Of a stretch of 64,000 nucleotides of DNA, positions 1 to 64,000 are shown one piece after another. The stretch lies in NCBI RefSeq assembly GCF_036365525.1, contig NC_090371.1, positions 136,644,737-136,708,736 of the forward strand. Reading direction: 5' to 3'. The position numbers and the translations under genes are program-made. The stretch's first letter is position 1. Every line of letters begins with the position of its first letter. Below the pieces are notes generated by a model. It did not search any database. It was not told where the DNA came from and worked only from the letters and a program-made list of their open reading frames with translations. Source of the stretch: Heterodontus francisci (taxonomy: Eukaryota).

Positions 1-545
1 AATACAGTACATGAGCTGCCTCACTACATATGCATTACAGGTTATATTTACAATGTACATTTACATTTCATGTCAAACATTCTGTGGTGCGTACAGCTGA
101 GGGGTTTTATGCGGTTTCCAACCCCTCGGTATACTATGGCAGGAGGGCCTTAGACAATGGCCTTTCCCCATTAAGTCTTTGCGGCAGCTGCCCAAGCTTC
201 AGTGTGTCCTTCAGCATGTAGTCCTGGACCTTGGAATGTGCAAGTCTGCAACAGTCGGTGTTCGACAGCTCTTTGCACTGGAAGACCAGCATGATTCGGC
301 CAGACCAAAGAGCGTTTTTCACTGAGTTGATGGTCTTCTAGCAGCAGTTAATGTTTATCTTGGTGTGTGTCCCTGAGAACAGCCCGCAGAGCACCGAGTC
401 CTGCGTTATGGAGCTGCTCAGGATGAACATCGACAGACACCACTGCATCTCTTTCCAGACCTGCTTTGCAAAGGCACATTCCAGACAGAGGTGGGCAACG
501 GTCTGTTCCCCATCATGGCCACCTCGAGGGCAGCGTGGCACCAGC
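1..545 (-). mobile_element. Tx1/L1-clade LINE 3' fragment (zf-RVT-like region and 3' UTR)
   Basis: Minus-strand translations CPRGGHDGEQTVAHLCLECAFAKQVW and KNALWSGRIMLVFQ...VQDYMLKD resemble the C-terminal zinc-binding region of Tx1 ORF2; interrupted by stops. Confidence 0.75.
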
Positions 546-934
546 AGTTTAATTGGAAGTTCTCTTGTTGACAGCACAGGTGGGGCAGACACATCCTGGA
601 TTACAGAACTGAATGTGAATATATTTGAAGCATACCGAAGTCGTACTAAGGCAGTATGAAGACTTCCTTTTTCCCTTTTTCTACTTATGAGCTTTGGAGC
701 ATCACTGATATCTGACACCTCTGTTATATTCTTAGGTAGCAGCCCGAAACTTCACACTGAATCTGCATGGGTGGATTTACCAGCGGTGGAGCCTGTTACA
801 CCAGCCATGTATATTGGTTTCTCCTCACCCATATCAAATTTGCGAGGTGCTCTGTGCATGTACAGTTTTCCTTGCCCATAAATTATACATTTTTTCTTTT
901 TCTCCACTTTTTTGCCTTGCTTTTGCCTTTAAGT

Positions 935-1265
935 CGGAAGGTTGTAGGTTATGAGGGCATATTACATTGATGTGTTGTCTTTTGGATGAGGTGTTAAACC
1001 AAAGCCCCATTTACCTGTTTAAGTGGACAAATAGATTCCAAGGCATTTTTTGGAAGAAGGTAACCAGGTAAATACATCTTTCTCAACCAATACCATTAAA
1101 AACAGATTGCTTATTCATTCATTTGCTGTTTATGAGACCTTACTGTGTACAAAATGATTGCTGAATTTGCCCACATAACAATAGTGACTATCCTTATAAA
1201 GTAATTAATTGATTGTAAATGTCCAGAGATCATGATAAGACATTGTGTATAAATGCAAGTTCTTT
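935..1265 (+). mobile_element. Degraded Deu-domain SINE with L2-type tail
   Basis: gtctttttggatgaggtgttaaaccaaagcccc core and tataaatgcaagttcttt tail, shared with the better copy at 46995-47435. Confidence 0.5.
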
Positions 1266-1837
1266 GTTTGCCTTTAATACCATATAGTTAATTTTTATAA
1301 CTATCCTTTTGTCTGGCATCTAATCAAATACCATCTGAAAATCCTTATATACAACACTATATTGCAATCAGGCCAGTAAAGTTTTCAATTGATAATTGCA
1401 AACTTTCCTTATCAAGTCCTGAAAACAAATGATTAGTCCAATGATACCACTTCTTCAAGTCCTATCATGACTGGTGCACCAGTAAAATAAATATCCCCAA
1501 AAAATGGGCCCCTACAGTTTATATCTTCACATTAAAGCCCATATTGGCAACAAAAGAGTTAGGGCTGTGAAGGTATGTTGAATTTTGTTGATGGTATAGC
1601 TATCATTTCATAAGTGTTAAGATATAATTATAAATAATTGAGATACCAGTGAAAATCCATACATCTTGCGCTTTGTTTCCTTAAATAATCTTTTGAACAG
1701 GTAAAAAGCTGTGATAAAGTTGTTTAAACCACTTTTCAATTTGCTGTCATTATAATTCAAAAGAATCGCACTGAGGAAAAGATAACATTTAACATATTGC
1801 ATCACAGCACAGAGACATCTCTATCCCAAGTCAGCCT

Positions 1838-2214
1838 ATCTGAAATAAAAACAAAAAGTGCTGGAAATACTCAGCAGGTCTGGCAGCATCTGTGGAGAGA
1901 GGAGCAGAGCTAACGTTTCAGGTCAGTGGCCCTTCATCAGAACTGGCAAAGGTTAGAAATGTAATACGTTTTAAACAAATAAAGTGAGGTTGGGGAAAAA
2001 GAGAACAAAAGGGAAGGTGTTGTTAGGACTGAGGGTCAGAGAGATTAACTGACAAGGAGGTCATGGGGCAAAGGCAAAGAGTGTGCTAATGGTGTGGTGA
2101 AAGACAAAGCATTAGTGCAGAGAGAGTGTAAAATGATAGAATAATGAACAGCCCTAGCCAAAAGCACAAACATGAAAAAAAGTGGGCAAGCATCTGCAAT
2201 ATTTTGCTTTTATT
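1838..2214 (-). mobile_element. Penelope-like element terminal fragment with short inverted end piece
   Basis: Matches the terminus of the GIY-YIG-bearing element at 58820-60040; flanked by 14-bp duplication tcagcc(t/g)atctgaa at 1831-1844 and 2215-2228. Confidence 0.75.
1908..1944 (-). ncRNA. Minimal type I hammerhead ribozyme motif (PLE-associated)
   Basis: Minus strand reads AGUU-CUGAUGA-AGGGCCACUGACCU-GAAAC-GUU-AGCU: both core boxes, stem II and a short stem I. Confidence 0.55.
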
Positions 2215-3458
2215 TCAGCCGATCTGAAGTTGAAGGTAGCATTACACAATGTATACAACTCAGTTCTCTTCACAGTTCCAGAGTAGGTAAAAGGAATCTA
2301 TGCAGAAAGTATTTATAGTTAATCGCAACAAAAAAAACTCCCAAATACTGCCAATCTTAAAAGTTATCTTGTTTTCCTTCTAGTTTAAACTATCTATTGG
2401 GTCTAGCCACAAGTGTCTCGAGAGAACAGAATAGTTAGAGTGTAGCATTCATCTGGGAAGCAGACCATAAAAGTGATATATTCTCATTCACAGAGACATG
2501 ATCCTGGGTCTCTATTTTCTCCTTGTAAGTAGCCCACACTTGCACACCAAGCTGTTGTGTTTATATATTTGATTATGAAGATCATTCAGTAATTCATGCC
2601 GAAGCTATCCCACCTAAATAACAATCAACCCACTTCAGAACATAACTTCAGCAATGAAAAAAGTAATAAACTTTTTTCTAAATAAGACTTTGAGAATTTG
2701 CAAGTTTAAACCCAACTAAAGCTCACCAGGAGATTCTGTGAAAAATAGCCTGCATAAGAAATGCTGGGGCCTTTGCACAAACTCATGGTGGTATCACTTT
2801 TCATTGCCTTTGCCTGGTATTAATGGGGCGGTAATGGTCTCAAAATGGGGTCGGTCACTTTACCGTCCCATTAACACCAGTGAAGTGGCTGTGTTATTTT
2901 AAAAGGGGCGAGGGGTGGTGGTGGGTACCTCTGGGTATCCAAAGCACTCACCTTTTTCAAGCAATAGGTCACTTTTAATATGGAAATCAAGGTTCTATGA
3001 TGTAAATAGAATTCTGATTGCCATTTTAAGGAAGAAGTGGTTGGTGCCTGTGCAGCGCAGACTTCAACCACTTCCATGGGGGATGAAAGAGAAAAAAGCC
3101 CAGCTAAGCTAAATCTTGGATTATTATTGTGGGGCTCAACAAACAAGAGCACCTCCAGGGCCTACAAAAATAACATTGGTCATTGCCAGCTTGGGATCCC
3201 CACCTTCTGTGATAGTGATCCTCCCCGCCCCCAGTCCCCCAGCACAATTTACCTTAATGGCGTCAGCTCCAGCTCATTTTCCTCTGCTGAATCTGGTGAG
3301 CGCCACTGAAATGCCTGTTTGGCACTGTACAGTCCGCCTGATGAATGTAAACAGAGCCAGAGCCACAAAATCACCAGGGCTACTTTTCCTGCAGAATGGG
3401 CTGCTGTGGGACATACTCCATTGGTGACCGTTCAAAAGACAAAATAGACTCCTGAGTT

Positions 3459-3597
3459 AATAAAAGCAAAATACTGCGGATGCTGGAAATCTGAAATGAA
3501 AACAAGAAATGCTGGAAATACTCAGCGGGTCTGGCAGCATCTGTGGAGAGAGAAGCAGAGTTAACGTTTCAGGTCAGTGACCCTTCTTCAGAACTGT
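3459..3597 (-). mobile_element. Penelope-like element terminal repeat fragment
   Basis: aataaaagcaaaatactgcggatgctggaaatctgaaa...ttaacgtttcaggtcagtgacccttcttcagaact; same family as 1838-2214, 13840-13930 and 58820-60040. Confidence 0.8.
3559..3595 (-). ncRNA. Minimal type I hammerhead ribozyme motif (best-preserved copy)
   Basis: Minus strand AGUU-CUGAAGA-AGGGUCACUGACCU-GAAAC-GUU-AACU: CUGANGA and GAAA boxes, stem II GGUC/GACC, perfect stem I AGUU/AACU. Confidence 0.62.
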
Positions 3598-3739
3598 CAG
3601 AACTATAGACCCCTGAGTGTTGTGTGGGCATCCCGAAGAACTATGAACATGCAGAGCACTGACTGGGTGGCAGGAACAGAGGGCTGAACCATTGATCACT
3701 TGTTCAGAAAATGAGCAGTTGGCAACCATATTCTCCAAC

Positions 3740-4560
3740 AACAACAACAACTTATATTTATAACATGCCTTTAATATAGTTAAGTATCCCAAAGTAATGC
3801 TTCCATGTAATGTTATCAAACAAATTTGACATGGAACCACATAAGAAAATATTAGGGCAGATGATCAAAAGCTTGATCAAAGAGGTAGGTTTTAAAGATT
3901 GTCTTTAAGGAGGAAAGTGAGGTAGAGAAGCAGAGAGGGAATTCCAGAGCTTAGGGCCTTGACACTTGAAGGCATGGCCACCAGTAGTGGAGGGATTAAA
4001 TTTGGGGATGCTCAAGAGGCCACCATTGGAGGAACACAGATATCTCAAGAGGGTTGTGGGGCTGAAGGAGATTACAGAGGTACACAGAGGCGAGGCCATG
4101 GAGGGACTTGAAAACAAGACTGAGAATTTTACAGTGAGCACAGAGGTGAACAGGATTTGGTGCGAGTTAGGACACAGGTAACAGAATTTTGGATGACCTC
4201 AATATTATGGAGGGTAGAAAATGGGAGGCTGGCCAGGAGTGCATTGGAATAATCAAGTGTAGAGGTAACAAAGGCATGAATGAGGGTTTCAGCAGTAGAT
4301 GAGCTGAGTCAGTGATGGCACGTATATGTGGTCAGAGGCTCATCTTGAGGTCAAATGTGACACCAAGGTTGCGAAGATTCTGGTACAGCCTCAGCCAGTT
4401 GCTGGAAGAGGGATAGAATCGATGGATAGGGAACAGAGTTTGTGATGGGGACCAAAGATAATGGCTTTGGTCTTTCCAATAATTAATTGAAGTACTTGAT
4501 GTCAGACAAGCAGTGTGACATTTTGGAGACAGTGGAGGGGTTGAGAGCAGGGTAGTGCAT
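3740..4560 (-). mobile_element. L2 LINE 3' fragment
   Basis: (aac)n/ttatatttata tail; translations RNLGVTFDLKMS and GGHAFKCQGPKLWNSL typical of L2 ORF2 C-terminus. Confidence 0.85.
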
Positions 4561-4696
4561 GTCAAAGCCATTCGCTAGTGATATCATTTGATTTGCAATG
4601 GGACCTATTCTTCATGTATAAATCAGAATGAATGGCAGCAGGCTATTTCACTGTGGGAGGGAACACAGGAAAAAATCAATCGTATTCTCACCCATC

Positions 4697-5704
4697 GGCC
4701 GGAGTTTTATGCCACCCCAGCGAGCCGGTTGGTGTGGGGGTGGGGGTGAGGTGTTGTAAGATTGAGCAGGAGGCTCTGTAATCTCCTCCAGCCCCACAAC
4801 CCTCTGAGATATCTGTGCTCCTCCAACGCTGGCCTCCTGAGCATCCCCAATTTTAATCCCTCCACAGTGGCGCAGTGGTTAGCACCGCAGCTTCACAGCT
4901 CCAGTGACCCAGGTTCAATTCTGGGTACTGCCTGTGTGGAGTTTGCAAGTTCTCCCTGTGTCTGCGTGGACTTTCTCCGGGTGCTCCGGTTTCCTCCCAC
5001 AAGCCAAAAAGACTTGCAGGTTGTTAGGTAAATTGGCCATTATAAATTCCCCCTAGTATAGGTAGGTGGTAGGGAAATATAGGGACAGGTGGGGATGTGG
5101 TAGGGACATGGGATTAGTATAAATGGGTGGTTGATGGTCGGCACAGACTTGGTGGGCCGAAGGGCCTGTTTCAGTGCTGTATCTCTAAAACTAAAAAAAA
5201 AACACTGGTGGCCACTTAATGGCCTTCACCCGCCTCCACGGGGATTTTACCCGTGGCAAACAGGCTTCTGGGAGATGTGAAAGGCTGCTCAGTGAAAGCT
5301 GGTGGCCTCTCAGCACCCCACGGGTGGGCCCTGAGAAACGGGCACAGGATGCCCGATTGACAGCCGCCGCCACTTCCCCAACCACCCCCAGGACCTGAGT
5401 CGCCCCGTTCCCCCCACACAGCCACCCTTGCCTTGCCGGGGCTCGTCCAAACACCCCACGAGGCAACTCTAACTTACCTGTTGTCCTGGCTCCATGTCCT
5501 CGGCTGGGCTGCAGTCCTAGCAGTTGCCACCGCTACCGATGGCGCAGCTGGAACTAAGAGCTGCTGGCCTGATGATTGATGCACCAGTTAAAGCCTGGGG
5601 ACCCATAAAATGTGGGACAGATCCCCAGGCCGGGCGGAAGCGGGTTCGCCCCCGACTTTTATGTCAGTGGCCAGCTCCCATCCGCCCAATGTAAAATCCA
5701 GCCC
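4697..5704. mobile_element. GC-rich non-autonomous DNA transposon (probably Harbinger-type MITE), interrupted by a SINE
   Basis: Terminal inverted repeats ggccggagttttatg / tgtaaaatccagccc; internal sequence matches 40711-41446 in opposite orientation. Confidence 0.65.
4862..5200 (+). mobile_element. HE1-like V-SINE (slightly 5'-truncated)
   Basis: tRNA-like A box (agtggcgcagtgg) and B box (ggttcaattc), V-domain ggtgctccggtttcctcccac, CR1-derived tail gggcctgtttcagtgctgtatctcta, A-rich end. Confidence 0.85.
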
Positions 5705-6584
5705 ATGATCTTTGCAATGGGGATTACTCTATTGCAATCAGCAATGGGAGCCTTGGTTGATATCTCCCCTCACTATCCTGGAGCACTGAAACCTTTTGTA
5801 CCACTTCCATTATTGCCTTATCTGGGATCAGCCAATTCACCACAAATGAATAATTGGACCTGGGACTTTTCAGGTTTGTATGGTTCAGTGCCACATCAAT
5901 TATGTACATGAGGAACCCTCAATTTTTAATATGAAAGACAGATTTTCTAGATTTCATTGTTGTTTCTACAGCACTGTGCTATAGCATTGTAAAGCCATTG
6001 TCTTTTGATGATCTCACACTGGATGCTTTGCGCATATGTGTGATAGCACAAAGTAAAAGGGCTATGAATGTCTACTGCAGCAGAAGGATGAAATTTACCC
6101 TGGTGCAAGATGGGAGTCTGCCTTTAAGACTGTATATATTGCCAATGTCAGTTTACTGAGAGAAGCAGTGTGACAAATTCTACCTCATTGAAATGGATAG
6201 AGCTGTGTTTATTTATTTTAATGTTTTTCTAGTTATCTCTCATGAAGCTGCTGACTCTAGTTGTACTATGGTAGTTTGGTCCAAGTGGCCATCCTTCTTG
6301 AACAGAGGCAGTGTGTGAATACTGACTATGGCGGTGTGGGGATCATTTTACCTGAGCCCGATCCCATTCTCACTGGAGGTCTACATATGAGCACTTTCGA
6401 CCAATGACAACTGGATAGTGATTTGGAGCTGATTTTCTCTCCCATCCAGGGCACCCAAGCCAGTTTTAGGGTTTCTACTGCCAGTTTGGCTGAGGTCAGC
6501 TGCTCTGCCAATTGTTTAAAATGAGCCATATCAAAACAGGTTACCATTTCATTCCAGTCAACAAAATTGTATATTAGGATTAGT

Positions 6585-8015
6585 GGCCGCAAAATTGGAC
6601 AGCGCCCAAAAACAGTTTCAGATATCACAATGTGTAATTAATCTGTGCCTGTTGCTTCCAATGCAGGTAGCACACAAACTTCGTGCTACCTGCTGACTTT
6701 CATGATAGCTGCGGGCAGCCAGTGCTAAACATGTTGCTGATTGTTGCACACCTCAGCAGGGGCCCAAGTTGTGCAGTTCTAGCACCACAATGCTCGACTG
6801 CACTGCTTAAAGCCAGCCTGCACCTCTTAAAAGGGAGGTGCATACTGGCTGGAGCAAGTGCTGGAACTGGTTGCAGAAGAGAGTTTGAGCAAAAAGAACA
6901 CTGAATTATGGAATAATAGGACAGAGAGAGTACTCCAAGTTTCTCTGACACTGCACTGGTTGCCTTGTTGGAGGATGTAGATGGAAGAAGAGAGGTCCTC
7001 TATCCAATGGGGGCCAGCAGGCCCTCCAGATAAATTCTGCGAAGGCAGTGGGAGCAGATAGTCATGGCAGTCAATGCCAAGAGTCTAGCCCCGAGGACCT
7101 GGATTCAGTATCGCAAGAAGTTCAATCAGCACATACCAAAAGGTCAAGGTAAGTGAATTTGTCTGCCAATGCCAAATCTCACCAACTGCACCACTTGCTT
7201 CGCACACTGTCCAATGCACCACACCCACATCACTCATCTACCAAAAATGCTGTGGTTGAATTAAAGAGCCACAGCAAAGCCCACTTCCTTGACAACGAGT
7301 TTCTGACCCTCTACCCACCTCCTCGCTGCGTGTGCGTCCATTTAGATAAAATTCTGCCCACTGTTAGGTGAATCGCTCCCTGAATACTCTGGGTGGGTAT
7401 AACCTCCATGTGTGAGCCCTTCTCTCTTCCTCCATGTTAAAGCAGCTTGTCCTGCTCTGTGTCACATATGCTCATTCTCCCTATCATGCTGTAGTCCAAG
7501 GAGGATGCCTACTACTTCACCCATGTCCGGGAGCAAATGGTTTTTGCAGAATCCTTGAAGTTACGGCAAAGTGCTACAGCAAATGCCACAACACTCCCTG
7601 TAGACTTCAGTAACTTTAAACAACTCTGAAAAGCACCAAACACTTCTATTATCACAACAAAAGCCAGGAGAAATAAATTAGCAACTAACATAAAAGTAGT
7701 TGACGATCCCTTTAAATAATGCTGGTGGGAGTTCCTTCCTGCTGTTGCGCATGTTTAAGAGACAGCGATGGCTGGAGTGTTGAGTTCCAAAATGCCAGCA
7801 CTGGCATCAAATCAGTGTCACATGCTCTTTGACATGTCGATCTGCCTACACTGTAAACTTCTAGTGGCTGCTCCCTCTGTGCTAAAGCCCTTACCAAAAT
7901 GGTATCAGATATGGCCCACACCAGAAATGTCCATGCACTCATGCTGTAGCTGCCATTTTGGACCAGAAATGCCACCCATAGCACCTGTGTGCTATTGTGC
8001 TGAATTTGTTGGTCA
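6585..8015 (+). mobile_element. Harbinger-family remnant with Myb/SANT-like DNA-binding ORF relic
   Basis: About 6920-7130 translates to PSFSDTALVALLEDVDGRREVLYP...RRQWEQIVMAVNAKSLAPRTWIQYRKKFN; right end is homologous to the left end of 52381-54610. Confidence 0.7.
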
Positions 8016-9519
8016 TTATGTCCAGGTAAAAGAACTATAAAGGAAGTCATTCAGTACCATCACCACTCAGTACCATCATTACTCAGTACCTATGTGGTTC
8101 CTACAAGAAGGTTTGAGGTATAGAGTAGGTAAAGTACTGTGGATCTTTCCCTGAACATGAAGCAAGGCAGAGTATTGATAACTTGCATTCATATGCTGCC
8201 TTTAATGTTGTAAAACATTCCAAGGCACTTAACAAGAGTGTTATCAATAACACATTTTGAAATGTGTCACAAATACCAGTGTAAATGCTATATTAAATAA
8301 TTTCAGGTTTAATGACTTCAGATGTAAACAAACCACCACTTCCTCACAGTGACACTGAGAATATTTGAATTAATTTCATGAATTTGTACAGGTGGAAGCA
8401 GAATTTTAAATATGTGATAGAGGAACAAGAGGCTAATTTAGCAGCTTTAATGTAGCTTAATATCCTAAGGTACATCACAATGGTGGGGTGGGGTGGGGTG
8501 GTGTGGGGGAGGGGGAGATGAACTGACAATGAGCTGGGGTTAGGAGTAGGAAAGGTGACCAAAGAACAGGTTGAAGAAATAGTTTTTGTGGAGGCTTGCA
8601 AAGATGGAGAGAGATGTAGCAGGACCTTGGCTTATGGGTTAAGGGATAAAGTTCCAGGTGTCAGAATTGGCTCAGTGACAACACTCTTGTTTCTAGATCA
8701 GCAGACCATAGGTTCAAGTCCCATTCTACAGACTTGACCACAGTATCTAGGTTGATGCTTCAATGAGGAAGTGATGCTATTTCTGAGATGTTGTGTTTGG
8801 GATGAGCTAATTAAAACTGAGTCTCCATCTGCCTTTTCAGATGGATCTAAAGGTTCTTGTGATACAATCATAGAAGAACATTGTGCCTGGTTAATATTTA
8901 TTTTTCAACCAACACTGCTAAAATCAAAAATACTTTCCTCGAAATTCAACTATTCCCAGCTCCTGAATGGTGAAGCCTCAAGCTTCATTATCATCGAGCT
9001 GGCCTGCAGCGACCCTTAGATAAGTGTTTAAAGGGGACCAAGAGCATAGTGATTGGGTTGGGATTGCAGTGGTGATTTGTAGGGAGGATAGTGGTAGGTG
9101 GTGATTGGAGGGGAAGAGGCAGGATTGGGGAGATCAGACACCAGGATGAGGTACATTGGTAGCAGGGGTGTAGTGAAGGCCAGCAGTCACCCATGTGGTC
9201 TTAATGTGGGTTTGGGTGAAGCACTCCTCCACATTTGAGTGTGTATATTTTAAAATCTTACTTTGTTGGTTGCAGCCCGCAGCAGTCCCTATATGGACCA
9301 CTTGTTAGGTGACACATAAGCCTGTTTTTGCCTCAGGGCAAACCAATATTGCAGAGAGGGCTTCAAACAGGTGTTATTCCCCCTTATTTGTATATGCAAA
9401 GAGAGTAACACCTGGCACCGATTATTTTGCCAACACCATTCTGCAGATTGATGTTTTTCCAGCTCAGAATGAGCTTGTGATTCCTCCTTGCCAAATTGAA
9501 GGCTTAGGCAGCCATTTAG

Positions 9520-10035
9520 CACCCAGAAAATGGGCACTGTTGGAGTGCAGCTCCAACAACACTCAGGAACTCAACACCATCCAGGCACCCCATCCACCAT
9601 GTTAAATATTCACTCCCTCCAGCATTGGTGCACTGTGGCTGCTGTGTGCACCCTAAAATGATAGAATGTTTACAGTAGAAAAGGAGACCTTTTGGCCCGT
9701 TGTCTACAAGATGCAATGCAGCAACTCATTAAGGATTATTCGACTGCACCTTCCAAACCCACGACCTCTGTGACCTAAGAAGAGCAAGAGTAACAAGCCC
9801 TTGGGAATACCACCACCTGCAAGCTCCCCTCAAGACACACACCGTTCTGACTTGGAACTATGTCGCTGTTTCTTCATTACCGCTGGGTCAAAATCCTGAC
9901 ACTCCCTCCCTAACAGCACTGTGAGTGTACCTACAAAACATGGACTGCAACGATTTAAGAAGGCAGCTCACCACCACCTTCTCAATAGCAATTAGGGATG
10001 GGCAATAAATGCTGGTCTTGCCAGTGATGTCCATA
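9520..10035 (+). mobile_element. CR1/L2-group LINE 3' fragment (family with gcaattagggatgggcaataaatgctgg tail)
   Basis: Same sequence family as 51370-52180 and the pieces at 20930-22560. Confidence 0.7.
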
Positions 10036-11475
10036 TCCCATAAATGAATTAAAACAAATTCTAGGCCATTATCTGGTCATTTATCTCATTGCTGTTTGTT
10101 AGACCTTGCTGTTTCAAAATTAGCTGCAGTGTATTTCCCTACGTTACATGAAGGACTACACTTCAAAATACTTCATTGACTGTGAAGGACTTTGGGATGT
10201 CCAGAGGTTGTAAACTGGCCTATATAAATTCTAGTTCTTTCTTTTGATGGCTGAAGATTTTGTTACCAATATTGGAGTAAAAGGATGGGGCCAGCTAGTA
10301 GGGCAGAATCAGAAGGAGTGGAAGGTGCAAACTGGCATATATGGTTGGGGGAATATTGTAAGGGTATGGTAAAGGAGATCATGGCAGGAACTATAAGTGA
10401 GGATAAAGATTTCTAAATCAATGTGTTGTGGCGATGGGGAGCCATTGTAGATCACTGAGTGCAGGTGTGGTATAACAAACATATTGGGATGCAGACAGCA
10501 GAATTCTGGATGAGTAAGGTGGAGCTCTGGAGCCTGGTGAAGTGTATTAGAATTGAAAGGGATAAGAGTGTCATTGCAGTGGAGGTGTGGTTAGGACACA
10601 GGCTATATATGCAAATAAAATATTCTAGCGGGGTTACTGCTTCCTTCCCCTCCTATTTGTTTTGGTCCTAAAAGTGCTTGAAATCTAAGCCTTTCTGTGT
10701 ATCACAATGCAAATAGGAATTTTAACAGACGCCTCATTCCTGGTATTATCAAATTTCTGTTGAAGCTGTTTAGTCACAAGCAATAAACTTGATTCTGATT
10801 GGTTAATGCAAGTTTACTATAAACATTAATTCAATTTGACCCAGAGTTTAACTCTTTTGCAGGCAGGTTCTGTGAAACTGAGGGTGGGACTAAGCTGCTT
10901 CTGTATTTTATTTTGCTTGTATGGGAGGGGGTCAAATCAAGAAAGGTACGTTGATGCATCATTTGTTCTCTTGCTAATTCATTTTTTTCTCCCCAGTGAT
11001 TCCTAGACACTTGACAAAAGGGGGGACAAACATTTCTGCCACCTGTTCCTGAATGAGTCACAACCAGTATGATGCTGTGAACACATCAGAAAGGTCATGG
11101 GTCTCTCCTAGCGACGTACCTTGCCAACTTTAATCCAAACCTTGTTTTGCCCCAGGTAAGTGAGCTCAGCCTTTTTTTTGAAAATTCTTGTCTGTCAGGT
11201 TAAGGTAACACGTCACCTTGTTCTTTAAAAATTCAGCTAAAGCAAGTTCTGAAAGTTTTCAAGGTAAGGCGTATTTATATTTTATATATATTAAAATTAA
11301 CTAGAGGTCACAAAACTGACTGGAACAGTAGCTTTCTTCAAGTTTTCTCTGTATGATAATGCTAGCAGGTGCATTTTGTCTTTTGTATTGTGGAAAAGTC
11401 TGTCTGTCTTCTCCCACACGGAACATTATAACCCTCAGTTTCTCTCATGATGACAGGTTGTTTTTGCTATTCTAG

Positions 11476-11557
11476 GCCACCATGGTTAACAAACTTCTTA
11501 ATGCCCACAGTTTCTTGTTCAATCCACCCTTTTTAATCTTTGTGCACTTGAGAAAAG
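11476..11557 (+). other. Candidate exon containing a Kozak ATG (unverified)
   Basis: Pyrimidine-rich acceptor ttgtttttgctattctag, then GCCACCATGG (ATG at 11482), 25 open codons MVNKLLNAHSFLFNPPFLIFVHLRK, and donor AAG/gtaggt. Confidence 0.3.
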
Positions 11558-13189
11558 GTAGGTATCTGTGCTCCTACCTCAGCTGGAATGTTAGGCTGGC
11601 CTTAAGCCAATAAGGGCTCAGTGAACAGGATAAAATTACAATTTAGATTTACGGGAAGTTGCCAGTGTTGCAGCAAAATTCTGGTTTGGTGACTTTAGGG
11701 GCAGGGCATAACAAGACAAAAACTTAACTTGTTTGAGGAAAAAGGAAACCAGAAGAATGAAACAGAGAGACTAAACAAATTGTGAATTAAACCTCACAAT
11801 CTTAGTTTGGGCTACAATAAGCTGGCAGCTTTTGCTGAACAGCCACAAGCAGGCTGAAAACAAGCTTTAGGAGAATAATGCCTCACACTCTAAGACTGGC
11901 TAGGAATTTTCCCTCGGAGTGCTGCAGCTTCTGAGCTGTTATTTAGCCCCCATGGAATGTGCAGCTTAGGTCAGCGAGAGTCAGGTATTTTAGATTAACT
12001 AGGTCTAATTGCAAGTTTCCCGAAATTTCATTACACTTTTGGTGCTCTCAAAGTGTTGTTTCAAAAAAACACACACTTGCACACAAGGAAGACAGATTTT
12101 ACTGCAGTGAATAGCATTAGAGGGAGTTTCTGGGCACTCCTTGTCGAGTTAACCTTGATAAAACAAGAAGATGTGGGTTGTATGCTGCCAAACCCTTTGC
12201 ACTTCACACTAAATGGCGATGAAGAAGCAGAAAATTGGCGTCTGAGGTCCTGAATCTAAAAAGAGGTAGGTCAAAAGTCTTGATTATTGTTTTTCCTCGA
12301 CTTTTTTTTCTCAAAGCCGATGTCTGGTGTCATGTTTTACAAGTAAATTTTTAGAAGTATTCACTGTTGATAATTTACTGCTGGAGGCAAGGCAGTCGTA
12401 AGTTTAGAATTCTACATCAGAAGCTGTGTAAATGAATAACTGTTTGTAAAATTGATCCATGGCTTAGAAAATAATGTTACATTACTTAACATGTGTTCAG
12501 CTATATAAGGATTGGGCAGGAACTGGTATGTTTCACATATAGAGCTTTAGATGTCACTGAACTGACAAAATATTGGTCTGTTACATGAAAGCACTGTGAG
12601 TCCTGCAGGTGCTGAATGAAACAGGGGAAAGGTTATGAAGGGTGCAGAGACTGGATTGGAGATACAAGTGTAATTCAGGCCAGACAGTTGAGAATCTTAA
12701 GACTTTCAGTAATTATGGTTCTATATTTAATCATGGATAACAGTGAACATTCTAGAAATCCAATAGTCAGATACAAATAATCTGGGAGCAAAAAAGCATC
12801 AACAAGTAGGGCAATTAGCATGTACATGCACAAGATTGCTAAAAAAAAAAGGCCCTGAAAGACAGCATTGGTTTGTTATAACAACTTAAAAGGCATTCGG
12901 AACTAGGGGCTGTTGGGCTCAGCAAAATATAGAGTGCTTGTTAAAGCATTGCTTTTCTTTACATTCTGTGGAAAGAAAATAAAAGTGTACATAACTCAGG
13001 TAATAATGTGTGTAGACCTCTTTGAGGAACAAATGGCTTCTCCTGTACTCCTCCTTTAGTTTGATTTTAATTAACCAATATAACTATTACTGAGATAACA
13101 AAAAAACATAAATATTGAAAATATGAACGAAAACAGAAAATGCAGGAAATAAGATCCATTAATACATGAAAAAGAAAATGGGCACAATG

Positions 13190-13490
13190 GGCGGCACAGT
13201 GGTTAGCACCGCAGCCTCACAGCTCCAGGGACCTGGGTTCGATTCTGGGTACTGCCTGTGCGGAGTTTGCAAGTTCTCCCTGTGACTGAGTGGGTTTTCG
13301 CCGGGTGCTCTGGTTTCCTCCCACAGCCAAAGACTTGCAGGTGATAGGTAAATTGCCCATTGTAAATTGCCCCTAGTGTAGGTCGGTGGTAGGGAATATG
13401 GGATTATTGTAGGGCTAGTATAAATGGGTGGCACAGACTCGGTGGACCAAAGGGCCTGTTTCAGTGCTGTATCTCTAAATAAATAAAAAC
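13190..13490 (+). mobile_element. HE1-like V-SINE
   Basis: gggcggcacagtggttagcaccgcagcctcacagctccagg head, V-domain, CR1-type tail and (taaa)n end. Confidence 0.88.
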
Positions 13491-15019
13491 TTTATTGGCA
13501 GAGGGCTCTCACCTCAATTGTTAGCATTTCAGCTGTCAAAACCATTAACAAAGTTTTGCGAAGGCTGTTCACTTTCCACCTACTCACTTTTAACCATTTT
13601 GTTTCTCATTTTGATTGCACAAAAAGTGCAGTCTGATTTGTATATTTCTTTATAAACCTTTGGCTTTCCCAACCATTAACCTGCTAAGAACTAAGGAATT
13701 TCATCAAAATTTAACTCCACTGGTATTTGAACTCAAGTCCAAGCCGAGAGGTGCGATCTGAACGGCCAAAATATTTGGCAAGACCCCACACATAGTAGAC
13801 TCCTTAGGGCATGTTGCAAAAAATTTAATAAATTATTGTAATAAAAGCAAATTACTGCCGATGCTGGGAATCTGAAATAAAAACACTAAGTGCTGGAAAT
13901 ACACAGCATGTCAGGCAGCATCTGTGAGGGAACACAAAATTGAACTATACAATTTTTGAGAAAATAATTTTGTTATTGATAAATTCATAAGTGACACATA
14001 AGAGCATAGGAACTAGGAGCAGGAGTAGGCAATTCAGCCCCTCGAGTCTGCACCGCCATTCAATACGATCACGGTTGATCTTATCTCGGCCTCAACTCCA
14101 CTTAACCAAAGATATTGGCCCTTGACCGGAAGGGGGAAGCCTAAGGCTTCCTTGGAGTGTGCTGGGGGGCAGACTCCTGCTTTTCATGGTCTTCAAGGAG
14201 TTCTGAACCTTGTGGAGTCCACAGCTTTCACTGCCAAGTTTCCTGACCCCAGGAAATCATCACAGAAGCAGCGAGTTTTAAATTGTGCTCGTGATTGCAT
14301 TCAAATATGTTAATCAAGTATCCCGCTTCAACACAAGACACTCAGACACCCCGACATCCGCAATAAAAAAAGCAGTGGGCGCATGTGTGGTGTGTTACTG
14401 ATGCATTTCTTGTATTTAATTCTTTAACACCTCTCCTACACAACCCATCCCTGCCCATCTTGTGGGTGGCAGGTGGTGGGAATTAATAATAAGGCCAATG
14501 ATTTTTTAATTTTCTCGAGGAAGTAACAACCCACTTGTTACTGATATAAAAAACTCTAATGTCCTTAATCAAGCTGTGGAATGTTGTCGAAAATGTCTGA
14601 ACAGTAACAGAGAAAATCCTAATTTATCCACAAAACTTTACTGAATTATTTTCTGACCGGCTAATATCTGTGTTCAACTAACGTACAGAATAATTTAGTA
14701 TGAGCGTTGTCAAGCAACGGTGTCAGTTGTATAAAACACATCAACATGTGTTCAGGCCCTCATGTGGTAGTGTTCACTTTCCTCTTCAAGAATGCTTTCA
14801 AATGAAACACAGATAAACATGTCAATTTTTGACATTGCTGGCAATTTGTATGTAGCAGTCTGATCAAATTATTTTGATGAACTACACTGCTTTTTTCCAG
14901 CAAAGAAGTGCAATTTAAACCTCAATATACATATTGCAAACTTAAGCAATGTCGACTTTAGGGCTGAAAGAAAATTGATTTTCAAAATCCCTAAAGGTTG
15001 ATACAATATCCTTAGAAAT

Positions 15020-17735
15020 ATTAGAGTCATAGAGTTATACAGCACAGAAACAAGCCCTTCAGCCCATCGTGTCTGTGCCGGCCATCAAGCACCTAACTAT
15101 TCTAATCCCATTTTCCAGCACTTGGCCCGTAGCCTTGTATGCTATGGCGTTTCAAGTGCTCATCTAAATACTTCTTAAATGTTGTGAGGGTTCCTGCCTC
15201 TACCACCGCTTCAGGCAGTGTGTTCTAGGTTCCAACCAGTGTGAAATCATTATTCCTCAAATCCTCTCTAAACCTCCTGTCCCTTACCTTAAATCTATGC
15301 TCCTTGGTTATTGACCTCTCTGCTAAGGGAAAAAGTTTCTTCCTATTTAATCGCTCATAATTTTGTATACCTCAATCAGGTTCCCCCTCAGCCTTCTCTG
15401 CTTTAAGGAAAACAACCCCAGCCTTTTCAGTTTCACTTCATAGCTGAAATGCTCCAGCCCAGGCAACACTCTGGTGAATATCCTCTGCACCCTCTCCAGT
15501 GCAATCACATCCTTCCTATAGTGTGGTGCCCAGAACTGTACACAGTATTCCAGGTGTGGCCTAACCAGCATTTTATACAGCTCCATCATAACCTCCCTGC
15601 TCTTATATTCTATGCCTCAGTTAATAAAGGCAAGTATCCCATATGCCTTCCTAACCACCTTATCTACCTGTGCTGCTGCCTTCAGTGATCTATGGACAAG
15701 TACACCAAGGTCCCTCTGACCTTTTCTACTTCCTAGGGTCCTACCATCCATTGTATATTCCCTTGCCTTGTTAGTCCTCCCAAAATGCATCACCTCACAC
15801 TTCTCAGGATTAAATTCCATTTGCCACTGCTCCACCCATCTTACCAGCCCATCTATATCGTCCTGTAATCTAAGGCTTTCCTCCTCACTATTTACAACAC
15901 CAGAAAATTTTGTGTCATCTGCGAACTTACTGATCATACCTCCTATATTCACATCTAAATCATTAATGTACACTACAAACAGCAAGGGTCCCAGCACCGA
16001 TCCCTGCGGTGTCCCATTGGTCATAGGCTTCCACTCGCAAAAACAACTCTCGATCATCACCCTCTGCCTCCTGCCACTAAGCCAATTTTGGATCCAATTT
16101 GCCAAATTGCCCTGGATCCCATGGGCTCTCACCTTCTTAACCAATCTCCCATGCGGGACTTTATCAAAAGCTTTACTGAAGTCCATGTAGACTATATCAA
16201 CTGCTTTAACCTCATCTACATATCTAGTCACCGCCTCGAAAAATTCAATCAAATTTGTTAGACACGATCTCCTTCTGATAAAGCCATGCCGACTATCCCT
16301 GATTAATCCCTGCCTCTCCAAGTGGAAATTAATCCTGTCCCTCAGAATTGTTTCAAATAGTTTCCCAACCACTGATGTTAGACTCACTGGCCTGTAATTA
16401 CCTGGTTTATCCCTACTACCATTGAATAATGGTACCACATTCGCTGTCCTCCAATCATCTGGTACCTCTCCTGTGGCCAGAAAGGATTTGAAAATTTGTG
16501 TCAGAGCCCCTACTATCTCCTCCCTTGCCTCACATAACAGCCTGGGATACATCTGAATGGGCCTGGGGATTTATCCACTTTTAAGCCCGCTAAAACAGCT
16601 AATACTTCCTCCCTTTCAATGCTAATATGTTCAAGTATATCACTATCCCCATTCCTGATCTCTACACCTACATCATCCTTCTCCATAGTGAACACAGATA
16701 TAAAGTAATCATTTAAAATCTCACCTATGTCCTCTGGCTCCACACACAGATTGCCACTTTGGTCCCTAATGGGCCCTACTCTTTCCCTGGTTATCCTCTT
16801 GCCCTTAATACACTTATAAAATACCTTAGGGGTTTCCTTTATCTAGCCCACCAGTGCTTTTTCATGTCCCCTCTTCGCTCTCCTAATTACTTTTTAAAAT
16901 ACCCCCCTACAATTTCTATACTCCTCTAGTACCTCCGCTGTTTACAGCGCTCTGAATCTGCCATAAGCCTCCTTTTATTTCCTTATCCAATCCTCTATAT
17001 CCCTTGACATCCAGGGTTCCCTAGACTTTTTGGTCCTGTCCTACCCTTCACCTTAACGGAACATGTTGGCTCTGAACTCTCACTATTTCCTTTTTGAATG
17101 ACTCCCACTGGTCTGGTATAGACTTTCCTACAAGTGGCTGCTCCCAGTCCACTTTGGCCAGATCCTATTTTATCATATTGAAATCGGCTTTCCCCCAATT
17201 CAGTACCTTTATTTCCGGTCCATCTTTGTCCTTTTCCATAACTACCTTAAATCTTACAGAGTTATGGTCACTATCCCCGAAATGCACCCCCACTGACACT
17301 TCTACCACTTGTCCGGCTTCATTCCCTAGGATTAGGTCCAGTACCGCCCCATCTCTTGTAGGACTTTCTACGTGCTGGTTCAAAAAGCTCTCCTGTATGT
17401 ATTTAAGAATTCCACCCCCTTTAAGCCTTTTGCACTAAGACTTTCCCAATTGATATTGGGGAAGTTGAAATCCCCTACTATTATTACCCTATTATTTTTA
17501 CACCTCTCTGAGATTTACCTACATATCTGCTCCTCTATCTCTTCCTGACTATTTGGAAGCCGGTAGTACACACCCAGCAAAATGATTGCCCCCTTTTTGT
17601 TTTTAAGTTCCACCCATATGGCCTCATTTGAGGAACCTTCTAAGATATCATCCCTCCTTACTACAGTAATTGACTCCTTGATCAATAGTGCAATGCCACC
17701 TCCTCTTTTACCCCCTCCCCTGTCCCGCCTGAAGA
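15020..17735 (-). mobile_element. CR1 (HER1-like) LINE, 5'-truncated, ORF2 endonuclease end + RT + 3' tail
   Basis: ORFs 17165-17383 (PTRDGAVLDLILGN..GDSDH), 15617-16552 (RT: NYRPVSLTS, YMDFSKAFDKV, PQGSVLGP, FADD) and 15347-15589; (ctctatga)n tail; frameshifted. Confidence 0.95.
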
Positions 17736-17829
17736 TTCCCTTTTCTGGTTATTCTACTTCGTAAGTGGGTGTTCTTTGCTGTTGTTAACCCGTCTGCAGC
17801 AACCTCCCGTCAACTGTGTATGTCAAGCA

Positions 17830-18110
17830 AAGTCAGACTTCAAAGGAGAGATTGAGGTGACCGAAAGCTTGGTCAAAGAGACAGATTCTAAGAAAAGTGT
17901 TACCAGAGGAGAACGAAGTAGAGAAGTAAAGCAGTCTAGGGAGGGAACTCCAGAGCATGAAGCATAGATGGTTGAAGGCAAGACTGTCCATCAAGGAGCA
18001 AAGGAAAGGGAATGCATAAAAGGCTGGAGTCAAAGTAAAGGAGGGGGTCAAGCAATTATAAGGTGGAGGAAGCTACAGAAAGAGAGGGGCACGTTCATGG
18101 AGTAGGAATA
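17830..18110 (-). mobile_element. Old L2 3' fragment
   Basis: aaagcttggtcaaagag...gggaactccagagc similarity to the other L2 tails. Confidence 0.55.
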
Positions 18111-20929
18111 TTGTTTGGTCAATGTACTATAAGTTTGCCACTCTTGTGTATATTACATAGAATTTACAGCACAGAAATTGGCCATTAAGTCCAACTGGTC
18201 TATATCAGCATTTATACTGGACACAAGCAAATATATGGGTTGATAATGCAATTGAAAATGCTGAAATGTAACATTGCTCCATTTGCCAGGACCTTTATTT
18301 TCAGGCCTACTTTGTATTGGATGCACACTGCACATCTACATAGAGTCATACAGCCAAAGAGTCATCGGCCATTCAGCCCACCGAGTCTGTGCTAGCTCTC
18401 TGAAGAGCAATCCAGTCAGTACATGATTATGAACTGCTAGGAACCTGCACACAAACTGTGTTCAAGGCTCCAGTTTTTATGTAAATGATGTTTGGTTTTT
18501 GTTTAGAAGATCTGTTAACAGAGACTGAAGATTTTTAAAAAAGTAGTGGTAAGTGTAGCTTACAAATGTCACTGTGAGTGGAAGCTTTTCTCACTGGCTA
18601 TGAATGGAGAAGGAGAAAAGCCACCCCAGATGTTAGTAATTTGGGTAGTTGAATGGGAAGTGTTGTCTGCTATGTGTAGGGCCACAGTTATCATTACTAT
18701 AAACTGTGCATATCAGGCTTGGCTATAATTTTCTGCAGAGTTGTATAGTCTTTTGTTGCTGCCTAGGTTGATGTAATAGTGGCCATTTTCTGAGATATTG
18801 TAGTGCCACTCCAAACCATGGAATCCCACTATAGCCTTGAGGAGACCAGCTGAGAACATTTCAATTTCCATTTTATGCTAATAGCCTGATCGTGTACATT
18901 GTAACAATGATTGAATTATTTGGAAGAATATTAAGAAAGTAGCTAATGAGAAGCTAGTGAACTGACTAGGTAATCAGATATGTGTTTGTACAAATACTGT
19001 ACTACCCACAGTGAACCAGTTGTAGTGAGTTGGTACTGAGTTAGGCTCCTTTTTATATTGCAACCTGGATCTTGGGAGAGCGACCGATCTGCCTGTCCTC
19101 CTGCATTTATTTGTGTCACCTGCACCTGTGAATCTTACTATTTCATGCAAGCACATACAGGTAGTGACAATTTGGCCATTGTGACAAGGCACTGGCATTG
19201 TGATGTCAATGGAAAGTGATGTTCATAATTGGGAATCACTGTTAATGAAGGCGTTAATGGAAAGAGGCCTGGCAACTGTAATTTATGGCTTTCCTTGTGG
19301 GAGACCAGGAAAGTTGGAAGAGTATTTTGCCACTCTGTCAGGAGCCAGGGCATATTAGCCGAAGAGTCAAGTTTTACCAAAGGCACATTGCTACAAATTC
19401 TTGATTGCTGTGCTTCTGACAGCAATGATTGGTCTGAAATTAATTGCTGCTGTGAGACTGGCATTAAAGCCCTAACACTTCTTGGTTAAGTATGCCTGCT
19501 TTGTGCAGACATACTTTTCTTTGACCCTAGTAAATGTAGAGCACTCAGGATTTCTGGTCATCCCACCAGTCCAGTTTCTTTGAGTGAAGTATGCGGGTGG
19601 GTCCAAGAAATGCCATGAAACAAAAGGAGCAGAGATCCAGCAGAACTGGTCCCTGGCCCAGATTCCGTCGCCTTTCCCTGCCAGGACTAGTCTCCCACCC
19701 AGGAATTTCAAGGCCCATTTTCCATTACAAAAAAGCAAAACTTTTACCATGATTATAAAATACTTTTTATGCAGATTGTGCCTTTAATGAAGCTGAAGTG
19801 TAGCTCTCTCCACAACTGTTAACTTCTTTGCATTCAGTAATGTTAGCATTCGTACAGTATTTAATGAGAGGCCACAACCAATTCTGAGTTAGGAGAGGAG
19901 GAGGTTAACAAGGAAGTAAAATTATAACAGCCTTCTCATGTTTCCTTGCAAATGTAAAAAAAAATTCACAACAAAAACAGCTCTGGGTACACCTAGACCC
20001 TGCCAAGATCAGGCACATCTTCTCTGTGGGCTTCTGAACACAATGTGGCCTTTGTAAGTCTGAGAGACGGGAGGGTTTGGTAACACAAGAAACTTGATGG
20101 TGCGCAACCTTTTCCCAATAACTGCTAACACGACAGCCTAAACTTTCGACTTTTTATCTACTGAAAAACAGTATTGAACTCTTTGTTTTTCTGTTGATGA
20201 CCTCAAAACTTTAGATTATTACTTTCACAGTAAGGAGTGTGGTGTCTTGCATTCATATTTGAACTTTTCCAGGGGAAAGTAATCAGTAACTATAATTATA
20301 GACTTTGTATCTGCTTAAAAAAAGGGACAAATTGCTTCAATTTCTTTGTGTGAAATGGAGGCAGGACTCAGTTAAAATTAAAAAGTCTATTGAAAAGGAT
20401 GTTTGTCGTTTTTTGGGTTGGGGGATCCCATTTCAAAGTAAGCATGCCACGTAATAAAGAGCTCCTTCTCCCTCACCCATTCCTCCTGTCTTCTCATGAA
20501 GGTACTGGCCCCTGTTGGAGTACAGTTCTATAGACTAATTTCCTGATACCTTGATCAGTTGGCCGTTTTTCACATAATGAAGCCAGTGACTGCCAATAAT
20601 TGCTGTATTGGTCACATGGGGCAAGCACAATTCTGCCCTCATCTGATATTCACACATTCCAATGGGGGTCACTAGATGGCTGTCAGGAACGGGAACCTTA
20701 GTTGCTCATTTCCTCTCCCCACCCATTGGACACTAAGGTCAAATGACTCTGACCCAAGCTGACACATCCAACTTAGCACAGCCTAGGGATTACATTTGAT
20801 GCCTTACTTGTCTGTATTATTGTAATTAATGTCATTTAGTTACAGCCAATGAATTCAGTCTGAATAAATGAATACATTCCAAACTTTCTTCTTTTAGAAA
20901 AATTTGGACCATTATCTTTTAAAAAAAAT

Positions 20930-22560
20930 AATTCTCAAGATATGGGCATCACCGGCTAGGCAAGCATCCTTAGTTGCCCTTGAGAAGGTGGGGTTGGTTC
21001 TTCTTGAACCACTGTAGCCCATGCGATGAAAGTACTCCCACATTAGTTAGGGAGTTCCAGGATTTTGATATATGTAAAAGATGGGATGGAGTGTAACTTG
21101 AGGGTGAGGAATCTCTTGAATCATAGACAGGTACAGGACAGAAGAAGGCCGTTTGGCCCATTGTGTCTGTGCCAGCTCTCTGCAAGAGCAACTCACCTAG
21201 TCCCACTCCCCTGCTTTTTCCCTATAGCCCTGCAAAGATTTTCTCTTCAGATAATCATTCAATCTTCTTTTGTTCTTCTGATCATATACACCTGCCTTTT
21301 TAACCATATTCTTCTAGGTGGTGGAGGTCACAGGTATCAGAGGTGCTGCCAAAGAAACCATAGTGACTTTTTGCAGTGTGTCTTGGAGACAGAACATACT
21401 GCAGCCACGTTATGCCAGTGGAGGAGGGAGTGAATCTTAAAGCAAATGGACTGTTCTTGCTACAATTGTACAGGGCTTTGGTGAGACCACACCTGGAGTA
21501 CTGTGTGCAGTTTTTGTCTCCATACTTAAGGAAGGATGCACTTGCATTAAGCATCTCATCTGGGATGAGATGGTTGTCCTTTTATGAGAAGCTGAGTAAA
21601 TTGGGTCTATACTCTCTGGAGTTTAGAAGAATGAGAGGTGACCTCATTGAAAGATTCTGAAGAGACTTGACAAGGTAGACACTGAGATGTTGTTTCCTCT
21701 GGCTGGGGAATCCAGAACACCCAGAATGTTGTGGATGATCCATCATTAAGTATATTTATGGCTGAGATAGACAGATTTTTGGCCTCTCAGGGAATCAAGG
21801 GATATGGGGAGCAGGTGGGAAAGTGGAGTTGAGGCAGAAGGTCACCATGATCAAACTGAATGCTGGTGCAGGTATGGTCTACTCCTGCTCCTATTTCTTA
21901 CATTCTTATGCTTTGTCCTGGATGGTGTTGACTTTCTTGAGTGTGAATACAGCATCACCCATCCAGGCAAGTGAAGAATATTTCATCATGCTCCTCCTGA
22001 CTTTGTCCTGTAGGTCAAGAGGCTTTGGGAATCAGGAAACAAGTCAATCACTGCAGAACCTCCAACCTCAGACCTGTTTTAGTAACCACAACATTTATAT
22101 GGCAAGTTCAGCTTTTGGTTAATTGTGATCTCCCAGGATGTTGATGGCTGTGATGCCATTAATGTCATGGGAAGGTGGTTATTTTTTTTTATTCATTCAT
22201 GGGATGTGGGCGTCACTGGCTAGGCCAGCATTTATTGCCCATCCCTAATTTCCCTTGAGAAGGTGGTGGTGAGCTGCCTTCTTGAACCGCTGCAATCCAT
22301 GTGGGGTAGGTACACCCACAGTGCTGTTAGGAAGGGAGTTCCAGGATTTTGACCCAGCGACAGTGAAGGAACGGCAATATAGTTCCAAGTCAGGATGGTG
22401 TCAGGAAGGTGGTTATGCAATCGCTCTTGCTAAAGATGGTGATGACCTGGCACTTATGTGGCACAAATGCTACTTGCCACTTGCTGCATGCAGGCATGAA
22501 CTGCACTATTATCTGAGGAATTGCAAATAGCCCTGAACGCTATGCAACCATCAGTGCTAT
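20930..22560. mobile_element. Composite of CR1/L2-group LINE fragments (minus strand) interrupted by a + strand CR1 3' end (about 21445-21905)
   Basis: [16 protein letters not shown]...LEFRRMRGDLI on +; ttgcccatccctaatt and ccttgagaaggtgg tail motifs on -. Confidence 0.7.
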
Positions 22561-24664
22561 CATTGGAACAGTGTAGAAGGTTAAACACAGAGAGATCAGA
22601 ATAGGCCAGAGAATTGAAGTGGCAAGCAACAGGGAGTTTGGAGTCGCACTTAACTTCAATTTAAAAGAAAATCTGGCGGGGTGTAAAACGACTGCTGATT
22701 TGTTATCCCCCATTTTACACGACCGCCAAAATCAAATTTCACTCCATAGAATGAATGACCTGTAAAGTGCTAAAGTAGAGATCAGGAAATGGTTAAAGGG
22801 CAGAAATGAAGAAAAAAGGAGGCACAATGAGAGAAATTATAGAAATAAGAGACAAATATGAGCCACAGAGAAGAAGAGCTAAAAGGAAATAGATAAGCAG
22901 AATGGGAAGCATGAAAAACAAGCCAAGTAGAGCAGGCTTTACCAACCCAGGAGACTGGTGGAAAAAGAAGGTGTTTTGACAACAAGAGTGTAAATCACCC
23001 CACCTGTACAGCATTGGAATGATGCTGGGGGTGGGGGGTGGGGGGTGGGGTAGGTGTTGTTGGGTGGTCTCCACCTATAGCACTGGTCTGCTCACCTCCC
23101 CTATCCCCAGGAACGCCAGCACATTCATCCCACACTGTTAGCACCTGCTGCCATACAGAAAATGAGAGCTGTGGTTAAGGTCTGAAGTTGCTAAAGTTGC
23201 TATCAAGGCTAGAGGGCTGGAAAGTCTCATGTGCTCTTCCTCAAGTTTGCATTGAACTTTATTGGAACAGTGTAGAAGTGCAAAGGCAGAGTGGCTGAAG
23301 AATTGAAGTGGCAAGTGACATGGACTTTGGGGAACATACTTGCAGATAGCAAAGTGATCACCAAATCTGCAATGCAGGACCCCAATGTTTGTCCCTCAGT
23401 TTATACTGAGGTAACTGATCTCAACCAGAGTAGATTTAGGAAAACCAGTAGATAGCATCTCTGGCTCCCAGAGGTTCCTGATTCTGATTGCTATGCAGCG
23501 ACTTCTGCTGGAAAGTGTACTTGTGGTTATCAGATGAGCACAGAATTGGGTTCAGCTGTGATGCTCTCTCTGTCCATTGATGGAAGGTTACAGCAGATTG
23601 GAAAGCTTTCCTTTAATTTCTGGAACATATATTTAAGTCAACTGAAAGGATAATGTAGCGAAATGAATTTGGGCAGTTTCCAGTTAGTTCCTGGTGGAAA
23701 TGAACCCACATCATTAATGCAGCACTAATTACCACTAAAGCAATAAATTTACATCAAATAAGTTGATATAGAAATTTTACACTGATCCTTTTAATTCAGT
23801 GGAAGCAGGACTCAGTTAAAGTTAAGAGTTTCATTGAAAAGTGTGTTTATCTATTCAGTTTGGTTGACACTTTCCCATTATTTGTATCAATTATGACCAT
23901 CACGCATTCATGGTGAATGAGATTGGTTGATGCTGGAACCGAATACAAATAACGGAAAACAGTTCCATTCTTTGACAAACATAACAATCGCATCCATAAT
24001 TAAAGAAATAAAAAAGGGCCTAATGCCAATAGATTTTAGGTGATGCATGCCTGTGGATTTGTTTAGTTATATGCATGACAGCCAATGTTTTTGTTTTAAA
24101 TTGCGAAGTTTTTTTCTCTTTCCTTTAAATTTCACTTCAGTTGTGTAAGCTCCGTGAATCAGACCTGACATCACCACCACCATCACATTTCTCAGTTTTT
24201 TCAATTTTTCTCTTTTCAGCCCCTTTAGAACACCCTCATACATGAGTCCCAACATCCTTTACTTTGAGAACATCTTCACTAGCTTTGATTTTAAGTAAGC
24301 TTCCAGTGATGTGCTGAGGATAACCATTATCTTTAGCTACTGGAATTATCCTTCATTTCTATAAGATCTATCTCCCATCTTCAATGAGAAAAAGCATCAC
24401 AACTTCAGACCAGATTATAGACTTAAATTATTAAGCAAATTTATTTTACAAAAAATGAAGAAGCAAATAACAAATGGTGGTCTAAATACACACAGACAGA
24501 TAAGCAGATAGATAAAAGGAAAAAATTGTTTGGATAGCGCCACTTCAAGCAGTGCTGAGCAGACTACATTGATTCCCCAAGGGTAGGCAGTGTTAAACTC
24601 CAGAAAGCTGGTTATAGAAGGTTAACAAGATTAACAAGCAGTGCCCAATCCAGCATTCCTCAAT

Positions 24665-24844
24665 TCTTCTCTTCTTCTTCTTCTTCTCTTCTTCTTTGGC
24701 CTCCTTGTCTTGAGAGACAATGGGTAAGCGCCTAGAGGTGGTCAGTGATTTGTGGAGCAGCGCCTGGAGTGGCTATAAAGGCCAATCCTAGAGTGACAGA
24801 CTCTTCCACAGGTGCTGCAGATAAAATTGGTTGTCGGGGCTGTT
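24665..24844 (-). mobile_element. RTE LINE extreme 3' fragment with (GAA)n tail
   Basis: Minus strand encodes FICSTCGRVCHSRIGLYSHSRRCS (C-terminal zinc finger); end sequence matches 61316-61360. Confidence 0.75.
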
Positions 24845-26382
24845 TCCCCTCTGCACCCTTGCTAGGGCCTTGACATCCTTTCTAAAGTGTGGTGCACTGA
24901 ATTGGACACAATACTCCAGCTGAGGTTGATGTTTTATTTTGGGTGGGCCAGTATTTTATAAATGTTTAGTTTAGCATCCTTGGTTTGTATTCTGTGCCAC
25001 TATTATAAAACGAGTGATCCCATATGCCCTTTTAACTGATTTCTCATCTTATCTTGCCACCGTCAACAACGACGACAACAATAACAACTTATATTTATAC
25101 AGCAGCTTTAATGTAATAAAATTTCCCAGGGGGTTTCACAGAAGCATTATAAAATGAAGTATGACATCGAGCCACAAAAGAGGAATTAGGTCAGATGACC
25201 AAAAGCTTGGTCAAAGAGGTAGGTTTTAAGGAGTGTCTTAAAGGAAGAAAGCGAAGTAGAGTAGAGATGTAGGGAGGGTATTCCACAACTTGAGGCCTAG
25301 GCAACTGAAGGCGCTGCCACCAGTGATGGATTGATTTCAATCAGGGGTGCACAAGAGGTCAGAATAGAGGGGTGCAGATATTTGGGAGGGTTATGGGGCT
25401 GGAGAAGATTACAGAAATAGGGAAGGAGCGAGGTCATGGAGAGGTTTGAAAACAAGGATGATAATTTTAAAATCAAGACACTGCTTCACCAGGAGGCAAT
25501 GTAGGTCAGCGAGCACAGGAGTGATAGGGCAACGGGACTTGTTGTGAGTTAAGACAAGGACAGTAGGGTTTTGGATGACCTAAAGTTTACAGAGAGTAGA
25601 ATTTGGGAGACCAACCAGGAGTGCATTGGCATAGTCAAGTCTAGAGGTTACAAAGGCATGAATGAGGGTTTCAGCAACAGATGTGCTGAAATGGAGCAAA
25701 GTCAGGTAATGTTACAGAGGTGGAAACAGGCAGTCTTAGTGATGGCATAAATATGAGATCGGAAGCTCATCTTGGGATCAAATGTGGCACCATGTTTGTG
25801 AACAGACTGGCTTAATCTCAGACTGTTGCCAGGGAGAGGGATGAAGTCGGTAGGTAGGGAATGGAGTTTGGAATGGGGACTGAAAACAATAGCTTCAGTC
25901 TTCCCAATATTTAATTGGAGGAAATTTCTGCTCATCCAGTACTGGATGTCGGATAAGCAGTCTGATAATTTAGCAACAGTGGAGGAGTTGAGAGAAGTGG
26001 TGGTCAGGTAGAGCTGAGTGTCGTCAGCATATGTGTGAAAAATAATGCTGTGCTTTCGAATGATGTCCCTAAGGGGGCAACATGGAGATGAGAAATAGGA
26101 GGGAGCCAAGGATAGATTCTTGGGGGATTCCAGAGGTAATGGTGCAGGAGCAGGAATAGAAGCCATTGCAAGTGATTCTCTGGCTGTGATTAGATAGATA
26201 AGAATGGAACCAGGTGAGAGTAATCCCACCCAGCTGGATGACAATGGAGAGGAGTTGGAAGAGAATGGTGTTATCAACAATGTCAAAGGCTGCAGACAGG
26301 TTGAGGAGGGAAAGTTTACCTTTGTCACAGTCACATAGGATGCCATTTGTGACTTTGATCAGAGCTGTTTCGGTACTGTGGC

Positions 26383-27395
26383 CAGGGGTCGACAAATGGA
26401 CACCAGTGTCCGTGGTAAAAGATTTTGACGTCCAAGACTGGTAAATTCAGGGATGAGAAATTTCCCATTGGCTTCTTCACATTGGCTTTTTAAAAATCGC
26501 AAGTGTCTATTTCACAGCTGACAGACGCTGAGAGAGGGAACAGCGCTTCTGAACTTCGGACAGATTCGGGGTTTTCCGGTGGGTTCTGATTTCTTTTTTA
26601 AAAAGCCACCGGAAAACCTTGAATCTGTCTGAAGTGGGGAAACCGCTTTTCCCACTCCCATTAACGGTCAGAGGGAGAGAGAGAATGGGGGGGGGGAAGG
26701 AGAGAGAGAAATGGGAGAGAGAGAGAGAGAGAGGAGAAGTGAGAGAGGGGGAGGGAGAGGGGGAGGCAGAGAGAGAGAGGGGAGATAGAGGGGGAGGGAG
26801 AGAGAGAGGGGGAGAGAGAGAAGGGGGGCAGAGATAGCGGGGGAGAGAGCATGGGGAGAGGGGGGTGAAGAGAGAAGGGGGGCAGAGATAGCAGGGGAGA
26901 GAGAGCGGGGGAGAGAGTGGGGGGAGAGAGGGGGAGGGAGAGAGAGAGGGGAGAGAGAGAAGGGGGCAGAGATAGCAGGGGAGAGAGAGCAGGGGAGGGG
27001 GGGGGTGAGAGAGAGAGGGAGGAGAGGGGTGGACACAGAGGAGAGAGAGAGGGGTGAAAGATGGACACAGAGAGGGGATACGGATTGACACAGAGAGGGA
27101 GAAAGTGAGCGAGAGGGGAGAGAAAAAGATCAAGATCACTCCTGACGGATGGACATCTATCCGTATTCTCCACATTGCTACATCAAGTATGTGGGCAGAC
27201 ATTGTCTACTTGTGCAAGCAAAAACAATGCCAGGTATCTCACTAAATAGGGAGAAATGCATTTTAAATTGGACTGTGTTTTGATGACATTAGGTGGGCTA
27301 TACACTTTAAATACAGATTAACTGCCTCCACGTCTGTGACTGATTCAATAATTGTGTCAAATGCCTGTGGTGCAACATGTTGGTGCTTATCCTTG
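26383..27395. mobile_element. hAT-like non-autonomous element containing an expanded GA-rich repeat
   Basis: Perfect 8-bp TSD actgtggc (26375-26382, 27396-27403); left end CAGGGGTCGACAAA, right end a degenerate inverted match. Confidence 0.65.
26670..27125. repeat. Polypurine (GA/G-run) low-complexity tandem array
   Basis: Almost pure purine on +; recurring unit gagagaagggggcagagatagc(a/g)ggggagagag about three times. Confidence 0.9.
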
Positions 27396-27939
27396 ACTGT
27401 GGCAGGGGTGGAAACCTGATTGGAGGAATTCAAACATGGAGTTTCGGGAAAGATGGGAATGGATTTGGAAGGCAAGAACACATTCAAGGACTTTAAAGAG
27501 GAAAGGGAGGTTGTAGATGGAACAATAGTTTGTCGGTCAAAGGTTTGTTTTCTGAGGAAAGGGGTGATGATGGCAGATTTAAAGGAGAGAGGGATAACAC
27601 CTGAAGAGAGAGTACCATTTATAATAGCGGCTAACATGGGGTTCAGGAAGGGAAGTTGGGTGATCAGTGGTTTCGTGGGAATAGGATTGAGGGAGCAGGA
27701 AGTGAGTCTCAAGGACAAGATGAACTCAGAGAGAAAATGAGAGGAGATAGGAAAGAAACTAAAGGAAGATACGAGTTTAGGACTAGGGCAGGGGGAAACA
27801 TTATCGGCAGTTTGACCTGGTGTGCTAGTGGAAGGGAGGGACACAGCAGAGGCAGCTGATCGGATGGTTTTGATCTTAGTGAGAAACACTTGTATACATG
27901 CACTCAGGCGTCTCTGTTCCTGTACCCATTCAAAATTGT

Positions 27940-29260
27940 ACCATTTATTTTATAATGCCTCTCCTCAGTCTTCCTACCAAATTAATCATTTTACACTTCT
28001 CTGCATGAAATTTCATCTGCCATGTGACTACCCATTTCACCAGTCTGTTTTTGATCTCTTGGAGACTGTTACTACTGTTTAATACATTTCCAAGTTTCAT
28101 GCCATCTGCAGACTTTGAAATTATGCCCTGTATGCCAAAGTCCAGGCCATTAATATATCTCAAAAAGAGGAGTGGTCCCAACACCAATCCCTGGGGGACA
28201 CCACTGCACACTTCCCTCCATATAAACAATTATTTATTGCCACTTTCCAATGACTGTCCCTTACCCTATTGCATATCCACAAAGCCATTGTCCCTTTAAT
28301 CCTATCTGCTTCAATTTTACTAACAAGTCCATTATGTGGCACTTTATCAAATAACTTTTGAAAGTCCATATACACATCAACCGAACTACCCTTACCAACC
28401 CTTATCATCAATTAATCAATTAATCATCATTACTTCATCAATTATGTTAGTCAAACATGATTTGCCTGAAACAAACCCATGCTGGTTTATATTTATTAAT
28501 CCATATTTTTCCAAATGGCAATTAATTTTGTTCTGGATTATTGTCTCTCCCCACCACCAGCATTACACTGGCTGGCCTGAGGTTGCCAGATTTTTCCCTC
28601 TCACTTCCTTTGATCAGGGATATAGCATTTGCAGTTGTCCAGTACTCTGGCCATATCTAAGAAGGATTGGAAGATTGGAAGATTGGCAGAGCTTCGGCAA
28701 TTGTCATCCTTATTTCACTCAGGAACCTAAGATTCATCCGATCCAGACTGGGCAACTTTTCTACTTTGAGTGTTGCCAACCTTTTAAGTGCCTCCTCTAT
28801 CTATTTTTATCCTATCCAATTTCTCTACTACCTGCTCTACTGTGATATTGACAACATCCTCCTCTTCAGTGAAGACAGATGCAAAATACTCATTTACCAT
28901 CCCCGGCCTGAACTGTGCCTCCACAAGAAGATTTCATTTTGGGCCCAAATTGGCCCATCCTTTCCTCGACTACACTTTTACTATATATATGTTCATAAAT
29001 GATTTCTCGGTTCCCTTTTATGTTACCTGCTATCTAATCTCAAACACTCTTTTTGTCCTTTATTTCCTTTCTATATTCTCTTCTTATGGATTTTTCTTCG
29101 TCCTCTACTGAATTAAGAACCTGACATTTAGCATAACGCTACTTTCTCTGTTTCATTTTAATCTCTATATCTTTAGACCAGTGAGCACGAATTTTAGTTG
29201 CCCTTCCTTTCCATCTAGTGGGAATGTGTCTATTCTGTAGCTGAAATATCTCCTCTTTGA
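27940..29260 (-). mobile_element. Old CR1 LINE RT remnant
   Basis: YMDFQKLFDKVPH, SGVPQGLVLGPLLF and WQMKFHAEKCK in minus-strand ORFs. Confidence 0.85.
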
Positions 29261-29264
29261 AGAG

Positions 29265-30445
29265 CAACAACTTGCATTTATATAGCACCTTTAATGTAAT
29301 AAAATGTCCCAAGGTACTTCACAGGCGTATTATAAAACAAATATGACTGAACCACATAAAGAGATATTAGGGAAGATGACAAATAGCTTGGTTAAAGAGC
29401 ATCTCCAAGTAGGAAAGAGAGGTAGAAGGTGGAAAGGTTTAGGGAGGGAATACCATAGCTTAGGACCTAAGCAGTTGAAGGCACAGCCATCAATGGTGGA
29501 CTGATTAAAATCGGGGATGCTCAAGAGGCCAGAATTAGAGGAGTGCAAATATCTCAGGGGTGAGGGGTTGGGGGGGAGTTGTAGGAGATTACAGAAAAAG
29601 GGAGGGGCAAGGCCATGGAGGGATTTGAAAACAAGGATGAGGATTTTAAAATCAAGGTGTTGCTTAACTGGGAGCCAGTGTAGGTCAGTCCCCAACAGGG
29701 ATAATGTGTGAATGGCACTTGGTGTGAGTAAGGACACAGGCAACAGAGTTTTGGATGACCTCAAATTTAAAGTGGGAAGAATGTGGGAAGCTGACAGGAC
29801 TGCGTTGAACTAGTCAAGTCTAGAGGTAACAAAGGCTTTCAGCAGCAGATGAGCAGAAGCAGGGGCAGAGTCAGGTGGTGTTACAGAGGTGGAAATAAGC
29901 AGTCTTTGTGATAGCAAGGATATGGGATCATCTGCTAATTTTGGGGTTTGCACCAAGGTTGCGAACAGTCTAGTTCAACCTCAGACATATGCCAGGGAGA
30001 GAGTTGGGGTTGATCTCTAGGGAATGGAGTTTGCAGTGAGGTCTGAAGACAATGGCTTTAATCTTCCCAATATTTAATTGGAGGAAGTTTCTGCTCATTC
30101 AGTACTGGATGACATACAAGTAGTCTGATAATTTAGAGACAGTGGAGGAGTTGAGAGAGGTTGTGGTGAGGTAGATCTGGGTATTGTCAGTATACTTGTG
30201 AAAACTGATGCTGTGTTTTCAGATGATCTCGCCATGGAACAGCATGTAGATGAGAAATAGGAGGGGGCCAAAGATAGATCCTTGGCGGACACCAGAGGCA
30301 ATAGTATGGGAGTGGGAAAAGAAGCCATGGTAGGTGATTCTCTGGTTACGATTAGATAGATAAGAAAGGAACCAGGTGAGTACCATCCCACCTTGTTAGA
30401 TGACTCTGGAGAGGCATTGGAGGAGGATGGTGTGAAATCTGCTGT
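29265..30445 (-). mobile_element. L2 LINE 3' fragment
   Basis: DLHWLPVKQHLDFKILILVFKSLHGLAP and AFNCLGPKLWYSLP; aacttgcatttatatagc tail. Confidence 0.88.
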
Positions 30446-30449
30446 CCTT

Positions 30450-31697
30450 ATCTGGTTTGGATTAGGCTGTGCAGCACTTGTCATGCCCGCCATGCATGAT
30501 GTGGGTCTCCAGAAGTGAACTGTATGTCAATGGAAGACAATATTCACTCTCTTGCACAGAGACTCCAGTCTCTCCATCTGATATGGAGCAGCCGTTCTGT
30601 GTCCCCGCCAATGCTAATGCCTCTTTCTCTGCTGTGCTGAGAGGCCGTAGATCTGGGATGCTCCACCAGCCCAGGCTGTCTCCCTGCTCTTATGAGCCCT
30701 CTTGTCCTGCAAGTGGAAAGAGGGAATAGTCTTACTTTGCAGAGAGATCAACATGACAGTTCTGCTAGTGGCAGCCCCTTATCCCCTACTGGGGTATCCT
30801 ATACAGCTCATGCTCCCGTGCGCTCTCAGGGGAGTTAATGTGAGTTGTTGAAGAGGGTTTCCTGTGGCTGAGATGCATCTATCAGGATGAGGTGATGCTT
30901 AACCCCCTCTGCCATCGCTGGTGTAATGCCTCCCTCCTCATGTCCCACCCTCCTGCGTAGCCACTTGCAATCACTAAAAAGGAGAGAGGTGTGGAGCAGT
31001 CACCTTGGCAAAACAAAAGAGTTTGTTGAGCCTCTTGTGGCACTGGACCCATGTCGAGGGTGTGACCCCATGGCTGCTGACCTCTATTGCGATCTCCATC
31101 CAAGCTTGCATTCTCAGGCGGGAGGACCTCTTCTTGCCATCACTGGGGAAGAGGACCTTCCACCTTTCCCTTGCAGCCTGGAGGAGAATCTGGAAGGAGG
31201 TATCACTAAACTGTAGGACACCCTGTGTCTTGCCTCTGCCATCCTGCGGGGTCCACCTCAGGTGGGTGGGGGGGTCCAGGAGTCACTCCAACACAGGTCT
31301 CAGTTGTGAAGAGCTAGCAGTAAATGATTCCATGGCAGAAAGGCAGGCAGTGCTGGCAGGGCTGGCAGGGCTTTAAATATGGCTACAACAAGGGAAAGGT
31401 CCTCTTCCCCAGCAATGGCAAAAAGAGGTCCTCCTGCCTGAGCGGAGATCGCAGAGGAGGTCAGCAACTGGGGGGGTCACACCCTGGACATGGGTATAGA
31501 GCCGCAAGAGGGTCCTTCGTTCTGTCAAGGTGACTACGCCTGAGTCATCCAATGCCGTATTCGGCATCCCGCTTCCCGGCCCTGCCGTGTGATTGGCCAG
31601 GCCTCGTGCATCCATTATGCCCACATGACAAGCAGGAATGGCGCCCACTTCTGGGTCTATCACCAGGACCCATGACGGGCTCACTAAATTCAGCCTG
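30450..31697 (-). mobile_element. Harbinger-family remnant with Myb/SANT relic
   Basis: About 31020-31212 on minus: FSDTSFQILLQAARERWKVLFPSDGKKR...AWMEIAIEVSSHGVTPSTWVQCHKRLN; terminus aaattcagcc resembles the other MITE ends. Confidence 0.65.
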
Positions 31698-32259
31698 AGT
31701 CGCTTCATATGATTATTTAATCACAGCTCTTGTAAGCTTTACCCAATTTTCTCCTTTCCACTGCTCTCCTCTTTACTCTACAAACTCTTAACAGGTGACC
31801 ATTTTTTATGTGTTTGTCCAGAAATAGTTCATTGTATGCAAAGTAGTAGTAGTAATAGCAGGAGAAGTAGTAATTTTTATACTAGCTAGACTGCAATTAG
31901 CTTTGAGATTGTACATTCTTTACCGACTAATGTAAGTAAATAAAGAAGAAAGGTATGTTTTATCTTCTCCCCGGCAACTCTAAGAACATATTTTTAAATC
32001 TTAGGTGAATTTGGCAAATCTGTGAAATCTTCCCTTTACTGAATTTGAGCAGTTCTTGATTTTTTTAATTGATCGCCCCAAACTTCTTCCCTTCTCTCTT
32101 GAATGCACTGACTTATGTTAGAGCACTGGTCACCTCTGGTACCTTTGCAGTGACCATTTTTCATTTATCAACCCAGACAATGAGTGGTAGCAGTTTATTC
32201 AATTGTGGTAGGCATCACAGCAGAGCCCATTCCTCTTCTCAATGCACACGTACATAAAA

Positions 32260-33210
32260 CGACAGCTGCATTTATATAGCGACTTGAATGTAGAAAAATG
32301 TACCAAGGTGCTTCACAGAGGCAAAAGGAAAATGAATACAGACTTAAAGAGTAAATGACTAGGAAGGGTAAGCAAAGGATTGGCCCAGGAAGAGTCTTAA
32401 GGAGGGTTTTAAAGGATGAGAGGGAGGGAGAGAGGCAGAGAGATTTAGAAAGGGAATTCCAGAGCATGAGGCAAGGCCATCAGGGTTTAAGGGGAGTGTT
32501 GAATAAGGGACCAGAGTTGGAGAAATGGAGAGCTTTGTGTGTGTGTTGGAGGGTTGGGGGGGGGGGGGGGGGTGGTGGGGGAGGTGGGGGACAGGGGATG
32601 GTTGTGGAGCTGTATTGTAGGTTGAAGCGTTTGTGACCCAGTGCAAATGCAGTGTTGATGGGTAAGTGGAACTTGATGCAGGACAGCAGAGTTTTGGAAA
32701 GATTAAGTTTATAGAGGCTGGTGATGGGAGGCTTGCCAGGAATGCATTGCAGTAATCGTGTCTGGAGATATCAAAGAAATGAATGAGTTTCAATAGCAGC
32801 CAGGCTGATATAAGAAAAGTTGTAGGCAATGTTACTGAGATGTTTTGTGACAGAGAGCTATGAGATTGGAAACTCAGCCATGGTTCGAATATGATGCAGA
32901 AGTTGCAGATAGTCTGGTTCAGTGTGAGGCAGTGGCTGGGAGGGAATGGAGTCAGTGCCAAGAATGCAGGATTTGTGACAGGAGCCAAAGATGACTGGCT
33001 TCAGTCTTCCCAATGTTTACCTAGGGGAAATTATAGCTCATCCAAAACTGGATGTCAGATAGACAGGCTGAAAGCACAGGTAGTGTGGGGCAGCTGGTGG
33101 AGAGGTAGAGCTGGATGCAATCAGAGTACATGTGGAAGCTAACTCCATGTCTGTGGATGGTTACCAAAGGCAGCTTGTACATGAAGAAAAGGAAAGAACC
33201 AAGGATAAAT
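32260..33210 (-). mobile_element. Old L2 fragment
   Basis: VSQGFILGSFLF..FHMYSDCIQLY (degenerate RT) and L2-type tail. Confidence 0.7.
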
Positions 33211-34309
33211 CCCTGGGAGACTGTGGAGGTGGAGTGGGGTGGAAAGTGAAGCTTTTGTTGAAGAAACTCAATTCTGTTCTTTTTGGGCATAAATTGGGAT
33301 CAGCATTACGCAGGGGATTGAGGCAATACTCCATGCAGCCTGGGAAAGGGGCACGGAAAACTCTCTCCCCAAATGCGGCCAAGCACTGGATTTTCAGAGT
33401 TGGTGAGGTCAGCAGGTGTTGGAGACGAGTACATAGTGGCGTGTGCTCCCTCCTTCAATTTAGGTATTCTCCATCTGCTCATGCAAATACTACAAAGAAA
33501 ACTATTTATTTATGTACAAGAATGGAATCATAGTGACCAACGGATTTTTGTGGCCATTGTTATTCCATTCTGCCATAGAAATCAGTCATGCTCTTTGTTA
33601 AACATTTATTTAGGAGTTACAATTTTTCTCCTCCCATGGTTTCCAGCAGCCAGAAACTAACCCAAATAACCATTCTTCATGTGTGTGTTTGCAGACTTTT
33701 TGACTGTGCGAGGCAACAGAGCCAAGACTGATTCTGCCCACCCAGTAGGAGTCATTGGATAAGGATGGCCAATAAATGCAGCTTTTCCAATATTGTCACA
33801 TCCTGAGAACAAATATTTTAAATAAGATACCAGGAGTTGCTGGGTGATGTTTTTCCCTTTCGCAGTTTAGAGAACATGGGGCTCTTAGTGCTAGTCCACT
33901 TTTAACCATAGAAAAGTTCTGTCAGAACACAGATGGCATGCATGCTGTCATAAAGATTTCTGAGCAGGAAATATTAATATTAAAGCAGTTCTTGGGAATT
34001 TCCTTAGGGGTTCTCACAATAAACCACTGTAACTTGAGCAGGTGTCCCAGATAAATGTGCAAATGTGGTTTCCACCATTCTCCTGCCGAAGTTACAATAT
34101 ACCACCAGGAGAAGCCAGGAGCACTTAGCTTTCCACACACTCATTTTGTCCACAATGCCTATCATTTGCATCCTTAATTTCATTCTTTTTCAGCTCCAAA
34201 CCACTCAACTTAATTTCCTCAGCCCCATGCTTGCAAACATTACCAACAATTTTTTGTTGTTTGACATTGGTGCTTGTACTTGACAAAACCAATGGAATAC
34301 TTTTAGGAA

Positions 34310-34985
34310 ATAACAGATATGGTAGATACAGTGTGCCTGGTCTTTAGGAAAGTCTTTGACAAGGTACCACATAGCAGACTACCAGAAAAGATTAAGTGTT
34401 CTGGTATTTGGGAAATGATAGCAAACTGGGATAGAAATTGGTTAGCAGGGAAAAAAGAGTAAGAGTTAAAGGCAGTTGTTCAGAGTGGTTGAAAGTGAGT
34501 AGTGGCGTCCCACAGGTTTCAGTTGTGAGATCACATTTGTTCGCTATATATCCATGATTTGGATATAGGCTGAGCAAGGGTGCGGTTGAAATTTGAAGGT
34601 TGTATCAAAATAGGAGGTATAGTTAATTCTTTATAAGATCAAAAGAAGCTGGAAAGGGATATTGATCATTTGGGGAATGGGCTAAAATGTGGCAGGTAGA
34701 ATTCAAGTCAGTAAGTGTGGAGTTGCATTTTGGTATGAAGAAATACTCTAAATGGAAGTAGGCTCAATACTGTAGAAGAGCAGAAGAAATTAGATTAGTG
34801 ATTGACATAAAAACTATGTTCAAGATTAGATTGGGCCGGTGGATGCAGGAAAAGGGAGTGAAGGTACATGGGAATGAGAGAGTGAACATGATTAGGACAG
34901 TTTGCTCACTTGAAGGGTAAACACCGGTACGGGCTGGTGGAGCCAAATGGCCTGTTACTGTATTGTAACTTCCATGTAACTGTGT
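34310..34985 (+). mobile_element. Old CR1 RT/3' remnant
   Basis: tttgacaaggtaccacat (FDKVPH), agtggcgtcccacagg (SGVPQ) and tail ccaaatggcctgttactgtattgta. Confidence 0.7.
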
Positions 34986-35229
34986 TTCAAGGTATTGCAT
35001 TTTTCTTGATAGAAAGATGTACTGATATTACTAATTATTTAAAAGCTGAGAAACTTAGATGAAGAGCTAAGAGCTATATGTGTGTCCAAGAGACGACTAA
35101 TACTCCCCTACTCTGCAAGAAACCTACACAACTCTCTATTCTTTCCAACTATTGTTTTTATCTTCCTTTCCTTTCCTTTTGAAATTCTTGAATGTGTTGC
35201 TGCTTTGCAATTTTGATCCCACCTCTGCC

Positions 35230-35670
35230 ATCACTCTGATCAATACCTTTTAATCTGGCTACAATCCAAAAATGGCACCCCGTACTATGATTGCCCTCAT
35301 CTTCTTTGACTTCTCTTCCGCTTTCCATGCCATTGACCACTCCATCTTCCTTCAATTTCAATCCTTGCAGTTCATTTCAAGGACATAGTTCTTCTCATAT
35401 CTTTTGCAATGCACATAGCTTTTTCTCCACTGTTTGCATGACCAACTTTTGTGCAGCACAAGGATTAGGGTTAGGGTCTGTCCCCAGTATCCTCTTCTTC
35501 ACTGTCTGTATGCTGTCTTATGGAAATATAATCTGGAATCATGGGATAAGCTTCTCCATGTATAGTGAACTCATCCATTTCTACCTTTCTAACTCTTCCA
35601 TTACTCCAAAGGGCATTGCTACACTCTTCGACTGTCTGCCTGATGTCAAGACTCAGATGAGCCACTCACA
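35230..35670 (+). mobile_element. Very old L2 RT fragment
   Basis: Degenerate DLSAAFD-, QGSVLGP- and CLPDVKTQMS-like segments. Confidence 0.45.
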
Positions 35671-36321
35671 AATTGGCAAAGGGTCAAGCAGATCAGAGAC
35701 TTAAGACAGTAAGGGGTTTTAGTCCATTGGGCACTGGCACCAGTACTGGGGAAAGAGGGAAGTGTTCCATTGGGTTGAGACCAGTGTCCTGCCAATTCAA
35801 AAATTAGGGCTGTATATAGGGCTATAAATTAAAAACAGGAGGGAGGGTTTCAGGTGAGAGGAAATTTAGAAATCTAAAGAGAAAAGTCAAGGTGATAAAG
35901 TAGTGTAGTGATTTGGGTAATGATAAGCAGATGTGGCAGGAAGGGACAGTGAGTTTAACAGTAATAATATAGCAGTAAATAAGGTCAAAACAGGGAATAA
36001 TGGTAAAAAAATTAAAACTAAAGGCTCTTTACCTGAATACACAAAGCATTTGTAATGAGATAGATGAACCAGAGGCACAAATAAAAATAAATGGTTTTGA
36101 TCTAATAGCCATTACAGGCTCATGAGGCTGGATGGTGTGTAGGAGGTGGGGCTCCTGGCGCCAGGCTGAAAAGGCAGGGTAACCCCACCTCTGCTTTTTC
36201 GCGGGACCCTGGAGCGATCCTCCGATGTTTTTCAATTAAAGATTGGCAAGCTGGGATCCCTGTCCCTTTAAAGACAGGGATCCCGTCTCCAGGAGCTGCT
36301 GGCCAATCAGAGGGCCGGCAG

Positions 36322-36995
36322 TAAAGCCTAGCTCGGGTATAAAATTAAAACCCAACCACAGCCAACCCGAACCCGACCCTATCCGAGCCCGAATGCTGGA
36401 CATAGAATAAAGACTGGACCGGACCTGAACCCAACACACGTCATAGAGTCATAGAGTTATACAGCACAGAAACAGGCCCTTTGGGCCATCATGTCTGTGC
36501 CAGCCATCAAGCACCTGCCTATTCTAATCCCGTTTTCCAGCACTTAGCCCGTAGCCTTGTATGCTATGGTGTTTCAAGTGCTCATCTAAATACTTCTTAA
36601 ATGTTATGAGGGTTCCTGCCTCTACCACCTCTTCAGGCAGTGCGTTCCAGATTCCAACCACCCTCTGGGTGAAAAAGTTTTTCCTCAAATCCCCTCTAAA
36701 CCTCCTGCCCCTTACCTTAAATCTAGACCCCCTGGTTATTGACCCCTCCACTAAGGGAAAAAGTTTCTTCCTATCTAACCTATCAATGCCCCTCATAATT
36801 TTGTATACCTCAGTCATATCTCCCCTCAGCCTTCTTTGCTCTAAGGAAAACAACCCTAGCCTTTTCAGTCACTCTTCATAGCTGAAATTCTCCAGCCCAG
36901 GCAACATCCTGGTGAATCTCCTCTGCACCCTCTCCAGTGCAATCACAACCTTGTAGTCGGGTTTGGTCGGGTTCGGGTCGGGTAGCCAGGCTTTA
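36322..36995. mobile_element. hAT-type MITE with cccga subterminal repeats
   Basis: TIR TAAAGCCTAGCT / AGCCAGGCTTTA; 8-bp TSD gccggcag / gccagcaa (6 of 8); aacccga repeats on the left and tcgggtt repeats on the right. Confidence 0.72.
36442..36950 (-). mobile_element. Young CR1 (HER1-like) 3' end
   Basis: Near-identical to 15020-15510; ORF 36524-36853. Confidence 0.92.
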
Positions 36996-39047
36996 GCCAG
37001 CAAATAGCAGTATCGACAGCGCCAGTGAGAGCGGTGGCCACTGCCGATATTGCAGAGGCCTCAGTCCCAGGCCCAGCGCTGGATCCCAGACAAGAGGTAG
37101 GTGAGGTGGAGTCACCTGGCCAGTCTGGGTCCTGAAGGAGGGGGGTTCTGGGGGGTAAAGGTGTTCTCAATGGCAGTCCTCCGTGGGCTAAATATTGCAT
37201 ACGAAGTAGGGCGCCCCCCCGAAGCCCACAGGGAGAGCACCTTGTTTTATAAGGAGTCCTCCCTGCACAGCGGAGGCTCCCCCCACCGCTGGTAAGATCC
37301 CAGCGGCAGTGGGACCAGACTCTTAACTGGCCATTAATAGACCACCTAAGGGTCTCGATGGCCTCTGGGTAAGAAGGCTGTCACCAGCCTTTTCCACCCT
37401 GGGAAGATCACCTAGCGATGGAGAGGCGACGGCACTCTGCCCCTGCCCACTGCCACCCATCACGATACTCCCTGCCCATCTGCCTCCTTCCCCAGCGCTG
37501 GGGGGGGTGACCATAAAATCCCAACCATGGTCGCAATGTGACCAAGGATGGGAACTAAATATTACAGATACTTGACATTTCAAAAAGTCAGCCCTACACC
37601 TGTGTATGTTCTTAAGTTCTTAAACTTCCTCCAGTTTAAATATCATCAGAACAAAATCCACTCTATTTCTCTCCCAACAGCATCTCTGTGTCTCCTGTGT
37701 TGTCTGTTAGTTTTCTCTGGATGTTACCTCAAGCTACGTCAGGAGCAGAACTCAGCGTCCTACCTCTCCATCCACTCTGGTCACTTTCTTTTCCCTCAAC
37801 AATATAGCCCATTTCTCTCCTACCATCTCCAAATCTTAGTCTATAACTTCATTGTCACCAGATAAGATCGTAAAAAACAAAAGGCACCTGTGAAACCATG
37901 AGCCTGACCCCTCAGGAGAAAATTAAGATATACTTAGAGCCAAACTTGTTTATTGCCATCACAGTTATATGATGTATATTCCTGCCACTAAATGCCTTGT
38001 ATACGCTAGTATATTTGTATTCTCTCAGTAGCTTTTTTAAAAAAGTATAAATTATTCAGATACAAACTTGTCTTTGTTTTCATTTTTCACTATCAGATAA
38101 AATAGGAGGAAATGATGCAGATCAACATGCAGTATTGCACCAGTGTGCAGAAAAGGGTAATGTAACAATATATTAGAAAAATGGGTGCAAAATTATTTGC
38201 AATTGCAAATTGTTTCAAAGTCATCCATATTTATTATATTATGGCAGACCTTGGCAGCAAAAAGTGATTTATAGTTCAATTTTGCTTTGATGTGAGGCCA
38301 CTGTGTACACATGCATGTGTGTGAGCTAGGAACAACGTTATTAAGACTTAAGTCCATTCAAGAAAAAAAATACAAAATTTTTCTGAGTGAATTTTTAAAG
38401 CTGCGTGGCTTTAAGTTTATTTATTGAAATTATAAAATCATCTTTTAATATTGCTGAGGAAAAGTTAATTAAAATAGAACATATTGTCTCTTTGAGATGC
38501 TAAGCATGTGGGTAGACTTCTGTTGAGTTATTGCAGGTGTTTTAATTTTTGTGGGAGTGGAGATGAGTTTTACTGACGCCAGGATGTTGTATTCTGATTA
38601 TATCATTTGTATCCTGTTTATCAGGATGTGCACTATTCAGCTCATCACTGTGAACACAATATCAAAATGAAAAGATCTGCTTCACCTATTACCATAAATT
38701 AATTTTCAAAATTTTTGTCATACGCTAGAGCCATATTTGCATCAAACCCTTACAAACGTAACGCAGATGCTATAGTTTAAGTGCAATTTTGCTAAACAAA
38801 ACAATAGTTATTACTCACATTAGCAATGATTCCACTAAAAGATTGCCATCAGGGACTATTCTGATATCTTACTTGGAAATGTACTGCACTGTGTGGTACT
38901 ATTCCAGATGGACCAGAAAGATTCCAAGTTCAATCCTTAGGTTTTGCTCATCTCAGATGAGCTGTTAAATTCCAGAAAGTTTGTTGTGGAAGGATAATGC
39001 TGGAGCTTATCTTTACTCAGTTTCACATTTATTATACAGAGTACACA

Positions 39048-39381
39048 GGGCGGCACAGTGGCGCAGTGGTTAGCACCGCAGCCTCCCAGCTCCAGTTCTG
39101 GGTACTGCCCGTGCGGAGTTTTCAAGTTCTCCCTGTGGCTGCGCGGGTTTCCGCCGGGTGCTCCGGTTTCCTCCCACCTCCAAAAGACTTGCAGGTTGAT
39201 AGGTAAATTGGCCATTGTAAATTGCCCCTAGTGTAGGCAAGTGGTAGGAGAATGGTGGGGATGTGGTAGAGAATATGGGGATTAATGTAGGATTAGTATA
39301 AATGGGTGGTTGTTGGTCGGCACAGACTCGGTGGGCCGAAGGGCCTGTTTCAGTGCTGTATCTCTAAATAAATTTTTTTTT
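39048..39381 (+). mobile_element. HE1-like V-SINE inserted in the LTR
   Basis: Same family as 4862-5200 and 13190-13490. Confidence 0.9.
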
Positions 39382-39473
39382 GAATAAAGTAAAAGGATTA
39401 CAAACATGTAGCCCCTCACTCAAAACCCTCCACCAGTCTCAGTAGGAGTCTCTTTATAGTGCTGAAGTAAGAC

Positions 39474-40043
39474 AAACAAAGAACAGTACAGCACAGGAAC
39501 AGGCCATTCGGCCCTCCAAGCCTGCGCCGATCTTGATGCCTGCCTAAACTAACACCTTCTGCGCTTCCGGGGTCCGTATCCCTCTATTCCCATCCTATTC
39601 ATGTATTTGTCAAGATGCCTCTTAGACGTCGCTATGGTACCTGCTTCCACCACCTCCCCCGGCAACAAGTTCCAGGCACTCACCACCCTCTGTGTAAAGA
39701 ACTTGCCTCGCACATCCCCTCTAAACTTTGCCCCTCTCACCTTAAACCTATGTCCCCTAGTAACTGACTCTTCCACCCTGGGAAAAAGCTTCTGACTATC
39801 CACTCTGTCCATGCCGCTTATAACTTTGTAAACCCCTATCATGTCGCCCCTCCACCTCCATCGTTCCAGTGAAAACAATCAGAGTTAATCCAACCTCTCC
39901 TCATAGCCAATACCCTCCAGACCAGGCAACATCCTGGTAAACCTCTTCTGTACCCTCTCCAAAGCCTCCACGTCCTTCTGGTAGTGTGGCGACCAGAATT
40001 GCACGCAATATTCTAAGTGTGGCCTAACTAAAGTTCTGTACAG
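39474..40043 (-). mobile_element. CR1 3' fragment (second subfamily) inserted in the LTR
   Basis: [19 protein letters not shown] and FFTQRVVSAWN; tail differs (gttctttgttt). Confidence 0.9.
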
Positions 40044-40099
40044 AGCCCAGTTAACAACCTCCAATTGCATATGATTAAACAATTAATACATAATTAACA

Positions 40100-40117
40100 G
40101 ATTCCCTTCTTTCTTTT
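40100..40117 (-). other. Polypurine tract of the Copia element
   Basis: Minus strand aaaagaaagaagggaatc directly precedes the 3' LTR start TGTT. Confidence 0.75.
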
Positions 40118-40189
40118 ATAATAAAAGTTAGATTAATATGTTCAAACAACATTGAAGAATAAATTCCATATTAGATACAAAGTATTACA

Positions 40190-42060
40190 TTGCGAGACAC
40201 CCTCCTCTAACACCCCTAACAATTTTTTTGTACTAGCATTTCTTTTTGTGAAACAATCGGATAGCTGATGACTTGCATCTACCTGCTCAAGTTTGGAGAT
40301 TTCCTTTCTCTCCAGCATTTGTTTTAATCCAGAAGATTAGCATGTGAAGCATCACTAAAAATGACTAAAAATGTTTTTTGTGTGACCTAAGGTCACCTCA
40401 GTGCACACTTCTCCAGGTTTAACTTTTTTAATATTTTATTTGCCCTTAAAATATTCTCAACTTTCAGGTGTTTCATCATTGTACTTAGCTCCAGCACATC
40501 AAAAATAGCATCAGGTCTAGTCTGAGTCCACAACCAATTTAATTAACTGATTAGGTTTGCAATTGCTCGGTCTCTTCTTTAGATAGATCATCATCTCTCT
40601 GTGATGACCTAACACAATTAAATGGAATGGGAGTAACACTCTCTAAATAGGATTGTTGATTTAAAGTTATTCCAGTCAGTCTCCTTAATATCTAAACCAA
40701 TACATTTAAAGGCCCCACAGGCCGAATCCCAGATAAAAGTCAGTGACGAACCCGTTTCTGCCTAGCCCAGGGAGCCGTTCCACATTTTACGGGTCCCCTG
40801 GCTTTAATTGTTCAGAGGCAGGACTTCCACCTGCTTGAGGGAGGATGTCCCGCCTCATTGAGCTGCCGGCCAATCATCGGGCCGGCAGCTCTTAATCCCA
40901 GCAGTGCCACCGGGAGCAGTGGCCACTGCTGCGATTGCAGCCCAGCCAAGGACATGGAGCCAGGAGTGAGGTAAGCAAGGTTTGCCATGCCGGGCCGCGA
41001 CCGATGTGCCCGGCGAGTCAAGGGTGGTCGTTTGGGGGGAAGTGGGAGCATCTTGGGTCCAGGGGATGGGTTGGGAGGTGGGGGCTGACCTCAATCAGGC
41101 ACCCTGTGCCCAATTGTCAGGGCACCCCCTGGGGCGTGGAAAGGCCAGCAGCTTTCACTGGGTAGCCTTTTATGTCCACAGCACGCCGCTTGCCACAGGT
41201 AAAATACCAGTGGAGATGGGTGAAGGCCCTTAAGTGGCCATTAAGTGTCCACTTAAGGGCCTTGATTGGCCTGGGGTGAGCAGACCGTTTCTCGCACCCC
41301 TCCCACCCTCCCCCCCCCCCCCACCACCTTCGTAAAGTTGGCCGGAGGCGGGAGCGGGTCGGAAAGGCCTCCCAGAGCCTCCCACTCATTTTACGCCACC
41401 CCCATGCCACCATCCGGCTTGCAGGGGTAGCGTAAAATTCCAGCTCCAATCTTAAATTCTGCTCTAATCTTATTAATAACATATTTCTCAAAATCCACAC
41501 TACCACCCCTTAAGAAATTATCAACGTGCATCATGAAGATGCCTGAAAGTTTCCCTTTATGATACCAATAAAACATTGCAGGATCTGATTTTAGTTTAAC
41601 ACAAACAATTTTCAACAAAACTGATCTCACTGAGAAATACCACACCCTGGAAGTATCATTAAGGCCAGAGGCACATTTGTTCAGTTTCCATAGTTTTCCT
41701 TCTGCATCTGCTGCCTCTTTAGGTGGTTTCAGAAACACTTCTCTCTGAAAATGCTCACTCTGCATAAATGCAGCTTTTATGTCAATGGATTTACATTCCC
41801 ATGAATATATGGCCAAACGAGCTAAAAGAATTTTTAATATTACTTTTCCAGCTGTGGGAGAGTCCACTCGAGCATCAGTATCACCCAGTCGCTCTTCAAA
41901 ACCCCTTGCAACTAGCCTCACTTTAGCCTTATAACTTCCATTGGGAAGGACTTTTTCAGTACAAATCCAGCTATGTCACAAGGCTGGCTGTCCCCAATCT
42001 GGTGCCTCAGAATTTACACCAAACTTGATCCAAGTCTCTAATTCCTTATTATTGCTTCTC
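40190..42060 (-). pseudogene. Copia reverse transcriptase / RNase H remnant (split by MITE)
   Basis: RLVARGFEE, DSPT, IDIKAAF, RVWY, SDPAMF, MHVDN(D), LNWL..QTRPD, SDAS and terminal QLSDCFTK. Confidence 0.9.
40711..41446. mobile_element. Harbinger-type MITE inserted in Copia RT
   Basis: Reverse complement of the family at 4697-5704; end gcgtaaaattccagc. Confidence 0.7.
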
Positions 42061-42577
42061 ATTAGTTTATCCTCAAGTTTATTGGCAGCCACTAAAACTT
42101 CACCGTCATGAGGACTTCTGCTTTTAGTTCTAATCTGAGACTGCTCTCTAGCCTTTGTTTCATAGTGGAATCTGTTCAAAATACAGCCTATATTAGCACT
42201 GTGATGTATTTTGGGATGACTGCTATAAGATCTCCCTTGCTCACTATCGGAGGCTCTTTCTACAGTACGGGATCATTTCCTGATGCAAGAGTCACTTCCA
42301 GACCCACTATTAAAACTTACACTGCTCTTAATTACTCTCCACTCATTCGCTCCATTCTGCCAGTCCATGGACATTGCTTCTCGGCCATCATCTTGAACAT
42401 TCAACCAATATTTAAACTTGCCAGTAGATTTTCCTGCACATCCCACATTTGTTGCATCTCTCCATTTATTAGACCCCTCTGGAATATATGTTACCCAAGT
42501 ACCTACTCAGGGCAATTGTTCTTTGGATGCTCTTTCTTGAGTGTCATGATCACTCTCACATTACTAGCCAACCCTTG

Positions 42578-44171
42578 ATAGAGTCATAGACTCATAGAGT
42601 TATACAGCACAGAAAGAGGCCCTTCGGCCCATCATGTCTGTGCTGGCCATTAAGCACCCAACTATTCTAATCCCATTTTCCAGTACTTGGCCTGTAGCCT
42701 TGTATGCTATGGCGTTTCATGTGCTCATCTAAATACTTCTTAAATGTTGTGAGGGTTCCTGCCTCTACCGTCTCTTCAAGCAGTGCGTTCCAGATTCCAA
42801 CCACCCTCTGGGTGAAAATTATTTTCCTCAAATGCTCTCTAAATCTCCTGCCCCTTACCTTAAATCTAGACCCCCTGGTTATTGGCACCTCCACTAAGGA
42901 AAAAATGTTTCTTCCTATCTAACCCTATCAATGCCCTTCATAATTTTGCATACCTCAATCAGGTTCCCCCTCAGCCTTCTCTGCTCTAAGGAAAGCAACC
43001 CCAGCCTTTTCAGTCTCTCTTCATAGCTGAAATGCTCCAGCCCAGGCAACATCCTGGTGAATCTCCTCTGTACCCTCTCCAGGGCAATCACATCCTTCCT
43101 ATAGTGTGGTGCCCAGAACTGTACACAGTACTGCAGCTGTGGCCTAACCAGCATTTTAGTCAGCTCCATCATAACCTCCCTGCTCTTATATTCTATGCCT
43201 CGGCTAATAAAGGCAAGTATCCCATATGCCTTCCTAACCACCTAATCTACCTGTGCTGCTGCCTTCAGTGATCTATGGAGAAGTACACCAAGGTCCCTCT
43301 GACCCTCTGTACTTCCTAGGGTTCTACAATCCATTGTATATTCCCTTGCCTTGTTAGTCCTCCCAAAATACATGACCTCACATTTCTCAAGATTAAATTC
43401 CATTTGCCACTGCTCCGCCCATCTTAGCAGCCCATCTATATCGTCCTGTAATCTAAGGATTTCCTCCTCACTATTTACAACACCACCAAATTTCGTGTCA
43501 TCCGCGAACTTACTGATCATACCTCCTATATTCACATCTAAATCATTAATGTACACTACAAACAGCAAGGGTCCCAGCACCGATCCCTGCGGTACATCAC
43601 TGGTCACAGGCTTCCAATCGCAAAAACAACCCTGACCATCACCCTCTGCCTCCTGCCACTAAGCCAATTTTGGATCCAATTTGCCAAATTGCCCTGGATC
43701 CCATGGGATCCTACCTGCTTAACCAATCCCCCATGCGGGACTTTATCAAAAGCCTTACTGAAATCCATGTAGACTACATCAACTGCTTTACCCTCATCTA
43801 CGCATCTAGTCACCACCTTGAAAAATTCAATCAAGTTAGTTAGGCACGATCTCCCCCTGACAAAGCCATGCTGACTATCCCTGATTAATCCCTGTCTCTC
43901 CAAGTGGACATTAATCCTGTCCCTCATAATTTTTTCCAATTGTTTCCCTATCACTGATGTTAGACTCTCTGGCCTGTAATTACCTGGTTTAGCCCTGCTG
44001 CCCATCTTGAATAATGGTACCACATTTGCTGTCCTCCAATCCTCTGGTGCCTCTCCTGTGGCCAGAGAGGATTTGAAAATTTGTGTTAGAGCCCCTGCTA
44101 TCTCCTCCCTTGCCTCACATAGCAGCCTGGGATACATCTCATCTGGGCCTGGGGATTTATCCACTTTTAAG
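42578..44171 (-). mobile_element. Young CR1 (HER1-like) LINE, 5'-truncated, inserted between Copia IN and RT
   Basis: ORFs 43604-44215, 43242-43607 and 42915-43241; highly similar to 15020-16590. Confidence 0.95.
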
Positions 44172-44349
44172 TGATCGACCGTATTCTGTTCCTCAGGACC
44201 TTCATCACTAAACACATGATCATTTGAGGTACAAGGTGCCTTGTTTCCCTCTATCAGCTGCTCAGATTCTGAGATTTTATAATCGAACCCTGATTAATCA
44301 TGAGAATTGAACCTTAACAGTTTGATATCCATGCTTGATAACTACTGTC

Positions 44350-45210
44350 TTATCATCATGACCTTACCTGCCCCTTCCATTCCCTATGACCCTCTCTTTT
44401 ATAATACACCAAATCTCCTGAATTAAATTCTGCCTCAGATGGCCTTATATGATGCCTCAGAGCTCTCCGAATTTTCTCAGAGACCTCAGCCTTGATGAGA
44501 GCCCATCTCCCTGCATGTAAAGAATTCGAATGTGCAGAAAAAATTGAACTAATTGTAGTACCTTCTAGAGCAGGAGGACTGTCACATAGTACAAAAGGCA
44601 ATTTGGGATTTCACCCATAGTCCGATTGATAGGGACTATATTCCCCAACCATCATAAGCAAATTCTTTGTGTGAACTGCCAATGCCAGGGGAGTTGTCAA
44701 TTTGCAGTCGGCTGGTCAGCTCAGATTTTATGCAGCATTTCATCAATCACTGCATGATTCCTTTCACAGAGTCCATTGCTGAAAGGACTTTGAGCTTCCA
44801 TATTCATAACTATAATGTTCATGTTTTCACACTTGTCTCTGAACTCATCATTGGCAAATACCCCTCCATTATTAGTCAGAAACTTAGCAGGTTCCCCAAG
44901 TCCAGTCCCTATTGTAGAAAGACAAGATCTAGTTGCTAGGTCTATAAAATGTAGAATGAAAATATTCTTGTCTTTGTGTCTTTGTTCCATACTTTAAATC
45001 CATGGCAACCACGTCGTTAAAGTTACATGCCAATGGAGGGCTGACAATAGGATGTGATGGTGTCCTCCGATACTTTTTACAGATTTCATGCTTTTCACTA
45101 ATCTCTTCTGTTATCCTTATATACTCTTCATCAATCATATTTGCAACCTTTAGCAGGGTTTTTAATCTTTGACAAGAAGGGTGAGCAAATTGTCTATGTA
45201 GCGTGTAACT
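44350..45210 (-). pseudogene. Copia integrase remnant
   Basis: HRQFAH-x30-(H for C)EIC zinc motif; VVAMDLK, FLTNNGG (D to N) and SPFSNGLCERNH catalytic segments. Confidence 0.88.
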
Positions 45211-45277
45211 TTAAGACAATTTGCTTTTTATCTCTCTGATTCAAAACACCTGATGCCATTAATACCTCTTTAACACT

Positions 45278-45690
45278 CTAACAAGAAACATCAGGTTTTG
45301 TTGAGGGGATACCATAATGCCCTGACTGGGTAAACTGCAAATTCACTGACTTTCCAAAAACAAGTGCCTTATCATGCTCCATATCAAGTTTCATTTGTGC
45401 CTTTTTCATTGAAGGTTTGCTCAACAGTAAAGGTATCTCACTAGAGACTATATCAGTACTGATAAAGTGGCTTGCTTCAGCTATTTTACATGGATTTACT
45501 ACTCTCTTCAGTGACTTCAATGTGTTGTCATTACCAAACCTAAAGCTGGTAGTAAGTACTTTTATACTCCTTAACCTCGCATCGATTCTCACGATTGGGT
45601 GAATCAAGATAACACATACTGTCAATGCGCAAGCATTATTTAATACAGCACAGTTGAATTAATCTGCAACTAACACATTCATCACAGGAC
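45278..45690 (-). pseudogene. Copia aspartic protease remnant
   Basis: FNCAVLNNACALTVC (degenerate D-S/T-G site), FRFGND, IPLLLSK. Confidence 0.7.
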
Positions 45691-45769
45691 TAAATCTCCC
45701 TGTGACTGGTACAATTCATTCAGATTCATCAGTATCTTCCTCTTCTGCCCCAGAATTCTCTGTATTGTG

Positions 45770-46634
45770 TGTTATTTTGAGGACTCTGCCCCTCTGCTTT
45801 GGGCAGTTCATTGCGTCACACCTGAAGCAACTATTAACTGTCTCTTGGTCATTCCTGGGATTCATTCGCCTATGATTGCTGTTCCAATTCTGTCTTCTAC
45901 TGTAATAGTCAGACCTGCTAAAGGTGCTTTCATCCTTATTCCTCCTGCCTTTAACTCTTCCATTATACTTATGCCTGCGTCCAGTATCTGGACCATTTCA
46001 AAATCCAGTGAACATTAAGTCCTACATTCTTTGTGTCACCATAAAATGCCCTGTCTGTTCTTCCAGGGCTGAATGTTTCTGCAGGAATTTCTGTAAGGCA
46101 GCAGCCATCTGATCTAACAGGGAGTCTTTTTCCAAGAACCGAACCCCAGTTAGAATGACGAGCCTGTCCATATGTGACACCCCAGCATATTTTGGCAATT
46201 TAAATTCTAACGCTGAACCAGAGATCGCCAAATTAAATTTCCTCAATCTCCTATGCAGTCTGTTAAAGTCCATGATATATTCCTCTATTGTATAACCATC
46301 TGTTTTCCAAAATCTATGACCGTCTGACCATGCTTCTTATGCATTCAACAAGTCATCTTTCTTGTAAATTTCATCCAAAAATTCTAACAGAAGATCCAAA
46401 CCTTCATCAGTATCCAACTGATGCATCCGGTCCACAAAACACTTCACTTCTGATTTTATGTTTGGTAGGAAGTGACAACACCCAGGCCATACGTTGTTTT
46501 CTCTTTGGTAGGGATGTAACCCGTGTCCACATATCCACTTCATTTTTCCACTGTTCATATGGTTCAGACTCAGAGAACAACGGAGGGTAATCATACCCAG
46601 ATAATTTGCACTTCCTTTCTGCCATATTTTCCAC
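45770..46634 (-). pseudogene. Copia gag remnant
   Basis: YPPLFSESEPYEQWKNEVDMWTRVTSLPKRKQ; partly deleted zinc knuckle CFRCD..NCP near 45800-45840. Confidence 0.75.
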
Positions 46635-46703
46635 AATAGCCAGTGAGATTTTAGTTTTCTATGAAAATTTTTTTTCCCTAGATTTCAACCTTCAGCCTTA
46701 GGC

Positions 46704-46721
46704 AACCATCCTCTGCTACCA
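46704..46721 (-). other. Primer-binding site for initiator tRNA-Met
   Basis: Minus strand TGGTAGCAGAGGATGGTT abuts the 5' LTR; + strand AACCATCCTCTGCTACCA equals the 3' 18 nt of vertebrate tRNA-iMet as I recall it. Confidence 0.9.
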
Positions 46722-46916
46722 TGTTAAATTCCAGAAAGCATGTTGTGGAAGGATAATGCTGGAGCCTATCTTTACTCAGTTTCATATTTATTGTATAGAA
46801 TAAAAGGATTACAAACCCTCCACCAGTCTCAGTAACAGTCTCCTTATGTGTTCAAGTAAGACCCAGGTTAACACCCTCCACTTACATGTAATGAAACAAT
46901 TGATATGCAATTAACA
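46722..46916 (-). repeat. Copia 5' LTR (195 bp)
   Basis: TGTTAA...TTAACA termini; homologous to 38963-40099. Confidence 0.92.
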
Positions 46917-46994
46917 TGGGTACGCTTGGAGATTCTACAAATATCTCCAGAATCCTTGGGATAGGGAAGAAAAATATTAATTGTGACTCTTATT

Positions 46995-47435
46995 GAGGTT
47001 GTCAGCTTTGCTCAGTGACAGCACTGTCACCTCTGAGTCAGAAGGTTATGGCTTCAAGTCCAACTCCAGAATGTATAATTCAAATGTTTACATTTGTGCA
47101 GTATTGAGGGAGTGCTGCACAGTAGGAGGTGGAGTCTTTCAGTGAGGTGTTAAACCAAGACCCCTGCTGTACTCTCAGGTGGGCGTAAAAGATCCTATTG
47201 CACTAGCCTGAGAAACAAGCAAGTAATTCTCCTCAGAGTCCTGGCCAATATTTATCCCTCAACCAACGTCAACACAGATTTTTTTGGTCATTTACTTATT
47301 TGCTCTTTGTAGGACCTCACTGTGCCCAGATTGGTTGCTGCGTTTCCATATTACAAAGTACTACATTGGCTATAAAGCACTTTGGGCTGTCCTGAGGTTG
47401 AGAAAATCTCTATATACTTGCAAGTTCTTTCTTCG
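46995..47435 (+). mobile_element. Deu-domain SINE (SacSINE1-like) with L2-type tail
   Basis: tRNA-like head (gctcagt...ttcaagtcc), central gagggagtgctgcac...gtgttaaacc, tail ttgcaagttctttctt. Confidence 0.65.
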
Positions 47436-47734
47436 TTAGTGACCTCTGCTGTAAAATAAGCATGTGTGAAGACTGAATTGGGCTCAGCAGTGATGATCCC
47501 ACATAAAAAATGACAACTTGTGTAAAATAATTAAAGGATATTTCCTGTTAGGTAAGAAATATCACAATTTTTTTAGAGAAACTGGTGTGGGTAGAGGTTA
47601 AAGAAAGACTTTGTAAAGAAAATGCTCCTGCCATTCTTTTCTTTCAACACAATTGACTGTGCTGTGAGGAAAAATGATTGAAGCCAGGATATTGGGCTCA
47701 TTTAAGAAATGAAGGAAAATAGGAGAACAACTTT

Positions 47735-48445
47735 GGGCTGAACTCTTAGGCCCCAATGGGGGCAGGCACAGAGGTGGGTGAGCACGTAATTTCCCTGGTT
47801 TCATCCCATCCCCGGGCCATTTTCCTGGAGGCAGAATGGAGGTTGGGGGGGTGGGGGGAGGTGGTGGTGTCAGGGCTACCCACCCACAAATGGCAGGAAG
47901 CCAATTACCCTCAATAATGGCCAATTAGGGTCTATTATTGGAGGCCGAATGGGATTTTCCAGTCGGCCTCCGGGTGTCCGGAGGCAGCAGCGAACAGTGC
48001 ACCTACCTGGAGGTAGCCTCCTGGCAGCAGATCGGGGGTCAGTGCTCCAGGCAGACTTAGAGACCCTCCATGCCTTTCTGGCTTTGGCTGCAACTGCAGG
48101 CCACCCTGTCGAGGGATTCCTCTTCCACAATGCTGGCCCGGCTGCCGAGGGTGTCTTTTTACTTTACAGCTAAAAAAGTTGGAGATGGAGCGTCCACTTG
48201 GGGCACCCTTTCCCTCATTTTCCTACAAAGGCATCCTGCTGGTTCTTCAGTGCTGGAGGTCTTCCTATTGGCCCTCCAGCTTTGAGAGCCTACCAGCCAT
48301 TCTCAATTGGACAATGAACCCACCCTCTGACCATTAATTGGCCAATTCGGGGAAAATCACAGCCAGATGATGTTTCCCACACAGTGCAGGCTTCTGAACT
48401 CTATTTGACCATGCCGGCGGCGTCCCGAAGCACGAGGGGAAAAAC
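47735..48445. mobile_element. GC-rich MITE (Harbinger-type terminus)
   Basis: Starts gggctgaactcttaggcccc, like 63064 gggctgaattttcaggcccc; abrupt GC rise. Confidence 0.5.
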
Positions 48446-48929
48446 ATTGATTCCATGCTTGGGTGCTCCCATTTAGAAACAATTTCTGGAAGTACAGGTT
48501 GGATAATGTGAACCTGATCTTTGTTGAGAGCATCTGGTCACAGAATCAGCTCTTTAGTATGTTGTAAGTTAGAAAATCAACAGGTGATGTGGGAGGGAAA
48601 TTCATGACCTGACTCTGGGTGAGCTGATTTTTATGCGCTAAATGGCCTTTCTTAATCTGTGCTTCTTCATGTTTTTATGCACCGTAGTGTAAGTGAGCAC
48701 CTTCAGATGGGGTGAAAATTGGAGGGTGAAAGAAAAGAGATGTCATCATCATCAGAAAGTGTTTGGCAAACATTTTTGTTGTTCTTTACAGACATATGAC
48801 ATGGTAAGATTTTGATTGCAATCACATAAAATGGATGAAAGTGAGTCATCAACTTTTTTTACATCTCTCCTGTTTTTACTTCTATTAAACTCAATTGAAA
48901 TAAAAACCGGAAGAGATGTAAAACAAGTG

Positions 48930-49700
48930 GCCAATTTGTTATCACTCATTGAGGTCACAACGGCTCCAGTTTTCTTCGCTGTAGGGTTGCTTCAGGCTGC
49001 TGCAGGTAACAGGTGGGCATTACAACTATACTGCAAAAGTACTTAATTGGTTGTAAAGGGCTTTGGGATGTCCTGAAATCACAAAAGATGCTATATAAAT
49101 GTAAGTTTTTCATCAACCAGTCAGCCATGCATTTCTGCATCAAGCAGGTTACTGATGCCATCTCTCGAAGAGTGGGCATTTTTACCAACTTCATTATGGA
49201 CAGCAGAAGCTGGAATTACCACACTGTTGGCTTTACAGCCATTGCAGGCTTCCCCCATGCGCAGGGAGTTATCGCTTGCATACATGTCACCAAGGGTATC
49301 TTTCCATGAGCCTGTGGCCTTCCTAATCAGGAAGGGCTTCCATTCAATAAATGTTCAAGTAGTTATAGACCATGCCCTGAAAACTATGCATGTGTGTGAA
49401 TGCTATCCAGGGAGGTTGCATGATGCTGTCAAACTGCAAAGGACCACAGAGCTTGCACTTTACAAGTGTATGGATGGCTCATTGGAGAAAAGTGCTAAGG
49501 TCCATCCACATGGCTCATGACACCACTTTGGCATCCGCAGCCACCCACTGAACAGTGCTACAACAATAGCCATAAGAGTATCAGTGCCATGATTGAGCAG
49601 GCCTTCAGAATACAGAAGTAATGCTTCAGATACTTGGATTGGTCATGCAGCACTGCAAAATACAGGCTGCCATGAGTGTATAATGCCATGCTATATAAGT
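48930..49700 (+). pseudogene. Harbinger (HARBI1-like) DDE transposase remnant
   Basis: SQSAMHFCIKQVTDA, IAGFPHAQGVIACIHV, RKGFHSINVQVVID, YPGRLHDA, WLMTPL; frameshifted, with a SINE/L2 tail piece at about 49010-49110. Confidence 0.85.
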
Positions 49701-51369
49701 CTGCTGTTGATTGTGAATAGATCCTGGACATGGAGCAGTCCGCTTTAATATCCTTGGAATGAAAATCTGTTTATCAGTTTGCTTAATTGGGTCATTTTAG
49801 GTGATATTGAAATTAGCAAAAATCTCCTTTTGGTTCACAGTTTTCATCAGTGCAAAGGTATTATTGACCCTCCCCCTTTCCATCACCGCCATTCTGGCAC
49901 TGGTACAAGCAATATTTGTGCCAGTCACTGTGCCTGTGGAATTATGCAAGCCCCGGCAAGCAACAACACTAGGAAGATAGGGCTACTGCTGTGCATAGCT
50001 AAGGGATGTGGGGAGCACAAGCACATTTAAAGTTAGTCTCTGAACAACCCTGCCCTTTATATTCACATTCACTAAACATTAAAGCAGACACTGGGCACAA
50101 CACAACCACAATACATTTAACTGGGTAGTTATGGTGCAACTGTAATCGGAAAAATATTGTTTTTTTCAGTTGTCTGCAAGTAGATGTTAATGGAGTCATT
50201 ATTTTTAGGATGTACTCTATTTGCAAACTTCATGTTTTAAAAATATCCCTCATTCAAATATACAGGTTGAGGAATTTCTCAGCAGACATTTGATTTGGGA
50301 GAATCTGTGTTGGAATTTGCAATGGCCATGAAAGACAACATACTTAATTTGTTTGTTATTTATAATTGTAACAAGAGTATAGTGTGATTCACTTTAAGTT
50401 CAACGGCAAAAGCATTTCTCAGTGAGAGTATTAACTTTAAATACATAGCTGTAAAAACTGAACTAGCAAATGCTCTCCCACTCAAAAAACATTGTGAAGC
50501 TGGAATTAAGTGAAATTATCTCTAATCTTTTGATCCTTGTCACACCACAAAACTATGCGGTAATACAGTGTGGAATTTTTTTCAGACTGAGGACTGGGGA
50601 CTCTGCTTGAAGCATGAGCTGTAGTTATATAAATCTCCAAGTAGGACTGACCTGAGTAATGCTCGTAAAAGAACCCCATCATTCCACAGCCACCTGCTAT
50701 TCATCCATCTGTGGATCTGAACAACTGCTTTTAGCTGACATTTGAGTTCTTTGATGTTTATGCAGAGTCGGCTTCTTTTGATGATAAATTCCAAAGGTTG
50801 TCAAGTTAAGGCAACTTGCCATGTTTTTCCCTAAAGGTAATTTGGTGATATTATGCAGAATATGATTAAACATCATTGCATCATTTTGTCCATGATTTGT
50901 TTAAAAGTATAAACTTTTTTAGACAAAAAAGCAATGAAGAAAAACTGGCACAGTAATAGAATATCCAATTTTCCACATGATGGGGCACAATTGGGATTAA
51001 AATTGGGATTAAAGTCAGGCACAATTAGATTTAACTATTTTCAGTGGACAGAAAAGATGCGATTTTTCCTTATATTACAAGTAAGATTTCCTCCCCCTCC
51101 CCAATGATCAGTGGTATGGCAGTGACCCATAAAGACTGAAAAGTCCCAGGTTCTATCCCTCATTGAGCTACACACTACAAATGACCTCGGGATCACCAGG
51201 CTAGGGAGTGGCAATAGACTACCCGCAATCACTGTACAGGCTCGCTTGAAAAACGGTCATTTGGATGAGGTTAACAGGGTTAATAGTACACATGGAATTC
51301 ACCTTGGAAACTTCACTGGGGGAGATATAAGAGTAGAAAATCGGAAGAAAACAAAACTGATATTTAGGG

Positions 51370-52180
51370 CACTTGCTGATGATTGCACAATGTTCAGCAC
51401 CATTCGCGACTCCTCAGATAGTGATGTCCATATACAGCAAGGCCTGGACAACATCCAGGCTTGGGCTGATAAGTGGCAAGTAACATTCATGCCACACAAG
51501 TACCTAGCACTGACCATCTCAAACAAGAGAGAATCTAACCATCCCCCCTTGACGTTCAATGGCATTACCATCTCTGAATCGCCCACTATCAACCAGAAAC
51601 TGAACTGGACCAGCCACATAAATGCTGTAGCTACAAGAGCAGGTCAGAGGCTGGGAATTCTGTGGCGAGTAACTCACCTCCTGACTCCCCAATACCTGTC
51701 CACCATCTACAAGGGAGGAGTGTGATGGAATACAGTCCATTTGCCTGGATGGGTGCAGCTCCAACAACACTCAAGAAGCTCAACACCATCCAGGACAAAG
51801 CAGCCTGCTTGATTGGCACCCCATCCACCACCTTCAACATTCACTCCCTCCACCACCGATGCACAGTGGCAGTAATATATACCATCTATAAGATGCACTG
51901 CAGCAACTCACCAAGACTCCTTCAACAGCACCTTCCAAATCTACGACCTCTACCACCTAGAAGGACAAGGGCAGCAGATGAATGGGAACACCATCACCTG
52001 CAAGTTCCCCTCCAAGCCACACATCATGGAACTCCCTTACTAACAGCACTGTTGGTGTACCTACACCTCAAGAACTGCAGCAGTTCAAGAAGGCAGCTGA
52101 CCACCACCTTCTCAAGGGCAATTAGGGATGGGCAATATAGCCAGCGATGCCCACATCCCCCGAACGAATAAAAAAAACTT
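51370..52180 (+). mobile_element. CR1/L2-group LINE RT C-terminus and 3' tail
   Basis: ADDCTMF..QQGLDNIQAWADKWQVTF and RSVMEYSPFAW. Confidence 0.85.
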
Positions 52181-52380
52181 TCATTACTCCAGGAGCCAAA
52201 AGCTTCATAAAGGAAAAGAAAAAACTTGCATTTAAATAGCACCTTTCATGTCCTCAGGACATCCCAAAATACTTCGTAATCTATGAATTGAAGTGCTTTG
52301 TAGACAAACACAGCAGCCAATTTGCACAGAGCAAGAGCCCACAAATAGCAATAAAATAAATGACCAGTTATTTTGTTTCA

Positions 52381-54610
52381 TATGCTGAAAAATTCAGTGA
52401 ATAGTGCCTGTATTTAGGCACTAAGAGTGCTGTTTCAGGTCCAAAATAGTGCCCACAGTGTGCATGCACCCTTCTGGTGCCAGCTACACCGGATACCATT
52501 TTGGTAAAGGCATTTGCATGGGCACAGGGATACTGAAAGTATGCAAAGAAGGCAAATTGTGACATCAGTCAGCATGTAACACCAATTTGATGCCAGTGGT
52601 GTCATTTTCAACACTCTAGTTAATGCCCTCTTTTAACCCAACACAGCTGAACATGCAATCAGCAGCAGCTGAACGAGGCCCCACCAGCCCTATTCAAGGG
52701 GTTCATTAACTACTTTCAGGTTAGTTGCTGATTGATTTCTACTGGCTGTCACTGAATTTATAGAGTGTTTGGTGGTTTAAAGTTTCTGAAGTCTACAGGG
52801 GGTGATATAGTACATGCTGAGAGCCTTGATTCTGACTTCAAGGGTGCTTAGTTTGTATCCTCATTGGTCTGCAGCATGACAGGGTGGATGAGCAGAGGTG
52901 ACACAGAGCAGGACAAGCTATTTGAAGACAGAGGAGTAGGAGGGGGAGAAGAGCTCTCAGCCGGAGGCCATACTCATTCATGGTCTTCAGGGAGCAATTT
53001 TCCTACCTCAACCTCAGCAAGGAACAATGCATCAGACATGTTCACCTCACCAAGGGGGTGCTCACTGAAATCTGACCAGTGTTACATCATCAGATGGTGT
53101 GGTCTGGAGGAGCCTTGCTGTACTTGCCAATTTGTGGTGGTCTGCTGCATGCTGCATAAGCACACCATCATGAGAGCACAGCCCTTGCCACTTGGTATAT
53201 AGCAAACAGCTGAGGAGGAGGAAGAGGAGAAGGAAGGATGAGGCAACGAGCACATCCCCTTTCTAGCCAGACTGTCTGTGGTTGACTCATCGACTGCAGT
53301 AACAGAGACCCAACCTCAATTTCCCAGTCATCAACAGTCCCACACCTCACCTTCTCTCTGTTACTGACATCACAGTGTCCTCTTGGCCATAATGCTGAAG
53401 TAAAAGCCACAACAAAATAAATATTCCAAGCCAACTTTATAAACCAAACCATATCATATTCCATACAAAAGTCAACTAATCACCCTTGTGCAATCCCTTA
53501 GTGTCTGTCTTGAGGGTGCCTTTGCATGTCCTTGTGCTCCTACACAGTTCTACCCCAGTGGCTGCAGCATGGCTGGTGGAAGGTTGCTAACTGAGGGAGA
53601 CTGCAGATAGCCTTGCAGGACAATCTTGACCAGTTGTGCCCTGGAAGGTCCAGCTTCAGACTACACCATCTTAGCATGGGTGGCAATACCCAGGGATTCC
53701 TTCATGCTCCTTGACAGTGTTGACATTGACAACAGGCTTTCTGGCAGGCCTGCCAATATACCAAGAATTTTAGTGGCCTTTTTCTCTAGGCCACCCCGTT
53801 GAAGTCCTCATCTGAGTTCTCTGCAGCAGAACTTGTATGCTACGTAACCCTCTGGCGAGCTGGCACCTGTGCTTCCCTTGCCCCCTGCCCTGGCTGCAGG
53901 CCACTTGTGCCCGGTCTCACTCATTCAGATCCTGCATTTAAGCTATCCTCTAAAGTACGTGCAGTGTCACTCTTTGAGCTGGTGCTGCGAGTGTGAGAAT
54001 AAGTGATGGTGTTTCTTCTTCATCACAGCCTTCCTGCTCTTCCACCTCTTGCTGTTCTACCACTGCCTGGTTAGGTGGCAATTCTTGTGTATTTGAAAGG
54101 AGAAAGGCACAAGGGTAGGGTTGTTTTGAGAGAAGGTGAGGGAAAGCAGGAGGTGCACGCTCACACCATCTGCAGCTTGTAAATGAGAAGAGATTGTTGG
54201 ATGAGTGGGAAGTAGGATGTGAGAAGGCGGATTAAGTGTGAGCATCACGGCAGCTTTGATGGTTTCAGTCCCACTGCTGGCCACAGACTCAGACGTGGTT
54301 GCTATAATGATGGAAAGCACCGTCTCCTCCATGGGGGTAAGACATGCATTCTTGACTGTCCACGACCGATTAGGTGCTGTTGCCTCCGATTATGCACCAG
54401 CTTGTCCTGCAAGAGAGAGGGAAGTGTGTCAGTAAGTGTGATGCAATGCATTTGGTGATGTGTCTGTCATGGTTAAATATCTGACAGTGTGTGCAACCTG
54501 TGAATTGAGGGTGTGAGACTTGCAGCAGTGTGTATGATTGCTAAGTGTGTGAGGGTGAGGTGAAGCTATGAATATGAGATTTGAGTCGTGATTGATAGAT
54601 TGTTGGTAGA
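52381..54610. mobile_element. Internally deleted Harbinger element (transposase ends on +, second-ORF relic on -)
   Basis: RRPYSFMVFREQFSYLNLSKEQCIR and FVVVCCMLHKHTIMRAQPLP relics; left end homologous to 7870-8015. Confidence 0.65.
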
Positions 54611-55228
54611 TGAGCAGAAATTTCCTCCAACTAAATATTGGGAAGACCAAAGCTATTGTCTTCAGTTCCCATCACAAACTCTGTTCCCTAGCCACTGACT
54701 CCATCCTCCTCCCAAGCAACTATCTGAACCAGACTGTTTGCAACCTTACTGTCATATTTGACCCCGAGATAAGCTTTTGACCACATATCTGTACATCTTT
54801 AAGACCGCCTACTTCCACCTCCATTTGATTATCCAACTCCGTCCCTGCCTCAACTCGTTTGCTGCTGAAAGCCTCATCCATGCCTTTGTTACTTCTAGTC
54901 TTGACTATTCCAATGCCATCCCACATTCTACCCTACGTAAGCTTCACATCATCCAAAACGCTGCTGCTCTGTCCTATTCACCCATTACCCCTGTGCTTGC
55001 TGACCTACATTGGCTCTCAATTAAGCAATGCTTCAATTTTCAAATTCACATAATTATTTTTAAATCCCTCCATAGCTCCACTACCCTCCAAGTTATCAGC
55101 ATTCTGCTATTTCTGGCCTCTTAAGAATTCCTGATTTTAATCACTCCACCATGTGGACAATAGCTTTGGTCTTCCCAATATTTAGTTGGAGGAAATTTCT
55201 GCTCATCTACCAACAATCTATCAATCAC
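54588..55228. repeat. Perfect 73-bp inverted repeat (arms 54588-54660 and 55156-55228)
   Basis: Base-by-base reverse-complement identity of the two arms. Confidence 0.95.
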
Positions 55229-55430
55229 CTTGCCATCAGCTGCGAAGGGCATAAACTCTGGAATTCCCACCCTAAACTTTACTGCCTTTACCGCTGGTTC
55301 TTCCTTTAAGATGGTCCTGAAAACCTACCTCTTGACCAGGGTTTTTGCCATCTGCTCTAATATCTCTTTAAGTGGCTCGGTGTCAATTCTTTTTGAGAAC
55401 GCTCCTGTGAAGTGTTTTGGGCACCTGAAC
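54610..55430 (+). mobile_element. L2 3' fragment
   Basis: AESLIHAFVTSSLDYSNA and ITPVLADLHWL. Confidence 0.88.
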
Positions 55431-55504
55431 AGATAAATGGAGCACCAATGTAGCATATTATCCATAGACAGTGCTTTCAGCAATGCAACACTCTCTCAGA
55501 ACTA

Positions 55505-56435
55505 AAACAAGAACAACAACAACTTATATTTATATAGCACCTTTAACATAATAAAACATGCCAAGGTGCTTCACAGGAGCATTATACAACAAAGGATCAC
55601 ACCGACCACAAAAGGAGATAAAAGCTTGGTGAAAGAGGTAGGTTTTGAGGAGTGTCTTATACAAGGAAAGTGAGGCGGAAAGGTGTAGGGAGGGTATTCC
55701 AGAGCTTGGGGCCTAGGCAACGGATGGTGTGGCAACAATGGTGAAGTGATTAAAATCAGGGATGCACAAGGCCAGAATTAGAGGAGTGAGGGATCTCAGA
55801 CGGTTATGGGGCTGGAGGAGATTATTGTGTGAGGGGCGAAGCCATGGAGGGATTTGAAAACAAGGATGAGAATTTTAAAATCAAGATGTTGCTTGACCAG
55901 GAGTCAATGTAGGTCAGTGAGCACAGAGATGATAGGCAACAGGACTTGGTGCAAGTTAAGATACGGGCAGCAGAGTTTTGGATGACCTCAAGTTTATGGA
56001 GAGTAGAATGTGGGAGACAGCCAGGAGTGCATTGGAATAGTCAAGTCCAGAGGTAACGAAGGCATGAATGAGAGTTTCAGCAGCAGATGGGCTGAGAAAT
56101 GGGCGATGTTACAGAGGAGGAAATAGGGAGTCTTAGTGATGGCACAAATATGAGGTCAGAAGCTCATCTAGGGGTCAAATGTTACACCAAGGTTGCGAAC
56201 TGACTGGCTTAATCTCAGACTGTTGCCAGGGAGATGGATGGAGTTGATAGCTAGGGAATGGAGTTTGGAGTGGGGATCGAAAATAATAGCTTCAGTCTTC
56301 CCAATATTTAATTGGAAGAAATTTCTGCTCATCCAGTACTGGATGTCAGATAAGTTGTCTGATAGTTTAGCAACAGTGGAGGAGTTGAGAGAAGTGATGA
56401 AGTAGAGCTGAGTGTCGTCAGCATATATGTGAAAT
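55505..56435 (-). mobile_element. L2 3' fragment
   Basis: FHIYADDTQLY..LNIGKTEAI..VRNLGVTFDP; (aac)n tail; close to the 25070-26380 copy. Confidence 0.9.
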
Positions 56436-56449
56436 TGTGTCATCTTAAA

Positions 56450-57500
56450 TTACGTAAATTACATAATTAAGTCAACATAAAAGAGAACCCAAAAATCTTC
56501 TGCAGGCATGTAAGTAGTAAACGGGTGGTAAGAGGTGGAGTGGGGCCTATTAGAGGCATAAGGCAAGGCTACAATATTTAATGAGTACTTTGTATTGGTG
56601 TTTACTAAGGAAGAGGCATCTGACAAAATATTGGTAGAAGCAGAGAGGGTAGAGGCAATGAATAGGATAAAAATTAAGAGAGAGGAGGTACTGGAAAGGC
56701 TGGCTATGCTTAGGGTAGATAAGTCACCTGGTCCAGATGGCTTACAACTGGGTTGCTAAAGGAAATGGAGTTGGAGATAGTGGAAGGGCTTGCCATAATC
56801 TTCCAATCTTCACTAGATATGGGGGAGGTACCAGAGGATTGTAGAGTGGCATATGTTATTCAAGAAAGGGTGTAAGGACAGTCCTAGCAACTTCAGGCCA
56901 GTTAGTTTAACATCAGTGGTGGATAAGATTTTAGAAACAATAATCAGGGAGAGGTTTTAGTTAATTAAAGATAGTCAGCACGGATTTGTAAAAGGCAGAA
57001 CATGCTTGACTAATCTAATTGAATTTTTTGATGAAGTAACACAGAGTTTGATGAAGGGAATGCGATGGATGTTGTCTATATGGATTTTAGGAAAGCGTTT
57101 GATAAAAGGCTGGTTAACAAAATTGAGTCACATGGAATAGAAGTCAGTGTCCATTTGGATAAAAAAAATTGGCTTAAGGACAGAAAACAGCGAGTCGTAG
57201 TAAATGGTTGTTTTTCAAGCTGGAGGATGGTAGACAGTGGTGTTCCTCAAGGGTCAGTGCTGGGACCACTGCTTTTTTGATATATATAAATGACTTGGAT
57301 ATTGGAATACAGAGTAGAATCTCAAAATTTGCCGATAATACCAATTTGGACGAGCGGCAAACAGCGAGGATGATATGAACCGCCTGCAACAGGACATAGA
57401 AAGTCTATCAGAATGGGCAAACAGTGGCAGATGGAATTTAATACCGACAAGTGTGAAGTGATGCATTTTGGCAGAAGGGGTATGGTGAGGCGATGTAAAA
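56450..57500 (+). mobile_element. CR1 RT remnant
   Basis: DVVYMDFRKAFDK and SGVPQGSVLGPLLF; multiple indels. Confidence 0.88.
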
Positions 57501-58819
57501 TTAAACACATAACCTTCTGATTCCAAGGCAACAGTGTTATCACTGAGTAAAAGCGATTTACCAGCAACATTTGAGGCTCACTGCAAAGAACAGACAATGG
57601 ATGAGGTACCAGATGGCAGCCAGACTCTGTGAACAGTACTGAGCAAAGGTTGGCACCCTTGGGGAAGATGGGGAGAATTCTGCATCCTGGGCATTATTGG
57701 GAAGAAGTTAGGATCATTAACATTCTATGTAATTATCAGTAATAAAATTGTACAGGATCAAAAATCCCTAAAGTTCCTTGCAGAAAAATTAATTTTAATA
57801 ATAAATGTGTGCATTTTAATTTAAAACATAGAAATGTTCAGAAGATACCAAAGATTCAGGGGTCCTGTACTTCAACTGTTAAAAGTATATTTTATTCCTG
57901 TTCATGTTGAACTTCTGTTCCTGTCTGAGGTAGGAGTTCATTGTGGTGATATATTCTCCATTATACATATGCTTGTTTGTGCTCAGATGGGAACTGCTAT
58001 GTTGTTCACCAACTTGCATTTAGAATTACATATAAAAAATATAAACTTTTGCAGGGAATGCTTGATATGATCATCTGCACTGATTTCTACTCCAAAGAAC
58101 AATAGCTGGAAGGTGGAGGGAGGAGAAATAAAAAGACTCACTGATACAGATTAAAATAATTTCAGACCAGTTTCAAAAGCACAGCTGGCATGGCATGGAG
58201 TACTAAATAGGCACCTATACTATTCAATACTACTCAATGGTTGTGATGTTGAAGTTTTGGAACAAATAATTCTTGATATTCCCAGAGCTCAGCCTATCCA
58301 CCAACCACCCAATGAATGACAACTCTTTAAAACTAACTGTAAAGTTCCATGAGATACAAGTCTCTGTCTACAACAACAGAAAGTCTGACCAATGTTAAGG
58401 CAAAGAACTAATGTATGAAAGGGACTGCAATTGCTCATATTGGCTGAGGAAAACAAAACCAGGTATTGTAGTGAAGGGCTGAAGCTGAAGCTTAAAAACA
58501 TTAGAGTTTTGGGCCTGTATGGAGGGATCGAATCCCTCTCCATCCATTTATATGCATCAAGACTATTGTCCTAAGCTTTTTGCAACCTTCCAACTAGGAG
58601 TGGTTGTAACAAGAGCGGTGGGAGGGAAATGAGACTGGTTGCTGGACTCCACACCCCCATTGGTATTAGCATGCATTGCCCTGGGAAGCATGATCCTGAT
58701 GGGGATGAGGGAAGTTAAATTGCGATCAGAGCAGTGCCTTTGCTGAGCATCACTGCCTCATTTTCCTGCCATCTCCATTACCCATTTGCCCTATTTTTGG
58801 CAATTTAACAGAGAAAAGT

Positions 58820-60040
58820 TTAAAATAAAAACAGAAAATGCTGGAAATACTCAGCAGGTCTGGCAAAATCTGTGGAGAGGGAAACAGAGTTAATGTTTCA
58901 GGTTGATGACCTTTCATCAGAACTGGGAAAAGTTAGCGTGTAATAGGTTTTAAGCGAGTACAATGTCAAGAGGGTGGGTGCGAGAAAGAATAAAAGGGAA
59001 GGTCTGTGATAGGGTTGAAGACAGGAAAGATTAAATGGCAAAAGGGTTGATGGTGCAAGCCAAAGGGAGTGGTAATGAGGCAAATAAAGAAACAAAAGAT
59101 GTGTTGAGAGGAGATGTGAATGGCAGAATCATGAACAGTTGCTATCTGAAAGGAAAAGAAGAGAGAAAAATAAGAAAGAGAAACACCAAAGCCAGCAAAT
59201 AAAAAGGAAACAAAATGGAGGCAGAGATTATGATCTAAAATTGTTGAACTCAGTGTTGAGCCCGGAAGGCTGTAAAGTGCCTCATTGTAAGATAAGGTCC
59301 TGTTCCTCGAGCTTACATTGAGCTTCATTGGAACACTACAGGAGGCCGAGTTCAGAGAGGTCAGAGTGGGAGCAAAGTGGAGAATTAAAATGACAGGCGA
59401 CCAGAAGCTTGGGGTCGTGTTTGTGGACTGAACGGAGGTGTTCCACAATGTAGTCACCTGTGTTTGGTCTCCCCAGTGTAGAGCAGACTGCATTGTGAAC
59501 AGTGAATACAGTATACTAAATTGAAAGTTCAGGTAAATCGCTGTTACAACTGGAAGGAGTTTTTGTGGCCCTGGTCGGTGAGAAGGGAGGAGGTAAAAGG
59601 GCAGGTGTTGTATCTCCTGCACTTGCATGGAAAGGTGCTGTTGGAAAGGGAGGGGGTGTTGGGAGAGATTGAGGAGTGGACCATGTTCACGCAGAGGGAA
59701 AGGTCCCTTTAGAAGGCTGACAGGGGAGGGGAGGAGCAGATGTGTTTAGTGGTGGCATGATTCAGGACATGACAGAAATGGTGGAGGATGATTCGTTGAA
59801 TACAGAGGCTGGTGGGATGAAAGGTGAGGACAAGGGAATCCCTATCATGATTCTGGGAGGGAGGGGAAGGAGTGAGAGCAGAAATGCATGAAATGGGATG
59901 GACACGGTGAGCACCCTGTCAACCATGATGGGGGGCACTCCTCAGTTGAGAAAAAAGGAAAGATTATCGGAAGTGCTAGCATGGAAGGTTGCGTCGTCAG
60001 AACAGAAGCAACAGGGATGGATAAATAGGGAGGATGGAGT
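58820..60040 (-). mobile_element. Penelope-like element 3' part with GIY-YIG endonuclease remnant and terminal repeat
   Basis: Frameshifted minus-strand relics CKCRRYNTCPF, NLVYCIHCSQCSLLYTGETK, ACHFNS and LQPSGLNTEFNNF. Confidence 0.85.
58888..58924 (-). ncRNA. Hammerhead motif, mutated copy
   Basis: AGUU-CUGAUGA-AAGGUCAUCAACCU-GAAAC-AUU-AACU (GUU changed to AUU, a CpG-type change). Confidence 0.45.
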
Positions 60041-61315
60041 TGAGAGGAAAATTTAATCTAGCATTCCAAATATATTTGTGGTGCAGAAGTTAGAGAGTTG
60101 TTACAGCATTGATTTATCTGTCAAGCTAACAGTGGTGTATTTTGAGTGGAATTTATGTAGTGAGTTATTATGGACTGTTCCTGGAACTTCGTCTGTCCAA
60201 CAACACTTATTTTAAGCATTGTTGAATGTGATAGACCTTGGGAAAATATAATCCTCTTAATCACCACAAACAAGGATTTAAATTATGAAATTTTGTAATG
60301 GCCACAATCACATAGGATTAGTCTTTCACCTTAGTAATAACTTAAATATGAGGCACTCAGAATACTTTAAAAGCACATCATGGCCATTTTGAGGGAAACG
60401 TCAGCCAAACTGATTGACTAAAACCTTGCTTTGGAAACTCAGTTAAAAATTCAGTTGAATTGAATGAGGCTATATTGGCAGCTACTGAAACAGTGCAGTG
60501 TAGATGCTAAAGCACAAACTTTTTCTCTTTTTATCCAATTTACTCACCTTTTCTGAAATTGATAATTCAAGGCAGTTTACTATGGCAACAGTATGTCTTG
60601 AAGTTTATTCATTTTCCTCTTAAGATCTATCAGAATGGTCACTGATAACATGTAAAAAAATGATTTCTGACACATCAGCTTCCTAAGAGTATCAGATTGG
60701 CCAGGTATGTCTCCCAGATCACTCTCTCATCATGAGAATTTTTTTTTACATGCTGAGGGGAGGAACAGGGGAGTGGGATAATTGGTCAACTCCACCAAAG
60801 AGCTGGCACAGATGCAATAGGCTGAATGGCCTCTTTCTGTTCCGTATCGTTCTATGATTTTATGACGATGATTGGTGCCTTGCTGAATTGCCTCAATATC
60901 AGCACCCTGTCAAGTAAATCAATCTGAAGCAAACTGTTTCTTCCTAAGACCTTCCTACCCTTTTTGTCCACCTATCATGGAGGTATCCCGACAGCATCAT
61001 TTAATAATCTTTAAAAGCAACATTCAAGCGCTGACTGCAGCAACTGGCCTGATTGTTTAAAATATCTCTTTCTTAATTTTACCACAAGATTAGTATTTAT
61101 ACCCTTGAATCAGCAACCAACCCCTGGTCATTTCCCACACACACACATGTACACACATAAACACACAGTCTATATGGAAACAGATTACAAGAGTTAAAGG
61201 TGCTAATCACATTGATTTTCTGTTTCTGTGTCATGAAATACATTGCATAAGTCACATCCCATTATTAAATACTGCATATATTAAACAGCTCATGGGTAAA
61301 TCACTCTCTGAGTTT

Positions 61316-62652
61316 CTTTTGGGCCTCCTTATCTCGAGAGACAATGGATACGCGCCTGGACGTCTTTATAACGGAGACATGGACGGCCGGTGGGTCTGAT
61401 ACCAGTGGCGAGCTCGCTGTACAATGTGTCTTTGGGGATCCTGCCATCTTCCATGCGGCTCACATGGCCAAGCCATCTCAAGCGCCGCTGACTCAGTAGT
61501 GTGTATAAGCTGGGGATGTTGGCCGCTTCAAGGACTTCTGTGTTGGAGATATAGTCCTGCCACCTGATGCCAAGTATTCTCCGAAGGCAGCGAAGATGGA
61601 ATGAATTGAGACGTCGCTCTTGGCTGGCATACGTTGTCCAGGCCTCGCTGCCGTAGAGCAAGGTACTGAGGACACAGGCCTGATACACTCGGACTTTTGT
61701 GTTCCGTGTCAGTGCGCCATTTTCCCACACTCTCTTGGCCAGTCTGAACATAGCAGTGGAAGCCTTACCCATGCGCTTGTTGATTTCTGCATCTAGAGAC
61801 AGGTTACTGGTGATAGTTGAGCCTAGGTAGGTGAACTCTTGAACCACTTCCAGAGCGTGGTCGCCAATATTGATGGATGGAGCATTTCTGACATCCTGCC
61901 CCATGATGTTCGTTTTCTTGAGGCTGATGGTTAGGCCAAATTCATTGCAGGCAGACGCAAACCTGTCGATGAGACTCTGCAGGCATTCTTCAGTGTGAGA
62001 TGTTAAAGCAGCATCGTCAGCAAAGAGGAGTTCTCTGATGAGGACTTTCCGTACTTTGGACTTCGCTCTTAGACGGGCAAGGTTGAACAACCTGCCCCCT
62101 GATCTTGTGTGGAGGAAAATTCCTTCTTCAGAGGATTTGAACGCATGTGAAAGCAGCAGGGAGAAGAAAATCCCAAAAAGTGTGGGTGCGAGAACACAGC
62201 CCTGTTTCACACCACTCAGGATAGGAAAGGGCTCTGATGAGGAGCCACCATGTTGAATTGTGCCTTTCATATTGTCATGGAATGAGGTGATGATACTTAG
62301 TAGCTTTGGTGGACATCCGATCTTTTCTAGTAGTCTGAAGAGACCACGTCTGCTGACGAGGTCAAAGGCTTTGGTGAGATCAATGAAAGCAATGTAGAGG
62401 GGCATCTGTTGTTCACGGCATTTCTCCTGTATCTGACGAAGGGAGAACAGCATGTCAATAGTCGATCTCTCTGCACGAAAGCCACACTGTGCCTCAGGGT
62501 AGACGCGCTCGGCCAGCTTCTGGAGCCTGTTCAGAGCGACTCGAGCAAAGACTTTCCCCACTATGCTGAGCAGGGAGATTCCACGGTAGTTGTTGCAGTC
62601 ACCGCGGTCACCTTTGTTTTTATAGAGGGTGATGATGTTGGCATCGCGCATG
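61316..62652 (-). mobile_element. Young RTE-clade LINE, 5'-truncated, with 11-bp TSD
   Basis: TSD tctctgagttt at 61305-61315 and 62653-62663; CpG-rich; uninterrupted frame. Confidence 0.95.
61329..62652 (-). pseudogene. RTE reverse transcriptase open frame (no endonuclease domain, C-terminus deleted)
   Basis: NYRGISLLS, QCGFR, FIDLTKAFD, GVKQGCVLAP, LFADD, FTYLGS, LLYGSEAW, RLRWLGHV. Confidence 0.92.
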
Positions 62653-63063
62653 TCTCTGAGTTTACAAGTCTTCAAATAGGGATCACAAGTGGACTTTACT
62701 TCCTTGTATGCATTCTAAACTAGTGTCTCGTTCTTAAAACTGGCACTATTCGCCAAGCGCCAGAGTCTCAAGGCACAACAGCTTAGACATGCGTATGCTA
62801 ATATTCTAACATAAATGTTAGCAGCAACGTTTTCAACTTCACCACACTTTATATATAATCAGTGCAACTGTGGTAACCTCCTGCTCCTGATACCATAGCA
62901 ACACACACCATGCAGCAACTGCCAAGTGTCCAAGCTACAGCAATGAAGCTGTGTATTATAGTGCATGAAGCAGTCTTCTGTGACTACAAGCCTCCTTACA
63001 AATAGTACTATTTGTATACTGATTTCCATGGCTAGCTATTTTCATTCGACGACTTACACAAAT

Positions 63064-63910
63064 TGGGCTGAATTTTCAGGCCCCGCCGGGGCGGAAACAG
63101 AGGTGGGTGGGGCCTGAAAATACCAGAGTCAGCTAGCATGTTGGTTTAGAGATGCTGTACCCGGTGCTGGCATTGATCACCAGGGTAGGGAGATGCAGGA
63201 AATTCACCTCCCGATTAAGACCAATTAAAGTTATTAAAGAGCTCAATATGAGCTCGCTAAAGGGGGAGGTTGAAATTTTCAGAGGGGCGAACAGATTACA
63301 CACACTGTCTGTTGTTGACCAGCTGAAGGGAGCCAGATACAGAGTGAGGAACCAATCATGGCTGCCCTAAGGAATTAGCGTCTCATGCATCCTATAGATG
63401 TCAGTGTGCAGTTCCTGCATGCATTGTGAGTTGTGCCACATATGGCTCTCCAAGAGGCTGGACGCTGTCTCAATAGAGGGGGTCATGCGTTCATACCCCT
63501 GAGCCATGGTGGTGCACATGAGCTGGATGGACTCCTCTATCCTCTGCCCAAGACCCTACACTGCCTCATGGAACTCCGACAAGTGGCAGTACATCTCTGG
63601 CTGCTGTTCAAGGTAGGGCCTTCTTTCACAGTGACTCCTGAGGCCCTGCATCTGTGCCCAGTTGAGCAGGACTGTGCCTGTCCTCCCTCCTCCGAGGGGA
63701 ACTGACCACAGCTGCCTGTAGTGACATTTTCATTACCCTGTGCCACCCTATCTACCCGCGTGCGAGGGCCCACCAAGGTTAGTGTATCTGTACTTGTGAA
63801 CAATGTGCCCATGAGGCATGATGGTGCTTCTTCTTCTCCTCTGGGCCCACGGAGGGAGAGGGAGAGGGTGCCATGGGTTGGATATCTGCGCCTATGGGAG
63901 ACACAAGAAG
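63064..63910. mobile_element. Probable Harbinger-type element fragment
   Basis: Terminus gggctgaattttcaggcccc with internal inverted ggggcctgaaaat; GC-rich interior. Confidence 0.45.
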
Positions 63911-64000
63911 AGATGATGAGAGCTAGGCTAGACATGACAAGCTGAATGGCCTCCTTCTGTGCCATAACCATTCTATGATTCTAGGAGAGTAGAAGCCGCT

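What the first reader, a model, noticed from the sequence alone, without database searches (positions are those of the whole stretch)
38963..46916. Near-complete GalEa-type Copia provirus hidden under four nested insertions in a shark-like genome
Seen: two LTRs of about 200 bp (TGTTAA...TTAACA), PBS, PPT, and gag-PR-IN-RT-RH order on the minus strand. Removing the four nested elements leaves roughly 4.7 kb. Motifs: RLVARGF, HVD(D) instead of YVDD, TRPD, H-x4-H-x30-C-x2-C spacing, Met-tRNA PBS. Established, from memory: these features characterise the GalEa clade known from aquatic invertebrates and some teleosts, and Copia elements are scarce in vertebrates. Inference: an elasmobranch GalEa family, possibly uncatalogued. 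The LTRs differ by about 7 of the first 81 bases and more distally, so the insertion is old.
Basis: partly seen in the sequence, partly recalled or inferred. Interest (0 to 1): 0.75.

Follow-up and report, generated by a model that had tools for sequence, protein, structure and literature searches.

The report
Decayed shark GalEa Copia retrotransposon copy
An old, broken Ty1/copia jumping gene lies here split by four later insertions; it likely belongs to the GalEa group, which a 2025 survey already reported in two sharks, so it is an ordinary genomic fossil.

Summary
On the minus strand (46916-38963) lie a 195-bp 5' LTR, an 18-nt primer site identical to the one built for human initiator tRNA-Met, gag-PR-IN-RT-RH colinear with intact ~1,470-aa Copia polyproteins, a polypurine tract and a 3' LTR in three pieces. 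Four later insertions (two CR1-type LINE fragments, a SINE, a GC-rich repeat) total ~3.25 kb, leaving 4.70 kb. The copy is dead: at least 11 stops, 7 frame changes, altered catalytic motifs, ~100 aa of RNase H missing; LTR distance 0.126. Novelty fails at clade level: PMC11889832 (2025) lists 7 GalEa clusters in the catshark (719 Copia copies) and 3 in the white shark. Laid contigs suggest a high-copy family. This exact family may be unnamed; Dfam/Repbase could not be checked. Four look-ups in the scan's own notes found no earlier GalEa note in this genome. Low interest.

The parts
46722..46916 (-). 5' LTR, 195 bp, TGTTAA...TTAACA; lacks 21 bp that the 3' LTR has
   Evidence: a locus-specific contig with no differences bridges its outer end and the flank (46818-47049)
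46704..46721 (-). Primer-binding site, 18 of 18 nt equal to the PBS made complementary to the 3' end of human initiator tRNA-Met
   Evidence: sequence in the primers of PMC1797187
45200..46625 (-). gag and protease, broken (6 stops, frame changes, shortened zinc knuckle, altered protease motif)
   Evidence: tblastn of P0002 aa 8-488, 37-52% identity
44184..45201 (-). Integrase, broken (frame changes, ~18 aa missing, altered zinc and catalytic residues; 35-residue D..E spacing kept)
   Evidence: 55-65% identity to P0002
42575..44183 (-). Nested insertion 1: 5'-truncated CR1-type LINE, ~1.6 kb
   Evidence: RVT_1 E 4.7e-17 and 1.9e-11; 90.8% to a copy at 15022-16585; a contig joint 42550->44183 skips it (1 contig per run, short side 21 nt); 'CR1' label recalled
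41448..42574 (-). IN-RT linker and first part of reverse transcriptase (RLVARGF, DIKAAF, HVDN)
   Evidence: RVT_2 E 3.4e-20; up to 62-63% identity to relatives
40722..41447 (.). Nested insertion 2: ~725-bp GC-rich (61%) non-coding repeat, likely a non-autonomous DNA transposon (type inferred)
   Evidence: RT alignment stops at 41427-41447 and resumes at ~40734; 76% to 5209-5578
40190..40721 (-). End of RT and RNase H (TRPD, SDAS, SDCFTK), ~100 aa missing, several stops and frame changes
40102..40117 (-). Polypurine tract
40047..40099 (-). 3' LTR, piece 1
   Evidence: aligns to 5' LTR positions 1-54
39474..40046 (-). Nested insertion 3: 573-bp 3' end of a second CR1-type LINE family
   Evidence: 69-72% to insertion 1 and to 36611-36936
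39391..39473 (-). 3' LTR, piece 2
   Evidence: aligns to 5' LTR positions 55-115
39042..39390 (+). Nested insertion 4: 349-bp SINE whose 3' tail is shared with the LINE (HE1/HER1-like; name recalled), ~6-bp target duplication
   Evidence: 79-81% to copies at 4863-5189 and 13193-13484, tail 81% to 42595-42673; joint 39041->39391 skips it in 3 of 4 runs
38963..39041 (-). 3' LTR, piece 3 (ends TTAACA)

Best explanation
This is a dead, decayed copy of a Ty1/copia LTR retrotransposon, likely of the GalEa clade and likely from a high-copy shark family, that was later interrupted by four unrelated repeats. When active it would have been transcribed from the 5' LTR, likely translated as one gag-pol polyprotein, packaged in cytoplasmic particles, primed by host initiator tRNA-Met at the 18-nt PBS, reverse-transcribed with plus-strand priming at the polypurine tract, and integrated by its DDE integrase (mechanism inferred from the family; parts shown). 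After insertion it drifted neutrally, lost part of RNase H, and received two LINE fragments, a SINE and a GC-rich repeat; it can no longer encode working proteins.
For: Anatomy shown. PBS 18/18 to the tRNA-Met(i) PBS of PMC1797187. LTR start TGTTAA, DIKAAF, HVD-, TRPD, SDAS, xDCxTK match the Zeco1/Olco1 rows of the published GalEa table. RT tree of 52 rows: the window row falls with crustacean (Petrolisthes, a krill-containing cluster) and tunicate (Styela) relatives, split 100/100 from 18 Tnt1/copia-type rows. None of 119 Tnt1/copia-type proteins hits the gag-PR or IN parts at E<=1e-4, while the close relatives hit all four domains. One reading frame runs from gag through protease to the start of integrase (aa 64-488 of P0002), as in single-ORF GalEa. 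Summed contig depth over Copia-only bins is about 9,500-30,500 at 82% likeness in run X1, against about 8 for the unique flank (the tool warns this is no copy number), and related pieces lie in runs of three organism labels. Joints that skip the SINE and the large LINE show copies without those insertions. Shark host: a Heterodontus francisci predicted protein holds a 55-aa piece 76% identical to this RT.
Against: No named GalEa element (GalEa1, Zeco1, Cico1, Olco1) could be placed in the tree, so the clade is anchored by motifs and host labels only; the ingroup may be the wider Branch 1 of Copia. The PBS differs at position 12 from the 12-mer called strictly conserved in metazoan GalEa. The target-site duplication is only 3 of 5. 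No joint skipping the GC-rich insert or the second LINE was among the rows shown (2,001 and 50 joints were not shown).
Confidence: 0.87

Rival explanations
1. The element is a chimera: the two LTRs and flanks come from two different integrations joined by ectopic recombination (or gene conversion changed one LTR), so the LTR distance does not date it.
For: Flanks agree in only 3 of 5 letters, about as likely by chance (~10%) as by decay at this divergence (~10%) (own arithmetic); a 21-bp indel separates the LTRs, and divergence is uneven (10 of 53 aligned positions in piece 1, 7 of 79 in piece 3).
Against: Both flank mismatches are transitions, as decay would give; the internal domains are colinear without duplication.
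Confidence: 0.2
2. It belongs to Branch 1 of Copia but to an undescribed sister clade of GalEa rather than GalEa itself.
For: No named GalEa reference in the tree; the base of the ingroup is unresolved; PBS 12-mer differs at one letter.
Against: Seven short motifs match the teleost GalEa rows; all classified shark clusters in the 2025 survey are GalEa (7 of 8 clusters in catshark, 3 of 3 in white shark); the paper names GalEa as the metazoan clade of Branch 1.
Confidence: 0.07
3. The arrangement is an assembly artefact stitched from repeats.
For: No laid contig spans the whole stretch.
Against: Contigs with no differences bridge the 5' LTR/flank junction (46818-47049) and the RT/LINE junction (42498-42606) in three runs of one sample (possibly the source sample, so not independent); protein colinearity continues across the inserts.
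Confidence: 0.03

Closest known systems
Shark GalEa clusters of PMC11889832 (Mob DNA 2025): Scyliorhinus canicula 7 clusters (719 Copia copies), Carcharodon carcharias 3 clusters (210 copies); Additional file 3 read whole, sections 10, 11, 13 read
   Same: Same clade call, same host group, high copy number
   Different: Heterodontus is not in that survey's species table; sequence identity to those clusters is untested because their FASTA file (Additional file 8) could not be read
Teleost GalEa elements Zeco1 (Danio rerio) and Olco1 (Oryzias latipes); motif table of PMC5445492 Additional file 5
   Same: LTR start TGTTAA, DIK(A/S)AF, HVDD-type RT motif, (T/S)RPD, SDAS, xDCxTK, 35-residue D..E spacing, single gag-pol frame, Met-tRNA PBS next to the LTR
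   Different: PBS letter 12 is G here, C in the table; LTR ends TAACA rather than TTACA; this copy is broken and interrupted
CoRex1 of Rimicaris exoculata (PMC3587641, passages)
   Same: 217-bp LTRs, 4,949 bp, HX4HX30CX2C integrase motif, similar PPT
   Different: Two ORFs and YVDD in CoRex1; crustacean host
Unnamed intact polyproteins P0002, P0001 and P0003 (cluster with Meganyctiphanes norvegica proteins) and Petrolisthes manimaculis P0006/P0007
   Same: 58-63% RT identity, colinear over all domains
   Different: No protein over 68% identity across half or more of the RT was found; the 76% hit covers only 55 aa

Membership tests
Ty1/copia LTR retrotransposon | LTRs, PBS, PPT and gag-PR-IN-RT-RH order with Copia-type RT | tested here: met
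GalEa clade | Monophyly with GalEa references in an RT/RH tree (bootstrap >=70) | tested here: inconclusive
   RT-only tree (176 aa, 52 rows): 100/100 apart from Tnt1/copia-type rows, with crustacean and tunicate neighbours; no named GalEa reference available
GalEa clade | Short LTRs bordered by TGT...CA and total size under about 5 kb (metazoan members) | tested here: met
   195 bp and about 215 bp; 4,702 bp without inserts, about 5 kb allowing for the deletions (criteria)
GalEa clade | tRNA-Met PBS directly after the 5' LTR | tested here: met
   18 of 18 to the human tRNA-Met(i) PBS
GalEa clade | Exact 12-mer TGGTAGCAGAGC described for metazoan members (descriptive; fungal GalEa have no PBS at all) | tested here: not met
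   11 of 12; the last letter follows the vertebrate tRNA instead. Not treated as defining, since the clade is defined by the tree and includes members without it
GalEa clade | 5-bp target-site duplication | tested here: inconclusive
   3 of 5, both mismatches transitions
GalEa clade | Integrase HX4HX30CX2C and D..D(35)E | tested here: met
   Spacings 4, 30, 2 and 35 kept; two of the residues are altered in this decayed copy; 42/56 relatives vs 8/110 Tnt1/copia-type proteins have the motif
GalEa clade | RT/RH motifs KARLVA, D(I/V)K.A(F/Y), (Y/H)VDD, (T/S)RPD, SDAS, ADxxTK | tested here: met
   KVRLVA, DIKAAF, HVDN, TRPD, SDAS, SDCFTK against the table; RLVARGF and TRPD alone are not diagnostic
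GalEa clade | Gag zinc knuckle C2C4H4C and single large ORF | tested here: inconclusive
   Knuckle shortened by a deletion; gag to start of IN in one frame but with 6 stops
An already annotated shark family (Dfam/Repbase/2025 reference set) | >=80% identity over >=80% of the consensus | not testable with these tools
   No repeat library is offered; Additional file 8 of PMC11889832 unreadable; no genome held

The most novel reading that the evidence does not exclude
The shark lineage of GalEa came by horizontal transfer from a marine crustacean, took on the vertebrate initiator-tRNA primer site in full (18 of 18, whereas teleost GalEa are listed with the invertebrate-type 12-mer), and amplified to thousands of copies before several shark lineages split, leaving dated markers and at least one piece inside a predicted host gene model (Heterodontus FBXW8 isoform X2).
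Probability: 0.12. Interest if true: 0.45.

Novelty: new member of a known kind. Interest (0 to 1): 0.14.

Why it matters
Little on its own: it is one dead copy of a clade already reported in sharks. It extends shark GalEa to a likely further lineage, and its nested layers give a relative order (Copia first, then LINEs, SINE and the GC-rich repeat) useful for repeat annotation. It would matter more if the family proved to be a crustacean-to-shark transfer.

Tried and rejected
Genome-wide copy search and empty-site test: no whole genome held. Naming the nearest proteins: 8 of 10 clusters and 10 of 10 carried no name. Profile-free search of 1.84 billion representatives gave no full-length RT above 59% identity. 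Expression: no RNA holder listed; runs marked 'RNA?' are guesses and were not used as evidence. Organisms B and C hold only small word shares (0.05-0.08); laid contigs show related copies at 82% likeness but no shared locus could be shown. Absolute dating: the pedigree rate of 7e-10 per generation (PMC10587355, passages) gives about 9e7 generations, implausibly old for multi-year generations, so no date in years is given. ARAGORN and Rfam found nothing, so the SINE's tRNA origin and the name HE1 rest on recall plus a table row (PMC3747384). Host exons: Pfam on 30 of 149 ORFs outside the element found only mobile-element domains. Literature searches for a dedicated description found only the 2025 survey and a one-line mention of Copia in whale shark; Terrat et al. 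2008, the clade's original paper, was not seen. The figure PDFs, slide file and FASTA of PMC11889832 were unreadable and may bear on family identity. Considered and rejected: env-bearing or Gypsy-type element (IN precedes RT, RVT_2, no room for env); domesticated gene (all domains broken).
Full report
Observation. The minus strand from 46916 to 38963 carries an LTR retrotransposon. The 5' LTR (46916-46722, 195 bp) begins TGTTAA and ends TTAACA and is followed at once by a primer-binding site. The 3' LTR is in three pieces (40099-40047, 39473-39391, 39041-38963) that align in order to positions 1-54, 55-115 and 116-195 of the 5' LTR; over 193 aligned positions there are 16 transitions and 6 transversions (p 0.114, K2P 0.126 +/- 0.028) and a 21-bp stretch that only the 3' LTR has. 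A purine tract lies just before the 3' LTR. Of 17 ORFs scanned, the one at 41391-41975 is a Copia-type RT (RVT_2, E 3.4e-20) and two inside 43242-44293 are RVT_1. Five intact relatives of 1,407-1,497 aa align colinearly as gag-PR-IN-RT-RH.

State of the copy. Against P0002 the first six aligned blocks hold 11 in-frame stops, and there are at least 7 frame changes; about 100 aa of RNase H, about 18 aa of integrase and part of the gag zinc knuckle are absent, and catalytic or zinc-binding residues of protease, integrase and RT are altered. 'Near-complete' is true of the outline, not of the coding capacity. The flanks agree in 3 of 5 letters, which neither proves nor excludes a decayed target-site duplication.

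The insertions. (1) 42575-44183: a 5'-truncated LINE with RVT_1, 90.8% identical to a copy at 15022-16585; one contig per run joins 42550 to 44183, i.e. a copy without it (short side 21 nt, weak). (2) 40722-41447: a 61% GC non-coding repeat (the 5' Copia part is 39%), 76% like 5209-5578; RT resumes directly after it; I infer a non-autonomous DNA transposon. (3) 39474-40046: the 3' end of a second LINE family, 69-72% like the first. (4) 39042-39390: a SINE on the opposite strand with two other copies in the window and a tail 81% identical to the LINE's 3' end; joints skipping exactly these 349 bp occur in 3 of 4 runs. A SINE/LINE pair HE1/HER1 is tabulated for sharks and rays (PMC3747384, table row); that these are those families, and the CR1 label, are recalled, not tested.

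Host and family size. A predicted Heterodontus francisci protein holds a 55-aa piece 76% identical to this RT, and unchecked notes of this scan call the genome a horn shark; a shark host is likely. No whole genome is held. In run X1 the Copia-only bins have summed contig depth of about 9,500-30,500 at 82% likeness, against about 8 for the unique flank contig; the tool warns that this is no copy number, so I read it only as 'many copies, plausibly hundreds to thousands'. Related pieces lie in runs of three organism labels. Contigs with no differences bridge the 5' LTR/flank and RT/LINE junctions in three runs of one sample, which may be the source sample.

Clade. The published table of six metazoan GalEa elements (PMC5445492 Additional file 5; section 10) gives for the teleost elements Zeco1 and Olco1 TGTtaa, DIK(S/A)AF, HVDD, (T/S)RPD, SDAS, ADCLTK; this copy reads TGTTAA, DIKAAF, HVDN, TRPD, SDAS, SDCFTK. 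The HX4HX30CX2C spacing of CoRex1 (PMC3587641, passages) is kept. A count over 56 close relatives and 110 Tnt1/copia-type proteins shows that RLVARGF (41 vs 35) and TRPD (33 vs 64) are generic, whereas HVDD (54 vs 16), H4H30C2C (42 vs 8) and SDAS-like (53 vs 8) discriminate (the close set was picked by likeness to the query). An IQ-TREE tree of 52 RT rows (34 picked from the close hits including the window row, 18 from the Tnt1/copia-type set; P0134 dropped for lacking RT) splits the two sets 100/100; the window row's nearest is P0003 (63%), whose cluster holds krill proteins, in a five-row group at 96/80. None of 119 Tnt1/copia-type proteins hits gag-PR or IN. No named GalEa element was in the tree, so membership is likely, not shown. 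The PBS differs at position 12 from the 12-mer called strictly conserved in metazoan GalEa, and instead equals for 18 nt the PBS designed against human initiator tRNA-Met (PMC1797187, passages); since the PBS is recopied from the primer tRNA in each cycle (established knowledge), this fits replication in a vertebrate host.

Mechanism. Shown: the parts and their order, the breaks, the nesting. Inferred from the family: LTR transcription, one gag-pol polyprotein, priming by tRNA-Met(i), plus-strand priming at the PPT, integration by the DDE integrase, later neutral decay. Rivals: a recombinant of two copies (0.2; compatible with the main reading but voiding the date), a sister clade within Branch 1 (0.07), misassembly (0.03).

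Novelty. PMC11889832 (2025; passages, sections 10, 11, 13, Additional file 3 whole, passages of file 7) lists Copia in 5 chondrichthyans; the catshark has 719 copies with 7 of 8 clusters in GalEa, the white shark 210 copies with 3 of 3. I read the clade from the column position; the reading gives 13 species (besides the pooled Repbase teleost row) for that tree, matching the '13 species' of file 7. Sawfish and elephant shark are marked 'No'. Heterodontus is not in the species table, and a search for it with Copia found no paper. So elasmobranch GalEa are known; this family in this host may be unnamed, which could not be tested. The scan's notes held no GalEa or matching-sequence finding. Age cannot be put in years: the only rate I read (7e-10 per generation) gives an implausible 9e7 generations.

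Verdict. A real, ordinary, dead nested retrotransposon; new member of a known kind; interest 0.14. The boldest reading left open, a crustacean-to-shark transfer, rests on nearest named neighbours at about 60% RT identity and lacks teleost references, so I give it 0.12.

Noticed in passing
P0117 aa 283-337 (matches window 41625-41789): The predicted Heterodontus francisci F-box/WD repeat protein 8 isoform X2 contains a 55-aa piece of this Copia RT (76% identity): an exonised repeat or a gene-prediction artefact.
   Followed up: partly
window 48852-49517: DDE_Tnp_4 (PIF/Harbinger-type) transposase fragment at 49077-49517 (+), E 7.1e-06, beside a 26-nt inverted repeat at 48852-48928.
   Followed up: no
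window 61332-62714 (-): 461-aa open frame with RVT_1 (E 2.7e-34) and weak DUF6451: a comparatively intact non-LTR retrotransposon of another family.
   Followed up: no
window 15022-16585 and 36440-36952: Two more copies (about 91% identical) of the LINE nested in the Copia element; 15620-16570 holds a 317-aa RT frame.
   Followed up: partly
window 5209-5704, 36281-37500, 63065: Further GC-rich repeats related to, or starting like, nested insertion 2; 36362-36981 has 25-nt inverted arms.
   Followed up: partly
window 46598-46682: Contigs of runs X5 and X7 skip 85 bp around the gag start; the ends are not canonical splice sites, so probably deletion variants of other copies.
   Followed up: no
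window 341-751 (-): Weak zf-RVT hit (E 0.0064), possibly the end of an L1/Tx1-type element.
   Followed up: no
window 26674-27105: Degenerate GA-rich simple repeat of about 400 bp.
   Followed up: no
whole window: No host protein domain was found in the 30 of 149 ORFs scanned; the window looks like repeat-rich intergenic or intronic DNA.
   Followed up: partly
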